From Botryllus schlosseri (taxonomy: Eukaryota), in the NCBI GenBank assembly GCA_051294905.1, contig CM119383.1:11160001-11224000 (forward strand): 64,000 nucleotides of DNA, read 5' to 3'. Shown one piece after another: positions 1-64,000 of this stretch (position 1 is the stretch's first letter; each line of letters begins with the position of its first letter). The position numbers and the translations under genes are program-made. The notes below the pieces were generated by a model that saw only the letters and a program-made list of their open reading frames with translations, did not search any database and was not told the origin of the DNA.

Positions 1-490
1 ATCGCAATCTTTCGAGTTCGTTACTTTGGATATTGAGCTTTTCTCTCCTTTATCGCAATCATTTGAGTTTGTCACTTTGGAAAGCAAAATTTCTGTCACT
101 TTGGGAAGCGAGGTTTTCTCTCCTTTGCCGCGATTGCAATCTTTCAATTTCGCCAACTTCGAATGCAAGCTGTTCCTTCTTTTGTCAAAATTTTTCGAGT
201 ACGTTACTTTGAGAAGCGAGGCTTTTTCTCCTTTATTGCGATTGCTATCTTTCAAGTTCACCCCATTCGAGTGTGAACTGTTCTCTCCTTCATCGCACTG
301 GCCATCTTTGGAGTTCACCACTTTGGAAAGCGAGCTGTTCTCTCCTTTGTCGCGGCTACAATCTTTGAAGTTCTTCCCTCTCGGATGAGAGTTCTTCTCT
401 CTTTTATCGCGGCTAGAATCTTTTGATCTCGCGCCTTTGGGAAGCGGGCTCTTCTTTCTTTTATCGCGATTGCAATCTTTCAAGTTCTCC
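1..490 (-). repeat. Coding tandem repeat, >=8 degenerate 17-19-aa units (consensus ~KDCxRDKGEKSSLSKVTNS)
   Basis: Direct translation: KDCSRDKGENSSLSKVVNS / KDSNRNKGEKASLLKVTYS / NDCDKGEKSSISKVTNS etc.; continues off the window edge. Confidence 0.85.
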
Positions 491-3400
491 AGTTTATCAA
501 GCGCAACGTGCTCTACATCACCTTGGTTGCAACCTCTTGAATTCCAACTAAACGACTTCTCCGATATCACAATGTGTTTGCTGGATTTGATATCCTTCAG
601 TTGCAGGGTCGGTTCCCGGACTGAATTCACATCGTCAAGCGGCAGTGTGTGATCGATTTCCGAGTGAGATGTGTCTACCGGAGGGCTTGTCGCATTGTTT
701 CCAAACGTGTCGCACGTCACCTCGCTAATTTCATAATATCCGTCGTTTAGGGAGGTCTTGCAGGACGAGCATTCGCAATCGTTGGGGTGGATAATAGCAG
801 GAAAATGATCACGACCAGAATTCTTAGAGCTAGATGAAGATGACGTAGTGGTGATAGGTAAGTCTTTAGTTACAGGACAGGGAGACTGGCTTTCAAGGCT
901 CGAATTATCCGATCTTCTTTTCTCTTTGTTCTGGGTGCAGCTTGCAGGTACTTGGCATGCGTCATATTTGTTCAACAAAACACTGAGTCTTCGAGTTCGG
1001 ATCACTCCGCTCGCAGACAGATATGACGTGGATTTGAAATTTTCGGCCTCATTGGTACGAATTTCTGAGCCATCATCGGGCTTTCGTTCAGACGAATTCC
1101 GTTCGTCAATCGCGTCACTTTCAAAAGATTCCCCGACATCATCACTGTGGTGAATTTCAGCGATGATTACGGGCCTTTTTTCCTCAGTCTGGGACAACTC
1201 CGAATCAGTCTCCACTGGCGATGAATTTTCCTTTATCTGCATTATTTCGTCGGCCGAAGAGAAATCAATCGATGGTAGAATGTCCTCATCAAACACGCCG
1301 TGCGTTGCTCCAGCGGAGTCACCTTCGACTAGGATTGTAGCCACAGCATTCATCACAAAACTGTTTGACATTTCCAAACAAATGCTTCCGGGTGTTGTTT
1401 CTGGATTTAGCACTTCGTCATTGTTGACCATGGAGAGTTGATCGCACGATTTCTCAATCGGTTCTGGGTTTACATTCATGTTGCCTTGCGTGCTTTCGTC
1501 AAACTCATCGAATGAAGCTAACGCATCCGTGGTTACTTCCTTTGACATCTTCTCTTCCCCGTCGATGTACGCGTAACTGCAATCAGCTGCTCTAGCCATG
1601 TCATTTCTCGCCATCGTATTATCAGTAGCTGGCTTTTCTGCGGCAATATCTCGTGGAGATATGCCACCGCCCGTCAAAACAATGCTGCCTTTTGAATTAT
1701 CGAGAAGTTCCTGTTCTGCAGTGTATTCTAATTGACGTTGTTGAACGAGTTCATCCTCAGTTACCGCATTATCAACGATTGGCGTTTCCACGGCACTACT
1801 TTGCGGTGGTTTATTACGATCCACCGGAACAGCGGCACTTATATCCGTTTTTTTCATATTGAGAGCGAATGGTGTTAGTGAGCCTTCCGTGTCCATTGGC
1901 ATCTTACTATGATCAGAATCATCGGAAAGTTCTGGGTATGATTTGAGACCGTCACACGTCGTGCTGCACTCATCCGCGGGTACAATGTCAGTAATTGGCA
2001 TTTCCAAATCCATATTCGGCGACGTTTTATTACTGTCCACCAACTCCGGGCAGTCTTCAGAATGATCGGATATATTTGGATCTAAGTTCGAATCATCTGC
2101 TCTTTCCACGCCCTCCGTTTTTATCTTCAAGTCGGTAACTGGATCTTCCAAACAACTATTTTGCAGTGGCTCATTGCTGTTAACCATAACACTGCAACCT
2201 TCTGAATCATCCGAGATTTCCAGTTCAACACTAGAATCATGACGGTCCCGAATGCATTCCTCCACTTCTACCAGTTCAGTCGCTATATGGCTTTGATCTT
2301 CTTCCGTGACCGTGTCATCAGACTCCTTTTCTTCATTCTCTGTGACTCGATCAGGATTAGGTGCAAGATCGCATCCCGTATTGCTTGATGCGAGTCCTTC
2401 ATCCTGCAAAATATCAAGTTTATCTTCATCCGCAAGTCCAATGCATGAAGGTAAAGTAACGTTTTCTTCCGTGCCTTGAGAAATTCCAACCGCACCAATC
2501 TCGCTACCTTCTTCAATGCTTTGCTCCAATTCTACTGTCTCTATGTCTGCCGCGCGATCTGCGTTACATGGGTCCTCCAGCACGTTTCCCAGTATGCATC
2601 CTTTGTGCACTACACCACTGTTTGTGTCAAACTCTCGAGAAATATCAGTGAATTCTGGAATACCTTGATCCAGTTTTACTGTGTCAAGTGCACTTGCAGA
2701 GACTTCCGCTGTTGGTGGTTCGTGGTGCATTCCTTCCTCTGGCCTGTCTTCGTGCGGCACCCCGTTGCTTTTTTCCAACGAGAAATCTTCATGAGAACAG
2801 CCGGATTCCGCAATCTGGATACCAGCATCACAAAGCTGCTGAGAATACTCGTCCGCTATGACAGGATTGGTAGCCACACTACTTGCAATCGCCATATCCT
2901 TTTCAGAACTTCCAATCGCGATTTCTTCGACAGTTGCGCCGCTGCGTACTAAAACGGCGACATCTTCCGATTTGGGTCCCATTTCCAGTCCAAGATTTAC
3001 ATTCGTTTCCATCCTGTCAAGTCCAGCATTGATACAGTCCGACATCGATGCTTCTGGGCAAACGCTGCTAAGCTTGCTCTCATTCTTTTCAGCATGCGTG
3101 TCATTTGTCGAATAGATATTATCCTTCGTATCATCGGTATAATCTTTTACACTGTCAGAAATTGGGGTTTCTTTCGTAACATGTTCCGGTATATATCGAT
3201 CACCTGCCTCTTCGTCACCCTCGCTGAGAGCAACGGTATCTTCAGCAGCGCCAAACAAGACATCTACATTCGAATCTCTGGTTTCCACGATTTCAACAGC
3301 ACATTCAGCAGTTATTGCATCGTCTTTATTTACGACTACGCTAGCATCGACGGTGACGTGTATATCGCTATTACAGACCTCAAGATTCAAGTTTCCTTCG

Positions 3401-6400
3401 AAACCTTTGTCCGGACCAGCCAGATTTTCTGTTACATCAGACGGGTTGACATCGACATCCAAATCTTTGAACGTGATTTCAACAGCACTCTCGGCAGGTA
3501 TTTCTTCACAGGCATTTTGTAGTGGGGCTTCTTTATTTACAACTTCACTAGCACCGTTGGTTTCGCCATTATCTTCGTTTATAGAGATCTCGAAAACCGA
3601 GTCTTCCTGGAAACAATGATCATTGCCTGCTAGATTTATTGTTATATCAGTATTTTTGTCGATACAATCGTTTATGATGTCATCGGCATTGATGACGATA
3701 TCTGAAAGCGCAACAGTTTTTTCTGAATCCTTGTTTTCAACAGAATCGCACAGTTTCAATAAGCCCTCGTTGGTGACTTCGACATCTGCAGTCAGTGAAT
3801 TGCGTGTCACCCCCGACACATTTAGAGGTTCAAGTTGCTCAATTGAGTCGTCAACATCACCAGTCAGAGCTCTATTTTCTTCAACATCGGAAGGACGGCA
3901 TTCTGCGTCAGAAGTTTCGTATTTTCGAACATTACCGCTTGCTTTTATCATGTCCGAAGTGCAGGTCTTGATGGAGATCGACTCGACCGCCTCCTTACAA
4001 ATTTCCGGCCATCCAATTTGTCCGTCACTAGAATCAGGACGGTCCCGAATGCAATCCTCCACTTCTACCGGTTCAGTCACTATTTGGATTCGATCTTCTT
4101 CCATGACAGTATCGTCAGAGTTTATACAAGTTTCGACACCTGCATTGGATTCGTGGCACTCTACAGCAGACTCCCTTTCTTTATCCTCGGTGACTCGATC
4201 AAGATTAGCGGCAAGATTGCATCCCGTATTGCTTGAAGCGAGTCCTTCGTCGTGCAAACTTTCAAGTTCATCTTCATCTGCAAGTCCCTTGCATGCAGTC
4301 AAAGCAACATTTTGTTCCATGTCTTGAGAAATTCCAGCCGCATCAATCTCGCAACCTTCTTCAATGCTTTGCTCTGATTTGAACGTCTCTATTTTGGTGG
4401 TGCATTCGACATCTGCCGGCAGTACATTGCGCGTCCCCTCTAACGCATTTAGAGGTGTAAGTTGCTCAATCGAGAGGTCAACATTACCAGTCGGAGCGCT
4501 ATTTTCTTCAACATCGGAAGGACAGCATTCTGTGTCTGAGATTTCAGACTTTCCAACATTACTGCTTGCTTTTATCGTGTCAGAAGTACAGGCCTCGACT
4601 GCCTGCTCACATATTTCCAGCCTTCCACTTGCTCCCTCCGCAATTTTAACACCTTCATCCACTCCATCGCTGGTTTTCTGGTCTGTGTGTGGCCATTCAT
4701 TAGGGCTGGCACGGCAGTCAATTGTTCCTGAATCACTCATTACGTCGCTGCCACTTGTCTGACTTTCGTCGCTGCCATAATTGGCACAGATCGCCGAAAG
4801 GCCGACGCATACGTCACTAACCGGCAGATCGCATTCAGAACCCGAGGCACTTTTGTCGTCTGTTTCTGTACTAGTAACTGGTGCATTGTGCTTTGCATCC
4901 GATTGTCCTTTGCAAAAATCGTTCTTATCTGCTTCTACACTCTTGTTAGCGACGTCACAAACGCCATTGCCTAGCACACAGTTTGAATTACCCACAACAC
5001 ATTCGTCCTTGGGGACATTTGAGTTTTGCTCATTTTCAGTGATATTTACTTCACAATCCTTCTGACAGTTAAGGTTGAAGTCTTGGAATTCATCAGCGTT
5101 GCTGATCTCAGCTCCATCTGAGATAATAGGCTCATCATTATCCATACTGTCTTTGCCAGCAACGGATTGAGTCGCATCAACCATGCCCTTGTTGAAATCC
5201 AAGTTTCTTACAGTGTTTTCTGATTGCTCAACGTCTTCCACCGATAAGGTATTCAAATTTGAGAGACCCGATTCAACACCCTTATTGACAGACTCATTTT
5301 GCTCCGATTCAGATTCACGGTCCTTTTGATTGTCAACGTCAGAATTCTGTGTGTTACCTTGTGGCACTTGATCACATGACAGGGTCAGCGAAGTCACAGA
5401 GGGGACGCACGGCTCCGTGTCTTTATCACGGTGCTCGCCATGATCTGGGATATGATGCAGTGCCTCATCCTCACTGTCGTTTCCTGTAGTTTTGCCGCAA
5501 GTGTCATTGTCAGATATGAACATACAAGTAGTATTGTCAGGTTCTTTGATATTTGTTGCTATCGGGTTATTTGAATCGGCAGGACCTGATTGGACACCCA
5601 AATCGAGACACGTCTCTTGCTTCAAACTATTCACATTTCCATCTTGATCAACTTCAGAATTCTCTGTGGTTGTTTGCTGCCCGTCGCTACACAACGGCTC
5701 CAGTGAAGCAAGAGTGGGAACGGATAATCCCATAACCTCATCAAGGTGTTTGATTTCATCTTCATCTGGGATAAAAGCCTCAGCATCAGCCGTGTCGCAT
5801 TTGTCTTCTGCAGATTGAGCCTTGCCCACCTTGTCGTTGTCAGAACATGAGTTTTCCTCTGCACTTTCAAATTTTTCGACACTCGCATGTGTTGCTGCGC
5901 TAGAATCTGAGGGGCTTGACTCGCTAGCGATAACAGGCTCTATCTCATGCACAGTGTCTTTGTCGGAAGCAGATCGAGTCGGTTCAGCTTCGCCAATATC
6001 AGAAATGGATTTTTCGGCAGCGCTTTCAGATTCTTCAACAGTCACCGCTGTCAAGACATCCCGATTTGAAGGGCTTGACTCCGTGCTTTCATTGGGACGC
6101 ATATCCCGGTGGAAACTGCGTGCTGTTCCATCTTTATTAACTTCAGAATTCTCTGTGGAAGTTTGTTGCCCGTCACTACACAACGACTCCAGTAAAGCAT
6201 GAGTGGGAACGGATAATTCCATAGCCTTATCGAGGTGCTTGATTTCATCGTCATCTGCGATAATAGTCTCAGCATCAGCCGCGTTGCATTTGTCTTCAGC
6301 AGATTGAGCCTTTTCAAGTTTGTCGTAGTCAGAACATGAGTTTTCCTCCGCGCTTTCAAATTGTATGACACTCGCAGGTGTTTCGGAGTTCCGAGCTGAG

Positions 6401-9400
6401 CGATTTGACTCACTTGCGATAATAGGCTCTATTACATCCACAGTGTCTTTGTCGATAGCAGATAGAGTCGATTCGACTTCGTCGATGTCAGATATAGAAT
6501 TTTCCGCAGCGCTATCAGATTCTTTAACAGTCACTGCTGCCAAGATATTCCGATTTGAGGGGCTTGACTCCTCACTATCATTAGGACGCATATCCTGGTG
6601 GAAAATGTGTACTGTTCCACATTCATCGACGGTACAATCCTGCGTGCTACCTGATTCCTCTTCGCCACATATTTGAGTTGACGAAGTAATTGGGGCTTCG
6701 CATAAGTCCATGTCTTTACCAACGGACACAACTTCATCAACAGTATCTGTGAAAATAGGCTCCGTCACATCCACACTGTCCTTGCTGGTAGCAGTTCCGT
6801 CATTGTCAGAACTGGAGTTTTCTGATCTTTCGGCAACTACTGATGCTGAGGTAATCGAATTTGAGAAGCCTGATTTGCCGGCCTCATTAGTAACTAAAGT
6901 TTGCTTCAAACTGTGTGACGTCCCAAATTTATCAATGCAAGGATCTTGTGTGTTAGTATGTTGCTCTATGGCGTTGTTAGATACATGTACCAGCGTATTA
7001 ACAGACGGTACATGTGATTCCGTATCTTCAACGAGACGCGTGATTTCATTGCCGACGTCAGAAGTTTCTTCATCACTTGGATCGTTACTTGGCTTGTCAA
7101 TATACGGCAGGGTGTCATCATCGTCCGAGTACCAATGCTCTGGAGTGGATGCTTGCGAAGGCCTTTCAACTTCACGAGTGAGCGTTTCCGAACCGGAATT
7201 TTTGTTGCATGGTTTCGATTCCTCGTCGCATAACAATGCTGTGTTACCAACGCCAGCAAGAGATAATTTGAGCGTATCACAGCCCTCTTTATTGAATTTT
7301 ACATCATCGTCGATTTGACCGTGCACTTTATCAGGACTCTTAGTATTGTCAACAGATCGACTATCAGTTGGAGTTTTGATATTGCCGTCGTATTTATCCG
7401 ATTCAAGTTTGAGATCATTGCTAACAATATCGAGACATGTGGATGGAGTACTGTCCAGTATTTTGGCATCTCCGCCAAAAATATCCGATTCAAGTTCGAG
7501 ATCATTGCTAACAATACCAGGACAGGTGGCGTTCTCAACCGGTGGGGTGCTGTCCGTGATTTTGCCTCCATCGAATTTATTCAATTCAAGTTCGAGATCA
7601 TTGCTAACAATACCAGGACAGGTTGCGTTCTCAACCGGTTGGGTGCTGTCCGTGGTTTTGTTATCTCCATCGAATTTATCCGATTCAAGTTTGAGATCAT
7701 TGCCATTAGGTATTGGTTTACCGGCCGTTGTTTCTGCTGCATCATGCTGACATTCGGCAGTATCTTTAATGTCCTTCTTAACAGATTGGGTGTCGTTTGC
7801 TAGCTGCTTGTCAGGCGAGGTAACATCAAAATCAGATTCAGAATTTTTGTTATATTCAGCCTCTGGGTTATCAAAGTCTGTTGTAAACGTGTCAGCGTTT
7901 GCCTGCGTGTCAGGAATAGCACTTACCTCGCTAATTTTACCTTCAATATTACCCGAGATAACATCATCAGATTCTGTCATGCCTCTGTCAATAACATGAT
8001 TCTCCGTATCGAGTGATATTTGCTCACCACACAATGATGCCGGCATATCGATATTCGTAGAGCTCAAACTGTGGCGATCTTCAAAGCTCACGTTAGCGTC
8101 GATAAGACTTTCTGTGAGGTCACTGGTCTCAGGAACACCGTTCAAGCTCGAGTTTGCGGTTTTGTGACAATCCACGCTGGGTGCAGGAGATTGCGCACGG
8201 TCAGGAATTCGGGGACAACAGTCATCGATAGTCTCGTCTTGTTGTTGACCTGTACACGCCTCCAATGCTCCAATATTTTCGGTTAGAGTCTCACACATTT
8301 GTTCATTTACAGTAGTTTCCGTGTAAGGCTTTGTAATCTCGGATGTTCGGTCGCTGTTCACCTGCTCAGTGGGATCGTCATTCTTAAGATCCGAGTTACC
8401 CCTCATATTCCTAAGTGTGATTGACGTATCTGGTAACCCTGCAGGCGTCTCGTCTTTCTTTCGAGGTAATACAATATCAGGAGCCTTAATTTCCGCGTTA
8501 GACGTCCCAGAATCCACATCCAAAGCGTGACCTTCCACTTGGGATGAACTAACCGTGTCGTGTAACTCAAGAATTTCGTTCGAGCGCTGGAGTTTCGGTG
8601 CAAGAGTTTCGTCTTTCACAACACTCGCGTTCAAAATCTCAACACCGTCTAAATCTGCTTCCTTTATTCCAACACCAACGGCCCCGTGATTACAACTGTC
8701 GCATCTGGTGCATTTTGAGCAGTCCATGTCATCCAGAGTATCAGACAACTTGTTGTCTACGTCTGGCATAGTATCCGGTAGCTCGGGCAGCTTTTCGCGG
8801 TCGTGTTCATTTTCATGAACTACAATGTCCTTGGTTTTATCGCGTCGCTTCAAATCCCTACGTCGACGAGATCTGTTTTTCACGGCAGTCTTTGACGGCG
8901 CAGATTCCGCAGTATTTTGTGTGACGTCTGAAGGTTTTGACGGGACGTCGCTAGACCCATTTTTACCGCTACGCAAGAGTATTCTGCGTGACACAGTTAC
9001 GTTTCTAGTCCGTGCAACGTGATTGCTCGAAGACGCCGAATCCGCCGATTTCGGATTTATAGCTTTGCCTTTGCGCATAGACCTTTTTCCGTACCAATCC
9101 GCTGAGCTCGATTGAGACGGAGTCTTTTTGTTTCGCCGGCCAGATTTCTGAGCGTTTCGGAGGTCTATGTGCGGCACGGAGACTTGATTTCTACGGTTCA
9201 AGACTATTTTTCGAGGCTTAGATTTGGAATCTGCATGACCAGCGGTGTTCTGTTTCGACTGGGATGTCTTACGATCAGGCGGCGTCTTCTCCGTGGGATC
9301 TTTGCTATATTGACGGATTGTCACAGCAGAGTATCTCCGAACTAAATTGTCATTTAGTTCTGACAACAGTTCCTCTTGTGATTTGCCCGCCTGGTAGCGC

Positions 9401-9780
9401 TTTTTCCTTCCCGCATGTGACATGATTGTCGCTTTTTGTTTTGTGTACACATGAAACCTTGTCCAAGGATACACTGTGACGCGCGACGTCGGGTCCGATT
9501 TAACAGGGAGCAACGACGATGCAGCCCTGCCTGCTACGTCTGAGGAAGATGTAGAATCTGACAGATCCAACAGACAGTCGCACAGTTCGGTTTTTCGGCT
9601 AGTTTTTTGTTCTGCCCGCATGCAACTTCCCGCGCTGGATTTCAACAGGCATGCACGCTTTTTCTGACGTAAGTATAGAGACAAACGCTCTCTTGAGATT
9701 ACAGTTGCGATATCTGCAGCTTTGACGATCTTGCGTGGTACAGACTCGGCTACTTCATGAACATGACAGCTTCGACTTCT
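1..9780 (-). CDS. Giant internal exon (>=3260 codons, runs off left edge) of an uncharacterised acidic D/E/S/K-rich, repeat-containing, probably intrinsically disordered protein
   Basis: Polypyrimidine acceptor ctgttttcag|AGA at 9781/9780. The segments I translated (9780-8520, 2280-2100 and ~1860-1) are stop-free and share one minus frame. The ORF track lists no terminated minus ORF in that frame, as expected for an ORF with no stop in the window. Many Ser-rich plus-strand shadow ORFs. No recognisable domain; upstream exon(s) not identified. Confidence 0.85.
2230..4590 (-). repeat. Dispersed in-frame duplications inside the giant exon (~2230-2560 vs ~4030-4385; ~3780-3960 vs ~4400-4590)
   Basis: Anchor GACGGTCCCGAATGCA at 2241 and 4038 (offset 1797 = 599 codons). 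Anchor GTTGCTCAAT at 3834 and 4461 (offset 627 = 209 codons). Confidence 0.85.
5620..6630 (-). repeat. 489-bp (163-aa) tandem duplication within the giant exon
   Basis: AACTTCAGAATTCTCTGTGG at 5650 and 6139; similarity continues across the whole unit; partial third copy near 6755-6830. Confidence 0.85.
7398..7711 (-). repeat. Coding tandem repeat, 4 units of 87-99 bp (29-33 aa; core IVSNDL(E/K)LESDK)
   Basis: Core CCGATTCAAGTT(T/C)GAGATCATTGC at 7398, 7485, 7581 and 7680; periods 87, 96 and 99 are all multiples of 3. Confidence 0.85.
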
Positions 9781-10252
9781 CTGAAAACAGAATGAGATAG
9801 GATAGCTTTGTAAATAGTTGCTGAGCACAAAACAAAAACTCAAATACTCTTTTGCATACTATTATCCAACCCGAAATGTGCCGCTAAACAGATATGAATG
9901 GTAAATTTGTCTTTACAATGAAGAATAAACACTCAAAGCATAGGTACACCATTCATCTGCACCGAGCACTGAAAATTACTGGTAGGACACCCACAATTTG
10001 CTGTACTGCAATGCAATGCATCGTAATTTACAATTGCTTGTCAGACATAACAAAGCCAGATTAGGATTAGCAAAATGTAACAGCAGAGCCGGATAAGGAA
10101 ACCGTCTTAGTATTACATTTACACCACAGCAGGATTAGCGTTTGTTGTTGCTTGTTGTGAATGATTAGCGAACATTATTGAGCTATCTATGATATAGAGA
10201 TCTTCATAACAGTATCCCAAGACTCTTTGAAGTACAGAACTTTAATATGCAA

Positions 10253-10423
10253 TTGAGTAATATACTCATATTGAAATAAACCTCAATATTTTCAGCTGAT
10301 ACTCGGCAGGGGTAATCACCAGCAAGTAGTAGCAACTTTTCTCTACTAGTTGCTGACGATTACGCCTGGCAAGTATCAGCCAAAAATATCCCGGTTTATT
10401 TCAATGTGAATATATATTATTCA
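10253..10423. mobile_element. ~170-bp foldback MITE; partial copies at ~54807-54893 and ~60698-60810
   Basis: Two ~80-bp inverted arms (10253-10332 and 10343-10423) around a 10-bp spacer; the same left-arm sequence (CAATTGAxTAx...CATATTGAAAT.AACC...AGGGGTAA) recurs in two MED12 introns. Confidence 0.7.
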
Positions 10424-13014
10424 GTAGTATCACAGCGCCCAATCACTAGCAAATACTACACACCGGCGTACTGAGAACGGTCAATATTGGCACAAAACAT
10501 AGCTAAATAAGACGGCTTCGTGTACATGTACAATGCATGGCAGATTGTAAAAACATTTGCGGTGAAGATATATTTATTGGTTCATTTAATAAGAATAGGG
10601 ATCGGAATCCTGTGTGGATGATCAAAATTCAAAATTATAATGACAAACCTACATTTGATATGTGATTAATTATTAGAAAAGGCTATACTGCAATGTTTAC
10701 AAATGATTCCTGTTGAACTAAACCATAATCTATAACAGAAATAGAATGTAGAATACACTATACCAGGAATAACAGCTGCAACTTGTTAGTTACCTTACAG
10801 AAATATGTGAATAACAGACAGAAATATGACAAACCTCTAATTAGAACACAAGATTAAATATAACTCATAACTTCAACAATAGTCTACAGGTAGGCTAGTT
10901 TTAAAACACCAAAGGCTTTGATCCTCTTCAGTTTATACACATGTAGGTGAGTGAAATACTGAAAGCAGTGGAAAATTAATCCTATGTCGGCAGGAGGCAT
11001 CTGCATCACCAATCTGAGGAGAAAATCTACATAACCACTAACAATTCCAATACATTTATTGGTGCGCACATAACAGAGAGAGAAATTCATGCAAAGCCAA
11101 GCAAGACTACTCCACTGAAATTGTAAATCTATCAATTTTGCAAACCACAACAGGCACAGCTGCAGTTCTCATGGACAATATTTGGAAAATCACATTACAT
11201 GAGCAATTGAGCATGCATTTACACAGAACAAGCAGTGCACTAAATTAGCAGAGGATGCACAGAACACCACCCCCCATTATGCCTAACTACCTTGTAAGTA
11301 ACCATAAAATCTGGTTGTAGGGTTTTTGCCCTCAAATGGAATCAAATTACTGCTGACTCTCATACCAAAAGCAGAACTGATTAGATATTGCTCACGTACT
11401 GCACTGCAATGAGGAAGTGGCTTGCTAAAAACTTCAGGGAAAAACGAGACCATGTTAATACAGGCAAGAGCGGTGTGGTTACAGTTATAATATCAAATCA
11501 ATGTTAACAAGTGAAAATATTCATCCTAAAAAATCTGAAATTACCAAGTTGCACACTACTATATATCGTCTAAGGCCACTTGACCACTTGAAATTCAAAT
11601 TCGTAAATGTTCCTCTGACTATATCCAAGTATCTCCAGTTTATATATCAACTTGATGCAGATGCAGTCAACCTGAGACAACTGAAGAGTCCGGTTTCAAA
11701 ATTCTATCCATGCTATTATCATGCCTGACCTGACAAGCTAATCATTAATCCAAAAGCGGCCACTATACAAATGAGACGGCAATGAAAATGCAACATTCCA
11801 GTAAAAAGCTATCACATACCTTTTTATTAGCTTCCCCATTCGCAACTGGCATGCTATATTATATTGACACACACTCGAACCAACACGAAATAGGAGTTGG
11901 CCGCAGACTGTATGAACTTGAGTTTATGTCAATCCGAAGACTCATGCTAACAAAAAGAAAAGAGATTCGTCAGACAGTCAATATCACTAGTTTGCCGCGT
12001 AGGCAGATGCATATCGGGGTTGAAAACTAGGTGAGCGACACTGTGTAGTACTTGTTTATGCAAATGGTCGTTTGCATGTCGATACAAATAACAATATGAG
12101 AGTTAAGCAAATAGTGTTCTGCGCATGCACCATTATTGAAAAAAACCATGCTACTCCATTCTTGAAAGAAACAGTTCAACATTGTTATGAGCATATGACG
12201 CACACAACTCAAAAAGGCACTTTACAGCTACAAGAATTTACTCCTCACATCTGTGATTGCATGCGTGACTGAATCATTATGTTGAGATACTGCATATCGA
12301 TTGTGAGAAATTGACAATCCCTGTCGTCTGTACATCCCAAATTACAACCTGGGTTTTTGATCGAACGTGCATTTATCCATTCTATCTCACTCCAGGAATA
12401 ATGACTATTCGCAATTTCAGGTTTGCGAGGCATCGAGTTTCAAATGCAATATCAAAACACAAATATCACAATAAAATTGAGTGGATATATAAAGGCTATA
12501 TTCGGACATGTAAGGATAAGTAGGACATATAGTTACTGAACCCCCTATAGAGCTTGTACTAGGTAGGATTAGGGATTGGATTTCTGGCTTTTTGGCCCTA
12601 TCAGGCTCAGGGGAGAAATTCAACTGAATGTGAATTAAGTCATTTTGAAGTATGTTACTGAACCTGTAAACTAGACGTTCTTAACCTTTTTACCGTAGAC
12701 CCCTCAATTGTCAAGGGCAGTTACGGCGCCCCCTACCCGTGAAATTTGGGAAGCAGTTTTTCCCCAGTCTCATTGACAAGGACAGGTGAGAACGAAGTAG
12801 TTTTATAGTTTATGGTCATAGCTTCATCGGTCTTCCACACACTCCATAAAACTAGTCCGTGTACCATAAGAGATCCATGGACCCTAGGTGAAGAACCCCT
12901 GCATCAAACAAAACCCCGTAATATGAATTAGTTCACAGCGATCACCATTACATCACGCATGCACAAATTTATGAACACCTCCGTCACGGCAATATAAATC
13001 AAATAATTGAGCAG

Positions 13015-14286
13015 TCACACAAAAAATATCTCTTGCAATATTTGCGAATCATCGCAATTCAGTAAGTCAGTCGCGGCCGACACGTCATTTGGCATAGTAC
13101 GTGCGGAGACACTATCTAAAGGAGGAATGACATATTCACTATCGTGCACAGACGCCAACAAAGAATCCCTCGCATAACCACCGAGATCTTCCTGTACGTC
13201 CAACAAATTGTTGGGAGTTCCTGATGTTTTTAAAGTAGATGTCAGGTGCGGCGGAGATGCGTACCTTTCAAAGTCGTTAGGTCGACTCACACAGTGCGTG
13301 GTAAGCGGTGATTGTAAAGAGGTAGCGCGTAAAGGAGAGTGTTGTATTGAATGTCGCAAAGTCGGCGAAGTATAATTTGGTCCCGTGCTCGTTTGCGTAC
13401 GGTTATCAGAGAGTTCAGTTGCTCTAAACGTGTGTGGGGGCACATCCCTCATAGGCGACACTACAATATCGCTAGACTCCGATTGTTTGACTTTTATTTC
13501 TAACAATTTACGTAGGCGTTTTTGTTCTTCTTTCAATCGATTTTTTTTGTCGCTCAAGTACCGTTTGTACTCGTTGTTATCCATTTTCAGTATCTGATCC
13601 TCAGTGAATGTCGAATCGGTGTTGCCGGCGTCGCTGACGTGGATTGCGTCCACCTGAGATGACAATTCATCAGCGCTGGTGTAATCCGCCGTGTTAACAT
13701 TCCGAAACGACACGTTTTTTGACTGGGCCGGCGACTTTGATTTACGTAACGACGATCGATTCTCGGATTCACCCGGCACAACGGTGTCTTGCGATTTCTC
13801 GCCCTCACGGCCCGTCAAGGTGGCTTGCTGCATCGCGATCAGGTCTTGGTAATACTGCAGGAGACTCTGGCACTGTTTCACCTCTTCCGTCAAAAACTCC
13901 TGCCTGTTCAGCAGCATGTATTTTTCGTTCTCCAATTCCTTCATGTGAGACAGGAATTTTTCGCGCTCCTCTTTCAGCATGTGAGCCATGTCTTCTTTTT
14001 CTTCGTCGGCCTTCGCCAACTCCTTTATCAAATGAGCGATCCTTTGCTTATCCTCTGGGTTTAAATCCTTCAAAGTAACACCTTTGTTTTTCGTGGACAT
14101 ACCATCAGATTCTGATGACAAGCCACGCTGTTCGACACGAGCATTTCCTTTAGAATTGACATTCTGAGAGGTAGTATTTTCAATCGTTTTCTTTTTAGTG
14201 ACCTTCTTTTTACCACTGTGCTTTACCTTTGGTGTATTCACGATATCCGATTCCCGTTCCCAAATGACGTCATCCAATCTCAGCAT
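13015..14286 (-). CDS. KIAA1328: Hinderin (KIAA1328-like) coiled-coil protein, 423 aa, single coding exon
   Basis: TLKDLNPEDKQRIAHLIKELAK matches the hinderin core ([22 protein letters not shown], as recalled), followed by a coiled coil ending in CQSLLQYYQ. The C-terminus DDSQILQEIFFV matches the vertebrate ending EESQILEDIFFI. Confidence 0.88.
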   Translation of the reverse strand: MLRLDDVIWERESDIVNTPKVKHSGKKKVTKKKTIENTTSQNVNSKGNARVEQRGLSSESDGMSTKNKGVTLKDLNPEDKQRIAHLIKELAKADEEKEDMAHMLKEEREKFLSHMKELENEKYMLLNRQEFLTEEVKQCQSLLQYYQDLIAMQQATLTGREGEKSQDTVVPGESENRSSLRKSKSPAQSKNVSFRNVNTADYTSADELSSQVDAIHVSDAGNTDSTFTEDQILKMDNNEYKRYLSDKKNRLKEEQKRLRKLLEIKVKQSESSDIVVSPMRDVPPHTFRATELSDNRTQTSTGPNYTSPTLRHSIQHSPLRATSLQSPLTTHCVSRPNDFERYASPPHLTSTLKTSGTPNNLLDVQEDLGGYARDSLLASVHDSEYVIPPLDSVSARTMPNDVSAATDLLNCDDSQILQEIFFV

Positions 14287-14324
14287 GACTAACGTATATC
14301 TAAGATAGAGACTAGTTTCTAAAA

Positions 14325-14369
14325 CCTTTAATACAAAATAGAGGTAGCAAAAACAATATGAGGTTTAAT
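14325..14369 (-). promoter_or_regulatory. Candidate ADGRA poly(A) signal (ATTAAA 14364-14369) just upstream of a 3' splice acceptor (AG 14327-14326) that precedes the hinderin ATG
   Basis: No AATAAA on the minus strand between 15580 and 14330. ATTAAA occurs only at 14364-14369 and 14327-14332. Acceptor tattaaag|GTTTTAG lies 39 nt before the ATG. Confidence 0.45.
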
Positions 14370-15580
14370 ATGAAGCATGCAAGAGAAGTGTTATTCTGAC
14401 GGAGTATGTCGCACCAGGAGCAATAAGGAACGCAGTGTTGGGAAAAATCGTTAGCCTTTTACAATTGATGCCAACAGGAAACATAATATTCCTAGGACAT
14501 TCAATGGAGGGTAATTTGAACAATGTCTCTTGAATCTATACTCCAGTAATCGTACACTGCATTGATGCGGCTAACGTCAGAATATTAGTCAAATATGTCC
14601 GTTGGAAACACTGAAATATGAAAGCGATTGGATTTGAAAAAAGATTCATGATAAAAAATATAATAAAGCATAATCCAGACAAACAAATGGCATCACAAAA
14701 GCTATTTACATGGATTAGCACCGTCACAATTATAACGTAAGGCACATAAAATGGACAGGCACTTTAAGTAAAACGATCCTTCAGAAAATATGTTTTACAA
14801 GGTATATCTACCGAAGCCGGTATGACGCATATGATATGAATACAGCATGGAAACAAGGAAAGGACAGTCTACCTGGTGTAGTAAATCACTTCTTACAGGT
14901 AAGATAAATATCACGACTTTTGGTTCAAAGCCATGCACGACACAAACGAAAACTGCGACAAGGTCCAAGTGAAGCACATGATTAACGAGAAGTGAATGAC
15001 CAAATTCATTGTATTAAAATAGTTCAAACGAAATAATGACCAGTTCCAATCTTCATTGGATGGTACATCAAGGCACCCAGTATAAAAATGGCTGTGTTAC
15101 ATATACAAGTCTCCATAACTGCAGTGTAAAAAGAATAACTGAGATCCATCAGAAGCATGGCAGTTATGGATAAACAAATTTCATGCTCTGCTGCACCTAC
15201 CCGGTGAGAAGCTGCAAGCACCTCTTCTTCATTTCTCAATAATCTAAGTGCCAAGCATCAAGTTATTTCAGAGGTTCTATATTCTGATTGCCTTCCTTCA
15301 CGCGAATGAAACACAAGGCAACATGAATTATTGGCAGGGCAAAGGCAGCATTAAATAACCAGAGTGATTCAGGCAAAAATTAACGAACGTCGTAGGTAAA
15401 ATACATAGGCTAAAATATAATCTCACAACAAATCAAGGAAATAGCGTAGAGGCGATACTGAACGAGCTGTGATAAAGCGAGACTTGAAAACACTCAAAAA
15501 TGATAGGAATTGTACCGCGTGGTGTCTGAAGAGTTTGGGATCATTCTTACCGTTACTTATTGGTAACGAATCGCGGATCG

Positions 15581-18500
15581 CTACATTGTACCGTTTGCAC
15601 CTTCACTCGTACTCTCTGCCCGGTTGGGAAAAAGAAAAGTGTTGACATTCTGGAACTGTTCGAGAGTCAAATAGCCGTGGTTGTCTTCCAATTTCGTGCT
15701 TGAAGGCGACTGCTGCACCTCGTTCGTAACTCTGCCACCGTTACTACTCGACGCCGTGTCTTGCTCGCGCTCAGACACCGACGACCGATTACCTCTCGTC
15801 TTTCTCCCTTTGTCCGCCACGACGGGACGCGGCTGATTGCCCGCACCCAAACGTTTGACGCGTTTGCTGTGGGAGCCGCTCCGATTTTTGACGCTCTTAT
15901 CCTGCTTTTTGTGCCGCGGAGAAATCAAAAGAGGCCTGTAAGTCTGTGAACCGTCGGGTTGAATATCGTTTCTCTTCTCGACGTTAGCCATCAACGGGCT
16001 GGCCTCGTCGATACTGTCGCCGGGCTGTTTTTCATTTTGAACTTCGTCGTTGCTCGTGAGTGGATCATGAGCGTATTCACGTAACACGTTCAATTTGCGT
16101 TGCCTGGCCCGTTTCCTCTCTAACGCTTTCCTCACTTTCTGATACCTATCCACCAGAGCGCTGTTGTTGATTTTCGCTTGCGCGTGGTGCTGCATGATCA
16201 CCGGGATGGTGTGCATGTTGTTGAAGGCCAAATCGTCGAGACTGTGCTCGGTCATGCTCGATTCGTGAGCGTTACGCAGATTTGTCATTTTCGCCGGTTT
16301 TCCGTGGTCGTGACGGTGCGAAACGCAATGATTGTGAAAACTCATGTGGTGGTACGGCAATGAATCGGGATGGTAACCCCTCGGCTTGACACGACAACCT
16401 TCGTGAGGATATCGCTGGTGGGGATATTGTGAGTGCGTGGCAGAATCCATAATCCGCGACATTGACTCGTTACGAGAATACTGCTTCGCGCGGCTGCTAC
16501 GATGCAAAGATGTAGCAGAATCACGAATTCCGTGGTGAATAAGACAAGGATCAAAGTCGTCGCCGTTAACGTGGTGAGATCTTCCGTAACTGTCTACGTT
16601 ATGCCCTGCGCTTTCAGTGGATGGTAGCATAGTTTCGGAGGTCGGATCGGTCTTGATAGTGGGGTAAGCCCTGCCTCTTTTCCCGCCTGTCCGAAGCGAT
16701 TTATCGTTCGTCGAAGTCAGATTATCCAAGTTTGGATCGTCGGCGTTACCGCATTTTGAGAAGGAACTAACAGACCCGTCGTTTCCGTTGCCGATATCTT
16801 TAGAAATTCTTCGATTGAATAACTTCTTACACCGGCTTTTGAAAGATTTCCTCAGCACCAAGGACTGTAGAAGGACACATAAGCCGATTGCGATGACAAA
16901 TATCGCGTACAACCACGAGAAAACATTAACGATAAGGAGTTTTGTCGATCGTCCATCCTCCTTCATGTCAAAGTAGTAACAAGCTTCCTCCATATTGGCG
17001 CAAAATTGGTTCGAACGCATATCGGGAGCCGCAATAGACACGGCCGCAGACACCCAACTGAAGAGATACAGCACAAACAAAACCGCAGTACCGGTCAGCG
17101 CGCCTTTGAAGCTCTGTTCCGTCATTCTGGCACGGCACAGGGCATGGTGATGAGCGACAGGGCTGTCTGCTCGATTGTGACCCACAATTTCTGAACAGTT
17201 GCACGGCTCGTTAGTGAATATAGCTTGGTATCGGTTGTTCCCGTAGTGCTGACCATGGCTAGAATTTTGAGCAAGCGGCGATCTATTCGAGTCAAAATGA
17301 CGAGACTGCCGATTGAATATGCAAAGGACGCGTAGCAGAAAGAAAATGCAGAAAAGAGCGATGGCAGTAGCCGGCAAATAAAATGCATAGACGCTCGCCT
17401 CCCAAGGTAGCCAACAGTATTTGTCTCCCGGTTTGCAGTAATCATGTCCCTTTACCGCGGCAGTAATTCCACAAATCACCAATGGCATACCACACCCGAT
17501 CAGGTAATATCTCAGTATAGGTTTCCGTGGTTTTGGCTCTAACGAAGGCGGTTTCGTAAGTGCGAGAAGCTGTCTCAAAATACTTCTTACGCTAAGCGTG
17601 ATCCAGAACAGCACAGTCAGCGACGCGTAATGCAAGGAAAATCCATAAATTACGCAAACACCTTTTCGAGACACAAGTCGTATGCAGAAAGCAAACAAGC
17701 AAGTTGCCACCAACAAATGAAAACATATGTTTAACACCATATGCCGCGATTCTTTACTGATCATCAACTTATCCGCGCATGCCAAGTAACTAATGATCAC
17801 AACGAGAAGGCACACGGCCAGAACAAGAGTTCCTGTGATTACGGCTGGATGAGAGAATTCATACGCACAATTATCGAGACCACAAGACTCGTACTCACTG
17901 GCATAGACGAGGGTGACCGTTACCAGCTTGTGGCACACGACTTGTGTGTAATTCTGACTCATGCAATGAGCAGTACACGACTTGTCCCTCACCCAACCAT
18001 TTTTAGTCCACACAGCGGGATAACGGTTGCCACATTTTTTGGTGGCGATGTTGAAAACGACAGGATAGGATAGATTTTTCGATGAGCACCCCTCAATGCC
18101 CATTTGAAAAACCATTTCCGTAGCCACGGCATCATTAGTGGACATGTTGCCGACACTTTTGCCTTGTAGAAACAGACTAGCGTTCCTATATACGACAAAG
18201 TAGATTTTGTAATTTTCATTCGTCCCTTTGCAGTTATCGAGAGCGGTTACGGGAATTCGAAACGATGACGCTGACACGTAACGACCAAACGAAGGCATTC
18301 CGCATACAGCTTTCATAATCCCGTTATCTGTAACAATGCATGTCATCGCTGCAGTCAATTGAGGTTTTTCAGACACTTTCATCCCTCCAACCGCAATATT
18401 TTCCGATTCTGCATGAATCACACCAGTTGTAATCATTCGAAGGATGTAGCTTTCAATTAAATCCAACATTTCCCTGCAAAGATTAGACTTGGTCTGCGCC

Positions 18501-19963
18501 GTCTGTAGCATGGAAGCATCCGTCTTCATGAGGTAACCTGCTAGATTCAGTAGCGGCCAATCAGTAATATCCCCACTGACCGTATCATAACTCAGTCTTT
18601 GCCATGTTTCCGACATAAGTACACTGAGGAAGTCAAGCGTTAACTGTTCGCGAACAGGTAATCGAGATATCTTGTGCATTAAATTTTCAAGCATATCTTC
18701 CCTATTTTCGAAGAGGTTATGATCCTTTAAAATGTATTCGTGAATTTCATTTGTCACCTTATCTTTGAATGGGCAGTTCATGTAATTACCAACATGCCAT
18801 CCATGACGACCGCAAAAACGAGTGGCAAATTGTATATTACTGTATACTGCCCCGCTATGTTGCTGGCAGACGAGCTTTTTTGACAGACCTTCAACAGAAC
18901 TCGGCCACGTGAAGTCACCATGATGATTCACTACCTCGTTCTTTCTACAATACTGAGCATTCCTGCCAACCACTGCCAGCTTTATAGATTTGGTTACATT
19001 ACTATGAGGAGAAACGATGGTGCATTTCCAGTCGCCAGAATGATTTGATGTTACATTGCCGATGATCATCCAACCGGTAATAATTGATCTGTAGTGGTTT
19101 ACGCAAGTGTTTGAATGTAGCGACTTACTTCTGTTCGATAGATTTGCGTTATTAAAACTCCAATACAGCTGTGAGTTTGGAAGATTTGTACCCTCGCATT
19201 GGATGCGCATACTGTCTCCTTCAAATAGTAACTGTGGTTTCATCGGGCTGATTTCAAAATAGGGAAGTTTTGATAACCGATTTTGGGAGCCGCATTCCAA
19301 TTTGGGTGGATTCAGATTTTGCAGCCTTAACCCCGCTTTCGGTAGCTGGCATGTTCCGATTGCTTTCGGTGAGTTAGAATTCCTCAACCATACCACGAAG
19401 TCCCTCATTAAACAATTGCACACGAGATAAGTTGAGCGCAAATCAATTTTCCTCAACTGTCTTAAAGACTTGAATGCGTTGCCGGGTATGATAGGGAATT
19501 CGTTGAATGATAAATCCAAGTGTTTCAGCCTCAACAATCCATCGAACATGCCAGCGGTCAAATTACCGATACTGTTATGACTCAAGTCAAGACGCGTCAA
19601 ATTTGGAAATACAGAAAACGTTCCCGGAGAAATCTTCCAAATACCGTTACTTGAGAAATCTAGTTTGGTGATCCTTTGGAAATTACGCAAGTTGTCTTTT
19701 CTCGTGCCAAATGTCCCATTGCTCAACTCCTGTTCGTGGTTGTCGCTGAAGTCTATCCAAACCACATCATTCGGCAAAACAGCGCTCGATAAAAAATTGC
19801 TAACGTTGATTGAGCGGCAATACAGTCTTTTACCAGTAGTCCTTTTGACAGTTAGACAACCGCATGTCTTGAAAGATTGAAATGAACATCCCCGCGTTGA
19901 TGTCCAGTAAAGAGCAGCATGAAGAATAATACCGATTAGGAACATAATCCAAAGGTATTTCAT
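15581..19963 (-). CDS. ADGRA3: Adhesion GPCR of the ADGRA (GPR124/GPR125) family, ~1460 aa, intronless
   Basis: Signal peptide (MKYLWIMFLIGIILHAALYW), LRRs, LRRCT (YLVCNCLMRDFVVWL), Ig domain (WKCTIVSPH), HormR, GAIN/GPS, 7 TM helices, and tail motif KLNVLREYAHDPLTS matching ADGRA RLTVLREYAYDVPTS. The ATG at 19963 is preferred over the TTG at 19972. Single ADGRA-type orthologue; symbol is approximate. Confidence 0.9.
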   Translation of the reverse strand: MKYLWIMFLIGIILHAALYWTSTRGCSFQSFKTCGCLTVKRTTGKRLYCRSINVSNFLSSAVLPNDVVWIDFSDNHEQELSNGTFGTRKDNLRNFQRITKLDFSSNGIWKISPGTFSVFPNLTRLDLSHNSIGNLTAGMFDGLLRLKHLDLSFNEFPIIPGNAFKSLRQLRKIDLRSTYLVCNCLMRDFVVWLRNSNSPKAIGTCQLPKAGLRLQNLNPPKLECGSQNRLSKLPYFEISPMKPQLLFEGDSMRIQCEGTNLPNSQLYWSFNNANLSNRSKSLHSNTCVNHYRSIITGWMIIGNVTSNHSGDWKCTIVSPHSNVTKSIKLAVVGRNAQYCRKNEVVNHHGDFTWPSSVEGLSKKLVCQQHSGAVYSNIQFATRFCGRHGWHVGNYMNCPFKDKVTNEIHEYILKDHNLFENREDMLENLMHKISRLPVREQLTLDFLSVLMSETWQRLSYDTVSGDITDWPLLNLAGYLMKTDASMLQTAQTKSNLCREMLDLIESYILRMITTGVIHAESENIAVGGMKVSEKPQLTAAMTCIVTDNGIMKAVCGMPSFGRYVSASSFRIPVTALDNCKGTNENYKIYFVVYRNASLFLQGKSVGNMSTNDAVATEMVFQMGIEGCSSKNLSYPVVFNIATKKCGNRYPAVWTKNGWVRDKSCTAHCMSQNYTQVVCHKLVTVTLVYASEYESCGLDNCAYEFSHPAVITGTLVLAVCLLVVIISYLACADKLMISKESRHMVLNICFHLLVATCLFAFCIRLVSRKGVCVIYGFSLHYASLTVLFWITLSVRSILRQLLALTKPPSLEPKPRKPILRYYLIGCGMPLVICGITAAVKGHDYCKPGDKYCWLPWEASVYAFYLPATAIALFCIFFLLRVLCIFNRQSRHFDSNRSPLAQNSSHGQHYGNNRYQAIFTNEPCNCSEIVGHNRADSPVAHHHALCRARMTEQSFKGALTGTAVLFVLYLFSWVSAAVSIAAPDMRSNQFCANMEEACYYFDMKEDGRSTKLLIVNVFSWLYAIFVIAIGLCVLLQSLVLRKSFKSRCKKLFNRRISKDIGNGNDGSVSSFSKCGNADDPNLDNLTSTNDKSLRTGGKRGRAYPTIKTDPTSETMLPSTESAGHNVDSYGRSHHVNGDDFDPCLIHHGIRDSATSLHRSSRAKQYSRNESMSRIMDSATHSQYPHQRYPHEGCRVKPRGYHPDSLPYHHMSFHNHCVSHRHDHGKPAKMTNLRNAHESSMTEHSLDDLAFNNMHTIPVIMQHHAQAKINNSALVDRYQKVRKALERKRARQRKLNVLREYAHDPLTSNDEVQNEKQPGDSIDEASPLMANVEKRNDIQPDGSQTYRPLLISPRHKKQDKSVKNRSGSHSKRVKRLGAGNQPRPVVADKGRKTRGNRSSVSEREQDTASSSNGGRVTNEVQQSPSSTKLEDNHGYLTLEQFQNVNTFLFPNRAESTSEGANGTM

Positions 19964-20183
19964 TTTGAACAACTAGGTATCGCCATTTCTAATCTAATGC
20001 TTCATTGCAATAACGAAAATCACGAGCGACAGGTCTGTTGAATTCTTCACATAAAGGCACGAATAAAACTGTGAAACAGAACCAAAATATTATTCATACA
20101 TATATATAGAGATATAATTACAGATATAGTATAGGCCTACACAGTACGGCATGCGATACTTGATAAAATCAATTCTGTAAATG

Positions 20184-20634
20184 TAGGCTTACCATACGTC
20201 CTCTTTTAAGAGGATTTGTCCTCTTTTTTGACTTTTTTGAAAGTGTCCTCGGAGGACGCCCATTTGTCCTCTTTTTTGAGATTTTGTCCTCTTTTTTGAA
20301 AATTTAGGTCAGATATAGAGGAAATTGCGAGTGATATGCCGCAAATTAGCGCAGAAGTGAAGCTCCGGCGGGTATTTCGGAGGAAAAGCGGTGATATCAG
20401 CTCTGAGCGAAATGAAGACCTTTTTTTTTTTTTTTTTTATTTTAGTCATCCACCTAGCAAAGTGGAGTGAAAAACGTGTTTTCTGAGCGGAAGTGATGAC
20501 CTTTTTTTTTTTTAGTCAACCGACCGCAAAGTGGGAAAAATTCACCGGTTTTTGAGAATTCTACTCCGGTTTTGTATCTCTCAAATTTCTGAAAAAGTGT
20601 CCTCTTTTTGCATTTTCAAAATATGGTAAGCCTA
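20184..20634. mobile_element. MITE with TIR TAGGCTTACCATA (hAT-like); uninterrupted relative of 25928-28000
   Basis: TAGGCTTACCATA ... TATGGTAAGCCTA; repeated GTCCTCTTTT subterminal motif; TSD not clean. Confidence 0.75.
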
Positions 20635-21621
20635 GACTAAATGCATAACTGTTCAGTAATACCTCATAATTATACGGCAATTGTCTGGTTAGCAATTGTC
20701 TGGTTAGAATTATCAATTTCACTCTGGTTCTAAAATAATAATGACTATTTGTCACAGTGGCATTGGCATTGCAATTATGACCATGGCGGAATGCAATATC
20801 CCGATTCCCGAATTAGGATGTAATACACCAAAGTATGCCTACATTCATTTTGCAAAGGGACCTCGGATGATTCCTCGGTAGACCTTGAAAGACTATGAGC
20901 ACTCCTTGCACTTGTTGATAACTTCATTTGCTAACACTTAACAACACGCTTCCACTGTGAAATTTGAAGAAAGTGGAATGTGCTAAAATAGTGCCAACGT
21001 GCCAAACGCAAGATTTCGGTGTGAAATAGCTTGACAATCGCCTAAAATTCGAGGATTTGGCTGAGTGAGGCTATCTTTCTCAAACTGCGAATCTCAGCAT
21101 CAGCAGCAAAAATACAAAACTTGAAGTGAGGCAACCGCTAACATAGTTGAATGTACTAATTCACGGAATGGTAAAGAGACCGGCGTCCGTCGGACGCATA
21201 CAAAGAATACCACTGAACACACGCCGTCGAAGATAAGTTGCTCTAGAGCTGCTCTAATTTTGATCCTTACAATAAATGATGTTTTCTTGAAACTCAAGTA
21301 CCAACTGCGTTCACAAACATGTCATGGACCCACGGATCGTGTTTGCATATGCATTCGATCATTTGCTTATATCGCCAAACAAGTAAACATTTTCTACCAC
21401 GTGCACTATTTCCAGAAGACATAACAAAACATTGATGGCTATCTCTCAATATCGTTCGGTAAGCAATACCTAAACCAGGGGTCGGCAGCCTTTCGTAGGG
21501 AGCGTGCTAAAATGTCAAAAATGTCTAAGTATTACCAACTGGTGTGCCTAACATTTTTTATTTTGTTGTAATTAGCGTTTCAAGCAAGGAATCCCGCCCA
21601 TCGCCTGTCTGAAGCTGGCAG

Positions 21622-21996
21622 CAGTGGTGGCTTTTGGGGTGGGCGAGGTGGGCGGTCGCCCGGGGCCCCCCCTGGTCGAAGGGGCCCCCCCTATTCGGAT
21701 CATGCGCTTTTTTTAAGGATAATAACGAATAAACATGGAAATCCGTGTACCAAGCAAGAATATGATTCCGTACGGATGATCATCACGTCTCTACATGCGA
21801 TAGAATTACTTGGTCTTGATGTAGTCTATCCTTAGACACATACAATAATAAACATAGCCTAATCCAGCAGCTCAACCTTACCGCGGGAAAGGGGGGTCTG
21901 GGGGGCGAAGCCCCCCAGAAGTTACGGTTAGATACTTATAGGGGGCCCCCCCGGTAAGTCTCGCCCAGGGCCCCCCCGTTCGTAAGGCCACCACTG
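21622..21996. mobile_element. hAT-type MITE, 375 bp, perfect 8-bp TSD GCTGGCAG
   Basis: TIR CAGTGGTGGC/GCCACCACTG; TSD at 21614-21621 and 21997-22004; second copy at 35115-35438. Confidence 0.85.
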
Positions 21997-23990
21997 GCTG
22001 GCAGCATCATTAGTGATTACATCATTAGTGATTCTTACAGTGCTGGTCGCTAAGAGTATAATTTTTGGTCGCTACTGCACTAGAACTATCGCCTAATGTA
22101 TGTAATATTTGCACCGTTTGATTTTAGTCGCGTAATGATCGATCTTCTGTGGTTGATTCGGTCATTGCCCCAAGAAAGATCTTACGATGATATGGCCTGA
22201 TGATGAAAAATGTGATGTTACTATTCCAGTAAATAGCTAAATACAAATCGGTTTGATGTCACAATTAGGTTGGTCTGACCATAGCTATTTACAACGTAGC
22301 TACGTTGTAAATTGCTATGGTCTGACATTGGATTTGTCTGCAAAAGCTTCAAATATCGCGATAAAGGTTGTAGTTGCTTCAGATATATTGGGGTCGCTCA
22401 CACGTCAGACGATACTAAAACAATATCCTTTCGTGAGACGATCATGATTCCAAATTCGCATTTCGACAAGGAACTCATTATTTTTCTCTGCTCGTCTCAT
22501 TTGGTACGCGTGGCTCAAGCTGCAGGCGGTATGGACTATTCAGTGGCTGTCACTTCGGCGCCTGGATAGTGTAGGCCTGCACACCAATGTCGAGCGTTCT
22601 GGCCAACGTATGATTATTATTATTTCAAGGTTTCATCACCGCCAATCATTTTGTCAGCGCACACGGCGCGCGATCCCCGACCTATACCTATCGTATACGA
22701 TACATATCGCTTGGTGTGCTCCGTGTTTGGTATGTAAAAAGATGGCCGGTAGGATAATTGAGTCGTTGCGATGTTGTCTGCTGACTACCGAGCGAGTCCC
22801 GGTCCCAGGAACTGTTCATCATCCTTATAAATTAAAAATTTTATCAAATCAATACACCACGAAAATAGGGGGTGCCGAAACGACTTGTTCTGAACAAGTC
22901 ACCAATGTAGACTAGCCTATATTACAGCGGCAAGGTGTAATGTGCAGCAGGTGCACACTACTATTTTGAAGCAGTATCTTCGTTGGATAACTAGAAGGCG
23001 TCAACTGTAGCACGAGCACGTTTCTTCGCATTTGCTGGTGGGATCAAGGGTTCTGATTTGAAACACAGCAGTGCGCATTATTTGTTACTTGTTATATTAT
23101 CGAATGTAAACGTGGAATGGCAGCGACCGATGTTCCTGTTTCGTTCCGCTTCACTGAGACTATCAGGTTAATTATTTTGTGGCAGCGACTATAGGATTTC
23201 TGGTAATCCAAAAGTTATCTTCCAGAGCGCACAATTCACTGATTTTGGTCTTGATCGTAGGTTAGTTATCTAAAGTGAAATAGTCCAAATTAAAACTATA
23301 GCGACACAATGCTGCATGAAGTTGGCAAATAATATCAGATTTGGTGCTACACACCAAAATTTCAAGAAGCGTGAAATTGCGGGAATATTCAAATTTCGCA
23401 TCATTTTAGTCCATATGTGATGGGCTGGGCACACTGCGTTCTCTTCTATAGTGATTCCCGCCAATTCCAGGTTGGGAACCAGCGCCCCTTCGTGATCTAA
23501 CGATATATGTGTGTCAGTGTGTGCGCGGTGATCAACCAAAAGTTTTGTTGGGGAGGGGCGTTTGCTACCTTATTCGTTGCCCAAAGTGGTGTCGTGCAAA
23601 AAATGTTGGGTAAATACCACGTTATTCCGTGTATTCTGGTCTTTTTGTATCCGTCGAAAGCGACACCACTCGTGCTGGTGCTAAACGAAAACTTGTGTAT
23701 TTCCCAATGATATATATACTTATACATTATGCTTATATATATATATATATCATTGGTATTTCCCATACATTCTTCACAACTAATTCCTGTAACATAACTT
23801 TACAATCTTACGCGTACATATCTTAGCTCGCGACTCCCTAGTACAGTTTTATATTTTATTTACTAGAATATGAAATTAGAAGAGAGTATTTAAAAAAATA
23901 AGAAACCCGAAGTATAAAATACTATGTAGGCTACATCACGTAATACGTAGAGATATTCCACTTCTTTCCACGGCCAGCAGTTTAACTACT

Positions 23991-25125
23991 TTATAACAGG
24001 CAGTTATGGGAGTGACTTCGTGGTATCACAAGAGGGTTCATCGCTGCTGAATGTAAGCTCCACATACTAGAAGTATCGTCACCCTGTCCTCGTACGTGTT
24101 TGCTGGTGACCTTGCGCTCGTTGATTTCATCGACGATATCAAAAAACCTTTCCATGCTTCTAGTGAGGCTTTTGGACTGATCAGTATTTTTTTCGAACAC
24201 TGTCTCCTGGATATATGCAAGAAAACGTGAAATTTCTGTAATAGAGAAGAGCCGCTGATTTAATCACTATAGCCTACCTGTGAAAGAGATAAAGGTCGAC
24301 CGATTTCGGTATGCTCCTCGATGTTGATGACTGCTGGTGCTGGTCGTTCATCATCAAGAAATTTCCCAGCTTCCACCTCAGTTGGCTTGCTTGCCGGTGG
24401 TCCCCGTGTTCTTCCACAACAATAACCACTCAGATTCGTTGAGAAACAGGCTAGACCCAATGACGAAGTAACAGTCGAGATCATTTTCATCTCGAGAGTT
24501 CTGTTTTCCACTTCGGTGATGAAAAAAACGACGAAGGTGTTGGAAAAACACCAGCCGATGAAGAGCGCAGACAACAAATTAGGATAAACTCCTTGACACC
24601 GACGATACTGGGACAATACCCCGAAAATCTATAACAAATATTAAAGCATGTATATTACTGGAACGAATTCCAAAATAACAGCAGTACGGAACTTACCAAT
24701 ATAAATTCGAATGCCACAGTTGTAGCTATTAAAACAGCAGGAGCATATCCCTCAACATGAATCCATCGGTGAACAGGAGATAGATGCTTCAGATTCGTGG
24801 ATAAGACGAGAGTACGCAGCATAGCGAGGCATCCAATCAAGATAAGTCCCCCGACCCCACATATCCCCACTGTAAAGCCGTGGATGACTAATGCTACCTT
24901 AAACGGAAATATTTACAATTATTAACAGTTCAATGTACACTTGATGTAATCGCAGTAGTAACCCAAGTCAAATAACAAGCAGTTTACGCGCCTTATGACC
25001 AATAGTCTATCGTTATTGTTTAAAAATATATAGAAATGCAATATAATCTGTCTTACCCTCGTCTTGGTAACTCGCTGCAACAACAGAGCAACTGCTGGTC
25101 CGCTCGAATCACTCTTCTTCTGCAT
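23991..25125 (-). CDS. Uncharacterised 4-TM membrane protein, paralogue A (278 aa, 4 exons: 25125-25057, 24897-24697, 24628-24278, 24206-23991)
   Basis: All three introns are phase-0 GT-AG and the frame is open. Four hydrophobic segments. Exon positions and the tail motif (FFDIVDEINERK..KHVRGQGDDTSSMWSL..RSHSHNCLL) are shared with the paralogue at 34-35.6 kb. Confidence 0.82.
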
Positions 25126-25272
25126 TTTCAAAGATGTACGCTGCGAACAAGCATCACGGAATGAATAATGTCTTTTTTTTCTGAAATTGGTGATTTTGCA
25201 GTTACAAAATTCTTTATGACGTAACAATAAAAATGGAAACTGATTTGAGTTACTTGATAATATAGTGCTGTG

Positions 25273-25675
25273 TAGGGTTGGATTTAAAACAAACATTTTT
25301 AAAACAAGGCCCTTGTTTAAAACATGTTTTTATTGCTTCTTTAGCCATGACGTCATGAATATTCAATTGTGACGCAATAGTCGATTGACAGTGACAATTG
25401 AAGATATGGGGTATAGCTCATTTGACGAGATATCTCGGTACTATAGCTGTTGAACCGACTATTTTGTGGGTTCCAACCAGCATGCCATGTATCGTATACG
25501 TCGGCTATAAATCGGGTAAGTAATTGTCCGTATAGGCTCATACAGCATGTTTTTTTGGAAAGCATTTACACAATCATGGCATGATTTTACAACCTAAAAA
25601 GACACAATTTTTTTCAAATTGCCTTTGTTTAAAACACTGTGTTTTAAACAGCAATTTGTTTCAAAGGCAACCCTA
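25273..25675. mobile_element. ~400-bp MITE, TIR TAGGGTTG/CAACCCTA
   Basis: TIRs plus flanking direct repeat TAGTGCTGTG/TAGTGTTGTG (9/10). Confidence 0.55.
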
Positions 25676-26098
25676 TAGTGTTGTGTGTAACTAACTTTTA
25701 TAGTAACTGCCTGGTATTCATACTCATACAATAGGCTATATCGGTTTCAACTTTCAACACTTATCAAAGTTATCACCAATAATGATAAATGTCGGTTGCA
25801 TGGAATTATATCTCCATATGGATTCAATATTTTAGTTTAACTTGCCATAATTTCGGTTATTTGGAGTTGCCGTTCAAAATCGCCTTGTACAATGAGATAT
25901 TACAATTTACGTGAATATAAGGTTTACTAGGGTTACCAGCATACGTCCTCTTTTAAAAGGATTTGTCCTCTATTTTGTCTTTTTCGAAAGTGTGTCCTCG
26001 GAGGACGCCCAAATCAGTAGCGTAGCAGCCACTTGGCGGTTCTGGCTCTGCGCCAGGGGCGACAGGCTCCAAGGGGGCGGCAAAATGAGGCTGCACAG

Positions 26099-26325
26099 TG
26101 AGAGAGAGAGAGAGAGATGGTATTCTTTTTCGCCTGCACCACCGAGATGCTTTGACGACGGAGATGCGATACGTACTTTATAGTAAGGTCATCTAGTCTG
26201 CACCCCCGTTTTTTCTCCTCCGTGATTGCTGAGTGCCTATAGCGGGATAACCGCGGATACCAGTTTTCGAGTATTCGGTCTGACCCGGTCGGGGATCGAA
26301 CCCACGACCGCACTGATTCCGAAAA
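26099..26325 (-). mobile_element. 5'-truncated tRNA-derived SINE with (CT)n tail
   Basis: Pol III B-box GGTTCGATCC at 26302-26293 in tRNA-like context, no A-box; microsatellite tail at 26099-26117. Confidence 0.6.
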
Positions 26326-26666
26326 CACGAATTAATATGTTAACATGACGATGGAACCACTCCGAAATATCCGTCAAGGCCGATTGTTCGGAGAGTTCGC
26401 AGAAAAAGGAGAATGCCTGGTGAAAAATCAGAAGACACTGTCCTCAGTGTTGTTGAAGAAGTTAGACGATGCATGTTTCAAGCTTTGGATAGATTTAAAA
26501 ACTTGAAGCTGAAACTAGGTTTACCGGCATACACCACTTAAATGATATGTTTGGAATTTTGAATGCACACGCGCTGCTGCAAAGCAAAAGTCACAATTTA
26601 TTCACCAGCGCTTTTAGAAGCACTTATGACGACGAGGTGGACTTTTTGGAATTACCTGTGTTATAG

Positions 26667-27035
26667 CAGGGGTTCTCAACCTTTTTTTAGACACTCCCCC
26701 TTTATGATAGTGAAAAATTTTGTGGCCCCTTATTGTCATATCACAAATCCAACCGGGATGCTAAAGTGAAAAATTTTGCGGCCCCTTATTGTCATATCAC
26801 AAATCCAACCGGGATGCTAACAACCCCAACATATTGTTTGATGGCTCGGAAGGTCATGACTGTTGATGAGAGAATTCAAATTAATGAAATTTGGTCTATA
26901 TATAGAGAAACACGCGTGAATCGGAGGTAAATCGCGGAGAGCGCGAATAAAATTCAGTTGACCGCTTCGTCGCACCCTCCTTTAGATGCTCTCACCCTCC
27001 CAAAGGGGGCGCGCCCTCCAAGTTGAGAACCACTG
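26667..27035. mobile_element. hAT (Charlie-like) MITE inserted into the transposase remnant
   Basis: TIR CAGGGGTTCTCAAC / GTTGAGAACCACTG; degenerate TSD (TGTTATAG/CCTTATAC); internal ~54-bp tandem duplication at 26709-26820. Confidence 0.75.
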
Positions 27036-28386
27036 CCTTATACCTTCGAATTAGGGATCATATAAATCATAAGATTGCTAGCTTTTCGTACAAACGAATA
27101 TGAGGCCTCCAGGACGAACACAAATTAAGATATAACCATATGAAGTTGTTCAACTTGAGCGGAGCAGCGAAACCACATTTGATCGTAGTGCAACAGCGTT
27201 TGATGTTTTACAGTGTTTAGTTAATGCAAAGCTACTGGATTCGACACCATAGTTATGCTCGTGCCTGAAACTTTATCTGACTATTGGTGTTTCAATTGCG
27301 AGCTGTGTGAGGAGCTTCTCAAAGCTCAAACTGATTAAGACTTATTTTCGTTCTACCATGAATGATGATCGGCTATCAGCTTTATCCATTCTGTCTATAG
27401 AAAGAGACTACGTTCAAAAAGTTGAATTTGAGGATATTATCGCTGATTTTGCTTTAAGGCGGCTATTGATTTTCTATTTGCACAATACATTCGTTTTTAT
27501 TATTTTTGGCCTTATTAACATTGAGTCGGTGAGGGTGAGACGCGGCATATTATTTGTAATTATTTTTATTGACAATATTGCCTGAACATGAATCTTATGT
27601 CGAAATTTCCTGCGGGCGGCATTTTAAGCGAGAGCCAGGGGCGGCAGCACATGCTGCTACGCCAGTGGCCCAAATGTCCTCTTTTTTTGAGATTTTATCC
27701 TCTTTTTTGAGAAATACAGTAGGCCTAAATAAGCACTGAAGGAACGCTCCGGTGGCTATTTCGGGAGCTGGGCCCGAACGTTGAACTTTTTTCTTATTTT
27801 TTTCTTAGTCAACCAACTAATAATGTGAAGGAAAAACTGTATTTTGAGAGCTGAGCCAGAAAGTTGACCTTTTCATTTTTAGTCAACCGACCACGTAGTG
27901 TAAAAATTTTACCATTTTTTTTAGGAGTCTTCTTCGGTATTGCAAGTCTGAAAATTTTGAAAAGTGTCCCTTTTTCACAGTTTGAAATATGGTAACCCTA
28001 GATCATTACGCCTGAAGTCAAATTCGAGTCATCTACTTTTATATTCGAATTACCTGGTTGGATATCATGGATTCAAAACGTCGACCAACAAGTATTATTC
28101 GAGTCGATTTTGAATCAGTGTTAGTTATTGACGTAAACATCAGACATTTATTGTTAGGCCAAACATAAAATTTGACTGGAGGTGACGATAATATGACCTG
28201 TAAAGGCCTTTGTTACTCGTCACCTCATTGGCCAATCCTTAAATTAATCATCCAAGAGCTTATAAGTGTTCGTCGAGCATAATAACGCGAGGCAGCTGAT
28301 CGGGCCTATAGTTAAATGCATGTGTATATCGCCACAGCCTATACTACGATATGTAGGCCTGCTTATATGATTACTTAGGTCTATGC

Positions 28387-29126
28387 CAGGGACGGGCAAC
28401 ATACGGTCCGCGGGTCGGATCCGGCCCGCGGACAGTTTCCCATCTTATATGATAATGTGGCCCGCGGCCCGAGTCTGCGAAGATTCCCCACTATACTTGC
28501 TCAAATTTTAGTGACTGCATGTTATTATATACGTGTGTGCGCAGCGTGCGAGGGTGGAGCGTAAGTTCGTCGAAGCGAGAAGGCTTGCATTATCATAATT
28601 TACGATGAACCCAACCCTAATGAATTGATACCTTGCTAAATTTGTGATACCGGGCGATGTTCCATATAATTTTACACAAGTCTGCGCGCACTCACCAACT
28701 CACTTCGCGGTCCCATGGACAACAGTGCGTAACAAGTAAAAATAGGGTCATCACTTCGGCTTTTTGTGCACAGCTCAAATTTTCTATGCGCAGAGACCGT
28801 GTCAGCCGCGTAATTGCGCAAGCGCGCAACTTATATAGAGGGCTTATCGAGCGCCTTGAAATCTTTATCAAGGATTGCACCGTGTGTTAATTAATCGGAG
28901 ACGCCTGTGTGACAATGCTGTTCTCAATCCACGTTGCCTTCGTCATTATCAGCGAGAAATGGCTTTGAAGTGACTTTGCTGCCGTTAAAATACATTCATC
29001 AAATACGATTTATTCGTTGTATTTGTAGATAAATGGGTGAATAATGTATCAATTCAGCAATCAGGCCCGCCAAGTACCTAATTTTCCTATATCCGGCCCG
29101 CCGTCTGGAGAAGTTGCCCGCCCCTG
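28387..29126. mobile_element. hAT (Charlie-like) non-autonomous element, 740 bp
   Basis: TIR CAGGGACGGGCAAC / GTTGCCCGCCCCTG; GGCCCGC subterminal motifs; TSD GTCTATGC/GTCTGTGT (6/8). Confidence 0.75.
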
Positions 29127-29389
29127 GTCTGTGTACTAATAGTATGTCTACATTTATGCTGGAAAATATTATTTTGCTTCCATATCGACTTTCCATCTCG
29201 GCTACTGACATAATGTATTCGCATGCGTAATGACCCGACCACCCAAACGCGATGATTCCTACATTCCAGGTAATATGATACGAAATATGTATTATGCACG
29301 AAGACGGCGCTATATGCAGACATCCCGCATAAATATACAAAGTACAATTGGACATACGAATGAAAATATAAAAGAAAATAAGTATAAAG

Positions 29390-31093
29390 CAGTGGTTCCC
29401 AACCTTTTTCGGTGTCGGGGCCAAATTTAAAATTCCAGAGTACGGTCGGGGCCGCACAAATACCAGGGCAATGAAACGGACCCAAAATAGTCATCAAAAT
29501 ATGAAAATTGGCATTGTTCTGATCAATCGCTCGAGGCCATTGGCCATTGTTAAGTTCTTTGTGTTGCTGCGCTCCCATTGTTCAGAACAATCGACCTTTG
29601 GTGGCTATTTCGGAGCAGTTTTATTGCCCTGGCGAGATTTCAATTCGTATTTTTAGAATCAGTACGACAGTAGCTTTCAAATTATTCGGACACTCCGGTC
29701 GTGAGCTGTAGGACTACCAATTATGCTACTTTCGGGGCCGTTTAGTGAGTGAGCTTTTATTGCCTAAACGCGCGAAGCGCGAAAATTTTCTGTAATTCAT
29801 AATTGAATCAGTCAACATGATCGGTAATTGCATGTATATTGCTATCAAGTTTTATCCTCTCTCTGCTCACGTAATCAGTTTTACAGGTAGAGCCGAGGGA
29901 GGTGTGTTTGAAAAGGTAAGACCCCTCAATAATAATTTAACATCTCCGGGCGTATATCCGTTGGCAGGAACAAAAAGGCACTTCGTGAGCCTCCCTCCCC
30001 AAAAAAACCTTTGGTCTTGGGCTCCCATAGGGTGAAAAACCTACCCCTACCACCTTGTTCGCTTTTACCACAAAATTAGCGGTACCGTTAAGTGAGCCAG
30101 CGCGAGGCGCGAAATTTTCGATAATTTATGATAAAATCGATCAATATTATTGGGAATTGCATATTGCTATAAATTTCTTGTCCTCGCTGCTCACGTAATC
30201 ATATTTACCGGTAGAGCTAAGTGAGGTGTCTTGGACACTGCAGAACCCGTTGGTATGACCCCGTAATATGATATTATTTCGTAACCTGCTGTCTGCTATA
30301 TCAAAAAATATAGAATAACCCAAACGTATGCTACTAAACTAAGAGGCGCGCACTATTTCAAATTGGTATTTCTTCACTGGAATATAATTTTTCCCTGCGG
30401 CATGCTATGTGTCTTGTGTGGCTCAGATTTCCAAGACAGTATTTTGTATATATAACGAAGCTTCGGTCAGCATAAGGGCACTCCTTTTTGGCCAAGGTTT
30501 TCTCGCTGCCAATCTTTCTGACACACTTCTTGGAGTCGCATGTTACATGGCGTAAAACTTAATATGTCTTGGTGCGTCGTGGCGCGGTAATGACAAACGC
30601 CGATACGACCATTTCGATAAATATATTTTTTGGGGGGATGAGTACCCAAAAGTCAAGATATTGGGCAGCTTGGCAGCATGAAATGATGCCTAGAGTAAAA
30701 AGATGCACAAATTTTCAAAAAATACTCTATAATTTATACTTATTCACGAAATAATTTTGAGCCCCCTTCGAGCTCGCCCCCCCCCCCCCAATAGGAGGGT
30801 GTGTCGTGCCGCAGTTATGGTCCTGTCTATACCTATATCTATAGCAATTGCTCGTTCAACTGGAAAGTTAGGGCACATTGCAGTGAAACAGCAGCGACGT
30901 AACGTTAGTAGTCTACTTACGACTATCCTGCAATCCTAATTAAAAACTTCAGACTCCAAGCCAAGTACGTGCATTTCATAAATGTAAAATTTTATTTTTG
31001 GTCAATACTCGATTTCTTAATATTTTGTGGGGGCCGCAAGAAGGCTATCTGCGGGCCGCATGCGGCCCTCAGGGCCGCGGTTGGGAATCACTG
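29390..31093. mobile_element. hAT non-autonomous element, 1704 bp, perfect TSD GTATAAAG
   Basis: TIR CAGTGGTTCCCAACC / GGTTGGGAATCACTG; TSD at 29382-29389 and 31094-31101; empty site in the duplicate unit near 34083; internal direct repeat ~29740-29920 vs ~30085-30245. Confidence 0.88.
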
Positions 31094-31116
31094 GTATAAA
31101 GGCTATATAACAGCCT

Positions 31117-32288
31117 TCAAATCAGTCTCATTTCAAGACACCTGGAGTATAGGCAATCATGCGATTGACTCTTTCTGACAGGGCTTGCTGGCGCCAGTGC
31201 CTCTTTTATTCGGTTTATTGTGCTCTCGTCAATTTATTCATCGATGAGGCTCAGGAACTTCTCGACTCTATCATTCAACATTTTTGTCTCTTCCAGATTT
31301 CTTTCGAATACTGAAACCTAGACAGGAAGCGGAATCTTTATGACGCGTACTCGCAGCGATTTACTGATTTCTAGACTGACCTCAGGAGCCGATACGGGAT
31401 AGTAGTCTTGCCAGATTTTGCGCATTCTGGCGAGAGTCTTTTCCTCGCCCAGGTATTTATGCTTCCATTCAGCCTGATTCCTGACATTGTGTTTGGTCAG
31501 ACTCCACCAATAGCGTGTAACGTTAGCGAGGATGTGGACAACCCATAAGACACAGTGAAGATCGACACGAGTTTTACCGCCGGGGTTCTGTTCTCCGATC
31601 CGATTAGGTAAAACACCATAAAGGCGCTCGATAAACACCATCCGACGAAGAGCCCGCTCGAGTAAGTATGCCATGTTTGCCAACGCTCGAGAAATACGCT
31701 GAGAAACCCTAAAATCTGTAGAAAGCGAGATAATATAATATTTTGTGACACTCCATACTATATTTTAAACATTTGTTACCAATAGAACCTCGAAAACGAA
31801 GGTGGTGACTATGATAGCACCGTTTGTGTGGTAATCCATTTCCGCAATGGAAACTCCTTCAGGAATCAGCGGGATAAGCAATTCATCCAGCGCGCCCAGA
31901 TAGAATAGTATGGGTAACGCAAATCCAATGGCGACGCAAATAATAGTCGTGTGCATGAAGAACGCTTTCTGCAAGGTATAATACAGAGCAGCGATGAATC
32001 TCGTATTCCATGAAGAATCTACATTGTATATATATATAAATATATCCATATGCCGCGCCGGTATAAGTTTCTATATCTGTAACACTTTCTCCACGTAGTT
32101 ACAGGGTATGACCTTGCCCACACGCATTAATTGTAATGACGCATTTTTGTGATATCAATGTATAATGGGTATGCGATAATAAATAGAGCAATGTGCGACG
32201 AATAATATTTTCTTACCCTCCGTTTCCTTTGTAGCGATTCTGATATGTTCAGATGTTCGTTTCAATCCATTTTCTTCCGCAATTTCAT
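31117..32288 (-). pseudogene. Pseudogene of the 4-TM family (paralogue B; exons 32288-32217, 31968-31780, 31715-31381, from 31317)
   Basis: Relative to paralogue C: TTA>TGA at codon 9 (32264-32262); 1-bp deletion at ~31540 (exon 3 is 335 nt); in-frame TAA insertion at 31236-31234; loss of the KHVRG...MWSL motif. Confidence 0.85.
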
Positions 32289-33268
32289 TGACTATAGCGT
32301 CGAGAATGGGCATCAGAGAATGAATAGGATCGATTTTTTGCTGGATTTGTTATTAAGGAATTACAATCGCATATTGTGACGTCATACTTGACATTCCATC
32401 GAAAGCCAGCGGATATGCAGAGTGTCAAACAGGATAAAATGGTTGTCTGTCGCTCGGTCGGAGATGGCAGTTGGAGGCGTGTTGGCCATGTTTCAATGAT
32501 TGTGATTCTGAAATTATATTCTACACGCGTAACACCAGACTGCAGTAGTATAACCAAAGTCGAATCGCACAGTAAAGCAACACTTTGCCTCGACTCGGAC
32601 GTAATAAACTGCATTTTCTTGCTAGCAGCACTTCTAGTGATGGCTCTCGAAATCGAATTCCAAGGTGATTCGGTTCCGAGTCGACTATCAAGCTACGAAT
32701 CGAGTATTCGCGTATCACCTATTGTTATACGTCATATACTAATCGCCATAATTTTGAATGTGCACCGCTTTAAGAGCACAAGGAAAGTAATGTCTGTTAC
32801 ACGTCATCCAAAATAATTTTGCATTTCTTGACTATTTCATTGCGCTTTTGAATCGGGCTGCGTATCGATCACCAGTTTAGCTCAAAGAAATACCGTTTAC
32901 TGGATTCGAAGGTGGCTATATACGCAGGGTTCATATTCGGGGTTTACGCATAATGACAATAAAGACTGCAAATACGTGCAATTTTCGAATATACATTCAG
33001 CTACCGTGATATTAGGAGCATTTAGGCAGTCGTTATGCCATAATATAACTCCTAAACTGCTATCTATACTTTGACAAAATCCTGAGCGTGAATACAAGTA
33101 GTTTTACCAACAAAATAAATAGAAGTGGAAGTAATCTAAAGGAGTGGACATTACTTGGGTAAAGACCGGAAGTAGGCAAAAGTACTCCGAAGAAGTGGAA
33201 GTAGGCTACTTTGTTACTGAAGACCTAATCCGGAGAAATTATAGATGACGGGGCATATGGTTAATGCA

Positions 33269-33677
33269 TTGTGGTCTATCAAGTATACATGCCGGACCCC
33301 AACTGTGGAACAGCATCTCGCCAGCTATCCGACAGTCGTCGAGCATGTCCGGCGTCCGCATGCAAGTCGAATTACAAGCAATTTCCTCTCAATGAATAGC
33401 GTACTAGTCAGCCTTCAGGATTACCGGACCACGACCAAACATCGATCTCGCCTTCCGCCGCATGCCACCTCATTTTGTCACTTGCCTTTTATATTCTCTG
33501 CTTTACTTTTCATTCAGTGTCCATGGCTTTTCTTTACTTCGCCTAGGCCAAGATGGATGTCTGATCTCAGACTACTCCACGTCGTTTCGACACCTTCCTA
33601 TCTTTTCATCGCAGTTTTGTGGTGTTTTGAAATGATGACAATGTTAATAAAACTGATTGATTGATTGCACATTTTAT
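33269..33677. mobile_element. Unclassified ~410-bp interspersed element; inverted relative at ~38580-38870
   Basis: Absent from the duplicate unit at ~36985; flanked by TAATGCA direct repeat; ends near a (TGAT)3 tail; its core ~33275-33570 aligns to the reverse complement of a MED12 intron segment. Confidence 0.55.
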
Positions 33678-34120
33678 AATGCATATTTCCCTAACATGTT
33701 GTGTACTGAATTACCAAGTCAATCTCCGGTATTTAATCATTTCAATAATACTCAAATTTCGAAAAGTTTCGCAGCGTATACGTACGTATAAGTGCATAAT
33801 TACTTCGGTCTCAGCATGTAAACATTTAGGTTGGAAATATCATTCTGCTTCCATATCGGTTTTCTGTGTCATCAATCCCAAAATATTGTTGATATAGTGT
33901 ATTCTCACACGTAATGACCTAACCACAAACCACCCAAACTCGATGCTTCCGGCATTCAAGTCAATATGATACGAGATATGTATTATACACTGAAGTGGCG
34001 CTATGCCGACATTCCGCACTGAAGCCGTGCTTAATTATGTAAAATACAATTGGACATTCGCATGAAACTATAAAAGAAAATGAGTAAAGACTGTACAACA
34101 GTCATCAAAACCCTCCCGGT

Positions 34121-35631
34121 TCAACACATGCTGCCGTGGAATAGGCAATCCTGCGAATGACTCTTTCTGATAACGACAGGGCTCGCTGGCACCTGCAAGC
34201 TCCACATGCTTGATGTCCTGTCGCCCATTCCGCGGACATGTTTTATTCTGTTCATTTTCCTCTCGTCAATTTCGTCGACTAGGTTCAGGAATTTATTGAC
34301 TTTTTCAGTCAACTTTTTTGTCTCTTCCAGATTTCTTTCGAAGACTGAAACCTAGCAACGATATGGGTTTCATTTTAGATTGTTTCACGTACTCGCGGCG
34401 AATCGCTGATTTTTAGACTGACCTCGGGAGCCGATACATAGTCTTCCCGGTATTTGCGCGTTCTAGCGAGTGATTTTTCCTCGGCCAGGTACTTTCGCCT
34501 CAACTCAGCCTGCTTCCAGACATTGTGTTTGGCCCGACTCCACCAGTATCGTGTGGCGTTAGCGAGTATGTGGACGAGCCCATAAGATACATTAAAGATT
34601 GACACGAGTTTTACGGCAGGGGCTCTGTTCTCTGATTCGATGAGGTAGAACACTATAAAGGCGCTCGATAAGCACCATCCGACGAAGAGCCCACTCGCGT
34701 AAGTATGCCATGTTCGCCCACGTTCAAGAAATACGCTAAAGAATCCTAAAATCTGTAGAAAGTAAGATCATATAATATTTTGCGACATTCCATATACTAT
34801 TTCAAACATTGCTTACCAATAGAACCTCGAAAACGAAGGTGGTGACTATGATAGCACCATCATTAGCATAGTAATCCATTTCCGTTGCGGAAACTTCGTC
34901 AATCAGCGGGAGAAGCAATTCATCCAGTGCTCCGAGATAAAATAGCACGAGTAACGCAAATCCAACGGCGGCGCAAATAATAGTCGCTATAGTGTGCATG
35001 AGGAATGCTGTCTGCAAGGTACAGAGCAGCCATGAGTCCACATTGAAGATATATATATCCTTACCGCGCCAGTATAAGTTTCTATATCTCAACAGTTCTC
35101 CACATAGTTATAGGTAGTGGTGGCTTTTGGGGTGCGCGAGGTGGGCGGTCGCCCGCCCCCCCCCCCCTGGTCGAAGGGCCCCCCTCTTTGGTTTTACCGC
35201 TTTTTTCAAAGGTTGTGGCGAATAGAAGTGGAAATCCTTGTACCAATCAAGAAAACGATTCCGTCCATATGAGTAAATCATCAAATCTCCGCATTTGTTA
35301 TTAAGTCCAATATGACGACAATCATGAAGTCTCCGCATGCCTGTTAAGCTGGTAGGCGAAGCCCCCCAGATGCCGCGATTACATACTTATAGCCCCCGGA
35401 AGTCTCGCCCAGGGCCCCCAATCGTAGGGCCACCACTGGTTACAGGGTATGCCCATTGCCCACACGCATTGCTCGTAATGACGCATTTTTGTGATATCGA
35501 TATTTAGTAAATAATGCGATAATAAACAGAGCAATGTGTGATAATAAATATTTTCTTACTCTCTGCTTCCTTTGTAGCGATTCTGTTACATTCAGATGTT
35601 CGTTTAAATCCATTTTCTTCCGCATATCCAT
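34121..35631 (-). CDS. Uncharacterised 4-TM membrane protein, paralogue C (275 aa, 4 exons: 35631-35560, 35011-34817, 34752-34423, 34351-34121)
   Basis: Phase-0 GT-AG introns and open frame MDMRKKMDLNEH...RKQR|TAFLMHTIATIICAAVGFALLVLFYLG...EVLL|ILGFFSVFLERGRTWHTYASGLFVGWCLSSAFIVFY...APE|VSVFERN...RKSHSQDCLFHGSMC. Intron 3 is 71 nt, as in paralogue A. Confidence 0.85.
35115..35438. mobile_element. hAT-type MITE (same family as 21622-21996) in intron 1 of paralogue C
   Basis: TIR TAGTGGTGGC/GCCACCACTG; TSD GTTATAGG/GTTACAGG; single GTTACAGG at the homologous site 32098-32105. Confidence 0.85.
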
Positions 35632-35751
35632 TGACTATGGCATCAGAGAATCTGTGATACAGATTTTATCTGGATTTGTTATTAGGGAATTACAACTCCA
35701 TATTGTGACGCCATAGTTGACATTTCATCGATCGAGTCAGTGCATATGCAG

Positions 35752-36149
35752 TAGAGGTCGACCGATATTGATTTTTACAGGCCGATACCGATATTTCGAC
35801 GCTCACAGGGCCGATAACCGATATCATAGGCCGATATTAATATGGAAGGAGCAGAGAACTATTTCGCCAAAAATATTATATATTAGGCAAGGTGGCACTT
35901 CTTTATGCCACAGAAAGGTGAACAACAAACGAGAAAACTGAAATCGAAAAGACTTATTGCTTAATTGTGAACATTCGTTGAAATTTGGGATAACCCGAAA
36001 ATCAAAACATGATACAGAATTGCAGATCAGTTCAGAAAAGGTAGATTGTAGTTAGATATAAAATATCGGTCGCGATATCGGCCTAGATTGGCCGATACCG
36101 ATATTCGAGAAATTTCCAAATATCGGCGCCGATAATCGGTCGACCTCTA
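35752..36149. mobile_element. hAT-type MITE, 398 bp, perfect TSD ATATGCAG
   Basis: TIR TAGAGGTCGACCGAT / ATCGGTCGACCTCTA; CCGATA subterminal repeats; single ATATGCAG at the homologous site 32413-32420. Confidence 0.88.
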
Positions 36150-37180
36150 ATATGCAGTAGCAAAACAAGATGAAATGATTGTCTGTCGCTCGGTCCGGGA
36201 TGGAAGTTTGCGGCGTGTTGGCCATGTTTCTGTGATTGTGCTTCTGAATTTTGTCCTAAACGCGTCTAACAGCACACTGCAGTAATATAGCAACGCTGAT
36301 TGCTACAGTAAAACATTGCGTCCCGACTAGGACGCAAGCTATAAGCTGTGAAGTTTCTCGCGAACAACGTTTCTAATGGGGCTCGACCAAATCGAATAAC
36401 AAAATGATTCGGTACGGAGCCGGGTATCAAGCTCCGAACCGAGTACTACGGTACTACACATTGTTGCGTCATTATTACCATGAATAGGAAATCTTCAATA
36501 TGCATCTTGTTGAGATCACAATGAAGACAATGTCAGTCACGCGTCATCCAAAATAATCATGCATATCTTGACCGTGACTATTTCATTGCGCTTTCTATCG
36601 GTGCTGCGTATTACTCACCAGTCTACGTCACGGAGACGTCGTTTTCTGGAATCGGAGGTGGCTATACTCTTGAATTAGCAGGGTGCATGTTCGGGACTGC
36701 GGAAATTGACAAAATACACTGCAAATTGGTGCAATTTCCTAAGACATTCGGTTACCGTGATACAGGGACCATTTTACACAGTTTTTATGGCAATTTCACT
36801 CCTAAACTGTTCTCACCTAATCATGAAAAGAAATAGTATTACCAAGAAAATAAGTAGAAGTAATCTAAAAGGTAGGTATCACTGGAGTAAATACTAAATA
36901 GTGAAGGTAGGCAAAACCTACCCGAGTACTCCTGAGTAGAAGTACTTCGTTACTGAATACCTAATCAGGAGAAATATAATAGATGTTCAATGCGCCTTTC
37001 CCTAACATGTGTACTGAATTAACAAGTCAATATCCTGTAATTAGTCATTTCAATAATAATAAACATTTCACCACACTCGACTACTGTTCTGCTGCTACCC
37101 CCTAGCTTTCCTGCACAAACGCGTCACGCGCCTACCCACACATCACCGCTACACCCTCCCTACGCAATCGCAGTCGTAGG

Positions 37181-37186
37181 TTTATT
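37181..37186 (-). promoter_or_regulatory. Candidate MED12 polyadenylation signal AATAAA
   Basis: AATAAA on the minus strand ~600 nt after the MED12 stop. Confidence 0.45.
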
Positions 37187-37786
37187 TTTTGTAGGAAAAA
37201 ATTACCAAATAGTTTCTTAAACGCGACGACAACCGACGCTTTCGACAAACAATAAATTCAATATATAATAAAAACGACGCAATGTGCGAGTGTAGAGGGG
37301 CGGGAAAAAATACAAACCTTTTTGTTGGTCGAAATAAATAGTAGGAAACATGATAAAAAAATGAGACGGACAAGTAAAACGCGGGTACGATGCGGCCGTC
37401 GTCGGCAATATATAAAACGTCGGCGAATTCATTGAGTCAAACGCTGTATACGCGGACACCGAAAAAGAAGATATATCACAAGTACAAACCACGCAACGAT
37501 TCCGCGACACTAACACATCAAAACACGATAAAGCACATCGCAAAAAGATCAGACATGGCACATCAATTCAAACCCACGGAAAACGGCTTGCGTCTTTGCG
37601 CACGAGCGCTACTACCCGGAAAGATTGGCTCACAAATACTGCCGTTATATTGTATCTGAAAATGTACCATGATTAAAACCGAGCCCGTTTGCATCTCGGG
37701 CGTTGCAGGTACGCATACAGATTGCTACAAAAACCCAAAAGAACGGCTCGCAATGCCAACGCACTAGCGCGACACGGTAGCAGTCT

Positions 37787-40700
37787 TCAGTTGTACATTC
37801 CGCCCTGATGATTCGGAATAGTCCGCCTGAGGCTTTGAACCAGCTCGGCCGACCTTTGATTCTGAATATACTGAAGCAAAGAAATTGGCGATGAGTATGC
37901 ATATAACAAGGATCCAACTACAACACACTGACTTGTGAATTCATGCCTTGGTTTGCGATTTGATTCGGTCGGCCCATCGCGTTCATCGTGTTCTGTCCGC
38001 CGCCCATACCCATTTGCATCATGGGCGCTTGGCCCCCAGCATTAATATGGTGCTGTTGGTTCATCCTGCCGAAACGTATCGCGTGCGGGATAAGCAGAGG
38101 AAGTGTAAGTAGCCAATGTTCCCACTTGAGAGGAAGCAACCGACAAATTTCTACTCAATTGCTACAAGTAACGATGTCTGGGACATGTCAAAATTATTTC
38201 AAATGGAAGTGGAATATGAAAGCTCGGAAAGTACTCAAATAGTTTCATGAAGTAGATTTCGTCACGGGGCCGCATACATGACAAAGGTGGAAGTACTCTG
38301 CTACTGACCAATTCTGGGTGTATGTCGTTTGGTGGCAGATGCAATTCATAGACGTACAGTTGCACATAGTTGGAAAATATTGGACAAGTTGTTGAGAGAA
38401 TTTGCAGTAAAGGCATATTTGGAAAGTAGATAAAGGAATTTAGATATATATCTTGCAAATAACTACATGAATGTGTTAACAATCACTTAGGTGAGCTAGA
38501 TGGAAAATACGTGTATCAAAGTGAAAACGAGAAGTGAAGTGTTCAAAAGTAAAAACCAACATGTAAAATACACACTAAAGTCGTAGTCAGACACCCACCT
38601 GGCCTAGGCGATGTAAAAAAGGAGGCATGCACACTGAATGAAAAGTAAAGGAGGAGTAAATAAAAGGACAGGTGATAAAAAAGGTGGCATGTGCCGGAAG
38701 GCGAGATCGTTATGTCAGGTCGTGGTCCGGTAAAATAGAGGGCTAACTAGTATTGATTCAGTGGAAATTGTTCGTATTTAGACTTGTGTGTGGACATGTC
38801 CGATGACTGTCGGATAGGCGGCGAGATACTGTTCCACAAAACTGGTCCGGCATATTTGATAGAGTGACGATCTTAGCGTGACGTACTTAGCTCATACATA
38901 TATTATAAATAGAGTCATAGATGATATATATAGTCTGCATCTCAATTATAATTATTATTGATAACAATTCAAATTGAGATACTTGGTCAAAAAGTCCTGA
39001 GTACTGAGAATTGTTATTGAAGAGATGAGGACATAGTATCTGCAAGTCTATGAATTTTAGTGACGCAAGAAACCGAATCAACTGTGAAAATGAAGAAATA
39101 AACAACAAGGACCCCAAACAGGGTGAAAATATTTTTCAAGACCGTACCTGTTGATGGTCCGTTGGGGCTGATTCATCATGCCACCGTACTGCGGAGGCTG
39201 CTGCCCTCCCATCATGCCAGACTGATTGACCTGCATTCCGCTTGACATGCCGTAGCCGGATTGCTGGTTCATCCCGCGGTTATGCATCTGCACGTTCCCC
39301 ATGTTGTAGGCCGGCACCATGCTGGTGTTCGGTTGCTGTTGGCTGATGTAGCCCTGGTTTGGCATGGCCTGCTGGTATCCTTGAGGCTGATTGGACATGC
39401 CACCCTGATAGCTGTAAGCTGTGAAACAGGGCGAGAATAAGCAACGTTGCTGCAGATATTATCGGATTCAGGTAAAGGTGGGTGTTTTCATACCATAAAC
39501 TTGTCTTCCCCATGAATTTTAACTAATAACTAATAAAACTGGTCAACACAATTTTTGGTGCCAAGGAAGTTTTAACAATGCCTCTCAATCCAACAATCAA
39601 ATCGTTTTTACAATTGGCACAAACTGTATGCACCCCTAATCATTATTGCTCGTATACGCATCGAGTGAGTTAGTGGCTTGACGAACAATGGATCGTTTAT
39701 AGCAATTTTACCACTGATCTTATGAAATATCACAAGATATCGAAGCAATTCGGAGATTTGGATTCGTCGGTTTTAAATTACCTGGAAACCATTGAAATAT
39801 CTTCGGGACGCAAAAAGTAGTTTTTCTGCTGGCCAGGGTAATTTTTTGCTGGTTGTTGGCTTTCTATCAAAAATCAACCTGTTTTTGTATCATGTCCACA
39901 AATCATTGATACCATGAGCCAGGGATCAGGTGAGTAAACTATGCCAGACTAAAATATTATTGCAGGCTGAGTTGAAATTCAGTATTCTAAAGTGAACATT
40001 TATTTTCTTGTACCGACAAATCAGGACAGCAATGTATTAAATTAATGCTCAAAGGCAAATCCTTAAGAATATTATTGGCGACACAGCAGGATTTGATAAC
40101 GAACCAGCAACAAATCTAAACACATATATCTTAAAAGCTTCTCACATGTGTTCTTGATGCCGCCGTGCATCTGATTCATGGCAGCCGGGTTCTGGTGCGA
40201 ATAGTTGTAGCCCCCCATCTGGCCCTGCTGCTGCATGTGCATGCCGGAAGGCATCTGCGACACGCTGGGATTGCGCGGCGCGTAAGACAACATCTCGCTT
40301 TGCATTGTGGACGCTCTCTGGAATATTTTCAAGTTGGTTAAGAAACGCGTTTATGCGGCACGAGTGTTTGATTCGAATTATGTGTGCAAGAAATTTAGAC
40401 TGTTGGTGATCAGGGAATGACGAGAGGTCTTCAGTGCGACAGATTTTATGAAGATTCTCGTTACTAGTTTTAACGGCGTGACCGGTTCCCTTTCGAGTCT
40501 AGCCACCGTGTACCATTTTTTCGCAACAATTGTCTGTAGCGGACATCCAGGACTTTTCTTTGATTTTCCGAAAGAGACCATACGCTTCTCACAAAGACAT
40601 TGAAAAATTTTATTCTTGTACCAGTCCAAATTCCGAAGTTTCGAAGTACGTATTTTAACTTCTGATAGTAGTTTTAGGGCTTCCTGGAGAGAAGTTGGGT

Positions 40701-43700
40701 CTTTGAAACCTCAAACCTAACCTTCGCCCAAGCCCCAACAGTCCCAACACTGATCCTAACCTAGTCCAAAATCTACTCATTAATTTAGACCACACGCTTA
40801 AGTTCTACGAGTGGAATTATACTAAAAACTCCATGAAACATCATGGAAACTGGATGTTTTCAGAGACAGTCTGCATTTTTAGTGTAATTTGAGTTTCATG
40901 TGTTAGTCACAAACAGGTATCGAAATGCGGAGATGGATAACAATATTCTACAGACAATTTTACGCCCGTATTGCTCACACCAAGCGAAAGCAAAAAGCAG
41001 ATACCCACCACTCTGTTGCCCACAAAATTTTTGATGGCCGACTTTGGCCCGTGGGAATTGAGTACCATGCTGCTATGAGTAGTGTTGCTGAGCTGCTGCT
41101 GAGCTGCTGCTGCTTTCTTATGTATAATACCACGCAGTCTCTGCTGTAACTCGGCGTTCGCTACTGTGAACATAACATCCGTCATAGCACCAGACAAAGT
41201 GCATCGCGCAGCTCGACTTACTGCTTTTGGTGTTGGCTGGCATCATGTTGGGTGCCATGTTCGGATTGCCGTGCGTGTATTGCTGGTATCCTTGAGGGTT
41301 AGGTACATTGTACAGGTGCGGTGTCCGTAAAGTCCGTTGAACTTGCATTATGTTCGGTGGGCCGACGTTGTACGTGCCGGACGATTGCCGGAATAACTGC
41401 GGCGCCGGGATGTCTTGACTCTGCAAGCGGAAAAATACGCAGTTTTAGAAAACCTTGCTTTTCGACAAGGCAAGTTATATCCGGTCAGGTACTGACACTT
41501 GATAAACAATTCCTATATGGACAACAGATGTATTCCAAATAGGCTTCTGAAGGTACAAAAATTCAATATCGCAACCAACAATATATTCGAATTGCTAAAC
41601 TTATTACAGTTAAGCTTTTCGACCAACTCTCATCAGGAATTCATCAGCCGTTCGCGAGACTGATTACTTAATACCACGTCGCAATGACAAAATTATTTCC
41701 ATATTTTGAATGATGTTACATGCATTTACTAATGTTTCCTCCTAATCAGAGACGGATCAAAAAGCTTCAAATGACATAATTTAGCAATATGCATAAATTG
41801 TTTGTTGAAATATATATGTTCATATATTCTTAATGCAAAATCGTAAGCTGATTTGCACCTTGCGCGTCTTTTTCGGCTTGCTTGGCTTGTCTGTTCTCGG
41901 CCGTTTGGGAGGTAGCAGGATATCTTTAGTAGGGTATGCGGACGGGCTTTTCCTGCTGAGAATTCATATTGAAAATTTGAAAAAAATTGAAAATTTATTA
42001 AAATCGAAATTTAAAATTTAACCACGATCGACTTCACACGGCAAGTTTCGCAGGACCAGGGCTGCTAACCAAGTAAAAAGTCAATTTTGACTTTTATAGT
42101 TTTGACTCGAGTCATTCTCAATTCACGACCGAGTCAAGTCCGAGTCCAATTCAGGGAGCAACGGGCCTAGTCCGAGTCATAGTGTTTACTTTTCAGTATC
42201 GATTTCAAGTTAGGTTCAACTCACTTCTGCTAACTTTTGGGCAATATCGAAGCATTGATAATATTATACTCACTTGTTCTCTCTAAACATGCTTATTCAA
42301 ACAGATAGGAGACAGTTGCTGGGCCTATTTTTCAATTATAGGTCCTGATATAGGCCTACGAGACCAGAACAATTCCTACAGAATTTGGCGAGTAACACGA
42401 AATGACTTAGTACAAGTCGAGTCAATACACAAATTGACTCGAGTCATCACAACCCTGCGCAGGACCCAGAGCCACGCTACGCACGGGCGTTACTTACTTT
42501 GAGCTCGCGGTGGATCTCTTCCTCGTATTTTTAACCGGTTCCTCGTCCTCTTCCTCTTCCGGTGGCAGGTTCGGCGGTTTCATGCATTCCGATAACGGTC
42601 TGTTGATATGTCTAGTCTTGAAACGTACTTGTAGTCTACTTACTCGAAATACTACAGGAGCTACGCTTGGCCTCGTTGTGCGAAGCATTTCGCTCATTTG
42701 AAATTACGACAAGGGGAATGCATATTTTTGGTATTCGACTTTCGTACCAGCTCCAGCCAAAATTTACTGCCTTACTCTTGTATCTGCTTCTGCAGCATAT
42801 GGTAGAATATCATTACACAATCGCATCCGCTTAACAGGATGGCACTGGTGGGATTTTCCCGAAAATTTGCTCCACTTTTCAAAACTGTTTAACAGGACCT
42901 TAATGGAATGCGAACCCAACAAGTAATATATCGTTGGATTCAGAATTACAACGCCTATCCAACTACAGCATGAAGCTAGACGAGAGCAGGGATACCGAGC
43001 GTGTATATAATCAAGAAGACGAGATAACCTTGTTGTGGAGTCCGCAACATATACCTAGTGGGAATAAATACGTGCTATTCACTGTGACAGAGAAGTCTTC
43101 TTTTAAACAAGCCATGAGTGAGCTCTTGCTCAACTAATTCCATCGATATTATCGAAGCATGGTAGAGCGCTTCACCTTAAACATGCAGTCTGACGCTCTT
43201 AACCACCCAACCAGGGTTGTAACCAAGTCACAAGGCTCCGAGTCACAAGTCCATCTCACTTTTATATTTTTGACTTGAGTCAAGACGAGTCATTTTCAAT
43301 TCCCACCGAGTCAAGTCCGAGTCCAAGTCAGCGAACAGAGGATCGAGTCCGAGTCATGGTATTGTGACTCGAGTCCGAGTCCAAGTCATTGTGTTGACTG
43401 CTCAGTTTCCAGTTAAAGTCTTCCTAAACCCATTTTTTTAACTCTGTTTGGTGATATTGAATGGTTCGCAATTATAACATATAAATTTTCCTCACTTTTA
43501 GCAGTTTCTGGTCATATTTTCAAGCACCAGTACCAACAAACCAAATCCCAATAGTGTGTTGGCTTCGAAATTACAATGAAATGACTGTCTTCGCCGTCTT
43601 AATCCCGAGTCAATGACTTGCTTCGAGTCATGCACAATGACTCGAGTCCAAGTCGAGTCAATACACAGATTGACTCGAGTCGAGTCGAGTCCTTTCCGTA

Positions 43701-46700
43701 TTTTTAGAAAATGACTCGAGTCGAGTCGAGTCATCCGAAAATCGTGACTCGAGTCTGACTCGAGTCGAGTCATGACTCGAGTCATTACAACTCTGCACCC
43801 AACAATATATTACTTGTTGGTTTCGCATCCCATTGAGGTCATGTTTTACAGATTAGATTAGAATTATGACTAAAGTTTGTTCTTAATTAGATCATAATTA
43901 AAATTACTGAATTTATGAAAACGTTGTCATTGAAGGAAGTTCAGTTCATATCAAATCAGAGGCCATTATTCTCATAGGCACTAGAATAGCAAATGTCTGA
44001 AAAGAAAACTTGGCTCATTACATACTATGTGGTTCTCTTGTAGCATTTTCAGGAAATCCAGAAATTAGATTAGAATTAAAATTAGAGCATCGAATAGAAC
44101 AAAACTCAGAAGTAATGTTCGCCCACGAGTGAGTCAGCAAAATCAAGATGAGTAGCCTACATATTTTCCCGATTAAAACACAACACAGTAGCGGTACTCT
44201 GACCGATGAAAAATATAAATGAATAAATAATAAAATAAAACACGCACATCTCGCAGAACTTGTGGTCGTGAAACAGCATCAGCCGCTGCTGCGTTTCGTA
44301 AACGATCTCCTTCCGTTCCGTCTTGCAAATGCCGTACCACGGCAGACACAGCGGCGCGCTGGTTTTCAGGCCTTCGATAATGTCCCAGGAAACGATTTTC
44401 TGCTTTGAACTTATCTGCGGCGACAATGGAGACATGAGCAATGCGCAGAACCAATATCCAATCTCCAGACCAGGGAGGCAGACTTTGCAATGCCCGGTAC
44501 AGGGCGCGATCTACTTTCCAGACCCAGACAAAACCTACAATCTATCAATGGTATGTTTCGTAAAATTTACAGGCTTAGCACTGCCCTAATTATCGCTTCG
44601 TTGCAATCGAATTGAAGCACGTTTTGTCCAAATACAATACATTAATGTTGATATCGCCCTGTGATTACAACATGTTATCTTGTGACCTCCTAAAAGGACT
44701 TCGCATTCGCAATATGTTGCAATCGTCAAAAGGAGCACTCCTGCCCCAGCCCTACACACCCCGTATTTTACAAGCATCTGAGGTATACCCATTCAAATCA
44801 GACAGGCCACAATTACAGTATCATTCCAGCAAACCGCATCAGTTACACTCACCTGTAAACCCGCATTGCCAGGGCTCTGCTCGCAAGCGATGACGTACGT
44901 GTCCTTGCGAGGCACAGGCAGTAGCCGCCTTAAAATTCTTAAACTCGTAGATTTACCGTCGCTGATTTCTTTCTGTTACGAGCAGAAAATGTATTTAATC
45001 TCCAGCACAGAATTGGACCTCTACAAAAATCTCAAATTTTTGAAATTTGTTTACATTTAGAATTATAACAACACAGCTTTTCCCAAATTAGATCAGAATT
45101 GGAATTACTAAACTAGCAAAAACTTGGTAATTGAACTACAATGCAACAAAAAAACGAAGTACAGTTCACATCAAAGCAGACTGCGTTCTGCGTGCAAATG
45201 TATGTACACCAAGCTTGGATAGTTTCGCGCTATACTGCTCTTCTGTAGCACTTTCAGGAAAACCAGGGTTCAGATTAGAAGATTAGATGAGCATAGAAGT
45301 ATTTCACCGATAAAATTAGAATAACGGCAGACAAACAAACCTTAATCTTCTTTACAATAGCGATGTAGTCTTTCTTGCTGCCCTCACCGTTGCTCGGAGA
45401 ATCCCCTCCCAGAGTGCCGTGAAGCAGAACGGCGATCATATCGAAAACAGTGTTGAACAGTTTGGCGTTAACCTGACGGAGAGAAGCGCGGGGTCAAATA
45501 ATTTCGTGGGTCAACGAACGCGGAAGCGCACCTCGACGTCGACCATGCCGGACGATATCAGCTGGGTCAGTAGCACGACGACGCTGCTTGTCCAATGCGA
45601 GCTGTTTTGCACAGTGTCGAACATACCCCCCATCTGAAAGTGTACGAGTGCGTTGAGACAGACGCACAAACACTAGAGAGCTGGACAGTGACAAAGTACT
45701 TATACTTTTTCGGCAAACTGAAGTAGGTACCGGCTACTTGCAGGGTTGCAACCAAGTCACAAGTTAATCTCACGTTTATGGTTTTGACTCGAGTCAAGTA
45801 GAGTCATTTTCGATTCACCACCGAGTCAAGTCTGAGTTCAAGCTGGTGAGTAGAGGGTCGAGTCCGAGTCATAGTGTTGTGACTCGAGTCCGAGTTCGAC
45901 TCACTTTTTTCAATTCTGCTCGAGTGCTATAGAATGGCTCGCATTCATAATATCGTAATTTTCCTCAGTCCTAACAGTTTCTGGCCTTATTTTCCAAGTA
46001 TCAGGACTGATAGACGAAGCACTAATAATGCGGTGACTTCAACTATTTTTCGAACCTAAATGTCTTGAACGTCCTAGTCTCGAGTCACATGACGTGGTTC
46101 GAGTCATTTCACGCATTTGAAGAAATGACTCGAGTCAAGTCGAGTCAACAAAAAACGGTGACTCGAGTCGGACTCGAGTCATCACAACCCTAGATACCTG
46201 AGTGAGTGGATTTTGAATCGAGTTTAAGCCTCCGAGTAATGAGTATGACAGATTATGATATCATAACAGAAAGAAAGATGCGGAAAGTTCATATATTTAC
46301 ATTTTATGCTACCATATAGAAGAAAATGCAAGTTCTACAATCACAATAAAGGTAATTTCATTGCACTTTACTGTAAATAGATCACACGACTCCACAGATG
46401 TGTCATTTTCACTAAAATGTGTATGGGTTAGCTTTTTACCAATTATTTCTTATGCTACTATACGACAAATCAAAGTTTCAGGGATTTCAAGGCGGAAAAT
46501 ACTATCAAAACGATAATTTCCCTTCATAAATGCACTATTTGTGGAATAGAACGTAGAATTTCAGTACTCCAGAACATAATCTCTTACTACTGGACACGAG
46601 ACAAGCTGCCGCCCACAAGTCACCACTCACCAGGCTCAATCTCAATTGCAACGCTTCCTGCACCATCGTTTGCGACATGACCCCGTCTTTACCCGTGTTG

Positions 46701-49700
46701 GACGCCTCCCGCTGCTGCTGCTGCCATTCCGAGTGGAACATCAAGATTTGAGACTGCAGCGAGGTGAGCAGGGCGTCACGCTGGTCGTCCTGGTCCTGGG
46801 AGACGAAATTCAAAGAGACAACATGAGCACAGGTTTTGATTCCAGCAGTGAAAATCAAAATTTTCCGTTATCGTAACACTCAGAGGTGGTCAGTAGGGTC
46901 GTACAAAAATAACTATTTCTTTCAGATTTTTGCTACTATTAACTAAAATTGTTAGGTTGGCTATAAAACACTGCACTCCAAATTTGTCTCAATTCCGAAC
47001 AGTAGAAATGAAGCTACATGAGTTCAAAAATTTTGAATTGAACATAAATTTTTTCAAATTCTAGTGGCTACCCCCATGAGATTGTCAAGCTGTCTCAAAG
47101 AACGATGCGTAACAATTTCAGCTAAATTCCAATCGGTAGAAGCAAGGTTATTGCGGTTGAAAGTTTAGGATTTGAAAATATAGCATTGACGATGGGTAAT
47201 TCCTGAATTACTAACAAAAAACTCAAATGACTTCGCTTCCAAGGGTTTGAATTGAGTCAAATTTGTTTAGCATCGTTTTTGTTTACAACGTAACAACTCC
47301 AATCGCTGGTGAATTTACTATAAAAAGGCCATTTTTCCGAGGTGGTAGTAGCTAGGAAAACAGGTCACTGAGTCTACTTTCTGTTGAGTTGACCATTTTT
47401 CCTCATTATATGTAGAATAAGCCTTGATTTCGTACATGCAGCAATGTAATGCGTTGATTTTCGAGTTTGTTGATAAAAACTGGAAGCGATGGAAGTGAAT
47501 TCAAATGCAATTGTGGCAAATCGGCTATAAAATTGCGCCTATTCGACATCTCCATTTTCGCTGGCCGCTGACAAACAAAGAGACCGGGACATGTCTCTAG
47601 TAAAGTACAGCTACTTGATTGACAAGGCATTGGAACAGCAAATAAATGATAGTCGGTACGGCATACTTTGCATGAATATTAATAAAAATACCAACGTCAT
47701 ACTACAAATAAACCAGTAAACATACAAAGTGACGATAGCAAATGTAGGTGTATAATCACGGATACAAATTTGCCATGGCATACTGCTAAACTACGGTAAA
47801 ATTCCAAATCCTGCGCCTTGGGTGTCTATTTTGTGATTACAAGATGATTAGTGTGATGTCTGAAGTAGATTATCTTCCCATGTCTACGTTCAAGGTTTCC
47901 TAACTGTAATTTAGAACATCGCGACGGAATTATCTCCGCAAACAGACGAGCAACAACGCCGCATAGTCTACAAACAAAAGGGTGACACGAGGTCAATAGA
48001 CATCCTATCGATCACACATATTACAATATTACAATTACAATATTTTCCGTCAATTAGTAAAAGAAGTTGTATAAGTCATTCCATAACACTTTTGTAAGCT
48101 AAAACACACAATATTATAGTACTAGTTATTCATAAATGGGTTAGTATAAGATGCCTGATGCCTATATGTTCCAATATTGTTCAAAATTTCAATACCATTA
48201 ATTTCAACAATATACCATGTTGATTTTGTTGATAACAACTGAAACTGAAAGCGATGGAAATGAATTCAATTGCGAACAAAAGGCGTTTATTTTCTTCAGC
48301 AGCGATAATCGGAATGATAATGACAATATAATTGCCTTCCTCCCGTTGTACAGACAAGATACCGGAGATAGCGACAAGTAAAAGCAGGAATTCGCTACTT
48401 ATCTCTCAAAGAAACATGTCAAAATATCAAACATTTGGATTTGTGTGGAACATTACAAAACGGCCGGCTCCCATACATGAGATAACCGGCATGGATTTAT
48501 GTTTGTAAAATAAGGATTAGAAAACTTTGACCGGACATGGACACAAAATTGTTTTGCGGCTTTAGATTATTATAAGTAGGACATGTCAAAATAAGTCAAA
48601 ATTGTAGCTTAAGGTCAAAAAATTGTCAAGATTGTTTGCTAAGTCAAAACGTTTTCGACCCCTGCATTTCGTTTGCATCATAGATTTTGCAATGTCGGTG
48701 AACTTATCCTTTGATATTTGACGGCCCATTCTCTGCTCATTGTGAATCATAAAATGGCCAATTAATAGGTTGACATGGTGTTATGGTCAACTTATCAACA
48801 ATATCCTGACTGAAGCAAGACTGCGTGGGCATTGCATGGTTCTAATATCAAGAAGCGCGTGACGAAAAATTGTGATGTAGACAATGAAGCAACGCGGTTT
48901 GTCAGCAAGCAGAGCACGCATAACTTAAGTATTGTCAGCCGACATCTGCTGCTGTTGAACGTTCTTCCTCCATTTCTGGCAAGCTACTTAGTAAGGACAG
49001 ACACTTTCTATCCGAGAATGTAGGAAAGTATCTTTCGTTGTACGACAAAATTTTTTAATTATTTTTACCATAATACGTGATGTAACAACTGGAATTCTTC
49101 TTAGGGCCAGATTTCGTTAAAGTACAAGTATTTTCATGTAAAAAAATGTCAGTTTTCAAGTCAAAAACGTTTTTCAGGTCAAACTACTTCCTAAGGACAG
49201 ACAGTTACAACCAAAAATGAAGATGAATATTACAATTTTAACATTACATGCGAAAACACTTCATATGCATACATGAGGTCAATATTTGGTCAAAATTAAG
49301 CTTTTTTATGTCAAAAAATGAAAAAAATTTGGGTTTTTCATGTCAAAATCCTTCGTTTTTAGGTAAAAAAGAAATCGCACTAATTATAAGATAGTCGGAT
49401 GTGAAATCAGTAAGATTCGAAGGCTCGCCTTTTTGAGACAAGTCAGGATCAGCGACAGGAACGGCTGCTGACTCAGCAGCGACGCGGGATTGCTCTTGGC
49501 GCCGCGGTCCCGGTCCGATTTCACTCTGGACCAGTGCTGGGCCGTCTCCAGAATGCGGCTCGCCTCTTGCAGGACTTTAGCTTGAACCTGCGGACAAAGT
49601 ATGGAGATTATTACACGCGTTACGAATAAAAAGAGGAAATAAATGCTTTACAATTGCAATAGAAAGTAAACGTTATCCGCAGTCGTGCAGAGCGAAAATC

Positions 49701-52700
49701 GGCGGCAGACTGGGGGAACACGAAAAGGGGCATTGGAAACACTTGAGATAGTTGATGTTGGGAGTACACTTACTTCCGAAGATAGCTCCTTGATCAGATG
49801 AGGCATCAGCCAGATGTTGCTCTTGTCCAATTCGATCCCCAAGATCGGCGATTTCCCATCTCTGGCGGGTTCCGAGTTGTGATTCTTGAAGACTTCTATC
49901 ACCGCCCTGAAGTTGAATTGTGTATTTTTCGGAATTCGTCGTTGATAAACTGGTTGTTGCTACACAGAATTCACCATGGAAATCGGACCAGGCTGACCAA
50001 TTTTTTATCTAAAACTAATTTGGATGAGTCCAAATTTAATTATGGAGACTCCAAATAACAAAGATTAGTTTTATACCAAGAATTCACACAAAACATTTAT
50101 GCAAGGGGCGTAAAAAGAGGTAACGGGTCATGAATCTGGTTCTACGCAGTAGAAAAACATCTTTTCATCATATCGAAGTTCAAAGCATATCACTGAAACG
50201 TTTCAATGTAGTTTCATGCCAAAGTTATTTTGTCGAGGTTACGTTTTTAAGCTTTATACCCGCATTGGCAATAACAACAGCCAGGCAAACAAACGTTTTA
50301 CACCAGAGATGCATTGGTCTTCGAAAGCATATTAAAATCAACATCGATTAGCACAATTCACTTACTTTGCGATATCGTCAGATAAAATCTCGTCTTGGGC
50401 CGCCTGTCGTAACATGATTTGAAGCTCCAGTAGCGTCTGCCGGAGCGTCCACCGCGACATGCGATTCAAGACTTGCACGACGTAGCGCCGTTGCTCGTGT
50501 GACGTGTTTGACAATTGCTATGGTGGAAAAAGAGGGGATTACTTTGCAATTAAAAAGGCGAGGGAATGGAGTTTCGTGGATAATATCCAATATGCCGCAC
50601 CGTATTTTAGCGGAATTTATACAGCTTCGATGCATATCATGTCATCTTCACATAAACGAAACCACAAAAACTCACAACGCACAGCAAAGAAAGCGCATTT
50701 GCACGCTAGATAACTAGCATGTAAAAAGAGAAAGCACCTGTAAATCCTCTTGTGGACAGAAAATATACTGTATCAAATTCTGCATTTGCCGTTGTGTGAG
50801 TTCCTTGTCCATCCACAGGTCCCAGTCGATATTTTTCAAACACCTAGCACGGGAACGTCGACAGGTTCAAAAGAAGGACAATAACAAGGTGCCACAAAAC
50901 AAATTTTACGAATAGGATATCATTGGACACAGTGTTAAAAATATATAGAATTAGACAGAGCAGCTAGATCACCATCGAAAAATCAAACACAAATTTCATG
51001 GCGATCTCCATCCTATGCATTTATCGATCCTTTTCAGCGTGAGATTGGTGTGTCGCTATATAAATCGCTTGCAGGAACTATGCGCACATCAGACCCCCAT
51101 AAATTTCGGCACTGAATTTCAGATCGACATCATGTTCTAACGATAGGTTGAATAGATTCAGATAACTGAATAGCTGGTTGTTGGTACAGAATTTGAAGAT
51201 AACCTTCATCACAACATCCATTGCATTCATACATTCAATATGACTCGGCGACTTTTCAGGTGCCTCTTTTCAGGGGTTATCGCCACAGTAAAGGGATTCG
51301 AAGTTGGAACCCATTCAAATATGAGATATGGCAAAGCGATATAGCAAGGCACGACGTAACGGTCGGAATTAAGGAACATTGTCACAATGCAAATTTGATT
51401 TTCTGTAATTCCAATCAGTATGTCTTACTCTGCCATAACGGTTCCACTTTTGAAATTTTTAAAATAGACATTCACATTCACGTTTCACAGGTGAAAAACG
51501 CAGCAATTCCGGAGAATTCTTACCTTTCTCGAACCCATTGTTGCGAGCAAATCGTCCTCACCGCGGCTTTTGCGAATTCACTCAAGCAAGGCGCCGCCTG
51601 CTGACAATTATTCGTGACGTTGTTCTAGAATAAAATCAGCATCGATATAAAATGCGCAAGTTTGCATCTTGTGCGTAATAGTTACCCTAGCCTGTCCGCT
51701 CAGCAGAAAGCTGTTGGAAAGCTCTCCGAAATTGTTGATGGGCGCTAGATACGACGTGACGCTGGCCTCGTTATTCGACGGCGAAGAAGAATGTCTCCCG
51801 CTGAAACTGGCGTCGCCTGAAACAAATTCACACCATGTTTTCAATATACTTTTAGAAGTACAGAACCACAATATTGAAACAATATACATATTGCCGAATT
51901 CATTCCAATTTCCGACCGACTCTCATCGGGAGCAAATGCCAGTAACAACGGTTAACCAAATTGAAAATACAGTAGTTGCAACATAATAATGACAAGTAAA
52001 CAGACTTTTATCTTTTTAATTTGGTTAAATGCATTTACTGATGATTGCTCCTAATGAAGAGTCCGTCGAAAAGCTCAGATTTAGAATGAATTACGCAATA
52101 TGAATGAAGTGTTTGCAGCGATATTGAATTTTTGTACCTTCAGAAGCATATTCAGAATGTACAAATATTCCATAATCCATTTACATCATTTGAAACGGAA
52201 TAGGTCAAAATATTCCAATCTGATTTAAAATGAGCTCTATGATCATCTTGACCTATTTCGTCTTGTCTCTGTGGTTTAAAAGTAAGCTCAGCCCAATTAT
52301 TCCCAAAATATAAAGGCTTCTACAAATCGGAAGATAAGCGGGTCGTCCACGCACCCAATTTCAGTATCAGCTTCACCACGGCCAGTACGGCGCCGACGAC
52401 GATATTCCGTTGGGCAGCCGCCAACAGATGCCTGTCGCAAGCTTCCGGGATGTAAAACTGTGGTATGTCGGACCGAGACTGATCCGACACGGACACTTGG
52501 GATGGAGGTACGGGCGTCTTGAACAGTTGAAGAAGAATATGGCAAGTGAGGCGGGCGCCTGAAACGAAATTCGAATATCGAGTATCAAATCGAAATTTCT
52601 GTGGGAATTCGTAAACGTGAATAAACGTGTGAGGCATGAAACCTTGAATCATCGGGCTGAACAAATTGTTGGCACAAACTAGGTTGGCAAATTTTAATGA

Positions 52701-55700
52701 ACGTTCTCTCCAAGGCACTTAAACGGAAAATATTCCACTCCAAAAAAGAGAGAAGACTTACCAGTTTCAACGCCCGAGTCGTCGACGATAGATTGCTTGC
52801 AGGCGGCTAGCAACGGCGGTATCGCCACCTCTCTTATAAAATTCTCGATGGAGATACAGTTGCGCGCGATCAGTATGGCAGTGAACAACGCTAGCGGGTC
52901 GCGTATCGTCTCGTCCGACGGCTGAAAATCAAAGAGAACGGCGTTCAATCTTCCAAACCAGATTAAAAAGTAAACCACTCACGTTAACAAAAAGAAAAAC
53001 GTCGGTGAAGGTCTGTGAAGAATGCGAGCCAGAACAAAGTGCTTTGAGCACGCCCAGCCATTCCGAACTCAAATCATTGCATTGTGCGTTCATCTCCGCG
53101 CAAAACGTCGCGATGGTGCTGATGCTAAGGAAACAAAGATCAAAATCAACATTTGACACGAACAGCATGGAAGGAAAGGTTATATACATAACTACTTAAT
53201 AGCCGATTGCTACCAATACCTGACAGTACAAAATTCACTCCAGTAACTTACTTTTCTGGCGATTGCTGTCCGCAGCATATGGTGCGTATGACGGTGCACA
53301 CGAACGAGTATTTGTAAGTTTCGTCTTCCAACAGTCTGCGAGTGCCTTTCGCGACCAGGATCGGGTGCCTCTCCCGCAAACGTTCCGGGTCTTGTATGTA
53401 GTCCAACATGAACGTGGAATTGTAGCTGGCGAAGTAGGGAGACGTCAGAAATTTGGTGAAGAGAAGTGGGTACTACGAAAATTGGTAGGAGAGAGGAAGA
53501 GCTAGACAGAGTCTCGCGGATTCTCTCATACATAGGGATGACACGGTGACCGGGCCAGATTGAAACCTTCGAATCGTCCGCGGGCCGGACCAGTTGAATA
53601 CTTGAAAATTGTTACCTCAACATCCATGCCTCTGTTTTGCACTTGAATTCTTTATTATCAAACAAGTGTACGTAAAAATACATCGCTTCATTTAGTATCC
53701 TACGGATAATAGAGGTTCTATTCTGGCGACACCTTTATTCGCAAACAACGGAATTCGCAAAAATACAGTGATTGGCCGGATGAATAGTCGTAAACCGCTA
53801 AAATAGGGGCTCTGACGGATATCTTAGTAGGCATGTTTCTAAGCTCACTTTGTTTTAGCAGTGATCTGGCGTCAGCATTGCGTGTATGTGTATCAATACA
53901 GGAGATTTAACTGCAGACACGGACTTTGAATTTGGTTTGCTACTATTAAATTGCGATTCCGGTCAAAGCCGCGATACAGCAGTGCGACCACATACATTTG
54001 CATCGTCTTTTTGTGTGACTATTATATTGTACATGTAACGGTTTCGCATTGGCGTTTTTGCTTCTGTGAATAACTGCTTTTTGCTCCATTTTCCATAATA
54101 TTCTGTACTCAGTGTGGAATTTTTTGCCTTCCCGGTGCTGGTTGTCGATGTCACCGACTTTTTCTTACTGGTTACTGGAGCGAAACCACAACACCTCAGT
54201 CGGGTGGTTATAATGTGGCCGATGAAGGGGCTCGACATTTGGTGTCTCAGGGAAGCATTCCTTACAAAAAATTCTCAGTATTTGTTGGAAATTTGCTGGA
54301 TAATACAAGTCTTTTTCAATCTACTAAGAATTGAGGGCCGTATGTTCGACACCGCTGGACTAAGCCCTACACTACAGACATCAAACGGACATGCGTGTAC
54401 CTACCTTCGGCTTGACACAGCCGGCACCTTCGACTGCAACAGCGCTTGCTTGATAAGAAACGAGTAACTTGAAAACTTTGCGACTTGACTTTCGGAAAGG
54501 TACTTCCGAAAAGACGTGAACAAATCGTACAGAAACATAAGAACGCATCTAAAAACAATATTCGCCCGTCAGAGAGTTGAGCGGGAACAAATCCGACACC
54601 AACACCGACCTGTCTGGCGACGTGCAATCGCTGGGACTGACGCTAGAATGCTTGATGAAAGCCCACAAGACGTCGAACGCTTGCCGGGTGAGCTCGTGGT
54701 CGAGAGTGAGGTAGCTGAAAAACGAATTGCACCAATAACCACAGGCAGTGACTAACTAAGTACTTCTACCTTTATGAAGCACTTGATGAATTATTAATTA
54801 TGTAACAATTGAATAGTATATTCATATTGAAATGAACCCGAATATTTTCGGCTGACACTCGTCAGGGGTAATCGTCAGCAACTAGTAGAGTCTGTACATC
54901 CAAGAAGCTCATCAATTATGTAACAGTTTATAAGCAAAACTAGTTACTATTTCAATCTGGATTTTGAAAACTAGAAAGTTTCTGGGTAACTCTGCGAGTG
55001 AAATCGTAGTGAGAACTGCGCGAAACGGCCCCTGTATCACGACAACTGAATATATTTTCGAAGATTCTACCCTGTTTGCAGCGCCATCGTCATTTTGCGT
55101 TTGTCGCGAAGATACATCTAGCACTTTTGAAAGTACCCACCTCCAATTAGCTGCTAAAAGTATACTAACCCTCAAATAAAAAAAAATAGAACAATTTGAA
55201 ACTATTTAGGTAGTTTTGATACCTGGCATTTTCTACTTCTCTTGAAGTAGATGCAATAGGTCTTGGAAAATTGTGCATGCAGTTGTAATCGAGTAGAAAA
55301 TCATGACTCTACTTCTACTTGAGTAGAAATGCACACTACTTTATCCACCTCTGCTCAAGTAGTCTCGGCATATCTAATTGATAAGTTTAAGTGTATCGTG
55401 TAAAAATAACGGCACTATTCTCACTTTAACCTAGGGTAGGGTTGACAGCCCAGTACTAGATAGAGCACCACTCATGCTGCCAGAGGCTTCCAAGAAGAAA
55501 CAGCCTAAAAACAACAAAAACGTGCGACGTTACCTTTGATAATGTCTCAAGATAGCGACAATGTTCAGAACGAGGTCTTTGGTATAGTATTCGCTTTTTT
55601 CGGGATGTTTCCGAGCGATTTCCATCGCCAACGGGCTCAGCATGCCGGCTATCTGCACAGACAGCTGTACCATGCCGGCCACGTTCAACGCCTCTTCCAT

Positions 55701-58700
55701 CAGGCTCAGAACCAACGTAATACTGCTGAGGGGCGGTAGGTGTGAAGAACTGAAAATATTGAAATGTGCGGGTGAACTGTGTCACATACATCAAGACAAG
55801 TCAAGGTATGGAATCAACCGTTATTATTATTATAAAAGGTTATCAGTTTTTGTAATAATTAGGGTTACTTGCTTGCAAAGGGTCAGGCTAGGGTTTAAGC
55901 CAAGGCTAGTGGGCAGAATCACGACTGGAACCATTAATGCAAACATCTTCAGTTCTTATCAACTTTCATCGAGAATCATGAAATATCGTTTCTGTCCTAA
56001 GATCTTGACCCCGTCGTAGTTACAATACAAAATAAAGAGAATGACTGAGTACAAAATAATACCCAGAGTATTCTACCCGTGGGGAGCCCTGAAACAATTG
56101 TGTGGCATGCAAAGACGTCAGTGTTGGGATGACTCGAGTCATGACTTGACTCGAGTCAGACTCGAGTCACCTTTTTCGCATGACTTGACTTGACTCGAGT
56201 CAATTTGCTAAAATGACTTGACTTGACTTGACTCGGCGTATCAGAAATGTGGATTGACTCGTGACTCGGAGCAAAATTCACGAGTCAATTTCAAGTCATC
56301 AAGTTATCGGTGTCGATAAAAATCACTGTATCTTGATTGTTCGCGAAACGCTTGCCTAACCCGTGAGAGCGACCAATCATTCAATGACCGTGCCTTTTAC
56401 TGAGCCTCGATTGTTCTTTCACAAATAAATTGACCGCGCACGCAGTGATCGCAGCTTACTGCTTACGTTGTCGTAACTCTAGTAGTAAAGTAATAGAATA
56501 GCAAAATGTATATTTCTGTTCTCTGTTCTTACCTTAATCAAACCTCTTGTTTTATTGAAATTAAAGTCGAATATAGTTTATATAGTCGTCAACCATTGGC
56601 GCAGGCTCGAATGGTATCCTATCTATTTGTGAATGGGTAATGTATTGTATCTTATCAATTCCAATTCTCTATTCTCTATTTTGGCTGGTGACTATAAACT
56701 GAGGCTATGCAATTACGTAGTTTAATAGTTCTACGTATATGTGAGCGAAGCAGCGCCTTCTTGCGTGCATATTTAACTCTATATTCGTTCATCGTTTCGG
56801 AATCAATGACTACTCAAACTGTATTTCAGACAGCTAGCAAACTGCAATGACGTGATCATGCCTCATACATACTTCGAAAAGGCAACTTGACTTGAAATGT
56901 GACTTGACTCGTGACTTGACTTGACTTGACTCGACTTGACTCGAGTCACCTCCAAAAATCGAGTGACTTGACTTGACTCGAGTCACCTTTGAAAATCGAT
57001 TGACTTGACTTGACTCGAGTCAAAATGGGCAATGACTCGAAATGACTCGTGACTCAAAGGTAGTGACTTGATCCCAACACTGAAAGACGTGCCATTCATG
57101 AATGGTGCGCAAAACGGTGTCTAACTGAGCTTGATTTACGGTATATTTGAGATACGTTCGAATGATCCAAGAAAACGGCCCAAATAACACTCAAATATGC
57201 ATAGGCTGACTTTCTACAATGTACATGATTGTTGTGACAGAATTTATTCGACGATATGACAAAAATTTCGAACAATTTGCTTTCCGGTTTTCACTGTCGT
57301 GATGTGTATGTAGCCTGATATCGAATTTCATTGATAAGACTCGCCATCACATTCAGGTGGTGGCAGGGTTGTAATGACTCGAGTCAGACTCCAGTCACGA
57401 TTTTCTGATGACTCGACTTGACTCGAGTCATTTTCTCGAAATACGGAAATGACTCGACTCGAGTCAATCTGCGTATTGACTCGACTTGGACTCGAGTCAT
57501 TGCGATTGACTCGAACCAAGTCATATGACTCGAGACTCAGACGGCCAAGACCGACATTTCATTGTAATTTCGAAGAACAAGTCAAGTAACCACCCTATTG
57601 GGATTTTGTCTATTGTTACTGGTACTTGAAAATGCGACCAGAAACTGTTAAAAGTGAGGAAAATTAGTATTCTATAAATGCGAACCATCGATATCACCAA
57701 ACAGAGTTATAAAAGTGGGTTTAACAAGACTTTAACATGAAACTGAGCAGTCAACACAATGACTTGGACTCGGACTCGAGTCATAATACCATGACTCGGG
57801 ACTTGAACCTCTGCTCGATGACTTGGACTCGGACTTGACTCGGTGGTGAATTGAAAATGACTCGACTTGACTCGAGTCAAAACTATAAAAGTGAGATAGA
57901 CTTGTGACTCGGAGCTTTATGACTTGGTTACAACCCTGGGTGGTGGACCGTGCAACCACTTGGTGGCCTGTGTGCAGCCCGCGGTTCCGTGGTATTGTTC
58001 TTATCTGGTTCGCTTGTCAAAAAGATCCAACTATTCCATTGAATCGTTAAACATTCCAAATCAAATGTTACATTGTTACATGGTGCCTAAGACTTTCAAG
58101 AACAGGAATTAAAACAACTCCCCTCAGCACTTATCCCCTTCAGGCAACTTTACAATTAGCAATCAGGGGTAGCTCTCAAATTCACTTCCCCCAAACCCAC
58201 GCAAACAAAATCACTCACTTCTCCACGATGAAGTCGTTGAAAGACGTCGTAATGGCTTTTGCCGCTTGAGCGGTCACGAAATGCTGATCGAAATAGGTCA
58301 GGCAACGAAATCGTTTCAGCAAGACGCTCGGCGAAAGAGTGTTGGTGACGTAGGAACCGGCGCCACGATTCTTGGACTTCTTCGAGCTGCCTCCGCTTGC
58401 AGACTTTACTGAAGATGGTCCCGCTATAAAGATAACACGCATTTGCTTTAACTGATTACTGAGACTACCGGCGTCTACCTCCACCAAAAAGTTGCCGATA
58501 TCACAGTTCTACGGCTGTGCAGATAAGGTTTATGGAGAGAAGCCACTCGCCACTCACAATTTCACTCTTAAAACTCTCAAAAACACTTTATGCTTGATAA
58601 CATTGTAAAATACGAAAGAGATTTCACACCGTCCACCAAAAGAGCGAATCTGCCACCTCTAGACCAAAGCAATCTCTCCGACTGCACAGCCGTATTAATG

Positions 58701-61287
58701 ATTCGGCACTACTGCAAGCACAAAACACATTTCGTACCGTAATTGTTATCCATTTGCGACAACGACGGTGCCTTTTGAACGAGCCTGCAAACGTGCTTGG
58801 TGATTTTTCTCACTTCCTTCTTGACCTCGCTACGTTGCCGGCCGGCGCCGTACAGCACCATCATGCGCTGGTTCATCTCGTGGACGCAGTTGTCGTCCTG
58901 GGCAGAGGAATAGGATCACAACGTTAGAGATTGGTCCCAGTAGCATGAATTAGCAAATTTTGAGTGACTAGGCAAAAATTTGAAAGATATAATCATAGTG
59001 TCCTAAATGGCGTGGACACAGCGAGATTGAACGGCTCACTGCATTTGGGTCACGTCATACTTTCCATACGGCCATTTTTACCGGCTTGCCGAGCGCTAAA
59101 TTTGATAAAACGGTTATCAATGGAGAGCTTCTACTGTAATGATTACAAAAATATGAATTTTATGCTGCTCATAGCCCTGAAACCCCCAAAACCAGCCTTG
59201 AATTTTTCATTGTGACGCAACAATTCTGTCTGGCAAAACGAGACTGCAGCTTAGGGGAAAGAGCCACACAGCGATGTTGCGTCACAATCCAAAACTCCAA
59301 AACAATGCAAAACTCGAGGCTGGTTTTTTTTTGGGGGGGGGGTTCCAGGGCCATGAGCAGCATAAAATATATATTTTCGTAATCGGTACAGTAGAAGCTT
59401 TCCATTGATACCCGTTTGGATACTGGGTCTTTCTGACCTTCTTACGTCGGTTTGTTGATACTTATGATGACTATAAAAATATAGGTCAGCTCTCCTGCCT
59501 GTCCAGTGTCCATATCAGAATATTCTACTTATAGATACTAAACCAGACCAAGTCCGTATCCAACACTTCAAAGGTTGGCATTCGAACAGCGGTCCGCCAA
59601 TTGAGTATCGTTGTTCTAATATAACAGACAATTTTCACAAGACTTATGAAAATATTCACTCTTTGCTGGCCATGGACATGATACCGAATGACTTCTGGAT
59701 TTGAAATAGAATTGAAAGTCCAATGCGGAACAAGATTTGGACGTGAAAAAATAGAACCTACTCAACTCGAGTAACACTTACTTCGAACGGGATTGGCAAG
59801 TGCATCAAATACTGTGCGTGGCGGCACTGGCCGTAGCCCCATATGGGACCGTTGATCCGTTTCGCAAAACCGCCTGACGACAAATTGGACATCTTTTCCT
59901 TCGAACTGTCGGGCATCGACTTCATAACATCCGTGAAATGTCTGAAGACAAATTTTACACATGACCAAACCACGGGAATACTGGTAACAGCAAAATGGAG
60001 GTGAGTAATAATCCAACTTCCCTTGTGAGATATCGCCTACTCGTGAGTAAAACATGTAAAGGTGAACTCCATTTGAAGGTGGTCACCAACAAAGTACTTC
60101 TACTCTTTCGGAGTGCCTGAGTAGGCTCAAATGTTCATTTTACAAGACTATTTCCACTTCTTAAAAATAGTTTTCAGTTTTTTTAGGCAAAAACAGACCT
60201 AGAATACTTACATTTCACTAAATTGGAAATTTCTACTACTACCAACAATGGCTACTTTGACTACCTTTGCTACTGAAAATGAAAAAAAATTATTACTCCA
60301 ATGCTGCAAGGTTTTCAATTTTTACTATGTCGCTAACAGTGCATTACGTCACGTTAAAAAAGTAGCTAGAAAACATTAACCGCAATGAAACTACGAAATT
60401 TTAATTCCGGCCAGGTAATTCCGCGGTCGAAAAGTGATAACAAACGAACGAAAGAAGGCTAATATCGTTGCGGAATCTGCATTGAAAGCTCCCAGACATT
60501 GAGAAAGAATCCGATACATACCGTTCGTTCATGCTGCGCCCGAACGGGCTCGCAGGCGGGGAACACAAGAAGTCCCCGTCGTTCTTGTTATCCATACTCC
60601 GGGCCGACGAAGGAAAGTCGTCGTCGAAATCCATTTTAGACAAGATATCCTAAAAACAGCATATGAAGACACTTTGAGGTACAAAACTTCAATCTACAAT
60701 TGAATAACATATTCATATTGAAATAAACCCGAATATTTTCGACTGTCACTCGTCAGGGGTAACCGTCAGCAACTACAATTCTCTACTAGCCGCTGACGAT
60801 TACCCCGACAATTTCAGATACCTCCATAAAATTTAAAAAAAAAACACTCACAATTTGCTTATTGCTGACAGGAGCGCCCACAGACCTCGGTTCGACAGAC
60901 GGTATCGACGTCACGCTGCTTTGATTATTATAACCAAGTGCGGCGCCGTGCGTGGTGGATTGCGAGTATATCGGCAACGGAGACACGAGACCTATCATAA
61001 AACGTTCATCGTGAATATAAAGATCTTCAGTGGCGTGAAGTGAAATTCGAGAATCTCGAATACTAAAACGGCGGAGTCGGAAATAGCTACGTCAAACCTG
61101 GGTTGATTTCGCCTTTCGATATGAGCGTGTTGACATATTCGTCGTGCGAGAACACGTCGTGTTGCACCAGTTCCGCGAAGAGCATCACCAGATTCTTGAA
61201 GGATTGCAATTCCTTTTCGTTAGATGGATCCACTGCGGAACACACGTTGCATTGTCGATTCAATGTCGCATCAAACAATCTCAGCAT
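37787..61287 (-). CDS. MED12: Mediator subunit 12 (MED12/MED12L orthologue), 3' 32 exons; 5' exons lie beyond the right edge
   Basis: Exons (5'->3'): 61287-61098, 60991-60852, 60649-60522, 59941-59782, 58897-58738, 58423-58219, 55749-55534, 54714-54610, 54548-54405, 53425-53252, 53124-52983, 52921-52762, 52558-52355, 51816-51686, 51600-51524, 50843-50738, 50517-50366, 49906-49774, 49587-49429, 46795-46631, 45633-45532, 45472-45341, 44972-44853, 44414-44248, 42599-42498, 41955-41859, 41420-41222, 41163-41066, 40317-40146, 39418-39148, 38065-37933, 37870-37787. Phases are consistent throughout. Motifs: FAELVQHDVFSHD, RHAQYLMHLPIP, LSSEWLGVLKALC, GARLTCHILLQLFKTP, CDRHLLAAAQ, SLLSQQPFLSLILTCLK, EALQLRLSLMGGMFDTVQ, terminal RSAELVQSL. 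Confidence 0.95.
42057..42457 (+). mobile_element. hAT MITE, GACTCGAGTC family, copy 1
   Basis: CAGGGCTGC...ACAACCCTG; perfect TSD CGCAGGAC. Confidence 0.85.
42891..43845. mobile_element. MITE with ~45-bp TIRs hosting a nested GACTCGAGTC element
   Basis: GACCTTAATGGAATGCGAACCCAACAAGTAATATATCGTTGG (from 42896) is the near reverse complement of CCAACAATATATTACTTGTTGGTTTCGCATCCCATTGAGGTC (to 43840). Confidence 0.7.
43212..43795 (+). mobile_element. hAT MITE, GACTCGAGTC family, copy 2
   Basis: CAGGGTTGTAACCAAGTCAC...ACAACTCTG; perfect TSD CACCCAAC. Confidence 0.88.
45741..46192 (+). mobile_element. hAT MITE, GACTCGAGTC family, copy 3
   Basis: CAGGGTTGCAACCAAGTCAC...ACAACCCTA; TSD GCTACTTG/GATACCTG (6/8). 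Confidence 0.82.
48730..49385. repeat. ~650-bp interspersed repeat; inverted copy at ~61310-61935
   Basis: Shared blocks, e.g. GCAAGCTACTTAGTAAGGA vs TCCTTACTAAGTAGCTTGC and AAGTATCTTTCGTTGTAC vs GTACAACGAAAGATACTT. Confidence 0.75.
56119..57082. mobile_element. hAT non-autonomous element, 964 bp, related GACTCGAGTC subterminal repeats, perfect TSD AAAGACGT
   Basis: TIR CAGTGTTGGGAT / ATCCCAACACTG; TSD at 56111-56118 and 57083-57090. Confidence 0.88.
57364..57938 (-). mobile_element. hAT MITE, GACTCGAGTC family, copy 4 (opposite orientation)
   Basis: Its reverse complement aligns end-to-end with 43212-43795; perfect TSD GGTGGTGG. Confidence 0.88.
59108..59420. repeat. Foldback / inverted repeat in a MED12 intron
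   Basis: Arms ~59108-59220 and ~59277-59420; they yield mirror ORFs MESFYCNDYKNMNFMLL / MESFYCTDYENIYFMLL. Confidence 0.75.
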
Positions 61288-61951
61288 CTTATTAATCTAA
61301 TATGTAATAACTAGGGCGATATTTTTTACCTAAAAATCGGAAGACTTTGACCTAAAAAGTCAAAAAATATAAACATTTTGACCTTAAAACCCTAATTTTG
61401 ACAAAATTTTGACCTCGTGTATGTATATTAGGTGTTTTCGCACATGTTAAAATTGAACTACTTATCTTCATTTCTGGTTGGAACTGCCTGTCCTTATGAA
61501 GTAGTTTGGCCGGAAAAAACTTTTCTGACTTCAAAACTGACAAAGTTTTACATGAAAAAACTTTACTTTAACGAAATCTTGACCTATGAAGAATTCCACG
61601 CATTATGGTAGAAATGATGTAAATTTGTTGCAGTACAACGAAAGATACTTTTCTACATTCTTGGGTATCCTTACTAAGTAGCTTGCCAAGAATGGAGAAA
61701 GAATGTTCAACAGCAGCGGTTGTTGGCTGGCAACACAGAAGGTGACAGACCGTGTTGCTTCATTCTGACAATGTCGTCTACATCACAATTGTTTATCATG
61801 CGCTTCTTGATATAAGAAACTATGCCCACGCAGTCTTGCTTCAGTTTGGATATTGCGGTACGTTGAGCACAACACCATGTCAACCTATTTCTTTCATTTG
61901 ACCGTTTATGATTCACAATGACAAGACAATGGTCTGTGTGTACAGCGGCAC

Positions 61952-63636
61952 TAGGGTTGTCCAAAATTTGGGAAATCTTACAAATCCTCCGTTGTAATAT
62001 CTTATTCTATAGATTATTGATAAAAAACGACACTGGGCCTAAAAGAAGCTCACAGGAAGGCCGTTAAGATTTCGTGCAAAGCGTTTGAAAGTAGCTGCCA
62101 AAGAATGGGCGTGCCACCGACCATCGAACGGCGAGAAGAGTAGTAATCACGAAACCACGGCTCTTGATTGGCTGATCGGCTATGCTTCAATGACCACGGC
62201 AGCAGCAGCTTGCTGGTTATGTGATCAAGGAGTCTGCTACCGGCGGCGATTCTGAAAGCGCATTGTATGGAGGTTGACAGTTAATGATTTAGGATTGATT
62301 CAGGGTATGTTGAGGTACGAAATACATGATGAACAAACAACAGCTGCTTCACAAAAATGTCTAAAGCATGACCGGTTTAATGTGAGGGACACCGACGTAG
62401 CCTATATGCCTTGTTTTCAACGAGGGAAAGCATAGGCGCTTATACAAGTGGCGACGGATTCCAAGTTTCAGAAAGGATCTATCATTATTGAATACAAATA
62501 TAAAACTTAACAATGACACTACTTTGTCTGTGTGATCTTATTGGGCTCAGGTTGTAGTACATAGTTGAAGTTTTGAAAGCTCTAAGGATCGGCTGAATCA
62601 GCGGGTTATGCTTGGCACTTATCAGATGCTTACATCAAATTGTATTCACTTGCAAGTCTTGTCAAAGTCCTTAATGCTGACGCAGAAAAGGGGTGTAAAA
62701 GTAAGCACATACTATGCTTGATATGATATGTCAAAGTCCTTAATAATCGTGCAGAAACGGAGTGTAAAGGTAAGCACAGACAATGATGCATAGTGCACAG
62801 TATCCAGCATAGTTTGTATATCATATCAAGCATAGTCTGTGCTTACATTTACACCTCGTTTCCGCGGCATCATTAGGGACTTTGAAAACACTTACAAGTG
62901 AATTCAATTTGCTGTAAACATCTGATAAGTGCCAAGCTTAACTGTCTGATTCAGCCGATCCCTAGAGCATTCAAAACTGCAACTATGTACTACAACCTGA
63001 GCCCAATAAGATCACACAAATTATATTGTCATTGTTAAGCTTTATATTTGTATTCAATAATGATATATCCTTTCTGAAACCAGGAATCCGTCGCCACTTG
63101 GATAAACGCCAATGCTCTCCCTCGTTGAAAACAAGGCATATAGGCTACGGCGGTGTCCTTCACATTAAAGCGGTCATGCTTTAGAGTCTAAAGAATCTAG
63201 AAGAATCTAGAAGAATCTAAAGTTTAGACGTTTTTGTGAAGCAGCTGTTGTTTGTTCATCATGTATTTCGTACCTCAACATACCCTGAATCAATTCTAAA
63301 TCATTAACTGTCAACCTACATATAATGCGCTTTCAAAATCGCCGCCGGTAGCAGACTCCTTGATCACATAATCAGCAAGCTGCTGCTGCCGTGGTCATTG
63401 AAGTATAGCCGATCAGCCAATCAAGAGCCGTGGTTTCGTGATTACTAGTCTTCTCGCCGTTCGATGGTCGGTGGCACGCCCATTCTTTGGCAGCTACTTT
63501 CAAACGCTTTGCACGAAATCTTAACGGCCTTCCTGTGAGCTTCTTTTAGGCTCAGTGTCGTTTTTTATCAATAATCTATAGAATAAGACATTACAACGGG
63601 GGATTTGTAAGATTTTCCAAATTTTGGACAACCCTA
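61952..63636. mobile_element. 1685-bp foldback element with ~780-820-bp inverted arms and perfect 8-bp TSD AGCGGCAC
   Basis: TAGGGTTGTCCAAAATTTGG ... CCAAATTTTGGACAACCCTA; arms are complementary from the termini to ~62730/62815; TSD at 61944-61951 and 63637-63644. Confidence 0.9.
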
Positions 63637-64000
63637 AGCGGCACGCCTGTTCAGTAGGCTACATGCTGCAAATGTCAAATGATAAGATCACCGACAGTGC
63701 AAATGTCTATGTTACAAACGAAATGCATGTTGCAAAAAAATGTTGACCTTGTGAACAATTTTGACATTTTTTTACTTATCTTGTCAAAAAAATCACCCTA
63801 GTAATAACTAATAGGGTCCATCAAACCACTAGGTGTCGCCAGACTTTAGGTGGTAACCGCCGTTGTTACGTACGCGGTTGCCGTTATCAGAAACCTCTAG
63901 GTTACTTTCTCGATTGTTTAAGCCTTAAACAAAACTTAAACAAACTTTAACAAACTTTAAGGGTATTTTATATGGAAATAATGGCTACAACATATTCCAC

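Follow-up and report, generated by a model that had tools for sequence, protein, structure and literature searches.

The window, i.e. the whole stretch of 64,000 nucleotides analysed, carries on its minus strand three four-exon loci, here named A, B and C, located between the MED12 gene and an ADGRA-like receptor gene. The exon boundaries are identical across the three loci, and all introns of A and C, as modelled, have GT-AG borders, with all junctions in phase 0. The genes and their flanks are as follows.

15581-19972: ORF with LRR-Ig-7tm_2 domain content (ADGRA-like flank)
23991..25125, minus strand: gene A, 278 aa (translation, GT-AG phase-0 junctions, homology to C in all four exons)
25125-25057, 24897-24697, 24628-24278, 24206-23991 (stop included), minus strand: exons of A, separated by introns of 159, 68 and 71 bases
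31117..32288 (lower end approximate), minus strand: gene B (alignment to C)
32288-32217, 31968-31780, 31715-31381, 31317 to about 31117, minus strand: exons of B
34121..35631, minus strand: gene C, 275 aa (gene model, RNA reads X12, spliced contigs X1)
35631-35560, 35011-34817, 34752-34423, 34351-34121 (stop included), minus strand: exons of C, separated by introns of 548, 64 and 71 bases
about 61090 to past the window end: MED12 exons (other flank)

Both the position of the three loci and the identity of the two flanks agree with the preliminary description, as the exon coordinates, the GT-AG phase-0 junctions, the LRR-Ig-7tm_2 ORF and the MED12 exons were all recovered. Exon searches of the 495-Mb genome found the family at these three loci only. 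With C exon 3 as query, exon 3 of A was retrieved at an E-value of 2.9e-8 and, beyond B, nothing else. As this search yields A, and as the RNA uses the predicted junctions of C, the family match is not due to chance. Of the ADGRA orthologues of three other assemblies, two are on contigs that have no upstream DNA, so they offer no neighbouring orthologue locus to read.

Transcription, decay and selection

A check for spliced transcripts, set beforehand, was positive for C (three introns) and for B (intron 3). In C, the junctions 34351/34423, 34752/34817 and 35011/35560 are used exactly as predicted in the X12 RNA reads and in the X1 spliced contigs, with 29, 8 and 19 X12 reads backing the three introns. 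On the 3' side of C, loose read ends close in an A run just beyond position 33999, which suggests a poly(A) site approximately 120-150 bases past the stop codon. In B, intron 3 (31318-31380) is removed by splicing in one X1 contig.

Alignment of B to C reveals three lesions in the reference sequence.

32262..32264, minus strand: lesion 1, TGA in place of the TTA of C, at codon 9 of exon 1
31540..31542, minus strand: lesion 2, one base of exon 3 missing, causing a frameshift in the reference
31234..31236, minus strand: lesion 3, in-frame three-base insertion in exon 4, reading TAA

In addition, a 39-base in-frame deletion removes from B a conserved motif of the tail. Two of the three lesions, the frameshift and the in-frame TAA, are lacking in other datasets. 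At lesion 2, X1, X5 and X12 contain an additional base behind 31541, so that G-L-V-H is read as in C. At lesion 3, the three letters are missing from the X5 contig, and the loose end of an X1 contig reads across without them. B had been described beforehand as a young dead copy of C. That it is a copy with lesions in the reference stands, whereas neither its youth nor its death is clear: about 15% of the exon bases differ between B and C, dS is 0.34, and the locus is transcribed and spliced. As B is transcribed, spliced and diverged, and as two of its lesions are missing elsewhere, it is a copy of C that is decaying or polymorphically inactivated, broken in the reference and apparently open in other individuals. 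B may thus be a segregating pseudogene, which would make it useful for the study of gene death.

A and C share 37% identity and their silent sites are saturated. The earlier view that they are old, strongly diverged and both intact under purifying selection is upheld by a pN of 0.41, well below the pS of 0.74. Together with the dN/dS of 0.34 between B and C, these values indicate that purifying selection acts on the family. The low pN relative to pS also weighs against a reading of the loci as non-functional, i.e. as transcribed relics or chance open frames. Such a reading could draw on the broken state of B in the reference, on the bulk RNA run X8, which has no reads on C, and on the public collection, from which annotated A and C proteins are absent. 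However, the four exons have kept their phase and their GT-AG borders despite the saturated silent sites, splice support is exact, with a likely poly(A) end, and for a relative in another assembly the identity amounts to 76% in frame but just 59% out of frame. We therefore consider the non-functional reading extremely improbable and already close to refuted.

Membrane core and predicted cytosolic tail

According to hydropathy, A and C each comprise four hydrophobic segments connected by short loops and followed by a hydrophilic tail of about 117 residues (115-119). The motifs FEF/FEV in TM2, GWC in TM3 and E-x-ENR after TM3 are present in both, and the helices, motifs and long tail reported in the preliminary description were thus found again. 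Basic residues occur at the N-terminal end, in loop 2 and along the tail, as would be expected if both termini were inside. The outward loops of A and C are short and contain neither cysteine pairs nor a common glycosylation site, so they would leave little surface for ligand binding or cell-cell contact. Within the helices, a glutamate of TM2 is conserved, as are T-T, G-W-C and S/N, and no arginine ladder is present in TM4. Beyond TM4, C continues with a helical, basic stretch and A with a proline-rich one. Given this difference, A and C may not work alike.

Conservation is highest in the distal tail, with 54% identity between A and C, versus 31% for each membrane exon. It contains two conserved elements.

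34250..34345, minus strand: conserved amphipathic helix of C, at the start of exon 4 (AF2 model and hydrophobic moment)
34196..34243, minus strand: conserved tail motif of C, K-H-V-R-G-x-G-D-x-T-S-S-M-W-S-L (14 of the 16 residues identical in A)
24054..24101, minus strand: counterpart of this motif in A (A/C alignment)

In the AF2 model of the tail piece, a helix extends over residues 3-41, with block-mean pLDDT values of 92-97 in the first 30 residues. Its hydrophobic face comprises L, V/M, F, V and I, spaced every 3-4 residues, and the peak of the helical hydrophobic moment coincides in position between A and C. The tail motif of C falls mostly in the low-confidence region that follows, where block means are 44-70 past residue 30 and below 50 from residue 47. 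This arrangement, a confidently predicted helix and, behind it, a low-confidence stretch containing the conserved motif, is typical of a docking motif. Self-association of two copies of the tail scored 0.02, against a mark of 0.32, a value that speaks neither for nor against such an association.

Based on these features, we tentatively propose a family of tetraspan proteins, restricted to this lineage, that act through their tail as scaffolds or accessory proteins, with A and C working, B decaying, and all three genes having arisen by local duplication. The channel, junction or receptor-accessory role suggested in the preliminary description is purely conjectural. Both protein ends would be cytosolic, and the four helices would be tightly packed, with loops of 10 to about 22 residues, the glutamate of TM2 buried and G-W-C in TM3. 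Behind TM4 would come a variable linker, then the conserved amphipathic helix, about 30 residues long, and, distal to it, the conserved low-confidence stretch, which is rich in serine and basic residues. The membrane core would act as an anchor, probably pairing the protein with a second copy of itself or with a different membrane protein, while the tail helix and the linear motif would dock a cytosolic partner, probably under the control of phosphorylation. The protein would therefore be a scaffold or an accessory subunit, rather than an enzyme or a ligand receptor. We counted in favour of this tail-based reading that B, a copy gathering disabling lesions, has lost exactly the tail motif; we counted against it that a charged conserved residue within the membrane would be equally at home in a pore.

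A homo-oligomeric pore or channel subunit would indeed make use of the same residues: the TM2 glutamate and the polar residues of TM3 would line the pore, and the tail helix, which is conserved, amphipathic and heptad-like in its hydrophobic face, would join the subunits. The conserved T-T, G-W-C and S/N within the helices are also consistent with such a role. Nevertheless, the exon pieces show no Pfam resemblance to the Orai, CALHM, connexin, innexin or Hv1 profiles, and the missing arginine ladder in TM4 argues in the same direction, which makes a pore quite improbable in our view.

Searches for relatives

That no named family is recognised, as first noticed on reading the sequence, was borne out by exon-wise searches of Pfam, of PDB sequences, of 1.84 billion proteins and of the genome itself. 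The database queries were single exons, which reduces sensitivity, whereas a full-length alignment of A, B and C was used for hhalign. In hmmscan searches of Pfam-A with exons 2, 3 and 4 of A and C (E-value up to 10), only chance-level matches were obtained, the best with an E-value of 0.022, and none of the six exon pieces reached a family at an E-value of 0.01 or at the gathering score. A profile of exon 3 (A and C) against 1.84 billion representatives retrieved one repeat artefact and P0001, an unspliced ORF from a raw assembly, which is the sole partial relative; the search restarted from P0001 matched P0001 only. The exon 4 tail profile found nothing in a 5.8-billion collection, in which the search covers proteins of 42-134 aa only, and only noise was obtained when PDB sequences were searched with the profiles of exons 3 and 4. 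Scores in the language-model atlas were 0.86 or less, i.e. leads below the 0.9 mark; one of these leads, DUF4728 (PF15860; 0.84 and 0.78), was rejected because the family profile matches nothing at these loci. The fold search with a model of exon 3 alone yielded generic, unspecific helical-hairpin matches, and literature searches gave no match.

From these exon-wise searches, in databases that barely cover the lineage, we suggest that the family may be lineage-specific. A and C could instead be strongly diverged members of a known four-helix family, such as MARVEL/MAL-like proteins, MS4A-like proteins or an unnamed TMEM, lying beyond the reach of sequence searches. The lineage is fast-diverging and thinly sampled, as illustrated by the ADGRA-like neighbour, whose closest relatives are just 48-51% identical and come without exception from raw assemblies; the cost of exon-by-exon searching and the MAL-type F-E-F and G-W-V motifs would also be compatible with such an origin. 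In contrast, the Pfam and PDB searches were blank, all language-model scores stayed below 0.9, the MAL-like motifs are in TM2/TM3 rather than TM1/TM2, and hhalign gave a probability of 0.1% against the genome's own five single-exon MARVEL genes (shallow alignments of 3 and 5 sequences) and of 0.1% against its Mpv17 genes. Membership in a known family thus appears rather doubtful, although a known fold or family for the full-length protein could still emerge. This alternative concerns ancestry and is compatible with a scaffold mechanism.

If the family is truly without relatives, it would be a clean case of a family of membrane proteins that arose, or became unrecognisable by divergence, within one animal lineage. 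The cluster combines two old genes that are still intact with a third in the process of decay, and the short motif conserved in the tail gives experiments an immediate point of entry. A more far-reaching reading, which we consider unlikely, is that A and C form an undescribed tetraspan family of one invertebrate chordate lineage with a new fold arrangement or role (pore, junction component), and that the tail motif connects this family to cytosolic machinery with which no known tetraspan interacts. Unassigned small membrane protein families are common in fast-evolving animal genomes, and the finding is modest in this respect, its functional part being deduced from sequence and modelling.

Comparison with known tetraspan families

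With their four close helices, predicted cytosolic ends and short outer loops, A and C resemble the MARVEL proteins (MAL, plasmolipin, CMTM, synaptogyrin, occludin), which have a functional cytosolic tail and are scaffolds rather than enzymes. MAL proteins exhibit F-E-F and G-W-V (G-W) motifs in successive helices, TM1 and TM2; the shifted position of the similar motifs in A and C would invert the topology. The MARVEL profile (PF01284) was rejected, since it matched no exon piece and the loci are absent from its 20 genome matches (E-value up to 10).

The Mpv17/PMP22 family (PF04117) also has four helices, and its W...F...R spacing is one residue off in C exon 3. This exon matches the family weakly over TM3-TM4 (E-value of 0.022, 15.2 bits), whereas A has no match. 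The assignment was rejected, as the score is below the 27-bit cut-off and the loci are absent from the Mpv17 matches of the genome. Mpv17 proteins, unlike A and C, have no long tail.

Connexins resemble A and C in length (about 280 aa), in their four helices and cytosolic tail, and in their place beside MED12, near which GJB1 lies in human. However, connexins have three conserved cysteines in each outer loop, whereas loops 1 and 3 of A and C contain none. As there was also no connexin match in Pfam, this candidate was rejected.

Finally, A, B and C resemble the taxonomically restricted ('orphan') families of fast-evolving invertebrates, which are a class rather than a family, in their few tandem copies, their lack of detectable relatives, and their birth-and-death evolution with one decaying copy. 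Among these orphan families, A and C stand out by their clear membrane architecture and their strongly conserved tail motif.

Gene structure, neighbourhood and transcription

The loci A, B and C share one four-exon plan on the minus strand, and they lie in the order MED12, C, B, A, ADGRA-like receptor and KIAA1328-like open reading frame, all on that strand. In the intact genes A and C, all introns are GT-AG, all junctions fall between codons, and introns 2 and 3 comprise only 64-71 bases, lengths that would fit a sea squirt genome.

Gene models and neighbours
~61090 to past the window end (continuing to G000:C13:11231015), minus: MED12, LCEWAV-domain exons
35631-35560, 35011-34817, 34752-34423, 34351-34121, minus: gene C, four exons, 275 aa
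25125-25057, 24897-24697, 24628-24278, 24206-23991, minus: gene A, four exons, 278 aa
15581-19972, minus: ADGRA-like LRR-Ig-7tm_2 adhesion receptor, single-exon, 1463 aa
13015-14286, minus: KIAA1328-like protein, single-exon, 423 aa

MED12 runs off the high end, with only its 3' part inside the window. The ADGRA and KIAA1328 genes are likewise neighbours in two further assemblies: L011 and the contig of P0004, the ADGRA orthologue from raw assembly SRR25569784.

Exon 3 of C matched only B and A in the 495-Mb genome (A at E 2.9e-8), and profiles of exons 3 and 4 recovered the same three loci and nothing further. The three-locus family exceeds chance; its genes are real and constrained, and transcription was seen for B and C, the only loci at which the RNA runs were compared. 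In the bulk RNA run X12, the C junctions 34351/34423, 34752/34817 and 35011/35560 are crossed by 19, 8 and 29 reads, respectively. The reads over 35011/35560 exhibit three changed letters and fit an allele encoding R-K in place of R-T. Splicing at these three positions recurs in contigs of the 2015 run X1. No read of the bulk run X8 falls on C, which is therefore not expressed ubiquitously. A poly(A) site for C, ~120-150 bases past the stop, is suggested by loose ends with a terminal A run just beyond 33999.

The stretches 33278-33733 and 35102-35253 reach word depths of ~10^5 in run X5, with many loose ends, and are therefore very high-copy interspersed repeats; the latter lies inside a ~260-base part of C intron 1 that is absent from B intron 1. 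A perfect TGACGTCA palindrome (CRE-like site) is located ~220 bases upstream of the ATG of A (25348-25355) and another ~90 bases upstream of that of B (32377-32384), and C exhibits TGGCGTCA at the corresponding place (about 35712-35719). The three perfect copies of TGACGTCA in the window are not significant alone (12/100 shuffles).

Status of the B copy

B was previously described as a young dead copy of C, and the reference does carry three disabling lesions.

Lesions of B relative to C
32264-32262, minus: TGA at codon 9
next to 31541, minus: one-base deletion in exon 3
31236-31234, minus: inserted in-frame TAA

In addition, an in-frame 39-base deletion takes out the conserved tail motif, and the C-terminal end is changed. 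Nevertheless, B is not especially young. It differs from C at ~15% of exon bases, with 44 synonymous differences over 162 sites and 61 non-synonymous differences over 573 sites (dS 0.34, dN 0.115); the resulting ratio of 0.34 indicates that B was constrained for much of its life. Moreover, three runs (X1, X5 and X12) have an additional base at 31541, which brings exon 3 back into frame, and the three letters at 31234 are left out of an X5 contig and of an X1 contig that reads over the site. Of the three disabling lesions, two are thus private to the reference, reflecting either an allele or an assembly error. Intron 3 of B is spliced out in an X1 contig. The most fitting description of B is a copy that is decaying or polymorphically inactivated and has lost the tail motif.

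Upstream of the start codon (32289-32313 in B, 35632-35650 in C), B has 13 bases more than C, which open an upstream ATG in another frame that runs through exon 1, giving an overlapping upstream open reading frame. X12 RNA reads hold a similar insertion at the position of C (loose end at 35638).

Against chromosomal order, 24 X12 reads link exon 2 of B (31780) to exon 3 of C (34752). B and C agree exactly over the final 42 bases of exon 2, so mapping ambiguity explains part of this joint. At least one joint read, however, has 65 letters on either side, which points to B/C mosaic alleles in some other animals, through gene conversion or copy-number variants, with back-splicing as a possible alternative source.

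Constraint, topology and probable role

A and C are 37% identical (98/265 aligned residues), with saturated synonymous differences (pS 0.74) and a pN of 0.41. The persistence of two intact four-exon frames after such divergence implies long purifying selection. Conservation is uneven, reaching 54% in exon 4 versus 31% in each membrane exon. The exon 4 AF2 model exhibits a helix over residues 3-41 (block-mean pLDDT 92-97 for about the first 30), whose hydrophobic face is conserved, with the peak hydrophobic moment at a matching position in A and C. The remainder is of low confidence and holds most of the near-invariant motif K-H-V-R-G-x-G-D-x-T-S-S-M-W-S-L, which is followed by a second conserved block, P-[LV]-V-I-x-[KR]-S-H-S-x-x-C-L. 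As both A and C exhibit a basic residue three places ahead of the second serine of S-H-S, control via the serine-rich motif is likely. In C, TM4 is modelled as extending into a long basic helix, whereas A exhibits prolines in the matching stretch; the linker after TM4 is therefore not conserved.

Hydropathy places the four hydrophobic segments of A at residues ~24-52, 74-96, 107-128 and 139-159, with a first loop of ~21 residues and second and third loops of 10 each, and the hydrophilic tail of A and C comprises 115-119 residues. The motifs quoted in the preliminary description were all found: F-E-F/V in TM2, G-W-C in TM3 and E-x-E-N-R after TM3. As basic residues occur at the N-terminal end, in loop 2 and in the tail, both ends are probably cytosolic. 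The helices may form a compact core with a buried glutamate. Extracellular exposure would be very small; A and C exhibit neither loop cysteines nor a shared glycosylation site. The strongest constraint falls on the helix and linear motif of the tail, both predicted to be cytosolic. This topology, core and constraint pattern suggest a membrane scaffold or accessory subunit docking a cytosolic partner. The main mechanistic rival is a pore, in place of such a scaffold.

Relatives and family assignment

All database searches for relatives of A and C used single exons rather than the spliced protein. Against Pfam, the best of six exon pieces reached E 0.022; PDB sequence searches gave no match, language-model neighbours all scored below 0.9, and in a fold search the exon 3 model retrieved generic hairpins only. 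The full-length A/B/C alignment (X at the break of B) was compared with the Mpv17 and MARVEL genes of this genome, with an hhalign probability of 0.1% for each.

Among 1.84 billion representative proteins, the exon 3 profile found one repeat artefact and one relative, P0001, an unspliced open reading frame from SRR25569784. Its identity to C is 76% in frame but drops to 59% when exon 2 is read in the wrong frame, a pattern that marks a coding relative. No further relatives emerged when P0001 or the tail profile served as the query. P0001 also exhibits intron-level similarity to C, whereas P0004, from the same run, is only 49% identical to the ADGRA-like receptor of the window; either the run is a mixture of organisms, or the four-helix gene has been conserved much more strongly than the receptor next to it.

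The neighbouring receptor, the sole orthologue in this genome, has its closest relatives at 48-51% identity and in raw assemblies only, which indicates that the lineage is poorly covered by databases. Prokaryote-style calls of open reading frames on raw eukaryotic contigs catch exons by luck only. Given this coverage, these calls and the single-exon queries, the blank searches mean less than is apparent. That annotated proteomes contain no match is genuine evidence against a close relative in well-studied animals, but not against a remote one. A, B and C constitute a real, apparently lineage-restricted tetraspan family without family assignment, an ordinary type of finding for a fast-evolving genome.
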